Positions 1-24,352 of a stretch of 24,352 nt of DNA are shown one piece after another. The position numbers were made by a program, and so were the translations under genes. Numbering within the stretch: position 1 is the stretch's first letter; each line of letters starts with the position of its first letter. The DNA comes from Candidatus Wukongarchaeum yapensis (GTDB taxonomy: Archaea; Asgardarchaeota; Wukongarchaeia; Wukongarchaeales; Wukongarchaeaceae): assembly GCA_016840425.1 (NCBI GenBank), contig JAEOSI010000005.1, forward strand, positions 1 to 24,352, written 5' to 3'. The notes beneath the pieces were generated by a model. It did not search any database and was not told the origin of the DNA. It was given only the letters and a program-made list of their open reading frames with translations.

Positions 1-1713
1 TGGCATAACTTTGAATTCAGCCCTTGTCTCTTTATCAAGCTCTTTTACTTTAACTTCCCTGTATGCTGGAGATATGTTGCAGGCGCCACATACTGGAATA
101 ATTCTCACGTTCCCTTCGCGTGGGATCTTATAAACGGTTTCAAACTCCTCGACTGTCGTCCCTAAAGGCGCTTCTACTTTTACCTCTTTTTTATGTAGAG
201 AGACGATTAAGTCGAACTCTTTTTCTAAGCACATTCTTTCCCAAAAGATGAGGGATGCTTTTCTTTCCAAAGCGTGGGTTAAATAACCCTCCTCAGTAAG
301 AGGAACCCTTTCGTCTTCAAGACCTTTGTCAGCTCTTGTCAGTTTGTCAAGGAACTCTTCAGCGGGAGCAGCAGCCCCTGTTTCAGGAGGAAGTGTCTCT
401 TTTTTCCTGGCTTTTTTCTCGGCCGGCTTGGGAACTTCAGGCTTGAGTTCTGTTCGAAGACGCTCTATTTCTTTTTCTTCTTTTACGAACATGTCTTCTT
501 CTTCCTCTATTCCTGCGTCTAGCCCCTCTAGTGTTTCGCCTAGCCCTTTACCGACGACCTCTGTTATTTTGAGGACTCCTTTCAGGTTTAACGCTTCTTC
601 GCCCACATAGTATTCCCTAGTGTAATGTTCTACATCGGTCATTATGGATTCGTATTTCGGATAACCTATTATTGTAGGGAACGCGCTTCTGGGTTGGTCT
701 TCGCCTGCATAACCTGCTTTTGTTAGTTCGGCTCCCATATCTATGACGATAGGTTTTCCAAGCTTTTCACCTAATTCTTCTTCGGAGGCTTCACCTATAA
801 CAAACATTCCTAGTTTTTCGCGAATTATGTCGGGTCCATGTTCTTCGTACTCTTTTTTAGTTATCCAAAGCCTGTTAGAACTTTTCCTTGAAGCTATTAT
901 GCTTGCCGCTATCCATTCAGCGTAACTCGGTGCTTCTGGCGTAATTATGTTGATTTTAGTGGTTTCTGGCAGGATAGCGCTAAGTTCTTTTTGTAGGCGT
1001 TCTTTTAAGCCTGAAAGCGAGGCTGTTCCGCCGCATAACACGATGTTCTCATAAAGTTTGTTACGTATTGATGCGTCGCAGCTTTTTACAGCGTCAACTA
1101 TTAGCTCACTAAGATTCTTTCCTTCAATACCAAGGACTGTGGGATTGAAAAGGCATTCTGGAGCCGTAAATCTTTCAGTGCGTATAGTTATCTTTTCGCC
1201 ATCAGGTAACGTGTAAGAGATCTCTATCTTTGCCTTTTCACTCTTCAATTCTTTTTCGTAGTCCAGTGCAGCGTAACAAAGTTTCTCCTTGATGTCGCGA
1301 ACAATCTCACGCTCAGTGCTGGTGTCAAGCGAATAACCGCTCTGCCGAAGCAACCTTCTCAAATAATCCGTGATATCGCTTCCTCCCACATCAAAAGTCC
1401 TTATAGCGTGGGTGATGGGGAAACCTTCCTCGACTGGCACAATCTCAGTAGACGTATAACCGATGCTCACAACGACTCCCGTTGTTTTACCAACACTAAT
1501 CAGAGGAAGAACGCCTTTGTCAAGGAGCATGACAGCTTGAGCGTTAAAGGTGTCAAAACAGATCTCAACTAGCTTTTCCCGATTAGCGGTAGGATTTAGG
1601 GTAGGATCTGTAAAAACAAGAGGATGTTCTGAAGGTTCAACCCGAAGATCGGTATATAGGATATAGTGTAGGATCTTTTCGAAGCCATCCCAATCAAGAA
1701 TCATTTCACTCAA
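1..1713 (-). CDS. Circularly permuted actin-family protein (Asgard actin-derived) fused to a C-terminal extra domain; 3'-partial, runs off the window edge
   Basis: Manual translation gives an open frame from TTG 1713 (GGGGG SD-like run at 1721-1725; upstream in-frame TAA at 1747-1749) to base 1 with no stop. It reads MSEMILDWDGFEKILHYILYTDLRVEPSEHP...GKTTG...EREIVRDIKEKLCYAALD...YTLPDG...ERFTAPECLFNP...LYENIVLCGGT...LWITKKEYEEHGPDIIR (actin ~72-375), then KPIVIDMGAELTKAGYAGEDQPRSAFPTIIGYPKYESIMTDVEHYTREYYVGEEALNLKGVLKI (actin ~5-70), then a linker and a further domain. Confidence 0.93.
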   Translation of the reverse strand, partial: MSEMILDWDGFEKILHYILYTDLRVEPSEHPLVFTDPTLNPTANREKLVEICFDTFNAQAVMLLDKGVLPLISVGKTTGVVVSIGYTSTEIVPVEEGFPITHAIRTFDVGGSDITDYLRRLLRQSGYSLDTSTEREIVRDIKEKLCYAALDYEKELKSEKAKIEISYTLPDGEKITIRTERFTAPECLFNPTVLGIEGKNLSELIVDAVKSCDASIRNKLYENIVLCGGTASLSGLKERLQKELSAILPETTKINIITPEAPSYAEWIAASIIASRKSSNRLWITKKEYEEHGPDIIREKLGMFVIGEASEEELGEKLGKPIVIDMGAELTKAGYAGEDQPRSAFPTIIGYPKYESIMTDVEHYTREYYVGEEALNLKGVLKITEVVGKGLGETLEGLDAGIEEEEDMFVKEEKEIERLRTELKPEVPKPAEKKARKKETLPPETGAAAPAEEFLDKLTRADKGLEDERVPLTEEGYLTHALERKASLIFWERMCLEKEFDLIVSLHKKEVKVEAPLGTTVEEFETVYKIPREGNVRIIPVCGACNISPAYREVKVKELDKETRAEFKVMP

Positions 1714-1873
1714 AACTTTTCCCCCTTGATCCGTACGATTATTATCTTAACGTTTTGATGTTATTTTAGGCTTTTGGGAGGGTTTATAGGCTTTACGCTC
1801 TGACTAATCAAAAATCTAAGTTTAAAAAATAGATAATAGGTTATGCTAAAAAAGGAATAGGGGATTAAGATTT

Positions 1874-2298
1874 TTGAGAGATCTTGTTGATTATCTTGTG
1901 AAGAAGACTATTGTTGAGGATATGGGTTACAAGTTTTTAGAAACCAATATTCTTCTTCAGGGTTTTAAGAGGGTTGAACCTTATATTGTGGATATACATG
2001 CCTGGAAGAAAATTTTTTTCGGCCTGTCAACAAAGCATTTAATAGCTTTTATACGGAGGGTGTTTTTACTAAAAATTTGGTGTCTCTTTTTAGATTCATG
2101 TATAGAGATTTGATTTTGGCTTATCAGGCAAGGATGATCCATTGGCTGCCTCAAAAGATAATGCTTGTAAGTTCGAAGGGTTTTGAACCTGATGTTTTTC
2201 CTTCTTCTGAGAAAAGCATTTTCCTTTTTTATAAAGTGGACCCTATTAAGGTAGAAATTGAGAGGATTTTCCCCAACGAGGAGAAAAAGGGGATATAA
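1874..2298 (+). pseudogene. Hypothetical protein split by a -1 frameshift (overlapping ORFs 1874-2113 and 2077-2298); weak PD-(D/E)xK-like pattern
   Basis: The two ORFs overlap in adjacent frames, and the second frame is open from at least 1981. Codon style is gene-like and there is a GGGG SD-like run before TTG 1874. One extra base would join them into ~141 aa. The fold guess (GY..E.N...VDIHAWK) is weak. Confidence 0.35.
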
Positions 2299-2305
2299 TT
2301 GCAAT

Positions 2306-3802
2306 TTACGCGGTTTTTGCATGATTTTTTATTTGTTTTTCGAGGGTTTCCCAGAACATGCGCATTGAAAAGTTTGTGAAATCTTTGAACATTTCTTTTT
2401 CTTTTGTGAGTGGGGAGTAGTAAGCTGCATCATGGAGATGGCGTAGAAGCGTGTATAGGTTCACGATTTTTTGGAAGTGTTTTTTCCATGGGAGATTTTC
2501 TGTTTTTAGGAGGTTTTGGTAGGTTTTGATTATTTTTTCGTTTATTTTTTCGAGGAATTTTGTGGGGCAGTTTGGGATGATGTTTTCTGTGAGTTCTAAA
2601 TGTTTTGCTATGAATTTGTTTGCGGTTATGAGGTCTGCTATATCTTTTGCTGGGTGGCCTATGTAAAACTCTTCTAGGTCTAGTATGACGAGTCTTTCTT
2701 TTTTTGTTAGGAGTATTTGGCGCCATTGGGCGTCGTTATGTATGATAGTGAAGGGTTTTATTGGGGTTTTTTCTAATAAGGTTTTGAGAGTTTTTCCTAT
2801 TTTTTCTGCTTCTTGGGTGTTTATGAGCTGGTTTTGTAAGAGGTTTTTAATGTTTTTGTCCATGTCTTTTTTAATTAGAGGCATGAGATCGTAAAGGGGA
2901 GATATTTGGAGGTTTTTTGTTATTCGATTTTTGTGTTCGTAGCCTATTTTGTGGAACTGAAAAATTACGCTTTTTACAACTTTTTCGATCAGAGTTTCTA
3001 AGTTGGATTGTTGTGGTTGTGGTTTTTCTTTTAAACATTTTTTTTGGGTGGTTTTCCAGATTATTTCTCCTAGCTCTTTGGATTCTTTTATGTTTTCCAT
3101 GAATATGGCGAGTATTTGTTCCCGACTTTCGGGTTTTCTCTGAGTTTTTATACCTCCAAATAGTTTGGGTGTGAAGCCTGTTTTTTTAAATGTTTTTAGG
3201 GCTTCGAGTTCATTGTTTCCTCGGTAAAAACGTTCTCGTGGTAGGTAGCGTTTGATTAGTAGGGCTTTATTTTCAAAGAGTGTTATTTTAGCTAAATAAA
3301 GCCTGTTAGTGGTGGGTTCGCCTTTTGGGAATAGGGGGGAAACTGAGAGGACTTTAAGTTTATCCAGAACTTTAGCCATTTCTTCGGTTAAAAACACGGA
3401 GAATTTCCTGTTTTTTTCCTTTTTTTCGACGTTTTTTAAAAGGAGGGATACGCCTTCGGTGGAAGAGAAACGGTCGATTACGAGGAGCTTTTCATGGTTA
3501 TTAAGCTTTAATTCGCCTAAGATACGTTCTTCTTTTGATGTTTCTTTTTTAATTATTATGGATTCATAAAATTCGAAGAATTCGTTATCAAAAGTTTCTA
3601 CGTATAACATGAAGTCAAAACAGTTTTTAGAAGCGTTTATAAGTTCTATTTTACAACTTGAAATTTTTTCAAGCTTAACACGCCACCTTCTGGGGTCGTA
3701 AAAAAGTTCTGCCCACCGATTAGAAACTTTGTTATAAATGGTTAGAGTGTCAAAGTGTACGTGGAAAGACAAAAGGGTTACCTGCCCAAAATAGAATTTC
3801 AT
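2306..3802 (-). CDS. Maltokinase/aminoglycoside-phosphotransferase (APH/ChoK)-like kinase
   Basis: 498 aa. EPTTN resembles the maltokinase EQSN motif; LLIKRY supplies the Lys strand; catalytic-loop-like IIHNDAQWRQIL (cf. HGDLHLGQVL); Mg-binding VILDLEE (cf. IIDFEG); then PAKDIADL. Substrate is uncertain. Confidence 0.6.
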   Translation of the reverse strand: MKFYFGQVTLLSFHVHFDTLTIYNKVSNRWAELFYDPRRWRVKLEKISSCKIELINASKNCFDFMLYVETFDNEFFEFYESIIIKKETSKEERILGELKLNNHEKLLVIDRFSSTEGVSLLLKNVEKKEKNRKFSVFLTEEMAKVLDKLKVLSVSPLFPKGEPTTNRLYLAKITLFENKALLIKRYLPRERFYRGNNELEALKTFKKTGFTPKLFGGIKTQRKPESREQILAIFMENIKESKELGEIIWKTTQKKCLKEKPQPQQSNLETLIEKVVKSVIFQFHKIGYEHKNRITKNLQISPLYDLMPLIKKDMDKNIKNLLQNQLINTQEAEKIGKTLKTLLEKTPIKPFTIIHNDAQWRQILLTKKERLVILDLEEFYIGHPAKDIADLITANKFIAKHLELTENIIPNCPTKFLEKINEKIIKTYQNLLKTENLPWKKHFQKIVNLYTLLRHLHDAAYYSPLTKEKEMFKDFTNFSMRMFWETLEKQIKNHAKTA

Positions 3803-3830
3803 AAGATTTAATGATAGTGGTCGATAGTGG

Positions 3831-5105
3831 TTAACAGTGAACTACCCCCCGCTTTTGCAGGGGGGCTTCCTGCGAGTACATCCTTATCGGGATGCCTGTT
3901 TTTCGCAGAATATCCTCGAAGGAGGATAGCCCGTCCACTGGGGCGTTTTGTGATAGAAAACGAACCATGATGTTTACGGCTGAGTTTTTGTCTCTGTCCA
4001 GTTCGTTTCCACAATAATCACATCTCATAGCCCTATCCCATATATTCATTTCGTGTTTTTTACCGCACGCACAACATGTTTTTGTTGTGTTTTCTTCGCT
4101 GATTTCTATTACTCTCTTACCTACAAGTTTAGCCTTGTAGGTTAGAAATCTGGCGAAGCGGGATAGGCATCCGTTGTTTTGAACTGCTCTATGCAAACTT
4201 TTATCTCGTTTTTTATCCTTATTTCTATTAGAGTTAGACATCTTTTTCACGTTTAGGTCTCCTATGATTATAGTGTTTGCCTTTGTGTTCTCAACAAGCT
4301 TCTTACTCAACTTGTGCTGAAAGTCTTTTATTTGGTTTGCGCATTTTCTCTGCATTTTCCTGAGTTTTCTATGGTACCGTTTCCACTTCCTGCTCCCTTT
4401 CTTGCAATGGTCTCTTTTAGGCTGAATCTCTTCGATTTTCGACTGCCAATACTTGTCCGGTCTCGGATTCTTGGTTTGTAAAAATTTTCCTTTAGTATTT
4501 ACTGCGGTTATGATGTTGGTAATCCCTAAGTCTATTGCTTGGTAAAGTCCGTTATCCAAGTAGGGTTTCTCTTTTCTCTCATAAACGATCGAGATATAGA
4601 ACTTATCACCATCTTCTTTGAAAATTGTAACCTGTTTCACCTTTTTATCCGTGAAGTCGAACTTTTCAGGGATGGTGAACCTTAAAGGGGTGGTTTTTGG
4701 ATGGTTGTGGGAGAACTCAACCCACCCCTCCTTATCGAGCTTGAACCCCGACTGGTTGTAATTCATTGTTGTAAAGTGGTTTTTCCCTTTGAATCTTGGA
4801 GGGTTCGCTTTTTTGTCCCCGTTCCTCCTCAAAGCGAGGAAGGACTTATAGTCGCCGTCCAGCCTCCTTAGAACCATCTGCAAAACTTTTGAATAGACCC
4901 AGCTGTATTCAGGATACTTCCTTTTTATCTCTGGTAGGTCGTTCTGCTGTTTAGTGTAGTTAACATTTTTCCCGTTTTTCTTCCATGCTTCTATTCTTCC
5001 CGCTAGGGCGAAGTTGTATATGAGCCGACATTTTTCGGAAAGATCCTGAAGTACTTCTTCTTGTTCCTCTGACGGGAATATCCTGGTCTTCTGGGTTAGT
5101 TGCAT
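3831..5105 (-). CDS. tnpB: RNA-guided endonuclease TnpB
   Basis: Likely start is ATG 5105 (MQLTQKTRIFPSEEQ, HTH_OrfB-like). Motifs: RuvC-I AIDLGI, FQHKLSKKLV, RuvC-II region IIIGDL, Zn finger CCACG...CDYCG, RuvC-III DRDKNSAVNI. The stop codon lies just outside the element's right end. Confidence 0.95.
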   Translation of the reverse strand: MQLTQKTRIFPSEEQEEVLQDLSEKCRLIYNFALAGRIEAWKKNGKNVNYTKQQNDLPEIKRKYPEYSWVYSKVLQMVLRRLDGDYKSFLALRRNGDKKANPPRFKGKNHFTTMNYNQSGFKLDKEGWVEFSHNHPKTTPLRFTIPEKFDFTDKKVKQVTIFKEDGDKFYISIVYERKEKPYLDNGLYQAIDLGITNIITAVNTKGKFLQTKNPRPDKYWQSKIEEIQPKRDHCKKGSRKWKRYHRKLRKMQRKCANQIKDFQHKLSKKLVENTKANTIIIGDLNVKKMSNSNRNKDKKRDKSLHRAVQNNGCLSRFARFLTYKAKLVGKRVIEISEENTTKTCCACGKKHEMNIWDRAMRCDYCGNELDRDKNSAVNIMVRFLSQNAPVDGLSSFEDILRKTGIPIRMYSQEAPLQKRGVVHC

Positions 5106-5187
5106 CTTATATTTCTTTCCCTTGGAAACCTTATAAACACCGCGATTCATCCCCTCCCTGTTGGAAGGAGACTTCTCGCCAAATAAG
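3837..5187 (-). mobile_element. IS200/IS605-family solo-tnpB element (IS1341-type, no tnpA)
   Basis: On the minus strand the left end CTTATTTGGCGAGAAGTCTCCTTCCAACAGGGAGGGGATGAATCGCG (hairpin) follows a TTTAA target motif (+ strand TTAAA, 5188-5192). The right end is GGAAGCCCCCCTGCAAAAGCGGGGGGTAGTTCAC (hairpin plus TCAC, ending at 3837). No tnpA lies between the ends. Confidence 0.8.
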
Positions 5188-5263
5188 TTAAAGTTAAATA
5201 GCCTATATTTTTAAAATTAATAAATTATAAATAAGTGTACATAGACTATATTAGCTTATTAGT

Positions 5264-6199
5264 TTGATTAAAGCATCAGGGTTTGAAAAAAGGGTGAAGG
5301 AAACTAAAACGATTGTTTATGCTGCCCTTATAGGAAATGCTTCGATAGCTGTTATGAAGGGTATTGCTGCCTCTATCACCGGCAGTAGCGCTATGTTAGC
5401 GGAAACTTATCACAGCATAAGCGATACAATGAATCAAATTTTTCTACTGATTGGCTTGAGGATGGCTTCTAAAAAGCCTGATGAGCAGCATCCCTTCGGT
5501 TATGGTAAATCTCAATTTTTCTGGAGTTTTGTCGTAGCTATTCTCCTTTTTGGTGTGGCTGGAGTGCTTTCGGTTATTGAAGGAATTTATAAGATTCAGA
5601 ATCCTGAACCTCTTGAAGATGTTTTTGTTAGTTATGCTGTTTTGGCTTTTGCTTTCGTTTTTGCCGGCGCAACGCTAATGATAGCTGTCAGGGAGATAAG
5701 GCGTCGGACTATTGAGGGGGGTTATAGGAATATGATTGAAGCCATGAGGGAGATAAAAGACCCTACTGCAGCAACCGTAGTCGTAGAAGATTCAATAGAA
5801 GTTTGTAGCTTAACCTTGGCAGCTGTAGCTATATATGTAACTCAGAAAACTGGTAACGCTAAATGGGACGGGTTGGCATCGTTGATGATAGGTATAATTT
5901 TGATGATTATGGCTATTTTTTTAGCGAAGGAGAATATGGATTTGCTTATAGGCGAAGCTGTAAGACTTAGGGATAAAAAGGTTGTTGTTAGGGCGATCCT
6001 TGGACTTGAGGAAGTTGAAAAAGTTTTAGATTTTAGAACCATGTATTTATCGCCGAAAGAGGTTCTTGTAACGTGTGATGTGAATTTTAAAGATGGTTTA
6101 ACGACATGCGACTTAGAAGTAGCTATCGACAAAATAGAGAGAATAATTAAGCAGAAACTTCCAATCGCTAAAAGGATCTATATTGAGGCGGAAGAGTAA
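5264..6199 (+). CDS. Cation diffusion facilitator (CDF) family transporter, copy 1
   Basis: SSAMLAETYHSISD (HxxxD), KKPDEQHPFGYGK, VEDS, WDGLASLMIG and a C-terminal dimerisation domain ending RIYIEAE. The true start may be the in-frame GTG at 5294, by comparison with copy 2. Confidence 0.93.
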   Translation: MIKASGFEKRVKETKTIVYAALIGNASIAVMKGIAASITGSSAMLAETYHSISDTMNQIFLLIGLRMASKKPDEQHPFGYGKSQFFWSFVVAILLFGVAGVLSVIEGIYKIQNPEPLEDVFVSYAVLAFAFVFAGATLMIAVREIRRRTIEGGYRNMIEAMREIKDPTAATVVVEDSIEVCSLTLAAVAIYVTQKTGNAKWDGLASLMIGIILMIMAIFLAKENMDLLIGEAVRLRDKKVVVRAILGLEEVEKVLDFRTMYLSPKEVLVTCDVNFKDGLTTCDLEVAIDKIERIIKQKLPIAKRIYIEAEE

Positions 6200-6318
6200 A
6201 AAAGGAAGAGGATTGTTGTTTATTAATATATTTTCTTAAAAACCTTGGATATGTTTAAATTTAGAAATCAATAGGTATACTGGTTTGATTAAAGGATTAG
6301 GGATTGTAAAAGGGTTCT

Positions 6319-7224
6319 TTGATGAGGACTAAAACTCTCGTTTATGTTGCGCTGATAGGAAACATTTCGATAGCTATAATGAAGGGTATTGCCGCCTCTA
6401 TCACCGGCAGTAGCGCTATGTTAGCGGAAACTTATCACAGCATAAGCGATACAATGAATCAGATTTTATTACTGATTGGCTTGAGGATGGCTTCTAAAAA
6501 GCCTGATGAGCAACATCCTTACGGTTATGGTAAAGCTCAGTTTTTCTGGAGTTTTGTTGTGGCTGCTCTCCTTTTTGGTATGGCTGGAGGGCTTTCTATA
6601 ATTGAGGGATATGATAAGATTCAGAATCCTGAACCCCTCGAACATGTTTTTGTTAATTATGTTGTTTTAGGGTTTGCTTTTCTTTTTGATGGCACATCGC
6701 TTACAATAGGGGTTAGAGAGATGAGACTACGGACCCGCGAGGGCGGTTATAATAATATGATTGAAGCCATGAGGGAGATAAAAGACCCTACTGCGGCAAC
6801 CGTAGTCGTAGAAGATTCGGTAGCAGTTTGTAGCTTAACCTTGGCAACTGTAGCCATATATATAACTCAGAAAACTGGTAACGCTAAATGGGACGGATTA
6901 GCATCCTTGATGATAGGTATAATTTTGATAATCATGGCAGTTATTTTGGCTAAGGAGAATATGGATTTGCTTATAGGCGAAGCTGTAACAACAAAAAAGA
7001 AAAGGAAGATTGTTAGGGCGATCCTTGGACTTGAAGAAGTTGAAAAAATTTTAGATTTTAGAACCATGTATTTATCGCCGAAAGAGGTTCTTGTAACGTG
7101 TGATGTGAATTTTAAGGATGGCTTAATAACGGATGAGTTAGAAGATGTTATCGACAAAATAGAGAGAATAATTAAGCAAGAACTTCCAATAGCTAAAAGG
7201 ATCTACATTGAAGTAGAAGGGTAG
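6319..7224 (+). CDS. Cation diffusion facilitator (CDF) family transporter, copy 2 (tandem paralog)
   Basis: Same motifs as copy 1 (HSISD, HPYGYGK, VEDS, WDGLAS), with long identical DNA stretches shared between the copies. Confidence 0.93.
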   Translation: MMRTKTLVYVALIGNISIAIMKGIAASITGSSAMLAETYHSISDTMNQILLLIGLRMASKKPDEQHPYGYGKAQFFWSFVVAALLFGMAGGLSIIEGYDKIQNPEPLEHVFVNYVVLGFAFLFDGTSLTIGVREMRLRTREGGYNNMIEAMREIKDPTAATVVVEDSVAVCSLTLATVAIYITQKTGNAKWDGLASLMIGIILIIMAVILAKENMDLLIGEAVTTKKKRKIVRAILGLEEVEKILDFRTMYLSPKEVLVTCDVNFKDGLITDELEDVIDKIERIIKQELPIAKRIYIEVEG

Positions 7225-7578
7225 TGAACTGCCTCCGCCTTTCCAGACGGAGCTTCCTTACATGTCAAATGAGACGGATTCCATTTGACCACGTTGCCCG
7301 AGTTCACACAGGGATTACAGTTAGGAACGTTTTCCAACGCACCATACTGATACGTTTTGAGGGCGTTTATCGCCCCAATCATTTTCGCTGACCTTCTTTA
7401 ACATGATGCCTACTCTTCGGAGTTTGTACTCCAAGAGCGAGGTCAGCTTCCCGTAGCTCCATGAGAGGAGCTTCTCTATCCTAAAAGTATTTTGTGGAAG
7501 ATTTATATTTAATCACCCCTAATAGACATCCATCGCAATTCATCCCCCTTGCAGAAAAAGTCTTCTTACGACATGAAG
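7224..7578 (-). mobile_element. Non-autonomous, internally deleted tnpB-derived mini-element (IS605-family ends retained)
   Basis: On the minus strand: TTTAT, then left end CTTCATGTCGTAAGAAGACTTTTTCTGCAAGGGGGATGAATTGCG, then TnpB fragments RIEKLLSWSYGKLTSLLEYKLRRVGIMLKKVSE and (other frame) MIGAINALK, then right end GGAAGCTCCGTCTGGAAAGGCGGAGGCAGTTCAC. Removing 7224-7578 restores GAA GGG TAA TAA at the CDF2 stop. Confidence 0.8.
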
Positions 7579-7645
7579 ATAAATCAGAGAAAATGAGAAG
7601 GAAAAGATGAGACTTAGATAAAATTTTGTTGAGGAGAAGAGGATT

Positions 7646-8017
7646 GTGGCAAAAAAAGAGAGGAAAAAAGAGGAGAAGAGGATTGAGAGGGAAGAGACTG
7701 AAGAATTTACGGGTAAAAGCTATTTTGACGCGGATCTTTTAACGGTTTTCCCGAGGGGAGATACTGTCTCTCTTGAACGGAGGTTAAAGCAGGATCTATC
7801 GGAGAGTGTGGATGAAACTATTATTCAGACGGAATCAAAAATTGTGGGGTTAAAGGCGGCTCTTAAAGCCTTTTACAAGGGGAAAGAAGAGAGGGAAGAG
7901 CTTGAAGATGAGGAGTTGAGGAGAGAGGTTAGGGATTTAAATGAGGAAGAGATTGTTGCTTTGGCAAAAAGGATCTTGGAAAAGAATAAAAGAATTAGGA
8001 GAAAAAAGGATGGTTAA
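7646..8017 (+). CDS. Hypothetical charged, helical protein
   Basis: 123-aa ORF with a GAGGAG SD before GTG and K/E/R-rich codon usage like neighbouring genes. No family recognised. Confidence 0.65.
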   Translation: MAKKERKKEEKRIEREETEEFTGKSYFDADLLTVFPRGDTVSLERRLKQDLSESVDETIIQTESKIVGLKAALKAFYKGKEEREELEDEELRREVRDLNEEEIVALAKRILEKNKRIRRKKDG

Positions 8018-8141
8018 GAAGCGTATTGATGGTAAAAAAAGTTTTTAGAGATGTCGAGGAGGAAGGGAAAAGAAAGTGAGATCGTTTTTCGATTAGGATA
8101 ATTTTTAAATAAATTTGGGGTGTTGATAAGGGAGGAGTGTT

Positions 8142-9308
8142 TTGCTTATGTTTAATGAGAAGAGCATTTCTTTCCTTAAGCGTTTGAGTGAGTCTTTTGG
8201 TCCTAGTGGATTTGAGAGGGAACCTGTTAAGATAGTGAAAGAGTATGTTTCAGAGTATGTCGACGAAATTATTATGGATAAAATGGGATCTTTAATATTT
8301 AAAAAAGAAGGCGAGGATAAGGATGGGCCTAGGATTTTATTGCCTGGACATGTGGATGAGGTAGGTTTTATTGTCTCTTCCATAACTGATGAAGGATATC
8401 TTACTTTTAATACCCTTGGGGGATGGTTTGACCAAGTTTTGTTGAGTCAGAGGGTTCAAGTTAGGACGATGGAAGGAGATCTTGTTTTTGGCGTGATAGC
8501 TTCTAAGCCTCCTCACATCTTACCTCCTGAGGAGAGGAATAAGGTTGTGAAAAAGAGTATGATGTATATAGATGTGGGTTGTTCTTCGGATAAAGAGGTT
8601 GAAAAGCTTGGTATTAGGGTAGGAGATCCTATTGTTCCTTATTCAGAGTTTACTATGTTTGACCGTATCAAAATCATAGAAGATGAGAAGGAGAAAGAGA
8701 AAACAGGAGAGACTACCCCTCAAGAGAAGACCGTTAAGATGATCGCCGGAAAGGCTTTTGATGATAGGATAGGAGCTTTTGTTTCTGCAGAAGTAGTTAG
8801 AAAACTTTCTGAGGAGAATATTCCCCATAAAAACGTGGTTTTTGGCGCGGCAACTGTTCAAGAGGAAGTGGGTCTTAGAGGGGCAAGGACTACAGCCCAC
8901 GTGGTTGACCCGAGCGTAGCCATCGTTTTGGAGGTCGATATTGCTGGAGACGTTCCAGGGATAAAGCCTAATCAAGCGCCTTCTAAATTGAATAAGGGTG
9001 TTAGTATTATTACTTATGATGCTTCAATGGTCCCTAATCAGCCCCTTAAAGAACTGGTTATTAGGACGGCTGAGGAGGATAATATTCCATACCAACTTTC
9101 CGCTGTTGCTGGAGGAGGTACTGATGCGGGGATAATCCATATTTCTAGAGCCGGTTGTCCTTCGATAGTGTTTGGTATACCTACAAGACATATCCATTCT
9201 CATGTGGGTATTGCTTGTCTTGAAGATGTTAAGGCAACGATTGATTTAACAATTGAAGTTATAAAAAAACTGGATAGAGAAGTTGTAGAATCGTTAACGG
9301 CCGTATGA
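8142..9308 (+). CDS. M42 family metallo-aminopeptidase (TET/FrvX-like)
   Basis: GHVDEVG, GKAFDDRIG, VQEEVGLRGA, GGGTDAG and PTRHIHSH metal-ligand motifs; GGAGG SD upstream. Confidence 0.93.
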   Translation: MLMFNEKSISFLKRLSESFGPSGFEREPVKIVKEYVSEYVDEIIMDKMGSLIFKKEGEDKDGPRILLPGHVDEVGFIVSSITDEGYLTFNTLGGWFDQVLLSQRVQVRTMEGDLVFGVIASKPPHILPPEERNKVVKKSMMYIDVGCSSDKEVEKLGIRVGDPIVPYSEFTMFDRIKIIEDEKEKEKTGETTPQEKTVKMIAGKAFDDRIGAFVSAEVVRKLSEENIPHKNVVFGAATVQEEVGLRGARTTAHVVDPSVAIVLEVDIAGDVPGIKPNQAPSKLNKGVSIITYDASMVPNQPLKELVIRTAEEDNIPYQLSAVAGGGTDAGIIHISRAGCPSIVFGIPTRHIHSHVGIACLEDVKATIDLTIEVIKKLDREVVESLTAV

Positions 9309-9424
9309 GAAAGAAAATTAGGAGAGACTTAATGGGAATTCGATAAGGTTTTTTTGCAAAATGCTTTTATTTCTTTATTTTCTCTTAAATCTTAGGGCTT
9401 TTAACTGGAGATAGTTTTTTAGAG

Positions 9425-10531
9425 ATGGGTGGTTTTTTGTTTAATAAAGCAGAAGCGTTGGCTAAAAAGGCAGATGAAGCTCTAAAGCAGAGAGATGAGG
9501 TTAACGCTGCGAAATATTTGCAAGTTGCCGGGCGTGAGTATTTGAAGAGGGAGGAGTATTGGAAGGCTCAGGAAGCTTTTGTTAAGCTGATTTCTATATG
9601 GGCTGAAGCTAAGCTTATTGGAAGAATATTGAGTTTAAGTAAGCGAGTTGTACCATTATTTGCGAGAAAGAAAGCCTTTGAAGAAGCGGGAATAATTTTG
9701 ATGATTTGTGCTAATCAGGCTTTTAACAACGACCTCTTGATCGAGGCTGCAGAGCTTTATGAAAGTGCTGCAAATTTTTTGGGAAAATATGGTAAAAAGG
9801 AGATCAAAGGGGCAGTTGCTGCAAATTTAGCCCGTGCAGCAGAATGTTATGGAGCTTGTGGTAAAACGCGTAAAGCGGAAACATTGTTAATTCATGCGGT
9901 GATGGCTGCTTTAAAAGTGGATGAGGAGTTGCTTGAGCTTGATGGTAGAGGGTGGAATGCTGTCAACAAGGGAAATTTTGAAGAAGCTGCAGAGATTTTT
10001 AAGTCTGTAAGTAGTATTTTTGAGCGAGGAGCTTCTGAGCTTAACATAGTCATTATGAGTCATAAAATCGGGAAATTGAACGTAAATTCCCACGCAAAAT
10101 TACAGCATTTCACAGCCTTATATGCGCTATTATCAGGTCTTTTTTATTCGGAGATAGGAGATGAAAATAGTTTTATTGAAGCATTAGGGAAAGCCCAGAA
10201 GATCGGCCAAGAAGCCCTTGAATGCACGGCTATAATATTAGAAGCAGGAAAAGCAAACAATGATGATGAAAACCGGGCGCTACTTGATCTTTTTATTCAC
10301 TGTATTGCGTGTTATCTGACGGGGGTTCCATGGGAAGCAAACAAGATGTTTGATAAAATAAGCGTTTTACTTAACGATAAGAAGAACAATAAGAGGCTCA
10401 TCATGGCTTGTGAGGCAATAATCGACGGCCATATACCTGAAACCATAGAGATGATACCCTTTTTAAAGCTTGGAAAGCTTGGCAATTTAAAAAATATACT
10501 TATAGAAAGATTAGAAAAAGAAGAAAAATAG
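9425..10531 (+). CDS. Alpha-helical TPR / alpha-SNAP-like repeat protein
   Basis: Ala-rich helical repeats such as NAAKYLQVAGREY, EAAELYESAANFL, LARAAECYGACG and EEAAEIFKSVS. 368 aa, no catalytic motifs seen. Confidence 0.6.
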   Translation: MGGFLFNKAEALAKKADEALKQRDEVNAAKYLQVAGREYLKREEYWKAQEAFVKLISIWAEAKLIGRILSLSKRVVPLFARKKAFEEAGIILMICANQAFNNDLLIEAAELYESAANFLGKYGKKEIKGAVAANLARAAECYGACGKTRKAETLLIHAVMAALKVDEELLELDGRGWNAVNKGNFEEAAEIFKSVSSIFERGASELNIVIMSHKIGKLNVNSHAKLQHFTALYALLSGLFYSEIGDENSFIEALGKAQKIGQEALECTAIILEAGKANNDDENRALLDLFIHCIACYLTGVPWEANKMFDKISVLLNDKKNNKRLIMACEAIIDGHIPETIEMIPFLKLGKLGNLKNILIERLEKEEK

Positions 10532-10632
10532 AAAAAAGTAAGTCTTTACTAAAAATGGAAAAGAAATTATTTTTTTACTTTTTATTGTAAGATTTTCTTA
10601 TCGAATTTAAATTATGGATTTTCTTGTGAGCG

Positions 10633-11100
10633 TTGTTTTTTTTGACGACTGAAAAAAATGATTGTTTTAGTGTTTTTGAAGTTGCTAAAAAAATGGAAGC
10701 AGAAGGAAGATTAGAAGACGCTGTTGCCTTTTTTGACAAAGCTGGAGAATGTTTTTTGCGAAATCGCGAACTACTTTTTGCTTTTAAATCGTTTCTTTGC
10801 TGTGCAAATATTTATGAAAAAATAGGGGATTTAAAGGAAGTTTTGCGTTGTGCTAAAAAAGCTACATTGCTTGGTGATGAACTTTTTGCTCAAGAGAAGA
10901 TGGAGTTTTTTGAGTTCGGCGAAGCATTGTTTGTAATGGCTTCAGCTTTGGGCAAAATGAATAGGAAAAAAGAGGCTTTAAAGGTTTTAGAATATACAAT
11001 GAATTTAGATGAAAGGGAAGAAAAAGAGGGAGGGAAGAAACCATCATGGATTGAGGAAGCGATGGTTCTTCTAGAAAATCTAAAAAAAAGAGAATGTTGA
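10633..11100 (+). CDS. Small TPR-like protein
   Basis: EGRLEDAVAFFDKAGECF, ANIYEKIGDLKEVLRCAKKA and ALGKMNRKKEALKVLEYTMNLD fit TPR helix-pair patterns. The start codon is uncertain. Confidence 0.6.
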   Translation: MFFLTTEKNDCFSVFEVAKKMEAEGRLEDAVAFFDKAGECFLRNRELLFAFKSFLCCANIYEKIGDLKEVLRCAKKATLLGDELFAQEKMEFFEFGEALFVMASALGKMNRKKEALKVLEYTMNLDEREEKEGGKKPSWIEEAMVLLENLKKREC

Positions 11101-11130
11101 ATGATTTATAGATAATGCGCTTTTTCGAAA

Positions 11131-11144
11131 GAAAGCTTTAAAAA
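11131..11144 (+). promoter_or_regulatory. Candidate archaeal BRE/TATA promoter of argG
   Basis: GAAAGC followed by TTTAAAAA, about 42 bp upstream of the probable ATG at 11186. Pattern match only. Confidence 0.4.
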
Positions 11145-11185
11145 CATGATTAAGGATAGTGTTTACTTCGCTGGAGAAAAGTATT

Positions 11186-12409
11186 ATGGAGCAAAAAAAG
11201 GTAGTCTTGGCTTTCAGTGGTGGTCTTGATACTAGTGTTGCCATACCTTTTCTTAAAGAAAAAGAAGGAGCAGAAGTTATCACGGTTACTCTTGATGTCG
11301 GGGGACCTGTAAACCCGGAACTTTTAAGGGAGAAATCTTTGAAATATGGTGCTATCAAGCATTACGCCATCGATGCCAAAGAAGAATTTGCTCGAGAATA
11401 TGTTTTTCAAGCTATAAAAGCTAATGCCTTATATGAAGGTAAATATCCTGTGATCTCTTCGCTTTCTCGTCCTTTAATAGCTAAATATTTGATGGAAATA
11501 GCGAAGAAAGAAGGAGCAAATATTTTAGCACACGCATGCACAGGAAAAGGCAACGATCAGGTTAGGCTTGATGTAACTATTAAGGCTTTAGCGGGAGATA
11601 TTAAAGATTTGAAGGTCGTTTCTCCTCCAAGAGATTTCGGCTTAACGCGGGAATGGGAGATAGATTACGGAAAGCAGAGGGGTATTGAGGTCGTCTCTAA
11701 AGAAAGCCCATATAGTATTGATGAGAATTTGTTTGGTCGGAGTATCGAGTGTGGACAGATTGAATATCCTGAAAAGGAACCTCCGACTGATGCTTTTGAA
11801 TGGACAGTCCCTCCTGAAGAGGCACCGGATAAACCAGAGTATGTTACGATAACCTTTGAGAAGGGAGAGCCTGTAGCTTTAAACGGTGAAAGACTTAGCG
11901 GTTCAGAACTCCTTACTAAGCTTAATGAAATAGCGGGAGCCCATGGAGTGGGAAGGATTGACCACATAGAGGACAGGCTTGTAGGTATAAAAAGCAGGGA
12001 AGTTTACGAAGCACCAGCGGCAACAGTTTTGATTGAAGCACATCATGATCTTGAAAAACTTGTTTTAACAAGGCATGAGGTATTGTTTAAACCGTTGATA
12101 GATGCTAAATGGGTTGAGATGGTTTATAACGGCCTATGGGTAGAGCCCTTAATGGGATCTCTTAACGCTTTCATTAATGAGACACAGAAAAGGGTTAATG
12201 GCACTGTTAAAGTGAAACTTTACAAAGGTAGCTACATAGTTGTTGGTAGAAGTTCTCCTAACTCCTTGTACAGTTATGATCTGGCTACCTATAATATCGA
12301 TTCAAGCTTTGATCAGACTGCGGCGAGGGGTTTCATAGAACTTTGGGGTCTTCCCTCTATCGTTGCAGCTCAAGTGAAAGAGAAGCAAGAACAAGAAAGA
12401 AAAAAGTAA
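11186..12409 (+). CDS. argG: Argininosuccinate synthase
   Basis: KVVLAFSGGLDTS, HACTGKGNDQVR, YSIDENLFGRSIE, GRIDHIEDRLVGIKSREVYEAPAA and FDQTAARGFIELWGL. ATG 11186 (GGAG upstream) is preferred over GTG 11159. Confidence 0.97.
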   Translation: MEQKKVVLAFSGGLDTSVAIPFLKEKEGAEVITVTLDVGGPVNPELLREKSLKYGAIKHYAIDAKEEFAREYVFQAIKANALYEGKYPVISSLSRPLIAKYLMEIAKKEGANILAHACTGKGNDQVRLDVTIKALAGDIKDLKVVSPPRDFGLTREWEIDYGKQRGIEVVSKESPYSIDENLFGRSIECGQIEYPEKEPPTDAFEWTVPPEEAPDKPEYVTITFEKGEPVALNGERLSGSELLTKLNEIAGAHGVGRIDHIEDRLVGIKSREVYEAPAATVLIEAHHDLEKLVLTRHEVLFKPLIDAKWVEMVYNGLWVEPLMGSLNAFINETQKRVNGTVKVKLYKGSYIVVGRSSPNSLYSYDLATYNIDSSFDQTAARGFIELWGLPSIVAAQVKEKQEQERKK

Positions 12410-12460
12410 AAACTAAACCTCGACCATAAATTTCTTTCATATTTGACTTGTCTAAAGTTT

Positions 12461-13849
12461 TTAGCTTATGTCGATTAGGATGGCTACGTCTGTAACATTG
12501 GTTTTTGTTGGACCTGTCATAATTAGGTCTTTTAGGTTTTTGAAGAAGTTGTATGCGTCATTATTTTCAAGGTATGAGTCAGGGTTTAAGGCTTTTTCCA
12601 AGGCTTTTTCTACCGTTTTGCCGTCGACTATGGCTCCAGCGGCATCTGTAGGGCCGTCAATTCCGTCGGTGCCACAAGAAACTATTGAGACAGCGTTTAG
12701 ATCTTGGATCTCTTTGCTTGCAGCGAGGGTAAGTTCTTGGTTTCTGCCTCCTAACCCTTTGCCTTTTACTGTTACTGTTGTTTCTCCGCCAAAGATTAGG
12801 GCGTAGGGGGGAGAGAAGGTTTGGGAGTTTATCGTTTTTTCCCTTGCAGCTTTTCCTATGGTTGAGCCTATTATTTTTGCTTCTCCTTGCATTTTTGTAG
12901 TCCATATTATGGCTTTTAACCCTTCTTCTTTCGCTTTTTTTGCTGCTGCTTCACAAGCTTGGGCGTTGTTGGCAACTATCACATTATAAACTTGCTTAAA
13001 AATCGGGTCTTCAGGCTTTGGGGTCTCCGGTATTATGCCTTCTAACCCTTTTCTTATGCGATTTAGGGCGGTTTCTGGTAAATCTTTTAGGAGGTTGTAT
13101 TTTTTGAGAATCATTTGGGCTTCTTTGAAGGTGGTGGTATCGGGGGCGGTTGGACCGCTGGCTATAGCTTCTAAGGGATCGCCCACGACATCGCTTATTA
13201 TAAGTGAGATCACTGTCGCAGGGTAGGCTGCTTTTGCTAATTGACCACCTTTGATTTGGGAGAGATGCTTTCTCACAGTATTAACTTCACCGATATTTGC
13301 CCCAGATTTTAAAAGTAGGCTGGTGACTTTTTGAATTTCCTCTAGTTTAATATTATTTGCGGGAAATGGTAATAGGGCGGATCCTCCTCCAGAAATTAGG
13401 GCGATTACCAGATCCTCTTTTTCACCATCTTTTAGGAGGTTAAAGATCTTTTCACAACCTTTAACTCCTTCGTTATCGGGTATCGGGTGTGATGCGCCGA
13501 TAACTTCTATGCTGGAGGTTTGAAATTCGTGTTCTGTACTTTTTAAAACGGTGATGATGCCTGTGGTTATGTGATTCTTTAAGATTTTTTCAAGCTCTTG
13601 AGCCATTAAGCCCGTTGCTTTTCCCCCTCCTACAACAAATATGTGGTTAAAGTCGTTCAGGTTAAAAGATATACTGTCTACTAAAAGTTTAGCGTTATTT
13701 TCTATTTTTACGTGGTTTTTTATAGCGGTTTTTGGATTTGCCTCGCGAATAGCGGCTTCAATCATTGATAACGCGAGAAACCTGGCTTTTTTGTCTTCGG
13801 GAGTAACGCTGTTTTCAACTAGCTCAGAAAAATTTTTGATAAGATGCAA
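12461..13849 (-). CDS. gck: Glycerate 2-kinase (MOFRL family)
   Basis: VVGGGKA, GASHPIPD, LISGGGSALL, NTVRKHLSQIKGGQLA, IISDVVGD, IASGPT, GGETTV, GGRNQE, GTDGIDG and TGPTKTNVTD. Confidence 0.93.
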   Translation of the reverse strand: MHLIKNFSELVENSVTPEDKKARFLALSMIEAAIREANPKTAIKNHVKIENNAKLLVDSISFNLNDFNHIFVVGGGKATGLMAQELEKILKNHITTGIITVLKSTEHEFQTSSIEVIGASHPIPDNEGVKGCEKIFNLLKDGEKEDLVIALISGGGSALLPFPANNIKLEEIQKVTSLLLKSGANIGEVNTVRKHLSQIKGGQLAKAAYPATVISLIISDVVGDPLEAIASGPTAPDTTTFKEAQMILKKYNLLKDLPETALNRIRKGLEGIIPETPKPEDPIFKQVYNVIVANNAQACEAAAKKAKEEGLKAIIWTTKMQGEAKIIGSTIGKAAREKTINSQTFSPPYALIFGGETTVTVKGKGLGGRNQELTLAASKEIQDLNAVSIVSCGTDGIDGPTDAAGAIVDGKTVEKALEKALNPDSYLENNDAYNFFKNLKDLIMTGPTKTNVTDVAILIDIS

Positions 13850-13922
13850 CGATTTTTACCCCTTTAAAACTAATATTCTTTCAAGAGAAATAAATTATTT
13901 TTAAAAAACTCAAAAAAGCTTT

Positions 13923-13958
13923 TTATTTTATTGGGTCAAATTATTTTATTGGGTCAAA
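13923..13958. repeat. Perfect tandem 18-bp direct repeat TTATTTTATTGGGTCAAA x2
   Basis: Copies at 13923-13940 and 13941-13958, intergenic and upstream of the glycerate kinase gene. Confidence 0.9.
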
Positions 13959-13980
13959 GAAAAACGGATAATTAGGGGGT

Positions 13981-14391
13981 TTAAGGGGCTCCACGGATTA
14001 AGCGTGCCACCAACAGTTGTACGGTTTCACAATTTTCTAACAACTCTTCTTCAGAAACCATGTCACGATAAGGACAGGTTTTATCAAGAACACATTTCCT
14101 GCGCAACAGGTCAAAAACTATTGGATATAGTCTACAGCCTTCAGGCCTGTTTTCATAAACTGTGCACAAACCTTTTTCCAGATCTAAGAAGAAGCATAAG
14201 CCTTTGATATTGCGTAGTTTTAGAAAGTTTCCATCTTTTATGCAAAACTCTTCTCTTTTAAAGCCTAATTTTTCTAATCGTTCAATGTCTTTTCCGGTTA
14301 GCATCATTTCGGTTTCTTTGCAACATTCAAAACAGCCTTTTTCAAGGCAAATGCTACCATTTAAAGGAGTTAGAGAGGGCTGAAGGCTCAT
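13981..14391 (-). CDS. YkgJ family cysteine-cluster (putative Zn/Fe-S) protein
   Basis: CLEKGCFECC ... LCFFLD...LCTVYENRPEGCRLYP ... CPY pattern. Confidence 0.85.
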   Translation of the reverse strand: MSLQPSLTPLNGSICLEKGCFECCKETEMMLTGKDIERLEKLGFKREEFCIKDGNFLKLRNIKGLCFFLDLEKGLCTVYENRPEGCRLYPIVFDLLRRKCVLDKTCPYRDMVSEEELLENCETVQLLVARLIRGAP

Positions 14392-14412
14392 AAGAACGCC
14401 AACATCCTGGCT

Positions 14413-16512
14413 TTAACTATGAAATATCATCGGTTTTAGACGGAAGGTTTTGCGCTTTTCAAAAAAAGGAAGAATAAAGGGTTTTAAAACAGTAGAAAGA
14501 AGTAGTAAAACAAAAACATGCAGACCATATGAACCCATCATACCATAGAACTTAGAAGTCGTTGATGAAGGAACCTCTGTCGAAGTTTTTAACGGTTTAA
14601 CAGGGTTTTCACCTATAGATAAAGGATCTGGCTGACCTATAACGCCAACTATTGTTATGTTAACAAGTGATTCATCTGGCCATGTTGCTTGTATAGTGTG
14701 AGGTCCTGGCGACCAACTGCTTGTATCAGCACCATCAATGATTACAGTAGCTATTCCTGAACCGTTAGTAATGTCTGAGTCAGACCATACGGAGTTTTGG
14801 TCTGCGAAATTTATGTTTTCACCTGGTTGAGGTAATCCACCAACATCAGTTAGATGAGCGTATATTTCTATCGATTCACCTTGATTTATAACTGTGTTAT
14901 TAGCCCATACATTCAATGTATAGGGGGGATTTACGTATATTGGAATTCGATCTTCAACGGTTCCAAAGTAAGCTCGGATTATATACATTCCTGGGCTTAA
15001 ACCGGTAGTATCGTAGGTTATACTCGCCTGTCCTAAAAAGTCAGTATTATCTGTACCTATTGTTTGTGTCGTGTTGAGGTTCTCGAAAGTGATCGGTACT
15101 CCTTGCTGAGGTACAGGAGGAGAATCACCTGAAGTAGCCATAGCTGTAATTGTTATAAGATCCCCTTGTGTAACTATGGGCGGATCTGGATTTGTGGAAA
15201 TTATTGTTATATCATAATCGCTTCTGACTACGTTGGGATCTTTGGGGTTGGCCAAGATATCAGCTGCTGGGTGTTCCCCTGGGTCAAAACCAACCCATCT
15301 TCCTTCCCCTCCCGGAAGGGGTATGTAAACTTCTACCCATGAATGAATATAAAGGGCTCTAACATTTCTTATGTCGTTGTCTTGATCGCCGTAAACGAAA
15401 CCTGTCACTGCTCTAGCAGCTATGTTTTCGAGGTTTAGTAATGTAGCCATAGCCATGGCGAAATGAATCGATACACCGCTTCCTCGATCTAAGAACCATT
15501 CTACATAATCTTCATCTTCTGAGGGTGTATCCGTTGAACCTGATTGGAGCATATCATAATCGTAATAGTAATTAGTGCTCAAATAGCCAAGAACAGCCAT
15601 GGCTTGCCCAAAAACATTTAGGCTAGGTTCGTTTAGATCGGCTGCTAGCTGTATTGTGGTGCTCAGGTTGTTACCGTTAAAGTTTTCGGGATAACCGTCA
15701 GGTAGAATCATGAAATTATCTAGGACGCTTTGGGGTATATCATCACGGTTTAAAGACTGGGAAGAGATATCGCCTATATCATCGGTTATAAAGGGCGTGT
15801 CGTACTGAAGCTTGTAGGAACTTACGCCAGTCTCTTCAAGGGTGAAGAGTAACGTCCTGTAATCTGTTTGACCTACTTGCATTCCCGCTTCTGTACCTTC
15901 AACTGTAACGCTCCATACCCAACCGCCTGTATCATTAATCAATACCATGTCGGGATAGATTCTTTCCTCTTGTTCATAAGACCAGTGGGCAGGGATATAC
16001 TCGGGGTAGGGTGAATAGCTCATATTTTTAATGACAGTCATTGGGGTATTAATAGGAGGAATGGGATCGTGGTTTGGTAAACTATAATAATCAAAGGAGT
16101 TGGTTAAAGATTTTTCAATCCCGTGACCTGTATAGGTGTCATAACACTCAAGACGCCAATAAGCACCATAATTGCTGGCCAATGTTGATGAACCGTATTG
16201 AACTTGGAATACGAGCATTTGAGGGTCTTGTATGCCTAAGCTAAATTGGGAGAGGGCGGTAAGGGGTATGTAGTCGGGAAGGGCATCTATGGGTATTACG
16301 GGGTTTATGCCGTCAAAAACATTGTTATACCAGTCGGGGTCGAGGGTGGATTGGGGTGCGTCTTCAGGGTTTTGGTGATGGGTTTTCCCCCATTGGGTTA
16401 AGTAGGGAGACATTAGAATCAAGATGAACACGATGGTAGGGAGGGCGATAATAATGCTTCTTTTTTTGCTCCGTCCGCTAACTGGGGAAGATGTTGAACT
16501 CACCTGATACAA
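14413..16512 (-). CDS. Membrane-anchored transglutaminase-like domain protein with two Ig-like (Big-type) repeats
   Basis: N-terminal basic-plus-hydrophobic segment; YWRLECYDTYTG (DUF3488/TgpA-like); TGase core GSGVSIHFAMAMATLL...ARAVTGF...HSWVEVY...WVGFDP; two repeats of ITITA/IEIYA...G.P.T.....T...G.A.I....PG.(Y/H).I.A; C-terminal hydrophobic helix. Confidence 0.8.
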   Translation of the reverse strand: MYQVSSTSSPVSGRSKKRSIIIALPTIVFILILMSPYLTQWGKTHHQNPEDAPQSTLDPDWYNNVFDGINPVIPIDALPDYIPLTALSQFSLGIQDPQMLVFQVQYGSSTLASNYGAYWRLECYDTYTGHGIEKSLTNSFDYYSLPNHDPIPPINTPMTVIKNMSYSPYPEYIPAHWSYEQEERIYPDMVLINDTGGWVWSVTVEGTEAGMQVGQTDYRTLLFTLEETGVSSYKLQYDTPFITDDIGDISSQSLNRDDIPQSVLDNFMILPDGYPENFNGNNLSTTIQLAADLNEPSLNVFGQAMAVLGYLSTNYYYDYDMLQSGSTDTPSEDEDYVEWFLDRGSGVSIHFAMAMATLLNLENIAARAVTGFVYGDQDNDIRNVRALYIHSWVEVYIPLPGGEGRWVGFDPGEHPAADILANPKDPNVVRSDYDITIISTNPDPPIVTQGDLITITAMATSGDSPPVPQQGVPITFENLNTTQTIGTDNTDFLGQASITYDTTGLSPGMYIIRAYFGTVEDRIPIYVNPPYTLNVWANNTVINQGESIEIYAHLTDVGGLPQPGENINFADQNSVWSDSDITNGSGIATVIIDGADTSSWSPGPHTIQATWPDESLVNITIVGVIGQPDPLSIGENPVKPLKTSTEVPSSTTSKFYGMMGSYGLHVFVLLLLSTVLKPFILPFFEKRKTFRLKPMIFHS

Positions 16513-16642
16513 ACCCCTTCATCAGATATATAATATATACGGTTTAAGTAATAAAATTCTTTGCTTTTTGGTTAAGCAAAAATAGATCTTTTAAAAGGGG
16601 TAAATGGGGGTTTTAGATGGTTTTTTAGGGGGGGGTTATTTG

Positions 16643-17428
16643 TTATTTTTTGTTTTTTGCCATTGCTATGCGGTTTGCGATTAGGGCGGCTGTTGCTCCT
16701 GCTCCAAAACCGTTATCTATGTTTACTATCACAAGGCCTGGGGAGCATGATTGTAGCATGGTGGTTAGGGCGCCTATGCCTTTTTCTCCGAGACCGTAGC
16801 CTGTGGAGGTGGGTACGCCTATTACGGGGATGTCGATAAGACCGGCGATTACGGAAGGGAGGGCGCCTTCCATACCTGCTATGACTACTATGCATTCTAC
16901 TTCTTCTTTTATTATTTGTTTTAGCGGTTCTATGAGCCTGTGGATTCCCGCTATTCCTACGTCTTGGGCTGTGATGACATCGCATCCCATGAGTTCTGCG
17001 GTTGTTTTTACTTCTTCTGATACTGGAAGATCTGATGATCCTGCGGTTATTATGGCGATTTTCCCTCCGGTTTTTTTAATTTGGAATCCGGGGTTTTTTA
17101 CGATGGCAAGCTTGCCTGTCTTGTTTATTTCTACTTTTAATCCTTTTTCTTCGAGTTTCTTAATCGCTTTTACATGCTTTTTCTTTAGGCGGGTGATTAA
17201 TACTATGCCTTTTTTTTCAACTATTTTTTCCGCGATGTTTGTTAAAATTTTTGGCTCTTTTTTTAAGGCCATGATCGCTTCTGGTATGCCGCTTCTTATT
17301 TCACGGTTTATATCGAGGCAAGCTATTTCCCCTATTCTCTCGATATAATCAGTTTTAATTGTTTTTTCAGCATCTTCGAGGGTGATTTGGCCTGAAACCA
17401 GCCTACTTAAAATCTCTCTAAGATTCAA
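16643..17428 (-). CDS. larB: Nickel-pincer (NPN) cofactor biosynthesis carboxylase/hydrolase LarB
   Basis: DINREIRSGIPEAI, TAGSSDLPVSEE, DVGIAGIHRL, AGMEGALPSVIAGL, PTSTGYG and MLQSCSPGLVIVNIDNGFGAG. Confidence 0.93.
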   Translation of the reverse strand: MNLREILSRLVSGQITLEDAEKTIKTDYIERIGEIACLDINREIRSGIPEAIMALKKEPKILTNIAEKIVEKKGIVLITRLKKKHVKAIKKLEEKGLKVEINKTGKLAIVKNPGFQIKKTGGKIAIITAGSSDLPVSEEVKTTAELMGCDVITAQDVGIAGIHRLIEPLKQIIKEEVECIVVIAGMEGALPSVIAGLIDIPVIGVPTSTGYGLGEKGIGALTTMLQSCSPGLVIVNIDNGFGAGATAALIANRIAMAKNKK

Positions 17429-17436
17429 ACCATTAT

Positions 17437-18666
17437 TCAGCTCCCAAACGTTTTTCGAGCTTTTTCTTCCACATTTTCTTTGATTACTCTGAGGGGTAGT
17501 TGTAATTTTTCAGCGATTTTCTGGCAATCTTCGTACTCTGCTTTGACCTGGATGATCTTATCTTCATTGTTACGGGAAAGTTTAACTCGAACCTTTTCTC
17601 CTTCATAGTCTATTTCGAGGATTTCTCTTTTACAGATGTTACGTGTGCAGATTGTTTGACGAACGCCCAACGTCCCTGTTTCCTTCATTAGGGTCTCTGT
17701 GAGGTTTTCTGCATCTTTTGGACGGCAAATTACTTGTACTACTTGGCTGGGTCGCGATTTTTTGCCGACTGCAGGGATTATTATGACATCTAAAGCCCCT
17801 TGATTCATTACTTGTTTTGCAGCATAAGCCAAAATTTCTCCGCTAAGATCATCCACATTTGTTTCTAATACCGTGATTGTTTCTTGCAGCAATTTTTGGG
17901 TTTTTTCCCCTTCTATAATCCGTAAAACATTAGCTATAGGGTATTTTTTTGAACCAGCACCATGCCCTATTCGCTCTACAGTCATTGAAGGCACATTTTT
18001 GCTTTGTGTTTCCACCAAGTTTGCAAGGATAGCAATCCCTGTAGGCGTTGTTAACTCGCCTTCCACAGGACCTCCGATTATCTCTAAGGAAGATTTGGTC
18101 AAAATTTCGAGGGTTGTTGGGGCGGGTACAGGAAGTTTACCGTGGGAGCTTTCAAAGTAGCCGCTTCCAACGGCTATAAGGGAGCAGAAGACCGATGAAT
18201 CTTTGAAGAAACCGATTTCATCGCATAAAACAGCGGTTCCTAAGACATCGAGGCAAGTGTCAAGAGTTCCTAATTCGTGAAGATGAGGGTGTCCATGGTA
18301 GTTTTGATTTTCTTCTTCTTTTCCATGGACTTTTTTTTCAGCTTCAAGAAGGGTTTGGATTACGGATTCTGCGAAATTTTCCGCTTTTTTTGAAATTGAA
18401 AGCATTTTAGAGGCTTCTTTTGTTATTTTTATCAGGTCTTCTGATTCTACTTTCACTTCAAAACCTTCAGCGATAATCTTAGTGGCAAGAATCCCCTTTC
18501 TATGAACTTTTTTTGCAGAGATTTTCACCCTAGCCCCAGTTATCTCTTCTAAAGTTTTACAAACTTTGTTTAAGGGCTCTATGTCGCCAGCCAAGTCGAC
18601 AAGGGCTCCAAGCATCATATCTCCAGCGACACCAGCAAGAGAGGCATCAATATAAAAACACTTCAA
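17437..18666 (-). CDS. larC: Nickel-pincer cofactor nickel insertase LarC
   Basis: AGVAGDMMLGALVDL, His-rich VHG...HGHPHLHELG, SHGKLPVPAPTT, ELTTPTGIA, ETNVDDLSGE, KKSRPS, ETGTLGVR and KAEYEDC. Single uninterrupted ORF. Confidence 0.93.
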   Translation of the reverse strand: MKCFYIDASLAGVAGDMMLGALVDLAGDIEPLNKVCKTLEEITGARVKISAKKVHRKGILATKIIAEGFEVKVESEDLIKITKEASKMLSISKKAENFAESVIQTLLEAEKKVHGKEEENQNYHGHPHLHELGTLDTCLDVLGTAVLCDEIGFFKDSSVFCSLIAVGSGYFESSHGKLPVPAPTTLEILTKSSLEIIGGPVEGELTTPTGIAILANLVETQSKNVPSMTVERIGHGAGSKKYPIANVLRIIEGEKTQKLLQETITVLETNVDDLSGEILAYAAKQVMNQGALDVIIIPAVGKKSRPSQVVQVICRPKDAENLTETLMKETGTLGVRQTICTRNICKREILEIDYEGEKVRVKLSRNNEDKIIQVKAEYEDCQKIAEKLQLPLRVIKENVEEKARKTFGS

Positions 18667-18695
18667 CTTTTATCCCAACAACCTAAAAACGGCCT

Positions 18696-19526
18696 TTAGA
18701 GGACCAAGTTAAGAGAGCCTGTTTTATAGCCTTCTATATCAAAACATATGTAAGTAAAACCCAGATTTTTTAATTTATCGGCGATTTTTTCAAATAGCTC
18801 TATGTTGAAAAGTTTTTCTCGTTCATTCTTTCCCACCTCTATACGGGCAAGCCCTTCATGATCCCTAACCCTTAAAACCCGTATTTTAGCTACCTCTTTA
18901 ATGAACTTTTCAGCCTCCCCAATTCTCCTGAGTTTCCCCTCTGTTATCTTACTACCGTAAGGAATTCTTGAAGCCAAACAGGCAGATGAAGGCTTTCCTG
19001 CGACATTTTTCAAGCCAAAGCCTAAAGCAAGGAGCCTCACTTCTTCTTTAGTTACACCCGCTTCAGCAAAAGGGCTTAAAACACCATGCTCTTTTAAGGC
19101 TTGAATTCCCGGTCGATAATCTCCTTCTACGTCAGAAGCATTGGTACCATCCACTATTAAATCACAACCCTCAGCACGAGCGACTTCTTCCAGCTTTTCA
19201 AGAATTTGTTTTTTACAGTAATAACACCGGTTAACAGGGTTTGAAACAAAGTTTGGATCCTTAAGCGAATCAACCTTAACAACTATATGCTTTACGTTTA
19301 AATTTTCAGCAAAAACTCTTGCTTCTTCAATCTCACCTAAGGGAAAAATAACCGAATCCACAGTAACAGCAACAACCTTACTACAAAATCTTTCCGCTAA
19401 AAATAAGAGTAAAGAACTATCAACCCCCCCAGAAAAACCAACAAGAACACGCCTACCTTCCAAAAAAGCACGCAACTTTTGCAACTTGCCAGCCAACAGT
19501 GAATCCTCTAAAGGAATTACAGACAT
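18696..19526 (-). CDS. larE: ATP-dependent sulfur transferase LarE
   Basis: PP-loop GFSGGVDSS, NRCYYCKK, DGTNASD, DYRPGIQA, SSACLASRIPYG, RVRDH and GYKTGSLN. Confidence 0.93.
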   Translation of the reverse strand: MSVIPLEDSLLAGKLQKLRAFLEGRRVLVGFSGGVDSSLLLFLAERFCSKVVAVTVDSVIFPLGEIEEARVFAENLNVKHIVVKVDSLKDPNFVSNPVNRCYYCKKQILEKLEEVARAEGCDLIVDGTNASDVEGDYRPGIQALKEHGVLSPFAEAGVTKEEVRLLALGFGLKNVAGKPSSACLASRIPYGSKITEGKLRRIGEAEKFIKEVAKIRVLRVRDHEGLARIEVGKNEREKLFNIELFEKIADKLKNLGFTYICFDIEGYKTGSLNLVL

Positions 19527-19593
19527 TTTAAAAAACCCGCCTTAAAAAAAGATGGAGTTTACTTTAAGATAAGTCTTTACTTTCAGAAATAAA

Positions 19594-19695
19594 AGAAACA
19601 GCATAAAGAAAAACAAAACTAAAAAAGAGAAAACAACTAGGCCTAACTATTCTAAAGCAATAAAAAAAAGAGAACAGAAACAGCATAAAGAAAAA
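19594..19695. repeat. 20-bp direct repeat AGAAACAGCATAAAGAAAAA x2 in the cdhB-larE spacer (U-rich on the transcribed strand; terminator-like)
   Basis: Identical copies at 19594-19613 and 19676-19695. Confidence 0.75.
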
Positions 19696-19702
19696 AAGAT
19701 TT

Positions 19703-20215
19703 TTATATGGATTCTAGAACGGTTTTCATTTCTTTTAGCCATCTTTGCTCTCTTGGATTTGCAAAACTGTAGTCCGCATTTGGCTGGTGGTATCTGTTTA
19801 GGGAGATCTTTTTTAGGTCTGTCGCATAATGTTTTATAGCTGATAGCATCTGGCTTTGATGATAGTAGTATCCTCCAAAGTAAATCAGTAAGTCGAAAGA
19901 CTCCTTTCCTTCTACATTTCTCCACCCGCGAGATAATTTGGAAGTAACCTCTGTTAAACCAAGGATCATGTCAGGTTTTATCCCGTCTTCTAGAAAGGTT
20001 TTATTGGCTATAGGTGTAAAAACAACTGTTCCGTCTTTCTCTTTTATCTTATTTATGAAAGTTTTCGCGATTTCAAGCTCATAGTCTTCTAGTTTACCCA
20101 CGATCAATAGAGGGTGAGCGGACTCTTTAAGTATTTCAACAAGCTTTTCTGCCTTGAGCTTTTTTGCCACTATATGCCCTGGAACGTTTGCTATTTGCCA
20201 AGGAGTTACAGACAT
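19703..20215 (-). CDS. cdhB: CO dehydrogenase/acetyl-CoA synthase complex epsilon subunit
   Basis: PWQIANVPG, HPLLIVG, GGYYYHQSQMLSAIKHY and SLNRYHQPNADYSFAN; located immediately downstream of cdhA. Confidence 0.9.
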   Translation of the reverse strand: MSVTPWQIANVPGHIVAKKLKAEKLVEILKESAHPLLIVGKLEDYELEIAKTFINKIKEKDGTVVFTPIANKTFLEDGIKPDMILGLTEVTSKLSRGWRNVEGKESFDLLIYFGGYYYHQSQMLSAIKHYATDLKKISLNRYHQPNADYSFANPREQRWLKEMKTVLESI

Positions 20216-20260
20216 TTTTGCTACCTCTTTAAAAATTTTTATTAGCTCTCTATAAAAATT

Positions 20261-22603
20261 TTAAGTTTTTGGTTTCCTGACAAGCCTTTCAAGCAATGTT
20301 GGATCCGGTATCGGTGTTGGCTTCCAATCAAATTTCGCCAAATGCTCTTGGATCTCATGCATCACGGTTTTCGGTATATCACTTTCAGATCTTACGAAGT
20401 AGTGGATATCATCAGGAAACGTGCCGATATATCGCTTATGTAAATCGACATAATGGGCTAGTTTTATCTGTCTTCCTTTTGTTGTATCGTTGGCCCTTAT
20501 GCAAAGTTTAGCGATTAATGGCACAGCTTCTTCTAACGATTCTGCGGGATATAGCAAGTGTTCAGGCGCCGGGCCGATATACGTTTTTTCACCAGTTCTA
20601 GCGTTAAATACCTGCCACTTGGAATCGTCATCTTTATCACCCATAAAACTCCGCCTATACTTTGACCCGTGAGGTCCTATCACTACCGGCACGCCGATCC
20701 GGTTAAATCCTGTAGCTATTGATGCAGCTTTCTGGCTCATAGCACCCCAAGCAACTCCACAAGCGCCTACCCTGTGAAGGATATAGTCAGCTATCTCTTC
20801 AAAGTTGTTTTTCAGGGGTCGCCTTGCAAAAATAGCCGCAATTTTTATCGCTGCTCCAGCTATGTTAGAGTTGGAGACACAAGAACCGACGTTAACTATG
20901 CCTGAAGCATCGAAATCTCCTGGATACTCTTCATACAAACATTGGCCTTCTTCGTTCAACTGCCAGCCTGTATCCATGGCTGCACAACCACTGGTGGTGA
21001 TGATATATCTTCTGCGTGCAAACTCTCTGATCAGGTTTGGTACGTCTTGTTCGGTTTCTGGGTAGTTCATGCAACCTACCACGCCTAGAACTCCCGGTAT
21101 TTCGCCTAAAACGATGGCGCTACCTACTGCCCTTATTTCAACATCGCTTATCGCGCCTCTTCCAGCGCGCATTTTGAACTTCAGCGTTTTTGTTCTCCTT
21201 TCGTCAGCTTTCGTAATTAGACCCATTATAGGGATGTCTTTTGGACATTCTTGTTCACATCTTAAGCATCCAAGACAGTGATCGAAAAGTTTTGCAAGGG
21301 GTTCATAATCACCTTCTTTTCCCGCTTTCATTGCGTAAGGTATTTTCAAATCGTTGGGGCATACACGTCTACACCGTCCGCATTCAATGCATAGATCGAT
21401 AAACTCTTTGAACTCCTCATCAGAGGGAATAGTCTTTTTCTTCTGTCGTAGAGGGGCTAATTTCAAAGCTGTTTTTACAGCTACTTCGCCAACTTTTTCC
21501 TCGTCAAATATCACTGCGCCGGGTAATTTTCCACTAGCAAATCCTTCAACGATTTTATCAGGATCCTCCTCTGTCATGTCGGGGAAACCATAACATACTT
21601 TCGCCGTTGTAGCTATGACAGGTGCTCCTATTTTCGCAGCTTCTTCAGGAATATTAGCTCTGATACACTGCTCATCCACCACTACTACATCAGGTACACC
21701 GCTTCTTATGAATTTGAGTTGATGGCTCATAGAACCAACCACTTTAGCGGTTTTCCGATATCTTGACATGTCAATTGCGGTACAACATATTGCACATACT
21801 TCTATATTATCCTCTTGACCCATAGTCTCCAAATAATCCATAATTTCTGCTCCGGGAGCAACATTGTGGCCAACACAGAGAATTACGGGTTTTTCCACGT
21901 TAATTACTCCGTAACCTAACTCGATCAGGGGAGCTTCTGGATCAGCCTTTGGAAATCCCAAAGCAGCAATCTGCACGATGTCCGCTAATTCCATGGCAAG
22001 TAGATCCAACATTCCGGCGTGTAATGCTTTTGATTCGAAGTCTAAGGCGCTTCCTTCTTGACCTGTGTGGACTGCTGCGAGAAGTTGGGTTATTTGTTCT
22101 TCTACGTACTCCATTGGTTCCTCTAGGTCTCCGATGGTTTCTGGTTTTATTCCGCATACCAGCCTTGTTACTGGTGCTTCGATGTTGACGCCTTCTCCCA
22201 TGCTGATTGGGATGTTTCTTCCGTATTTTTCAATATAATAATCTAAAAGATGTCTTCCGTGTGCTGCGTGGCAAGATACACCTATACAACAAGCTAGCAA
22301 AATTATTCTTCCTTGTTGCGCTGAGGTGTCTATTCCGCAAGCTCCTCGTTTTCCAGCGGTTAAATCGCATTTGCCGAAGGTACATAGTTCGCATGAATCA
22401 GTAAATGGGGCGTAGAACATAGGATACCGCTTTAATAATTTAAAATCCCATCCGCGAAGGTCTTCAACTTTTGGAAAAGGTGTTGGTCCTGATACTTCGT
22501 CTAGCTCTGTTGTTACGAGACTACCGATCGAAATCTCAAAATCTTCTGCACGTAGTGCTGGAATTTCCAGCTTGCCCATTTTTGCTTTTATTTTTCGTCC
22601 CAA
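20261..22603 (-). CDS. cdhA: CO dehydrogenase/acetyl-CoA synthase complex alpha subunit (archaeal Ni-CODH)
   Basis: CELCTFGKC, GVSCHAAHGRHL, VGHNV, ICCTAID, DEQC, two ferredoxin motifs CIECGRCRRVCP and CLGCLRCEQECP, GCMNYP, SGC, GSCVSN and WGAMSQKAASIATG. Confidence 0.97.
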   Translation of the reverse strand: MGRKIKAKMGKLEIPALRAEDFEISIGSLVTTELDEVSGPTPFPKVEDLRGWDFKLLKRYPMFYAPFTDSCELCTFGKCDLTAGKRGACGIDTSAQQGRIILLACCIGVSCHAAHGRHLLDYYIEKYGRNIPISMGEGVNIEAPVTRLVCGIKPETIGDLEEPMEYVEEQITQLLAAVHTGQEGSALDFESKALHAGMLDLLAMELADIVQIAALGFPKADPEAPLIELGYGVINVEKPVILCVGHNVAPGAEIMDYLETMGQEDNIEVCAICCTAIDMSRYRKTAKVVGSMSHQLKFIRSGVPDVVVVDEQCIRANIPEEAAKIGAPVIATTAKVCYGFPDMTEEDPDKIVEGFASGKLPGAVIFDEEKVGEVAVKTALKLAPLRQKKKTIPSDEEFKEFIDLCIECGRCRRVCPNDLKIPYAMKAGKEGDYEPLAKLFDHCLGCLRCEQECPKDIPIMGLITKADERRTKTLKFKMRAGRGAISDVEIRAVGSAIVLGEIPGVLGVVGCMNYPETEQDVPNLIREFARRRYIITTSGCAAMDTGWQLNEEGQCLYEEYPGDFDASGIVNVGSCVSNSNIAGAAIKIAAIFARRPLKNNFEEIADYILHRVGACGVAWGAMSQKAASIATGFNRIGVPVVIGPHGSKYRRSFMGDKDDDSKWQVFNARTGEKTYIGPAPEHLLYPAESLEEAVPLIAKLCIRANDTTKGRQIKLAHYVDLHKRYIGTFPDDIHYFVRSESDIPKTVMHEIQEHLAKFDWKPTPIPDPTLLERLVRKPKT

Positions 22604-22967
22604 AAAAATCCCTCATTATTGTTTTTGATTTTGACAAAAATTTGTATAAAGAACCAAAGTTTTTAAATTATTTCATATCTGCTTATATTTAAGATTTGTC
22701 TTTATGGTTTTTGCTTTATTCTAAATGTTTTGTAAAAAAAATTTTTCCTCAGTTTAAATTTAAGTAAGGATAACTCTATCGTATGTTATTAGTTATAGAA
22801 AGTTACTATTTAAATATTATGAAAAAGTTGTTTTTTATTAATAAAAAATAGTTTATAATTAATAAATTAAAAGATGAAGAAACTAAGTTTAAACACGTAA
22901 AAAACAAAAAATTCAATAATTCTAAACTTTATATTTTCTTTAATTTTCTCAAAAAGAGAGGGTTTTT

Positions 22968-23489
22968 TTGAGATTAAAGAAAGTGATAATTATTTCTGGA
23001 ACGCCTGGAACTGGAAAAACAGTCCTTGGAAAAGCGCTTGTAAAAGAAGGTAAAAAGGGTGAACATTTAGAACTTGGTGAGATGATAAAAAAGGAAGGGT
23101 TGTACCTTGGATACGACCATGGAAGGGACACGCTTATAATGGATGAAGAAAAGTTCCGAGAAAAAATTAGAGAGATCATGGAAAGGGAAGGGGAAGAAAA
23201 AGAGGGGTTTCTGGTTATGGATGGCCATGTATCAGATCTGATATCTAAAGACCTTGTTGACTTAGTTATCGTTCTTAAGTGTAACCCGAAGGTTTTACGT
23301 GAAAGATTAAAGGAAAAGGGTTATTTTGAGGAGAAAATTGAGGAGAATGTTGAAGCAGAGATTATGGAAATATGCTTGAACGATGCTTTAGAAGCTTTTG
23401 GGGAAGAAAAAATATTGGTTATAGATACAAGCATAAACTCCTTAGAGGAAGCTGTGGAAATAGTAATAGAAAAATTATTAGAATGTTGA
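22968..23489 (+). CDS. Atypical adenylate kinase, AK6/Fap7 (hCINAP) family
   Basis: IISGTPGTGKT P-loop, VMDGH (hhhDxH), VIVLKCNPKVLRERL..KGY and KIEENVEAE. Confidence 0.9.
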   Translation: MRLKKVIIISGTPGTGKTVLGKALVKEGKKGEHLELGEMIKKEGLYLGYDHGRDTLIMDEEKFREKIREIMEREGEEKEGFLVMDGHVSDLISKDLVDLVIVLKCNPKVLRERLKEKGYFEEKIEENVEAEIMEICLNDALEAFGEEKILVIDTSINSLEEAVEIVIEKLLEC

Positions 23490-23816
23490 TTTTCCAAAGC
23501 TGAAAAAGAAGCCATCTACATCATGGCCTGCATAGGCAGTAAAAGCGTTGGTGTTGGAAGGGTTCATCTTAATTTTGAAAAGGAAGCACAAATTAGATAA
23601 ATGACAGTTGAAGAAGAATACAGAGGAAAAGGAATCGGAAGCCTAATCTTAAAAGAACTAGGAAAAAAAGCAAAAGAAACAGGTGCAGAATATATAGTAT
23701 TAAACGCAATAGAAAATGCGTTAGAATTTTATAAAAAACACGGTTACAAAACAGTAAAAAGAGCTCAGGCATTATTTGGGTCCATATAGTACTGGAAGAT
23801 GCAAAAGAGATTATGA
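23490..23816 (+). pseudogene. GNAT N-acetyltransferase pseudogene (5'-truncated, two in-frame stops)
   Basis: One frame reads AIYIMACIGSKSVGVGRVHLNFEKEAQIR*MTVEEEYRGKGIG...LNAIENALEFYKKHGY...LFGSI*YWKMQKRL*, with TAA at 23598-23600 and TAG at 23787-23789 inside the fold. Confidence 0.8.
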
Positions 23817-23940
23817 CTATTTTTTAATAAATTAGCATATCTCTAAAAATACAATGTTCAACTTCAAAAACAAAAACTCAAATTTTTCCATAGCAAAAGC
23901 TTATTCAATGCTGAAAAGAAACGAGGATGATCGATAATTT

Positions 23941-24261
23941 ATGAGCGCTTTTAACCCAAAAATCCGAATTTCAAAAGATCCCGATTTCAAGCAAGTTTAT
24001 GCGACTGGCCTTCAAGGCAGTCACACACCTTTTGACTTCCGCCTAGCTTTTCACAATGAATCTATAAATTGGGAAGAGACAACCCCCGGAGAGAGATTAA
24101 TCATAGATCGAGAATTTAAAGTAGAGGTTATTTTATCGCCTTTCGGCGCTAAACAGGTCATGTTATGGCTTAAACGGCATGTAGAGGAATATGAGAAAAA
24201 GTACGGCAAAATAAAAGCACAAAAACCTGAAGAAGGCGGAGAACCAGGCTACATAACCTAA
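23941..24261 (+). CDS. DUF3467-like small protein
   Basis: VYATG...FDFRLAF...EVILSPFGAKQVMLWLKRHVEEYEKKYGKI matches my recollection of the DUF3467 pattern (vY.N...eF.l.F...vilsP..aK.l...L...i..YE..yG.I). Confidence 0.7.
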   Translation: MSAFNPKIRISKDPDFKQVYATGLQGSHTPFDFRLAFHNESINWEETTPGERLIIDREFKVEVILSPFGAKQVMLWLKRHVEEYEKKYGKIKAQKPEEGGEPGYIT

Positions 24262-24352
24262 AATATGAGATGTATCGAGAAATAATATTCTAAACTTTAA
24301 CATTCTTTTACGCTGTCTTTTTTTCTTAATTTTAAAACTCTGTGATTTCTCC

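What the first reader, a model, noticed from the sequence alone, without database searches (positions are those of the whole stretch)
544..1713. Circularly permuted Asgard actin: residues ~72-375 come first, then ~1-74, in one ORF
Seen in sequence: the ORF opens with MSEMILDWDGFEKILHY, which aligns to actin E72-H-G-I-I-T-N-W79-D-D-M-E-K-I-W-H-H. It stays colinear without indels through at least H161 (residue n = actin n+71) and reaches the actin C-terminal motif LWITKKEYEEHGPDIIR at ~820. After ~20 residues it resumes with the actin N-terminus (PIVIDMG...KAGYAGEDQPRSAFPTIIGYPKY...YVGEEALNLKGVLKITEVVGKG), ending at the equivalent of G74 (base 544). Each part of the fold is present once, and the break falls at the His73 sensor loop. 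There is an in-frame stop at 1747-1749 and no actin N-terminus upstream in the AT-rich spacer. Established knowledge: actin's native N- and C-termini both lie in subdomain 1, so a short linker can join them and the permutant could fold. Inference: this is a natural circular permutant, a new architecture of Asgard actin-related protein. I know of no described natural example, but cannot check the literature here.
Basis: partly seen in the sequence, partly recalled or inferred. Interest (0 to 1): 0.95.

Follow-up and report, generated by a model that had tools for sequence, protein, structure and literature searches.

The report
Membrane-anchored circularly permuted Asgard actin
An Asgard archaeon encodes a real, conserved actin whose last four-fifths come before its first fifth in one protein, with a degenerate ATP site and a membrane anchor; I found no description of a natural circularly permuted actin, and it may tie actin filaments to the membrane.

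Summary
The minus-strand ORF (start TTG 1713 or ATG 1704) encodes actin 72/75-375, a 16-residue connector, then actin 5-74. Each part occurs once.

The ORF does not stop at 544. It runs off the window into contig C22, giving a ~690-aa protein:
- permuted actin module
- acidic linker
- Ig-like beta-sandwich
- two C-terminal membrane helices

It is not a chimera. Six family sequences (80-99% identical) from NCBI, ENA, JGI and Logan share the order, one inside an 83-kb syntenic contig. Contigs from two other studies bridge the junction.

The same genome and a sister genome each carry a second permuted paralogue (47% identical, same architecture) and a normal actin. The two families form one clade, so the permutation happened once. 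The junction keeps the old C-terminus and the old start Met, a footprint of tandem fusion and truncation.

Both actin pieces are under purifying selection, and a split-chain model docks them as in actin. The phosphate loops, Q137 and H161 are replaced in both families.

The scan also noted the paralogue on other DNA of this genome (e1-5393828).

The proposed function, a membrane anchor or cap for actin filaments, is inference.

The parts
1..1713 (-). Coding sequence of the permuted actin protein (family A). It starts at TTG 1713 or ATG 1704 and runs off the window at base 1. It continues in G000:C22 145-516, for about 690-694 aa in all.
   Evidence: The full-length orthologue P0004 (690 aa) lies inside an 83-kb contig.
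1747..1749 (-). In-frame stop codon (TAA) upstream of the start. No actin N-terminus lies upstream.
   Evidence: Read. The upstream region is conserved in L024 and L025. No further actin pieces were found nearby.
1721..1725 (-). GGGGG, a ribosome-binding-site-like run 7 nt before TTG 1713 and 16 nt before ATG 1704.
   Evidence: It is invariant in three genomes. Its function is inferred.
808..1713 (-). Actin C-piece: residues 1-302, equal to actin 72/75-375 (rest of subdomain 1, plus subdomains 3 and 4).
   Evidence: The model superposes on actin 72-375 with Z 24.
1516..1518 (-). Lys66 at the position of catalytic Gln137.
   Evidence: It is Lys in both permuted families.
1444..1467 (-). Degenerate second phosphate loop: SIGYTSTE in place of DSGDGVTH (actin 154-161, including His161 to Glu).
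760..807 (-). Connector, residues 303-318, joining the old C-terminus (residue 302 = actin 375) to the old N-terminus. It begins with Met303 (ATG 805-807), which aligns with the start Met of normal actins.
   Evidence: dN/dS there is high or undefined, as expected for a linker.
544..759 (-). Actin N-piece: residues 319-390, equal to actin 5-74 (first strands of subdomain 1 plus all of subdomain 2 with the D-loop).
   Evidence: dN/dS is 0.09-0.18. It docks natively in the two-chain model.
718..741 (-). Degenerate first phosphate loop: DMGAELTK in place of DNGTGLTK (actin 11-18; Ser/Thr14 to Ala, Gly15 to Glu).
607..666 (-). D-loop region, nearly identical to the genome's normal actin (GYPKYESIMTDVEHYTREYY).
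289..543 (-). Acidic, Glu/Lys/Pro-rich low-complexity linker, residues 391-475.
   Evidence: Composition. It is the least conserved part of the protein (dN/dS 0.36-0.78).
1..288 (-). First part of an Ig-like beta-sandwich domain (residues ~476-571). The domain continues off the window and is followed by two hydrophobic helices on C22.
   Evidence: AF2 model has pLDDT above 90 over the sandwich, then helices 166-186 and 194-229 of the segment. Fold matches are, homologues.

Best explanation
This is a genuine gene for a circularly permuted actin-fold protein. Core claim, about 0.85-0.9: two tandem Asgard actin genes fused end to end. The first copy then lost residues 1 to about 71, and the second copy lost everything after residue 74. 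The result is one polypeptide with actin 75-375, a 16-residue connector and actin 5-74, which together rebuild one actin fold nicked at the His73 loop. The new C-terminus leads through an acidic flexible linker to a cytoplasmic Ig-like beta-sandwich and a two-helix membrane hairpin, so the actin module is tethered to the inner face of the membrane. The nucleotide site is degenerate, so the protein probably no longer hydrolyses ATP and may not bind it. This happened once, before a duplication that gave two paralogues (A in the window, B on contig C20). Both are kept beside a normal actin and a profilin. Functional mechanism, inferred, about 0.35: family A keeps the pointed-end face of actin (D-loop, subdomains 2 and 4) better than the barbed-end groove. 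It would therefore dock on the barbed end or side of normal actin filaments and hold or cap them at the membrane, acting as a nucleotide-independent membrane anchor for the cytoskeleton.
For: Order and completeness are shown.
The gene is real. Six family-A proteins (80-99% identical) and five family-B proteins from NCBI, ENA, JGI and Logan share the order. An orthologue sits inside an 83-kb contig with the same neighbours. The stretch is held in 20 runs of 11 studies. A 1034-nt contig (684-1717, no differences) and an 810-nt contig of another strain (586-1395) bridge the junction, and a 361-nt contig bridges the start.
Selection: dN/dS is about 0.2 for the C-piece and 0.09-0.18 for the N-piece, against 0.3-1.3 in the linkers.
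Fold: model residues 1-302 superpose on actin 72-375 with Z 24. The two-chain prediction scored 0.84 against 0.00 for the best of 3 controls. That mark was reached by 58 of 80 solved complexes and 2 of 110 mismatched pairs, and these counts hold only roughly because my own alignments were used. The runs agree in at least 94% of contacts and the partner's pLDDT is at least 79. The contacts are the native ones (strand 8-12 against 101-106, helix 338-344). Because actin structures are solved, this shows likeness to actin.
Origin: the junction keeps the old C-terminus to its last residue (A ...IIREKLG, B ...IIEEKRF, normal ...IHRCF). Then come 0-3 residues, a Met and an acidic tail like a normal actin N-terminus. 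Family B carries the segment equal to actin 65-75 at both ends. Families A and B form one clade (SH-aLRT 99) and share Q137K, S14A, G15 to an acidic residue, S155I and H161E.
Anchor: the beta-sandwich has pLDDT above 90 and is followed by two helices. The same module occurs alone in about 55 mostly Thorarchaeota membrane proteins and once behind small-GTPase domains.
Interfaces: family A is 0.75-0.88 identical to normal actin on the pointed face, 0.47-0.50 on the barbed face and 0.57 overall.
A normal actin and a profilin are present in the genome.
Against: Single-chain AF2 with a fragment-augmented alignment did not place the N-piece (pLDDT about 24 for residues 327-400, mean 63), so no one-chain model of the closed fold exists. 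The two-chain pass may reflect the model's memory of actin. Expression rests on one 152-nt metatranscriptome contig at 98% identity, which may be DNA carry-over. Loss of nucleotide binding is inferred from motifs only. The interface comparison uses residue lists from my own knowledge of F-actin contacts and small counts, and family B does not show the same contrast. The gene was found in only one genus-level lineage. No tandem-actin intermediate was found in archaea.
Confidence: 0.85

Rival explanations
1. The permuted actins form their own membrane-bound polymer, either a homopolymer or an A-B heteropolymer. This would be a separate filament system lining the membrane rather than an adaptor for normal actin filaments.
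For: There are two conserved paralogues with the same architecture in each genome. Many actin-fold proteins polymerise. Family A keeps much of the D-loop and the lateral contact residues (0.64 identical).
Against: The barbed-end groove that must receive the D-loop of the next subunit is changed (Y143I, Y166E, L349R, F352S). The ATP site that drives filament dynamics is degenerate in both families. Family B has lost most contact residues (0.25-0.43 identical).
Confidence: 0.2
2. It is a non-polymerising pseudo-actin scaffold. The tethered module would bind monomeric actin or an actin regulator such as profilin or gelsolin, or an unrelated partner, and concentrate or sequester it at the membrane.
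For: The ATP site is degenerate. A profilin is present in the genome. The same anchor module carries small-GTPase domains in another protein, which suggests a general platform for membrane recruitment.
Against: The profilin- and gelsolin-binding groove (the barbed face) is the less conserved surface in family A. No partner gene is conserved next to it, and the neighbours are housekeeping genes.
Confidence: 0.25
3. It is an artefact or a dying gene: an assembly chimera of two actin copies, or a pseudogene remnant of a tandem pair.
For: The window's contig breaks inside the gene at base 1. The best-holding run X1 has only short pieces over the middle of the gene.
Against: The same order occurs in 11 distinct sequences from several sources and in an 83-kb contig. 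Contigs from other studies bridge the junction. The reading frame stays open for about 690-760 aa. dN/dS is 0.1-0.2 in both pieces. The paralogues are 47% identical yet keep the architecture.
Confidence: 0.02
4. The gene gives two products. Translation also starts at the fossil Met303 (ATG 805-807), giving a short protein with only the actin N-piece, the linker and the anchor. That product would bind the separately made C-piece or a normal actin.
For: The ancestral start Met is kept in both families. The two pieces are predicted to dock as separate chains.
Against: There is no stop codon between the pieces, so the long product is made in any case. I did not look for a ribosome-binding site before ATG 805-807. 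Connector residues vary freely.
Confidence: 0.05

Closest known systems
Lokiactin, the canonical Asgard actin (for example HC1 actin of a cultured Hodarchaeales strain, PDB 9wc4; the genome's own copy is P0126)
   Same: It has the same fold family. It is the best sequence match (E 4e-121). The N-piece is 74% and the C-piece 54% identical to the genome's own actin. The Asgard-type longer D-loop is shared.
   Different: The order of segments is permuted. The ATP-site residues are replaced. The protein is fused to a linker, a beta-sandwich and a membrane hairpin, and is about 690 aa rather than about 380.
Eukaryotic actin-related proteins with specialised end-binding roles (Arp2/3; Arp11 at the pointed end of the dynactin filament). 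Comparison from my own knowledge.
   Same: These are diverged actin folds kept beside a conventional actin. One filament face is conserved and the other altered, and they are used to nucleate or cap rather than to elongate.
   Different: Arps keep the normal chain order. They are soluble complex subunits rather than membrane proteins, and most still bind nucleotide. No homology beyond the actin family is implied.
FtsA, the bacterial actin homologue. Comparison from my own knowledge; the Pfam FtsA hit here is only E 0.013.
   Same: It is an actin-fold protein with a rearranged domain layout. It is fixed to the membrane by its C-terminus and tethers a cytoskeletal polymer.
   Different: FtsA moves one subdomain rather than permuting the chain. 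It uses an amphipathic helix rather than transmembrane helices, binds ATP, and tethers FtsZ rather than actin.
Circularly permuted GTPases (YjeQ/RsgA, YlqF family). Comparison from my own knowledge.
   Same: They are a natural circular permutation of a nucleotide-binding fold, fixed in a protein family and explained by duplication, fusion and truncation.
   Different: They have a different fold and function, and they remain active enzymes.
Thorarchaeota 'membrane protein of unknown function' family (P0257, P0329 and others, about 320 aa)
   Same: It carries the same C-terminal module, 58% identical over residues 476-688: the WERMC...CxxCNISP beta-sandwich plus two membrane helices.
   Different: These proteins have an N-terminal membrane helix and a disordered linker instead of the actin module. 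One relative (P0343) has small-GTPase domains there.

Membership tests
Actin family (Pfam PF00022) | Significant match to the family profile | tested here: met
   357 bits against a cut-off of 27. PDB actins match at E 1e-106 to 4e-121.
Actin family (Pfam PF00022) | All parts of the fold present once | tested here: met
   Profile positions 69-408 and 5-69 are each matched once. BLAST order is C then N.
Actin family (Pfam PF00022) | Normal N-to-C order of the chain | tested here: not met
   Residues 4-300 equal actin 75-373 and residues 316-387 equal actin 1-70. The same holds in 11 family members.
Actin family (Pfam PF00022) | Conserved nucleotide site: phosphate loops 11-18 and 154-161, Gln137, His161 | tested here: not met
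   DNGTGLTK becomes DMGAELTK. DSGDGVTH becomes SIGYTSTE (own) or NIGYTSTE (family A consensus). Q137 is Lys and H161 is Glu. Family B is similar.
Actin family (Pfam PF00022) | Three-dimensional actin fold closed by both pieces | tested here: inconclusive
   The C-piece superposes on actin 72-375 with Z 24. Two-chain docking scored 0.84 against 0.00 for the best control, with native contacts, and may come from the model's memory of actin. Single-chain AF2 left the N-piece unplaced.
Actin family (Pfam PF00022) | Polymerisation or binding to actin filaments | not testable with these tools
   Only surface conservation was compared.
Circular permutant by tandem duplication, fusion and truncation | Old termini joined by a short connector that retains terminal residues of both copies | tested here: met
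   The old C-terminus is kept to its last residue. Then come 0-3 residues, a Met and an acidic N-terminal tail.
Circular permutant by tandem duplication, fusion and truncation | Overlap of the same segment at both new ends | tested here: met
   Family B has the equivalent of actin 65-75 at its N-terminus and again after the N-piece. Family A has 0-3 residues of overlap.
Circular permutant by tandem duplication, fusion and truncation | Tandem (N-C-N-C) intermediate in related organisms | tested here: not met
   The only N-C-N-C proteins among the 150 top-scoring hits listed (search over 1.84 billion representatives) are eukaryotic gene models such as Anaeramoeba. None is archaeal.
Integral membrane protein with a C-terminal hairpin anchor | Two hydrophobic helices long enough to span the membrane, no signal peptide, positive residues on the cytoplasmic side | tested here: met
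   Helices 166-186 and 194-229 of the modelled segment. A hydrophobic window covers P0004 648-682. The tail RGLKPLMKEISISFRK is basic. This is prediction only.

The most novel reading that the evidence does not exclude
This is the first natural circular permutant of actin. It would be a nucleotide-independent actin module tethered to the membrane that docks with its preserved pointed-end face onto the barbed ends of normal Asgard actin filaments. It would cap, nucleate or anchor them at the membrane, giving a built-in membrane-cytoskeleton linker in a close archaeal relative of eukaryotes.
Probability: 0.3. Interest if true: 0.9.

Novelty: new variant of a known kind. Interest (0 to 1): 0.78.

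Why it matters
Actin is among the most conserved proteins known, and its chain topology has been treated as fixed. A natural permutant that is kept under selection shows the fold tolerates a nick at the His73 sensor loop and closure of its native ends. Its junction also preserves the textbook duplication, fusion and truncation route.

Cultured Asgard archaea build actin-filled protrusions (PMC13716822). In the papers I searched I found no account of how the filaments are fixed to the membrane. A membrane-anchored actin-fold protein with one filament face preserved is a concrete candidate that can be tested in vitro with the organism's own actin. The distribution is narrow (one genus-level lineage). 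It therefore bears on how the Asgard cytoskeleton can diversify rather than on the eukaryotic ancestor itself.

Tried and rejected
- **Single-chain AF2.** I ran the actin module with an alignment that added normal actins as separate C- and N-fragments. Mean pLDDT was 63 and the N-piece was about 24. This is inconclusive and is not evidence against the fold.
- **Assembly chimera or pseudogene.** Rejected. The hole in run X1 over 757-1266 is only a gap in short contigs and proves nothing.
- **Archaeal tandem-actin intermediates.** The N-C-N-C hits P0133-P0136 and the C-N-C fragments are eukaryotic gene models (Anaeramoeba, fungi, an insect). They may themselves be model fusions.
- **Wider distribution.** The permuted order was found only in this genus: G001 of 40 relatives, one of 185,579 species genomes, and two 50% clusters among the 150 top-scoring hits listed, from a search of 1.84 billion representatives.
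- **C-terminal module.** No Pfam family matched (best E 0.058). Fold searches gave only generic Ig-like sandwiches (cohesin, CARDB, PapD/MSP, TRAP) and beta-sandwich-plus-helix parts of bacterial EAD, TIR and CHAT proteins at TM 0.4-0.48. No function can be drawn from these. The CxxC motif is not invariant; only one Cys is.
- **ESM Atlas.** Only ordinary actin clusters appeared, and the Atlas holds no model.
- **Literature.** Five searches for a permuted actin, and the text of three Asgard papers, gave nothing.
- **Expression.** One 152-nt contig in a leaf-litter metatranscriptome covers 1088-1239 with 3 differences. This is too little to claim transcription.
- **RNA-level re-ordering.** I considered circularisation as in the permuted 5S genes noted by the scan. 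I set it aside without a test. The permuted frame runs on in frame into a conserved linker and anchor in two paralogue families, and a circle of the actin part would have no stop codon.
- **Gene neighbours.** They are a kinase-like ORF, TnpB, cation-efflux genes, DUF166 and metabolic genes, and give no functional link.
Full report
**What is in the sequence**

On the minus strand an ORF opens at TTG 1713-1711, with ATG 1704-1702 three codons later. It is preceded by GGGGG at 1721-1725 and by an in-frame TAA at 1747-1749. This upstream stretch is almost identical in two related genomes.

The translation (P0001) matches Pfam Actin at 357 bits in two stretches. Against PDB chains, residues 4-300 align to actin 75-373 and residues 316-387 to actin 1-70. 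The best hit is the HC1 actin of a cultured Hodarchaeales strain (strain described in bioRxiv 10.1101/2025.02.26.640444).

At the DNA level, window 814-1704 covers profile positions 69-408 and window 541-756 covers positions 5-69. Every part of actin is therefore present once, in the order C-piece then N-piece. The break is at residues 72-75. With the ATG start, the chain begins at the equivalent of Ile75 and the N-piece ends at Gly74 (base 544), which is a clean nick.

The ORF does not end at 544. It continues to base 1, which is the start of contig C97. It overlaps contig C22 by 144 identical bases and ends at C22:516. A 99% identical protein on another contig spans that join (P0002).

**It is not an artefact**

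- Six family-A proteins of 80-99% identity from NCBI, ENA, JGI and Logan assemblies share the order and the full architecture.
- One of them (P0004, 690 aa) lies in the middle of an 83-kb contig with the same neighbours as the window.
- The stretch 400-1900 is held in 20 runs from 11 studies of marine sediment, seawater, mangrove and soil.
- A 1034-nt contig with no differences (684-1717) bridges the junction. So does an 810-nt contig of a different strain (586-1395, 14 differences). A 361-nt contig bridges the start and the upstream stop.
- Pairwise dN/dS between three genomes is about 0.2 for the C-piece, 0.09-0.18 for the N-piece and 0.11-0.27 for the beta domain. It is 0.3-1.3 in the connector and the acidic linker. 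These are rough figures because divergence is low.

**A second paralogue and one origin**

The same genome has a second permuted actin on contig C20 (P0125, 753 aa). It is 47% identical and has the same layout, including the linker, beta domain and membrane helices. The genome also has one normal actin, P0126, split over C185 and probably C43.

The sister genome G001 has all three genes. NCBI labels that record Candidatus Hodarchaeota archaeon DZ1B.339. Family B has four further members.

I put the pieces back in normal order in a script and built a tree. Families A and B form one clade (SH-aLRT 99). Its place among actins is not resolved because of long branches. The two families also share the breakpoint, the C-terminal architecture and the derived residues S14A, G15 to Glu/Asp, Q137K, S155I and H161E.

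Elsewhere I found only the normal order:
- 39 other related genomes;
- 185,579 species-representative genomes;
- the 150 top-scoring hits listed from an exhaustive phmmer run over 1.84 billion cluster representatives, where only clusters P0007 and P0128 are C-then-N.

The N-C-N-C 'double actins' in that list are eukaryotic gene models.

**How it arose (inference from the junction)**

Normal Asgard actins end ...IHRCF and begin M-(acidic tail)-KP-V-V-D. Family A reads ...IIREKLG-M-FVIGEASEEELGEKLGKPIVID. Family B reads ...IIEEKRF-QTI-M-STSPDPETEKIAETFEVPIILD.

The old C-terminus is kept to its last residue. The old start Met (ATG 805-807) and the acidic N-terminal tail are still visible. Family B also carries the equivalent of actin 65-75 at both ends: KVFPVRAIKNW at the start and IEYPISNVFVSIK after the N-piece. 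These are the footprints expected from end-to-end fusion of two tandem genes, followed by loss of the outer parts.

**Does the fold close?**

The connector between the equivalents of residue 375 (Gly302) and residue 5 (Gly319) is 16 residues. In actin both native ends lie in subdomain 1 (established knowledge).

The AF2 model of residues 1-400 is poor (mean pLDDT 63) and leaves residues 327-400 unplaced. Its residues 1-302 nevertheless superpose on actin 72-375 (Z about 24, 2.3-5 A over 236-275 residues).

I then folded the two pieces as separate chains. The score was 0.84 and the best of 3 controls was 0.00. This mark was reached by 58 of 80 solved complexes and 2 of 110 mismatched pairs, and the counts hold only roughly because my own alignments were used. 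The runs agree in at least 94% of contacts and the partner's pLDDT is at least 79.

The closest contacts are the native ones. The strand PIVID (actin 7-11) lies against HPLVFT (actin 101-106) and against the helix at W340-S344. The two new chain ends lie next to each other. Because actin structures are solved, this pass shows likeness to actin and is not independent proof.

**Nucleotide site**

Using the offsets, the following replacements are seen.

| Site (actin numbering) | Normal Asgard actin | Family A | Family B |
|---|---|---|---|
| First phosphate loop (11-18) | DNGTGLTK | DMGAELTK | DIGADITK |
| Gln137 | Q | K | K |
| Second phosphate loop (154-161) | DSGDGVTH | SIGYTSTE (own); NIGYTSTE (consensus) | NIGENFTE |
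| Gly302 | G | G | E |

From established knowledge of actin catalysis (Ser14, Gly15, Gln137, Asp154, His161), hydrolysis is very unlikely and nucleotide binding is doubtful. This is inference.

**The rest of the protein**

After the N-piece come about 85 Glu/Lys/Pro-rich residues. A domain follows that AF2 models with pLDDT above 90 as a beta-sandwich, and then two long helices.

Structure searches give only generic Ig-like sandwiches, and Pfam gives nothing. The same module, 58% identical, occurs in about 55 proteins of roughly 320 aa, mostly from Thorarchaeota. There it follows an N-terminal membrane helix and a disordered linker. In one protein it follows small-GTPase domains.

There is no signal peptide, the partner domains are cytoplasmic, and the tail is basic. 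The sandwich and the actin module should therefore be cytoplasmic, held by a membrane hairpin (inference).

**Likely function**

Family A is 0.88 and 0.75 identical to normal Asgard actin on the two pointed-face residue sets, and its D-loop is almost unchanged. It is only 0.50 and 0.47 identical on the barbed-face sets (Y143I, Y166E, L349R, F352S), against 0.57 overall. The residue sets come from my own knowledge of F-actin contacts.

The genome keeps a normal actin and a profilin. My preferred reading, at about 35%, is a nucleotide-independent, membrane-tethered actin module that docks on normal filaments and anchors or caps them. The rivals are a separate membrane-bound polymer (about 20%) and a non-polymerising recruitment scaffold (about 25%). 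None of the three is tested.

**Novelty**

Literature searches found no description of a permuted actin. Three recent Asgard papers do not mention one. Public records call these proteins hypothetical.

The scan's own first-stage notes flagged the degenerate ATP site, the junction Met, the C-terminal domain and the paralogue on other DNA of this genome. I checked each of these independently. I class the finding as a new variant of a known kind.

Noticed in passing
G000:C20, L008:175-2433 (minus strand): A second permuted actin (family B, P0125, 753 aa). It is 47% identical to the window's protein and has the same linker, beta-sandwich and membrane helices. It has orthologues P0127-P0130 and a copy in the sister genome G001:C20.
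   Followed up: yes
P0257, P0290-P0344; P0343: The C-terminal beta-sandwich plus two-helix module forms a family of about 320-aa membrane proteins of unknown function, mostly from Thorarchaeota. One member (P0343, 520 aa) carries Arf/Ras-type small-GTPase domains in front of it, which suggests a general membrane-anchoring cassette.
   Followed up: partly
P0133-P0136, P0154, P0230: Eukaryotic gene models with two actin domains in one protein (N-C-N-C, 742-895 aa), mostly in Anaeramoeba ignava and A. flamelloides. They are either real tandem-actin fusions or merged gene models.
   Followed up: partly
window 1-1713 compared with L024:8001-10073 and L025:4011-6089: Divergence between strains is mosaic. 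L024 and L025 are almost identical in the C-piece (dS 0.01) but differ in the N-piece and beyond (dS 0.3-0.4). The window's C22 tail is identical in protein to L024. This points to recombination between strains or mixed-strain consensus contigs, and may explain the contig break at base 1.
   Followed up: no
window 3831-5150 (minus strand): A TnpB-type gene (OrfB_IS605, Cas12f1-like TNB and HTH domains). It is absent from the syntenic stretch of L024, so it is a recent insertion between the kinase-like ORF and the cation-efflux genes.
   Followed up: no
window 2306-3802 (minus strand): A 498-aa ORF directly upstream of the permuted actin. It is conserved in the same position in L024 (488 aa). 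Its only match is a weak APH/kinase-like hit below the cut-off (E 2.6e-4).
   Followed up: no
window 1088-1239: A 152-nt contig from a leaf-litter metatranscriptome (run X20) matches with 3 differences. It is a faint hint that the gene or a close relative is transcribed.
   Followed up: partly
P0004 residues about 430-450 compared with window 330-420: The acidic linker of the orthologue P0004 has PPP and PPPP runs, while the window's copy has only LPPE and AAAPA. Poly-proline tracts can bind profilin, but the motif is not conserved.
   Followed up: no

Follow-up and report, generated by a model that had tools for sequence, protein, structure and literature searches.

The window analysed here, 24,352 nt of a contig from Candidatus Wukongarchaeum yapensis, begins inside a gene encoded on the minus strand whose product is an actin with a rearranged chain (Table 1). 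The reading frame is open from a TTG at 1713 or an ATG at 1704 through the first base of the window, the ATG being the start found in orthologues. The gene then leaves the start of the contig and resumes on another contig of the same assembly (C22:145-516), where it reaches its stop, for a total of 691 aa. In the numbering of this protein (P0001), residue n corresponds to window positions 1713-3(n-1) down to 1711-3(n-1). The join is backed by a contiguous 700-aa open frame followed by the same downstream gene in the sister genome (G002:C7), and also by public contigs that cross the window start. With a dN/dS of 0.23 the whole gene is under purifying selection, and a pseudogene was ruled out by this value together with the open frame. 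A single 152-nt contig from a leaf-litter metatranscriptome, which matches positions 1088-1239 with 3 differences, was rejected as RNA evidence: it makes up a small share of a single run and may stem from DNA carried over. Around the gene lie housekeeping functions (CDF transporters, an M42 peptidase, DUF166 and isochorismatase genes), and no defence gene was found in this neighbourhood. The order of two CDF genes, an APH-like gene, the permuted actin and DUF166 is kept in the sister genome and in two metagenome contigs, with the APH-like kinase gene as the conserved upstream neighbour. This synteny is uninformative on function, because it is seen among close relatives only.

Table 1. Coordinates of the permuted-actin gene and its parts in the window (SD, subdomain)
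Feature	Position	Strand	Basis or remark
Permuted-actin CDS	1..1704	minus	first 568 codons, from ATG 1704-1702
Actin residues ~75-375 (rest of SD1, SD3, SD4)	814..1704	minus	Pfam Actin profile 69-408; Foldseek TM 0.65-0.73 to actins
Lys at actin position 137 (Q137K), K66	1516..1518	minus	alignments
Degenerate phosphate-2 loop, V-V-S-I-G-Y-T-S-T-E for V-V-D-S-G-D-G-V-T-H	1444..1473	minus
Junction linker, native actin C-terminus to native N-terminal tail	754..813	minus
Actin residues ~8-68 (first SD1 beta-hairpin and whole SD2)	559..753	minus	Pfam profile 5-69 at 541-756
Degenerate phosphate-1 loop, D-M-G-A-E for D-N-G-S/T-G, D325-E329	727..741	minus
D-loop, lokiactin-like	613..660	minus	nearly invariant among 6 orthologues
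Acidic, Pro-rich, low-complexity linker	280..558	minus
Ig-like beta-sandwich (~125 aa), first ~93 residues	1..279	minus	start of conserved C-terminal module

The actin fold of the 691-aa protein is circularly permuted and comprises four subdomains. The chain runs through actin residues ~75-375 first and ~8-68 afterwards. The Pfam Actin profile (PF00022) is matched well above its cut-off (357 bits; cut-off, 27; E = 1e-106) and in two parts, of which the first covers profile positions 69-408 and the second, further along the chain, positions 5-69. The ASKHA motifs (phosphate 1, connect 1, phosphate 2, adenosine, connect 2) are therefore not collinear, phosphate 1 and SD2 (profile 5-69) being encoded behind profile 69-408. 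The permutation has opened the chain in the sensor loop (near residues 69-75), and the old N-terminal tail now links the former termini. Within this junction linker a Met (805-807) is invariant in the clade, and an acidic stretch containing a G-K-P motif can be aligned with the N-terminal tails of lokiactins; the 20 codons of the linker give a dN/dS of ~1.3. The linker looks like the footprint of a tandem duplication followed by truncation. The main actin part has a dN/dS of 0.21, and the transposed SD2 piece, 62-74% identical to lokiactins, one of 0.11. Misassembly was ruled out as the source of the permutation: the same order is repeated in a paralogue and in the contiguous 700-aa frame of the sister genome, and the junction is bridged by contigs of three independent public runs. 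The first-pass annotation had already described the protein as a permuted actin, and the Pfam order, the sister-genome frame and these contigs all agree with it. AF2 modelled the actin part with a pTM of 0.71, and the top 50 Foldseek matches of this model were all actin-containing entries (TM 0.62-0.76 over ~298 residues). The best solved match to the permuted actin is PDB 9wc4, ‘HC1 actin’. The SD2 piece had a pLDDT of ~30 in the model; since its alignment rows were unpaired fragments, no conclusion on SD2 disorder is drawn. A feature search of the ESM Atlas with the permuted actin returned ordinary actins only (score 0.81).

The permuted family consists of 11 proteins, namely 6 orthologues of the window protein and a second, paralogous clade of 5. 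Both clades are represented in this genome and in the sister genome, which belong to one genus. The paralogue of this genome has the same layout, is located on contig C20 where it adjoins nadA and nadC, and has orthologues elsewhere; both paralogues are conserved in metagenomes from marine sediment, seawater, sediment and mangrove. The permuted arrangement was not found in any other of the 400 Asgard genomes searched. The closest named public records carry the label Candidatus Hodarchaeota, and orthologues in public records are listed only as ‘hypothetical protein’. In the phylogenetic tree the 11 permuted proteins fall on one side of a branch with an SH-aLRT of 100, and all 36 lokiactins on the opposite side, separated from them by long branches. 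Identity to lokiactins after de-permuting is 57-58%, compared with ~80% among lokiactins. The tree and these identities place the permuted actins outside the lokiactin clade; in our reading they derive from lokiactin. The genome also encodes a canonical lokiactin (contig C185; a complete lokiactin gene is on contig C44 of the sister genome), a profilin (C175) and gelsolin-domain proteins (C23), and a partner filament system is therefore present.

We placed the residues of the nucleotide site by HMMER alignments to yeast actin and ‘HC1 actin’, and by MAFFT alignments to 15 lokiactins, a comparison that the first-pass annotation had proposed. All the replacements that it had listed were recovered at the same coordinates: Q137K, D154S (S83, 1465-1467), D157Y, G158T and H161E (E90, 1444-1446), hence SIGYTSTE for DSGDGVTH in phosphate 2, as well as DMGAE for DNGSG in phosphate 1 and WIAAS for WIGGS. 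The first Gly-to-Ala change of WIAAS is private to the window copy, since orthologues have WIGAS or WIGAN. The other changes extend through the family. Lys137 is preceded by Asp (M136D), and this D-K pair is invariant in 11/11 permuted proteins; H161 is replaced by E or K, and D154 by S or N. At position 14 lokiactins have Thr and eukaryotic actin has Ser; the permuted proteins have Ala there, except for one pair of orthologues and one further orthologue with the lokiactin-like Thr. The Gly15 position holds E or K in the window clade and, in the paralogue clade, D, N or S. Across the family the two loop glycines vary widely (position 15, five residues, D/E/K/N/S; position 158, four, D/M/N/T). 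Thus S14, G15, Q137, D154, D157, G158 and H161 are all replaced, in the window protein and family-wide, the orthologues with Thr at position 14 excepted. Altogether, 12/27 nucleotide-site positions are kept. D11, G13 and K18 are retained in the phosphate-1 region, as are R210, K213, E214 and G301-G302-T303 in the window clade; the paralogue clade has Glu at G302.

These retained residues, the G-G of the adenosine motif among them, could be read together with the new Lys137 as a site for non-canonical nucleotide binding and perhaps hydrolysis, in which case the protein would polymerise under regulation while tethered to the membrane, or serve as a filament seed. We regard this as very unlikely: both phosphate-loop glycines are replaced by bulky or charged side chains that vary between orthologues, D154, D157, Q137 and H161 have all gone, the paralogue clade has lost G302, and the cut falls in the very sensor loop that reads the gamma-phosphate. 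We infer from these residues that the permuted actin hydrolyses no ATP and, probably, binds none canonically. The earlier description of the protein as ATPase-dead is thus supported at the level of sequence as far as catalytic and loop residues are concerned, these being replaced in all 11 members. Its suggestion that actin mimicry was achieved by permutation is corrected in one respect: the permutation is not the cause of the ATP-site degeneracy. Its effect is that the chain now leaves the fold in the sensor-loop region, from which the tether sets out.

The tether consists of the acidic linker, an Ig-like domain and a pair of hydrophobic helices. The linker varies in length among orthologues (90-150 aa), comprising in one of them (P0013) 94 aa with 27 D+E, 12 K+R and 14 P; its dN/dS is 0.58, and strain variants occur within it in public runs, including a 3-base indel at 493. 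The beta domain has a dN/dS of 0.10. The rest of the beta-sandwich and two predicted transmembrane helices are encoded on contig C22, past the window edge. AF2 modelled the C-terminal module with a pLDDT of 77, as 12 strands and 2 long helices (residues 143-164 and 172-207 of the module). Kyte-Doolittle windows of at least 1.6 are found at ~620-640 and 648-682 of P0013, and two hydrophobic helices of transmembrane length are conserved in 18 aligned homologues. The permuted actin is thus predicted to be a membrane-anchored protein, by way of a two-helix hairpin. No stand-alone anchor module was found in this genome.

Relatives of the anchor module are fused to TIR (TIR_2), LRR, TPR, STAS, SPFH and Ras/Roc domains, a range that suits signalling or conflict proteins no less than cytoskeletal ones, and ESM Atlas proteins of similar structure have, among others, TIR, EAD11 and TCAD9 architectures. 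Such company, with an APH-like kinase gene conserved upstream, would suit a membrane signalling or conflict protein whose pseudo-actin head is a sensor or decoy (for instance for actin-targeting factors) and whose Ig-like domain and transmembrane hairpin serve as output or scaffold. However, the Atlas matches reflect a generic Ig-like fold (TM ~0.5), the neighbourhood is of the housekeeping type and devoid of defence genes, and the synteny, limited to close relatives, carries no information. Two stable paralogues across four metagenome habitats are also unlike a fast-turnover defence gene. We consider a signalling or conflict role to be quite unlikely.

The surfaces of the actin part have diverged to very different extents. 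The first-pass annotation had noted that EIVRDIKEKLCY and the D-loop were conserved relative to Asgard actin. Indeed, EIVRDIKEKLCY is identical between the permuted actin and the lokiactin of the same genome, and the D-loop matches the lokiactin consensus at 12/13 positions; SD2 does so at 29/37 (78%), and purifying selection on both is strong. Identity to this consensus is 68-70% in SD4, 54% in SD1 and 48% in SD3, while only 12/29 positions of the barbed cleft, 7/16 of the SD3 face and 1/7 of the C-terminus are kept. The pointed half is 71% and the barbed half 52% identical to the lokiactin consensus (Fisher p = 5e-4). SD2 is no closer to the lokiactin of the same genome (73% identity) than to the consensus (78%), and a recent gene conversion was therefore ruled out as the reason for its conservation. 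The argument from the D-loop holds for the window clade and fails for the paralogue clade, where the D-loop keeps 2/13 consensus positions and SD2 51%. Since SD2 has been able to drift in the paralogue clade, the demands of the fold by themselves do not explain its conservation in the window clade. On the barbed face, several changes are common to both clades and invariant (A144S, R147K, A170P, F352S and an S-N-R-L-W-I-T helix); this face has therefore been remodelled and conserved, and not simply decayed. It may be the main working surface, with some other partner, which weighs against the docking on lokiactin proposed below. In conserving one longitudinal face while its opposite has diverged, the protein shows a trait of a filament-end, Arp-like pseudo-actin, Arp-like here designating a functional class and not a clade.

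Two further explanations start from the same surfaces. Actin-fold proteins are known at pointed ends (Arp2/3, dynactin Arp11), and the permuted actin could, by the analogy to Arps that the first-pass annotation drew, be a pointed-end nucleator or cap offering its barbed face as a template, from which lokiactin would grow away from the membrane. Such a role needs a conserved barbed face; here cleft, SD3 face and C-terminus are the least lokiactin-like regions and the pointed face is the best-kept part, which makes it highly improbable. Alternatively, the paralogues might self- or co-assemble, by surfaces that have co-adapted (the changed D-loop of one clade and the remodelled cleft of both), into a short membrane filament or a heterodimer without lokiactin, as an own membrane-bound polymer comparable to those of FtsA or MreB. 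The co-occurrence of both paralogues in the two genomes of the genus, the invariance of the barbed-face changes in both clades, and a paralogue D-loop that is changed and yet conserved inside its own clade are all in line with this. On the other hand, a lokiactin-type D-loop facing an altered cleft makes like-on-like docking look mismatched, lateral-contact positions are kept at 16/26 in the window clade and 4/26 in the paralogue clade, and polymerisation would lack its usual control now that the nucleotide switch is lost. We judge an independent polymer unlikely.

The interpretation in which we place about even confidence is that the protein of the window is a non-hydrolysing, membrane-tethered pseudo-actin that docks on the barbed ends or faces of lokiactin as a cap or anchor, not as a nucleator. 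The pointed face of the window clade (D-loop, SD2 and SD4) would dock into the cleft of the lokiactin barbed face, either at the barbed end of a filament or on a lokiactin monomer. Growth would stop there: with the barbed face of the permuted actin remodelled, and its old C-terminus bound up in the linker, a further subunit could not add. The chain exits the fold right after SD2 and runs through the acidic linker and the Ig-like domain to the predicted membrane hairpin, and lokiactin filament ends would be held by this cap or anchor at the cytoplasmic face of the membrane. Among the roles put forward by the first-pass annotation (capper, nucleator or adaptor), a barbed-end cap or anchor is therefore favoured, and an Arp2/3-like nucleator disfavoured, by a barbed face that is remodelled and a pointed face that is kept. 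A more elaborate and rather doubtful version would make it the first actin-fold barbed-end cap, built into the membrane: paralogue 1 would sit with its D-loop on the lokiactin barbed end, paralogue 2 would bind paralogue 1 via a co-adapted D-loop and the remodelled cleft, and in both the tether would start from the cut sensor loop, at the SD2 base, so that membrane and filament end would be coupled in a force-sensitive manner. Since the tether starts at this cut loop, a pull from the membrane would act directly on the docking subdomain. In other Asgard archaea this anchor is joined to Ras-like GTPases that are permuted as well, and permuting an NTPase fold so that a tether exits beside the element that senses the nucleotide may therefore be a design of Asgard archaea in general.

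If the cap or anchor reading is correct, an integral membrane protein has been made from actin while keeping the surface that fits the growing end of the filament. It would be the first natural circular permutation reported within the true actin family, and would exemplify an Arp-like ‘dead actin’ arising independently in archaea. Our literature search found no published description of a permuted or membrane-anchored actin; for Asgard actin it found known profilins and gelsolins, and no described membrane linker, nucleator or end-binding protein. The permuted actin is a concrete, testable candidate for the link between actin and membrane in the building or moving of Asgard protrusions.

Its closest counterpart is lokiactin, with which it shares, besides the fold and the identity given above, a near-identical D-loop and SD2. 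It differs from lokiactin by its rearranged chain, the replaced ATP-site residues, the remodelled barbed face and ~300 additional residues (acidic linker, Ig-like domain and two transmembrane helices). In Arp2/3, and in the Arp11 that occupies the pointed end of dynactin's Arp1 filament, one filament face is kept and the other lost. The permuted actin resembles these Arps in being an actin-fold protein with one filament face kept, hence one expected to sit at an end. However, it is the barbed face that these Arps have kept, and they are found at pointed ends, whereas the permuted actin keeps the pointed face; they are neither permuted nor integral to the membrane, and ATP binding persists in Arp2 and Arp3. 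FtsA has rearranged subdomains and an amphipathic membrane-targeting helix, binds ATP and tethers FtsZ. It is likewise a membrane-attached protein of the actin superfamily with a non-standard subdomain topology that tethers another polymer, as proposed for the permuted actin. It nevertheless belongs to a different family (the Pfam FtsA match to the permuted actin, E = 0.013, is below the cut-off), and the permuted actin has predicted transmembrane helices in place of the amphipathic helix and actin as candidate partner in place of FtsZ. The circularly permuted GTPases YlqF and RsgA, with the motif order G4-G5-G1-G2-G3, provide a precedent for permuted NTPase folds. The Ras/Roc-like domains fused to relatives of the anchor module also read as permuted, in the order G3-G4-G5-G1-G2, which is not that of YlqF; these GTPases are unrelated to actin.

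The permuted actin gene is real and extends beyond the window. Its frame (residue n occupies window positions 1713-3(n-1) down to 1711-3(n-1)) reaches the first base of contig C97, and window 1-144 is the exact reverse complement of positions 1-144 of C22, another contig of the same genome, where C22:145-516 carries the frame on to a stop codon, for a total of 691 aa. The ATG at 1704 is the start in all orthologues. In the sister genome of the same genus (G002) the gene is a contiguous 700-aa open frame, with upstream genes that match the window and a downstream gene that matches C22; the NCBI entry for this copy reads 'hypothetical protein ACFE68_01385 [Candidatus Hodarchaeota archaeon]'. The permutation junction is bridged by contigs from three public runs belonging to three studies (684-1800 or 314-995), and long public contigs overrun the window start. 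Orthologues of 690-716 aa were found in other metagenomes, with 74-85% identity over the queried region (residues 296-571). In three public runs the linker-coding stretch at window 220-590 is covered by pairs of short alternative contigs, which show 8-13 differences as well as a 3-base indel at 493; strain-level linker variation probably explains the assembly breaks at 220-590 and at the C97/C22 boundary. A 152-nt leaf-litter metatranscriptome contig matches window 1088-1239 with 3 differences; this sole RNA-library match represents a very small share and may be DNA carry-over.

Coordinates of the permuted actin genes and of the genes upstream of the window copy
Feature	Coordinates	Strand	Description
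Permuted actin open frame	1713 (TTG) or 1704 (ATG) to window base 1	minus	single frame
498-aa Lys-rich protein (APH-like)	2306-3802	minus	weak APH/kinase-like match, E = 3e-4, below cut-off
TnpB/OrfB_IS605 gene	3831-5150	minus	HTH, OrfB and Cas12f-like TNB domains; between CDF pair and APH-like gene
Tandem cation-efflux (CDF) transporter genes (two)	5264-6199, 6319-7224	plus	about 80% protein identity to each other
C20 paralogue, 753 aa	L008:172-2433 (locus on contig C20)	minus	permuted actin, acidic linker, beta domain and two TM helices

The APH-like gene lies next to the permuted actin, upstream and on the same strand, and this arrangement is conserved in G002 and two metagenome contigs. 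About 590 bases separate the two genes, and some annotations place a small opposite-strand gene in between. The CDF pair is likewise conserved, in G002 and one metagenome contig. The corresponding syntenic regions of G002 and one metagenome contig lack the TnpB gene, which is therefore a recent insertion in this genome.

A permuted actin fold had been proposed in the first-pass annotation, and is borne out by profile searches. The Pfam Actin match (E = 1e-106) is split into two parts that have changed places: residues 4-300 correspond to profile 69-408, and window 756-541 to profile 5-69. The swap recurs in HMMER alignments to solved actins, the best solved match being 9wc4 'HC1 actin'. In vertebrate actin numbering, used hereafter, the chain runs from actin 75-375 through a linker of about 20 residues to actin 8-68. 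The protein has the profile and fold of the actin family, and lacks its collinear motif order and catalytic residues. Subdomain 2 (SD2) is poorly modelled in the predicted structure.

The genome carries a second such gene on contig C20, whose product has the layout of the window protein and its own orthologues at 79-97% identity. Once de-permuted, the window protein and its orthologues (clade A) are 57-58% identical to lokiactins, the canonical Asgard actins, the C20 paralogue and its orthologues (clade B) 40-42%, and the two clades 46% to each other. In a maximum-likelihood tree, a fully supported branch splits the 11 permuted proteins from all 36 lokiactins, placing the permuted actin outside lokiactin; this split points to a single permutation event followed by duplication. 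When the junction region was searched against 400 genomes of the phylum, collinear junction-spanning matches occurred only in the genome studied here and G002, both paralogues being present in each; the remaining matches listed covered the N-terminal piece only or the C-terminal piece only, like canonical actins. Known carriers are all closely related and come from metagenomes of marine sediment, seawater, sediment and mangrove.

Several features bear on how the permutation arose. The junction linker aligns with lokiactin N-terminal tails, with an acidic stretch and then G-K-P ahead of the first strand, and a Met directly after the old actin C-terminus is invariant in the clade. In our reading of the alignment, clade B has the Y/F-P-I/V segment (positions 69-71) copied at both ends of the actin part, as V-F-P-V-R at the new N-terminus of the C20 paralogue and E-Y-P-I-S ending its SD2 piece; clade B also retains the old C-terminal Phe ahead of the linker. 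From the doubled segment, the tail-like linker and the Met, which are the footprints expected of such a history, we infer a tandem duplication after which the outer part was lost on either side.

The first-pass annotation had considered the head ATPase-dead, and the substitutions on which it relied are all present: Q137K (K66, 1516-1518), D154S (S83, 1465-1467), D157Y (Y86), G158T (T87) and H161E (E90, 1444-1446), together with D-M-G-A-E for the phosphate-1 motif D-N-G-S/T-G (741-727) and W-I-A-A-S for W-I-G-G-S. M136D and Q137K are invariant in 11/11 permuted proteins, in which S or N replaces D154, Y or E replaces D157, and E replaces H161 except in one orthologue, which has K. Phosphate-loop glycines must lack a side chain so that backbone amides can hold the phosphates; here both are replaced and free to vary (D/E/K/N/S at position 15, D/M/N/T at 158). 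The permutation cut falls within residues 70-78, the sensor loop by which actin detects the gamma-phosphate. Loss of ATP hydrolysis is thus strongly suggested by these residues, and canonical ATP binding has probably been lost as well. Among 27 positions which we take, from known actin structures, to contact ATP or Mg, 12 are unchanged in clade A and 9 in clade B; D11, G13, K18, R210, K213 and E214 are kept, as is G301-G302-T303 in clade A, clade B having Glu at G302. A rival reading is that, with such residues, a non-canonical ATPase activity is retained.

The consensus of each clade was then compared with the lokiactin consensus over alignment columns in actin numbering. With contact lists that are approximate and drawn from established knowledge of F-actin structures, clade A is identical at 12/13 positions of the D-loop, which is intact as first proposed, at 12/18 other pointed-face contacts, 16/26 lateral contacts, 12/29 positions of the barbed-face cleft, 7/16 of the SD3 barbed-face patch and 1/7 of the C-terminus. 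The conserved segment EIVRDIKEKLCY, also singled out earlier, is identical in the genome's own lokiactin. By subdomain, identity is 78% in SD2, 68-70% in SD4, 54% in SD1 and 48% in SD3 (pointed versus barbed half, odds ratio 2.3, Fisher p = 5e-4). SD2 has drifted in clade B (51%, D-loop 2/13), so folding in the permuted frame does not depend on its conservation; that clade A keeps it suggests a preserved interaction. More than decay has shaped the barbed face, because several of its changes (A144S, R147K, A170P, F352S and an S-N-R-L-W-I-T helix) are invariant across both clades. In the pairwise comparison with G002 the whole gene has a dN/dS of 0.23; by segment, the beta domain (0.10), the SD2 piece (0.11), the TM part (0.17) and the main actin part (0.21) lie below this figure and the acidic linker (0.58) above it.

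Each subunit of F-actin inserts its D-loop into the SD1/SD3 cleft of its neighbour on the pointed-end side. With its lokiactin-type pointed face, the permuted actin could therefore join a lokiactin filament at the barbed end or dock on a monomer's barbed face. No further subunit should add, because its own cleft is altered and the old C-terminus is tied into the linker, and the protein's TM hairpin would keep the bound end close to the membrane. The genome contains a partner system of canonical lokiactin, profilin and gelsolin-domain genes. A barbed-end cap or anchor is our best reading, although the whole chain of inference has only about an even chance of being right. It retains part of the earlier suggestion of a capper, nucleator or adaptor; an Arp2/3-type nucleator is unlikely, as this would need the opposite conservation pattern. 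A self-assembling or A-B polymer is a rival for which the invariant barbed-face changes and, on the other side, the altered cleft have to be weighed. The proposed cap or anchor would act like end-binding Arps, but at the opposite filament end, and, as an actin-fold tether attached to the membrane, would resemble FtsA; the protein is a member of neither family. A literature search found no paper mentioning a permuted or membrane-integral actin.

The linker that follows SD2 is acidic, Pro-containing and of low complexity (94 residues in clade A, 156 in clade B), and leads to a conserved C-terminal module, about 200 aa long and encoded at window 1-279 and on C22. An AF2 model of this module (pLDDT 77) shows a beta-sandwich of about 12 strands and two long helices, and hydropathy supports two TM segments. 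Foldseek returned weak Ig-like matches only (CARDB, PapD/MSP, ASH, PmoB-type sandwich-plus-helices). Hydropathy detected no hydrophobic segment in the head, ahead of the C-terminal hairpin, which would place the head, linker and sandwich in the cytoplasm, with the hairpin as their anchor. Few proteins carry the module, which was found in 28 clusters out of 1.84 billion representatives. Thorarchaeota have it by itself, in proteins of about 320 aa, and elsewhere it is fused to Ras/Roc, TIR, LRR, TPR, STAS or SPFH domains. Such company would suit a rival reading, in which the protein acts in signalling or conflict and its head is a decoy.

The Ras/Roc-like GTPase domains fused to the anchor in three relatives of the module (P0041, P0145 and P0148) also look circularly permuted, with Pfam Ras profile 47-161 first and Roc profile 1-41, containing the P-loop, after it. 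The motif order in P0041 is G3 (WDPAG), G4 (NKLD), G5 (SAK), G1 (GVDAVGKT) and G2, unlike that of the permuted GTPases YlqF/RsgA. Two unrelated NTPase folds thus look permuted, the tether apparently exiting in each just past the strand that follows the nucleotide-sensing element.

Follow-up and report, generated by a model that had tools for sequence, protein, structure and literature searches.

A circularly permuted actin, encoded at the edge of the window (the whole 24,352-nt stretch of DNA analysed here), continues into a C-terminal tail which is probably a membrane-tethering module composed of an acidic spacer, a cytoplasmic beta-sandwich and a two-helix membrane hairpin. What we observe is the open reading frame and its completion on a second contig, the conservation and modularity of the tail, its predicted fold, and hydrophobic helices with their charge pattern. 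The features are as follows, with strand and residue numbers of the completed protein.

1..1713, minus strand: 3'-open reading frame of 571 aa, circularly permuted actin
814..1704, minus strand: permuted actin, first and larger segment (residues 4-300, actin ~75-373; Pfam and PDB sequence search)
763..813, minus strand: ~17-residue joint between the original C- and N-termini of actin (residues 301-317, between two BLAST segments)
562..762, minus strand: permuted actin, second segment (residues 318-384, matching the N-terminal piece of actin as far as the sensor loop; BLASTP)
283..558, minus strand: acidic Glu/Lys/Pro spacer of 92 residues (residues 386-477; composition, dN/dS)
1..282, minus strand: N-terminal two thirds of the conserved beta-sandwich (residues 478-571; profile match, AlphaFold2 model)
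79..90, minus strand: CGAC, turn between two predicted strands (residues 542-545)
Within L002:145-516 (contig C22), plus strand: remainder of the sandwich (residues 572-622; profile match)
L002:145-516 (contig C22), plus strand: two hydrophobic helices and a short basic end (residues ~624-645 and ~656-680, end to 694; hydropathy, AlphaFold2)

Completion of the reading frame

The frame leaves the window at position 1. Window bases 1-144 are identical (100%) to the first bases of contig C22, from the same assembly, and across this 144-nt overlap the frame continues on C22 for 123 further codons to a stop, giving a protein of 694 aa. The initial annotation had proposed that the frame runs past the window edge and should be completed with the sequence to its left, and both points are borne out by C22, the former also by the ortholog and the break-crossing contigs described below. 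The sequence strings quoted in that annotation are both exact in the 1..1713 frame, its span 1-543 corresponding to residues 391-571. Rather than ending at once with no folded domain, the frame thus contains 123 additional codons and a predicted beta-sandwich, and the tail is not a known, unrelated module fused in this assembly only.

A sister genome of the same genus (G001), the sole match to a single-protein query for related loci, encodes an intact ortholog of 696 aa with a DUF166 gene after it. Because this ortholog is intact and is followed by the same DUF166 gene, the join to C22 reflects more than chance. The same frame is present in 6-7 additional clusters from other assemblies, ortholog lengths ranging from 690 to 716 aa, and the clusters are independent, originating from NCBI, ENA, JGI and Logan. 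P0003, P0006 and P0007 span the contig break, and in three DNA runs of three studies the equivalent place lies within continuous contigs of 2801-3477 nt, which extend into the next gene. An origin of the tail as an assembly chimera, or as a fusion gene peculiar to one metagenome bin, would be in keeping with a window contig that stops within the gene and a join that depends on 144 nt of overlap; the intact frame in the sister genome, the independent clusters, the contigs of three runs crossing the place and a diverged paralog of identical architecture in the same genome leave this explanation with a negligible probability. One 273-nt metatranscriptome contig aligns with the part of the G001 ortholog that encodes the spacer, but the alignment contains 22 differences and 15 gap positions and is too weak and diverged for a claim of transcription.

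Permuted actin fold

The Pfam Actin family (PF00022) matches with an E-value of 1.1e-106 and a score of 357 bits (gathering cut-off 27), residues 4-300 corresponding to profile positions 69-408 of 410, and the same residues align with actin 75-373 in a PDB sequence search. This first segment is 54% identical to the canonical actin of the same genome, and residues 318-384 are 62% identical to residues 12-78 of that actin (BLASTP). The permutation break therefore lies at approximately actin residues 73/75, within residues 70-78, which we take to be the 'sensor loop', and the two aligned pieces agree with the earlier placement of the tail at this loop. The chain order is non-canonical, and the DNGSG, Q137, DSGDG and H161 motifs, presumably the phosphate-binding and catalytic residues of actin, are altered in all seven permuted sequences compared and in none of eight canonical Asgard actins. 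Judged from these motifs, ATP binding and hydrolysis elements of the permuted actin are degenerate. AlphaFold2 modelled the permuted actin part (401 aa) poorly (pLDDT 47, pTM 0.45) from an alignment of the seven permuted sequences and eight canonical actins with two rows each, and the model was left out of fold searches; the complete actin fold is consequently supported by sequence alignment alone. Relative to the G001 ortholog, dN/dS of the actin part is 0.22.

Acidic spacer and beta-sandwich

A charged stretch comes after the last actin-like residues. Residues 386-480 (95 aa) include 21 E, 11 K and 7 P, with a net charge of -10 and 44% charged residues, in agreement with the charged, low-complexity Pro/Lys/Glu linker reported at first. 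The spacer is weakly constrained, with a dN/dS of 0.58 compared with 0.09-0.22 in the flanking parts (against the G001 ortholog), and is probably disordered; its length differs between the orthologs of 690-716 aa, and the region is broken into short contigs in three runs.

A beta-sandwich of ~145 residues follows the spacer, and no other part of the protein is as constrained (dN/dS 0.09 against the G001 ortholog). Matches to the family profile have E-values of 4.8e-39 for the portion inside the window and 4.0e-71 for that on C22. The globular, beta-sandwich-like domain anticipated by the initial annotation is recovered with confidence at residues 14-138 of the AlphaFold2 model built for the tail of the G001 ortholog, with a pLDDT of 81-98 per ten-residue block, mostly >90. 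The CGAC motif is indeed present, in the window protein, its orthologs and Thorarchaeota-type members, but its standing as the hallmark of the domain is not upheld, the first cysteine being kept in 15 and the second in 18 of 27 aligned members. Although the occurrence of CGAC across these members could mark a metal-binding or redox domain, a third cysteine (ERMC) is kept in only 7 of the 27, a four-ligand set is not conserved, and the residues invariant in the family are instead M, P, F, P and P, making such a function very improbable.

Predicted membrane hairpin

The search for transmembrane helices suggested by the initial annotation yielded two hydrophobic helices at the C-terminus of the completed protein. 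Kyte-Doolittle means in 19-residue windows reach 1.6 (residues 624-643) and 2.56 (residues 652-686), and AlphaFold2 places helices of 22 and 27 residues at positions 156-177 and 186-212 of the G001 tail model. The pattern is a family property: within the last 110 residues, at least two hydrophobic segments are detected in 22 of 27 members and a strong second segment in all 27, the first helix being moderately hydrophobic and under threshold in five. Summed over the 22 members, K+R number 53 before the hairpin, 19 in the loop and 49 after it, and D+E number 25, 41 and 20, respectively, a distribution which agrees with the positive-inside rule and a single topology. Against the G001 ortholog, dN/dS of the hairpin is 0.19. 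In the hydropathy profile of the completed protein, the chain from actin to sandwich contains no hydrophobic segment, which would place both on one side of the membrane, the cytoplasmic one. We therefore read the two helices, from their sequence, as a putative membrane hairpin with both ends in the cytoplasm and the acidic loop outside. Of the two targets first considered for anchoring the actin mimic, a partner or a membrane, the membrane is favoured by the pair of hydrophobic helices with which the protein ends outside the window.

Alternatively, the helices might form a monotopic wedge in one leaflet, a hairpin of the reticulon or caveolin type that senses or induces curvature. The short loop, 8-13 residues in the closest members, and a first helix rich in Gly, Ser and Phe would suit this arrangement; however, the predicted helices of 22 and 27 residues suffice to span a bilayer, and a loop that is charged and, family-wide, net acidic is unfavourable within the membrane. 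We regard the wedge as improbable and retain the bilayer-spanning hairpin.

Distribution of the module

The sandwich and hairpin recur in 202 of 400 genomes and 48 of 85 genera of the phylum, in proteins annotated as hypothetical in public records. The other Asgard carriers of the domain, which the initial annotation had proposed to list, include GTPases and Pkinase, TPR, Band_7 and LRR proteins. Permuted actin precedes the module in two paralogs of the same genome. Permuted Ras-like GTPases precede it in P0008, P0022 and the L031 frame, all with the order G3-G4-G5-G1-G2, and further hosts carry a Pkinase domain (P0024), TPR (P0016, L024), Band_7 with a zinc ribbon (P0027) or an N-terminal membrane helix only (P0009-P0012, L014-L022). 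In P0018 the module is N-terminal and an LRR domain follows. Actin hosts are found in the Hodarchaeota lineage; across Thor-, Loki-, Heimdall- and related archaea the hosts are Ras-like GTPases, kinases, SPFH and TPR proteins. Since the module is attached to many different cytoplasmic domains, its own task would be anchoring, with nothing specific to actin.

Searching by word index for longer fused forms yielded 10 proteins; P0019, P0022, P0024 and P0025, obtained by exhaustive search, were not among them, and the word-indexed counts are thus underestimates of the family. Fragments of 51-159 aa (P0014, P0015, P0017, P0021, P0023, P0026) were left out. P0020 and P0028 were rejected as probable repeat-driven chance matches, consisting of several short stretches with E-values of 1e-5 to 9e-4.

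The second actin-type paralog, a 753-aa open frame on G000 contig C20, shares the permuted actin, acidic spacer, sandwich and two-helix end of the window protein. While the architecture is identical, the spacer of the paralog is longer and more acidic, and its actin part is only 47% identical to that of the G001 ortholog of the window protein. The search for operon partners, also proposed at the outset, was unsuccessful in that no conserved partner was found, the downstream DUF166 gene being common only to the same-genus genome. Among the window's other genes are an IS605 OrfB/TnpB-like gene and genes for cation efflux proteins, a peptidase, argininosuccinate synthase and subunits of CO dehydrogenase. 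None has a link to the cytoskeleton.

Relationship of the sandwich to known domains

No Pfam family exceeds its cut-off on the sandwich in the 27 members scanned, and none covers the module. Searching PDB sequences with the family profile returned no relative, the only matches (E 0.73 and 4.7) being to membrane proteins, and in the ESM Atlas the best scores, 0.88, are to unnamed bacterial clusters and lie under lead level. DUF7363 (PF24063) is the only Pfam family to recur on the sandwich, in 6 of 27 members with a best E-value of 0.042. On the G001 tail it aligns residues 27-122 with profile positions 7-98 of 107, at 13.6 bits against a curated cut-off of 28.3, and the E-value for the window's own genome is 0.127; as all matches are far under the cut-off, membership is not indicated. 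Foldseek detected PmoB (methane monooxygenase), TRAP-beta, CARDB, complement MG and MSP/PapD-like domains at E-values of ~1e-4 to 3e-3 and TM-scores of 0.26-0.38. The PmoB alignment covers the sandwich and both helices, but with an rmsd of 16-18 Å, and PmoB was dismissed as a meaningful relative. Generic Ig-like sandwiches adjacent to membrane helices face the outside or the lumen, whereas the Asgard sandwich is predicted to be cytoplasmic.

A further explanation concerns the eukaryotic UPA domain (UNC5, ankyrin, PIDD, NLRP1/CARD8), of which the sandwich would be a very distant true homolog that drives higher-order complexes under the membrane, an organising hub rather than a passive anchor; this would supplement the anchoring function. 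The UPA structures of UNC5b, ankyrin-B and NLRP1/CARD8 (PDB 3g5b, 4d8o, 6m3q, 7crv, 7jkq) are, however, only 3-12% identical to the sandwich, with no sequence similarity, and their fold scores are statistically tied with those of generic Ig-like domains. UPA, ZU5 and FIIND families are absent from the listings of the 27 members at E-values up to 10, a range in which HMMER filters drop most matches above ~0.1. A ZU5 domain before or a death-fold domain after the sandwich is likewise missing from the window protein, its ortholog and 20 family members scanned, and the UPA domain lacks the membrane hairpin predicted to follow the Asgard sandwich. Homology to UPA appears unlikely. A literature search returned no permuted or membrane-anchored Asgard actin and no permuted Asgard GTPase, clusters which the supplementary tables of Asgard family catalogues could list; nor, outside those tables, did it return a UPA-like archaeal domain or anything on DUF7363.

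Discussion

Membrane insertion, topology, the tethering role and any action of the tethered actin are what we infer from these observations. In the proposed mechanism, the permuted actin would continue at its new C-terminus into a flexible acidic spacer of ~90 residues that leads to a compact cytoplasmic beta-sandwich seated directly on the two-helix membrane hairpin, both ends of which would be cytoplasmic with the short acidic loop directed outward. The actin-like domain would thereby be held no more than some tens of nanometres from the inner face of the membrane, where the tethered pseudo-actin could provide ordinary actin or actin-binding proteins with an immobile, actin-like subunit for docking or seeding. 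Sandwich and hairpin constitute a portable unit placed behind many cytoplasmic domains, always via a long low-complexity spacer; besides anchoring, the strongly conserved sandwich may self-associate or bind a common partner.

Own-chain anchoring has precedents among bacterial actin-family proteins. FtsA and MreB are held at the inner membrane face by an element of their own chain, which in FtsA is C-terminal and behind a flexible linker. In both, an amphipathic helix on the membrane surface serves as this element, and the fold is unpermuted. In contrast, the predicted anchor of the window protein is a beta-sandwich with two predicted membrane-spanning helices, and the domain that it anchors belongs to the actins proper (PF00022; 54-62% identity with the actin of its own genome) but is circularly permuted and has degenerate ATPase motifs. 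Ras, Rab and Rho GTPases possess a hypervariable linker and a lipid anchor, and Miro is a tail-anchored GTPase. P0008, P0022 and L031 similarly combine a nucleotide switch, a flexible C-terminal spacer and a predicted membrane anchor, but unlike the lipid anchor of Ras, Rab and Rho this one is made of protein (sandwich and hairpin), and the GTPase itself is permuted. The order in these module-bearing GTPases also differs from G4-G5-G1-G2-G3, that of the YlqF/RsgA-type GTPases known to be circularly permuted.

A bolder and rather improbable extension is that the sandwich and its membrane hairpin form a UPA-like juxtamembrane hub across the phylum, on which switches have been re-cut so that the tether exits at the nucleotide-sensing element (the sensor loop of actin, the beta2-beta3 interswitch hairpin of the GTPase), and that in this Hodarchaeota genus the two pseudo-actin paralogs together form a fixed Arp2/Arp3-like seed nucleating ordinary actin filaments at the membrane. 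If true, Asgard archaea would possess a membrane-cytoskeleton linker of pre-eukaryotic age, a relative of the ankyrin/UNC5 type.

The membrane-tethering module bears on how the actin cytoskeleton and small GTPases may be coupled to membranes in the archaeal ancestors of eukaryotes. Eukaryote-style lipid anchoring is not known from Asgard archaea; the tail points to protein-based membrane coupling through a conserved, portable sandwich-plus-hairpin anchor on a long spacer. The module offers a defined handle for experiments, and raises the question of why both of its nucleotide-binding partners, actin and GTPase, are circularly permuted.

Results

Completion and organization of the permuted actin gene

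The permuted actin is encoded by a single open frame of 571 codons (window 1..1713, minus strand) that leaves the left window edge, and both peptide strings quoted in the initial annotation, whose span 1-543 corresponds to residues 391-571, are present in it. The frame is open for 582 codons as opposed to 571 from the TTG start, and because the upstream extension is just 11 codons no N-terminal part is hidden. Continuation past the edge, as the initial annotation had expected, is confirmed within the assembly (2.16 Mb, 277 contigs, 92% complete, the window being contig C97). Window bases 1-144 are 100% identical to bases 1-144 of contig C22 in opposite orientation, the overlap lying inside the actin gene. 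On C22 the frame goes on for 123 codons to a stop, yielding a protein of 694 residues, with a DUF166 gene ~190 bases beyond the stop. The join is supported by the ortholog in the other genome of the genus (G001), an intact ORF of 696 aa with the same DUF166 gene next and 87% tail identity; by proteins P0003, P0006 and P0007 of other assemblies, which span the contig break; by three contigs (2801, 3477 and 3477 bases), from as many DNA runs and studies, which extend unbroken across the corresponding part of the G001 gene at ~90% identity and run into the next gene; and by a diverged paralog on contig C20 of the same assembly, whose layout is that of the window protein. The spacer region, just upstream of the overlap, is strain-variable, with many short contigs in three other metagenomes, and is probably the cause of the break.

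The paralog (locus L012:1489-3597, minus strand) is a 753-aa open frame comprising a permuted actin, a very acidic spacer, a beta-sandwich and a two-helix end; its G001 counterpart is a 754-aa frame. The window carries these further genes:

2306-3802, minus: 498-aa ORF directly upstream of the actin gene, without a Pfam family; by eye, an HxDxxxxN-type motif like that of small-molecule kinases
3831-5150, minus: IS605 OrfB/TnpB-like gene, two genes upstream of the actin gene, with HTH_OrfB_IS605, OrfB_IS605 and Cas12f1-like TNB domains
14413-16512, minus: 699-aa protein with a transglutaminase-like core and bacterial Ig-like domains
16643-19526, minus: three adjacent genes with AIRC, Ni_insertion and QueC/NAD-synthase-like domains, a set resembling the nickel-pincer cofactor genes LarB, LarC and LarE
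19703-22603, minus: CO dehydrogenase/acetyl-CoA synthase subunit genes (CO_dh epsilon-type; Prismane with 4Fe-4S domains)

Permutation of the actin domain

Residues 4-300 match positions 69-408 of the 410-position Pfam Actin profile (E 1.1e-106) and correspond to residues 75-373 of solved eukaryotic actins. A BLASTP alignment with the genome's own canonical actin (contig C185, locus L003) bears out the permutation proposed initially, with two segments whose order is swapped: residues 4-291 pair with canonical 85-374 (54% identity) and residues 318-384 with canonical 12-78 (62% identity). Thus, the chain is cut near actin residue 73/75 and the old ends are re-joined by a spacer of ~17 residues. 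The AlphaFold2 model of the permuted actin part is unreliable, with a pLDDT of 47. A probe spanning the joint (old C-terminus, spacer, old N-terminus) has matches in 364 of 400 genomes of the phylum; among the 150 matches listed (567 further), the joint is covered from the first residue in four, two paralogs each in the window genome and G001, the remainder beginning at the canonical actin N-terminus. Among these listed matches, permuted actins are rare, and each of them carries the sandwich-hairpin module.

Nucleotide motifs are changed in all seven permuted actin sequences examined and kept in all eight canonical Asgard actins. DNG[ST]G is replaced by D[MI]G[AT]x, Gln 137 by Lys, DSG[DT]G by [NS]IG[YE]x and His 161 by Glu or Lys, positions that in actin belong to the phosphate-binding and catalytic residues. 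These changes suggest that the tethered actin-like domain probably lacks ATPase activity.

Anatomy of the tail

The charged Pro/Lys/Glu linker described initially is found at residues 386-477. Residues 386-480 include 21 Glu, 11 Lys and 7 Pro, with 44% charged residues and a net charge of -10, and a proline run is absent from this spacer. Spacer length varies among orthologs of 690-716 aa and the spacer is the fastest-evolving part of the protein, with a dN/dS of 0.58 against the G001 ortholog. Composition, length variation, dN/dS and the assembly breaks fit a flexible, disordered linker.

The beta-rich domain that follows (residues 478-622) is 95% identical to that of the G001 ortholog, with a dN/dS of 0.09 compared to 0.22 for the actin part. 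Beyond the window lie two hydrophobic segments, 624-645 and 656-680, the candidate transmembrane helices the initial annotation had proposed to look for, with 19-residue Kyte-Doolittle means of up to 1.6 and 2.56. A stretch of ~10 residues with Asp, Glu and Arg lies between them, and the end of the chain is basic; from the actin part to the sandwich the protein has no hydrophobic segment. AlphaFold2, given the 227-residue tail of the G001 ortholog with 27 family sequences (mean pLDDT 80, pTM 0.62), predicts a sandwich of ~10 strands at model residues 14-138 (pLDDT 81-98 in blocks of ten), in agreement with the beta-sandwich-like domain postulated earlier, and two helices at 156-177 and 186-212. 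Over 22 members, Lys plus Arg number 53 before the helices, 19 in the loop and 49 after, while Asp plus Glu number 25, 41 and 20, respectively, a charge pattern that places both ends of the predicted helix pair inside the cell.

The CxxC of the initial annotation exists as a Cys pair in the window protein but does not hold as a family feature: across 27 aligned members the first Cys is conserved in 15, the second in 18 and a third, within ERMC, in 7. A single Met, a single Phe and three Pro make up the invariant positions, and a metal or redox site at the CxxC is unlikely.

With Foldseek, the PDB matches are generic Ig-like sandwiches (PmoB, cohesin, CARDB, complement MG, TRAP-beta and MSP/PapD-like; E ~1e-4 to 3e-3). 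Chains with UPA domains rank top in VIA-align against 48,161 representatives, at scores statistically indistinguishable from those of generic Ig-like domains.

Distribution and partners of the module

Searched exhaustively with phmmer, a set of 1.84 billion representative proteins yielded only 22 that match the 227-residue tail at E <= 0.001. A module profile is far more sensitive and picks up the module in 202 of 400 genomes from the phylum, 45 of 90 high-quality genomes and 48 of 85 genera. Other Asgard carriers, GTPases included, do occur. There is usually one copy per genome, in open frames of ~320-750 codons. Matches named by organism are of Asgard lineage throughout: 14 of 57 carry such names (12 Thorarchaeota, one Lokiarchaeota, one Heimdallarchaeota), and Hodarchaeota, Promethearchaeota and Sigynarchaeum occur among further names. 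Products are termed 'hypothetical protein' or 'membrane protein of unknown function'.

The shared layout is an N-terminal part, a long low-complexity spacer that is often Pro-rich, the sandwich and the hairpin. Pfam recognised an N-terminal domain in 9 of 20 module proteins and none in 11, with Band_7 weakly indicated in two of the latter (E 0.0012 and 0.16).

Domains recognised by Pfam in module proteins
Actin, N-terminal: the C20 paralog
Ras/Roc, N-terminal: P0022 and the L031 ORF
Pkinase, N-terminal: P0024
TPR, N-terminal: P0016 and L024
Band_7 with zinc ribbon, N-terminal: P0027
LRR partner, module placed first: P0018
Fragment of MCR_gamma: P0029

The commonest short form, Thorarchaeota-named, has only an N-terminal membrane helix followed by basic residues, and in P0019 a large N-terminal part leads to a membrane helix, an Arg-rich stretch and the module. 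All of these layouts would place the sandwich on the cytoplasmic side. The most widespread form (L036, L040, L041; ~450-480 aa) gives matches in 113 of the 135 family f9 genomes, and its N-terminus is a conserved domain of ~100 residues without a Pfam match. Spacers of many module proteins, L033-L035, L040 and P0022 among them, contain long proline runs, such as PPPP with Ala, Gly or Ser, which could be binding sites for Asgard profilin.

Permuted GTPases carry the module as well, that of P0008 being 58% identical to the window-type module. Motif order in P0008, P0022 and the L031 ORF (L031:1387-2667, minus strand) is (G3)-G4-G5-G1, with G4 at 63-68, G5 at 97-104 and the P-loop at 146-148; correspondingly, Ras profile positions 47-158 come first and Roc positions 1-42 after. 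The L031 frame uses 427 of 435 codons and, as only 8 lie upstream, the permuted order does not reflect a missed start. Of the three, P0008 alone has an intact G3 DxxG. Judged by motif order and the general layout of the Ras fold, the cut would separate switch I from switch II, within the beta2-beta3 hairpin. Known circularly permuted GTPases have a different motif order.

Discussion

The sequence data establish one full-length ORF in which the sandwich is under strong purifying selection and two predicted hydrophobic helices end the chain. In its predicted membrane role the tail resembles the membrane-targeting tails of FtsA and MreB and the hypervariable linker with lipid anchor found in small GTPases of eukaryotes; structurally it is unlike both, consisting of a folded sandwich and a putative membrane-spanning hairpin. 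Literature searches, including the portions available of PMC12962969 and 10.1101/2024.02.28.582541, returned no description of such a tail.

The module is reused behind many cytoplasmic domains. We propose that the hairpin inserts in the cell membrane, positioning the sandwich at the inner face, while the spacer would give the N-terminal domain a reach of up to a few tens of nanometres beneath the membrane. That the sandwich is conserved to an extreme degree suggests a role beyond spacing out the chain, such as binding to itself or to a shared partner. Kinase, TPR and SPFH partners appear to be unpermuted; actin and Ras-like GTPase partners are permuted, and in these the spacer departs from a loop beside the nucleotide-sensing elements. 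A tethered, probably non-hydrolysing actin-like domain may provide a fixed site for ordinary actin filaments or actin-binding proteins, at which these could be captured, capped or seeded.
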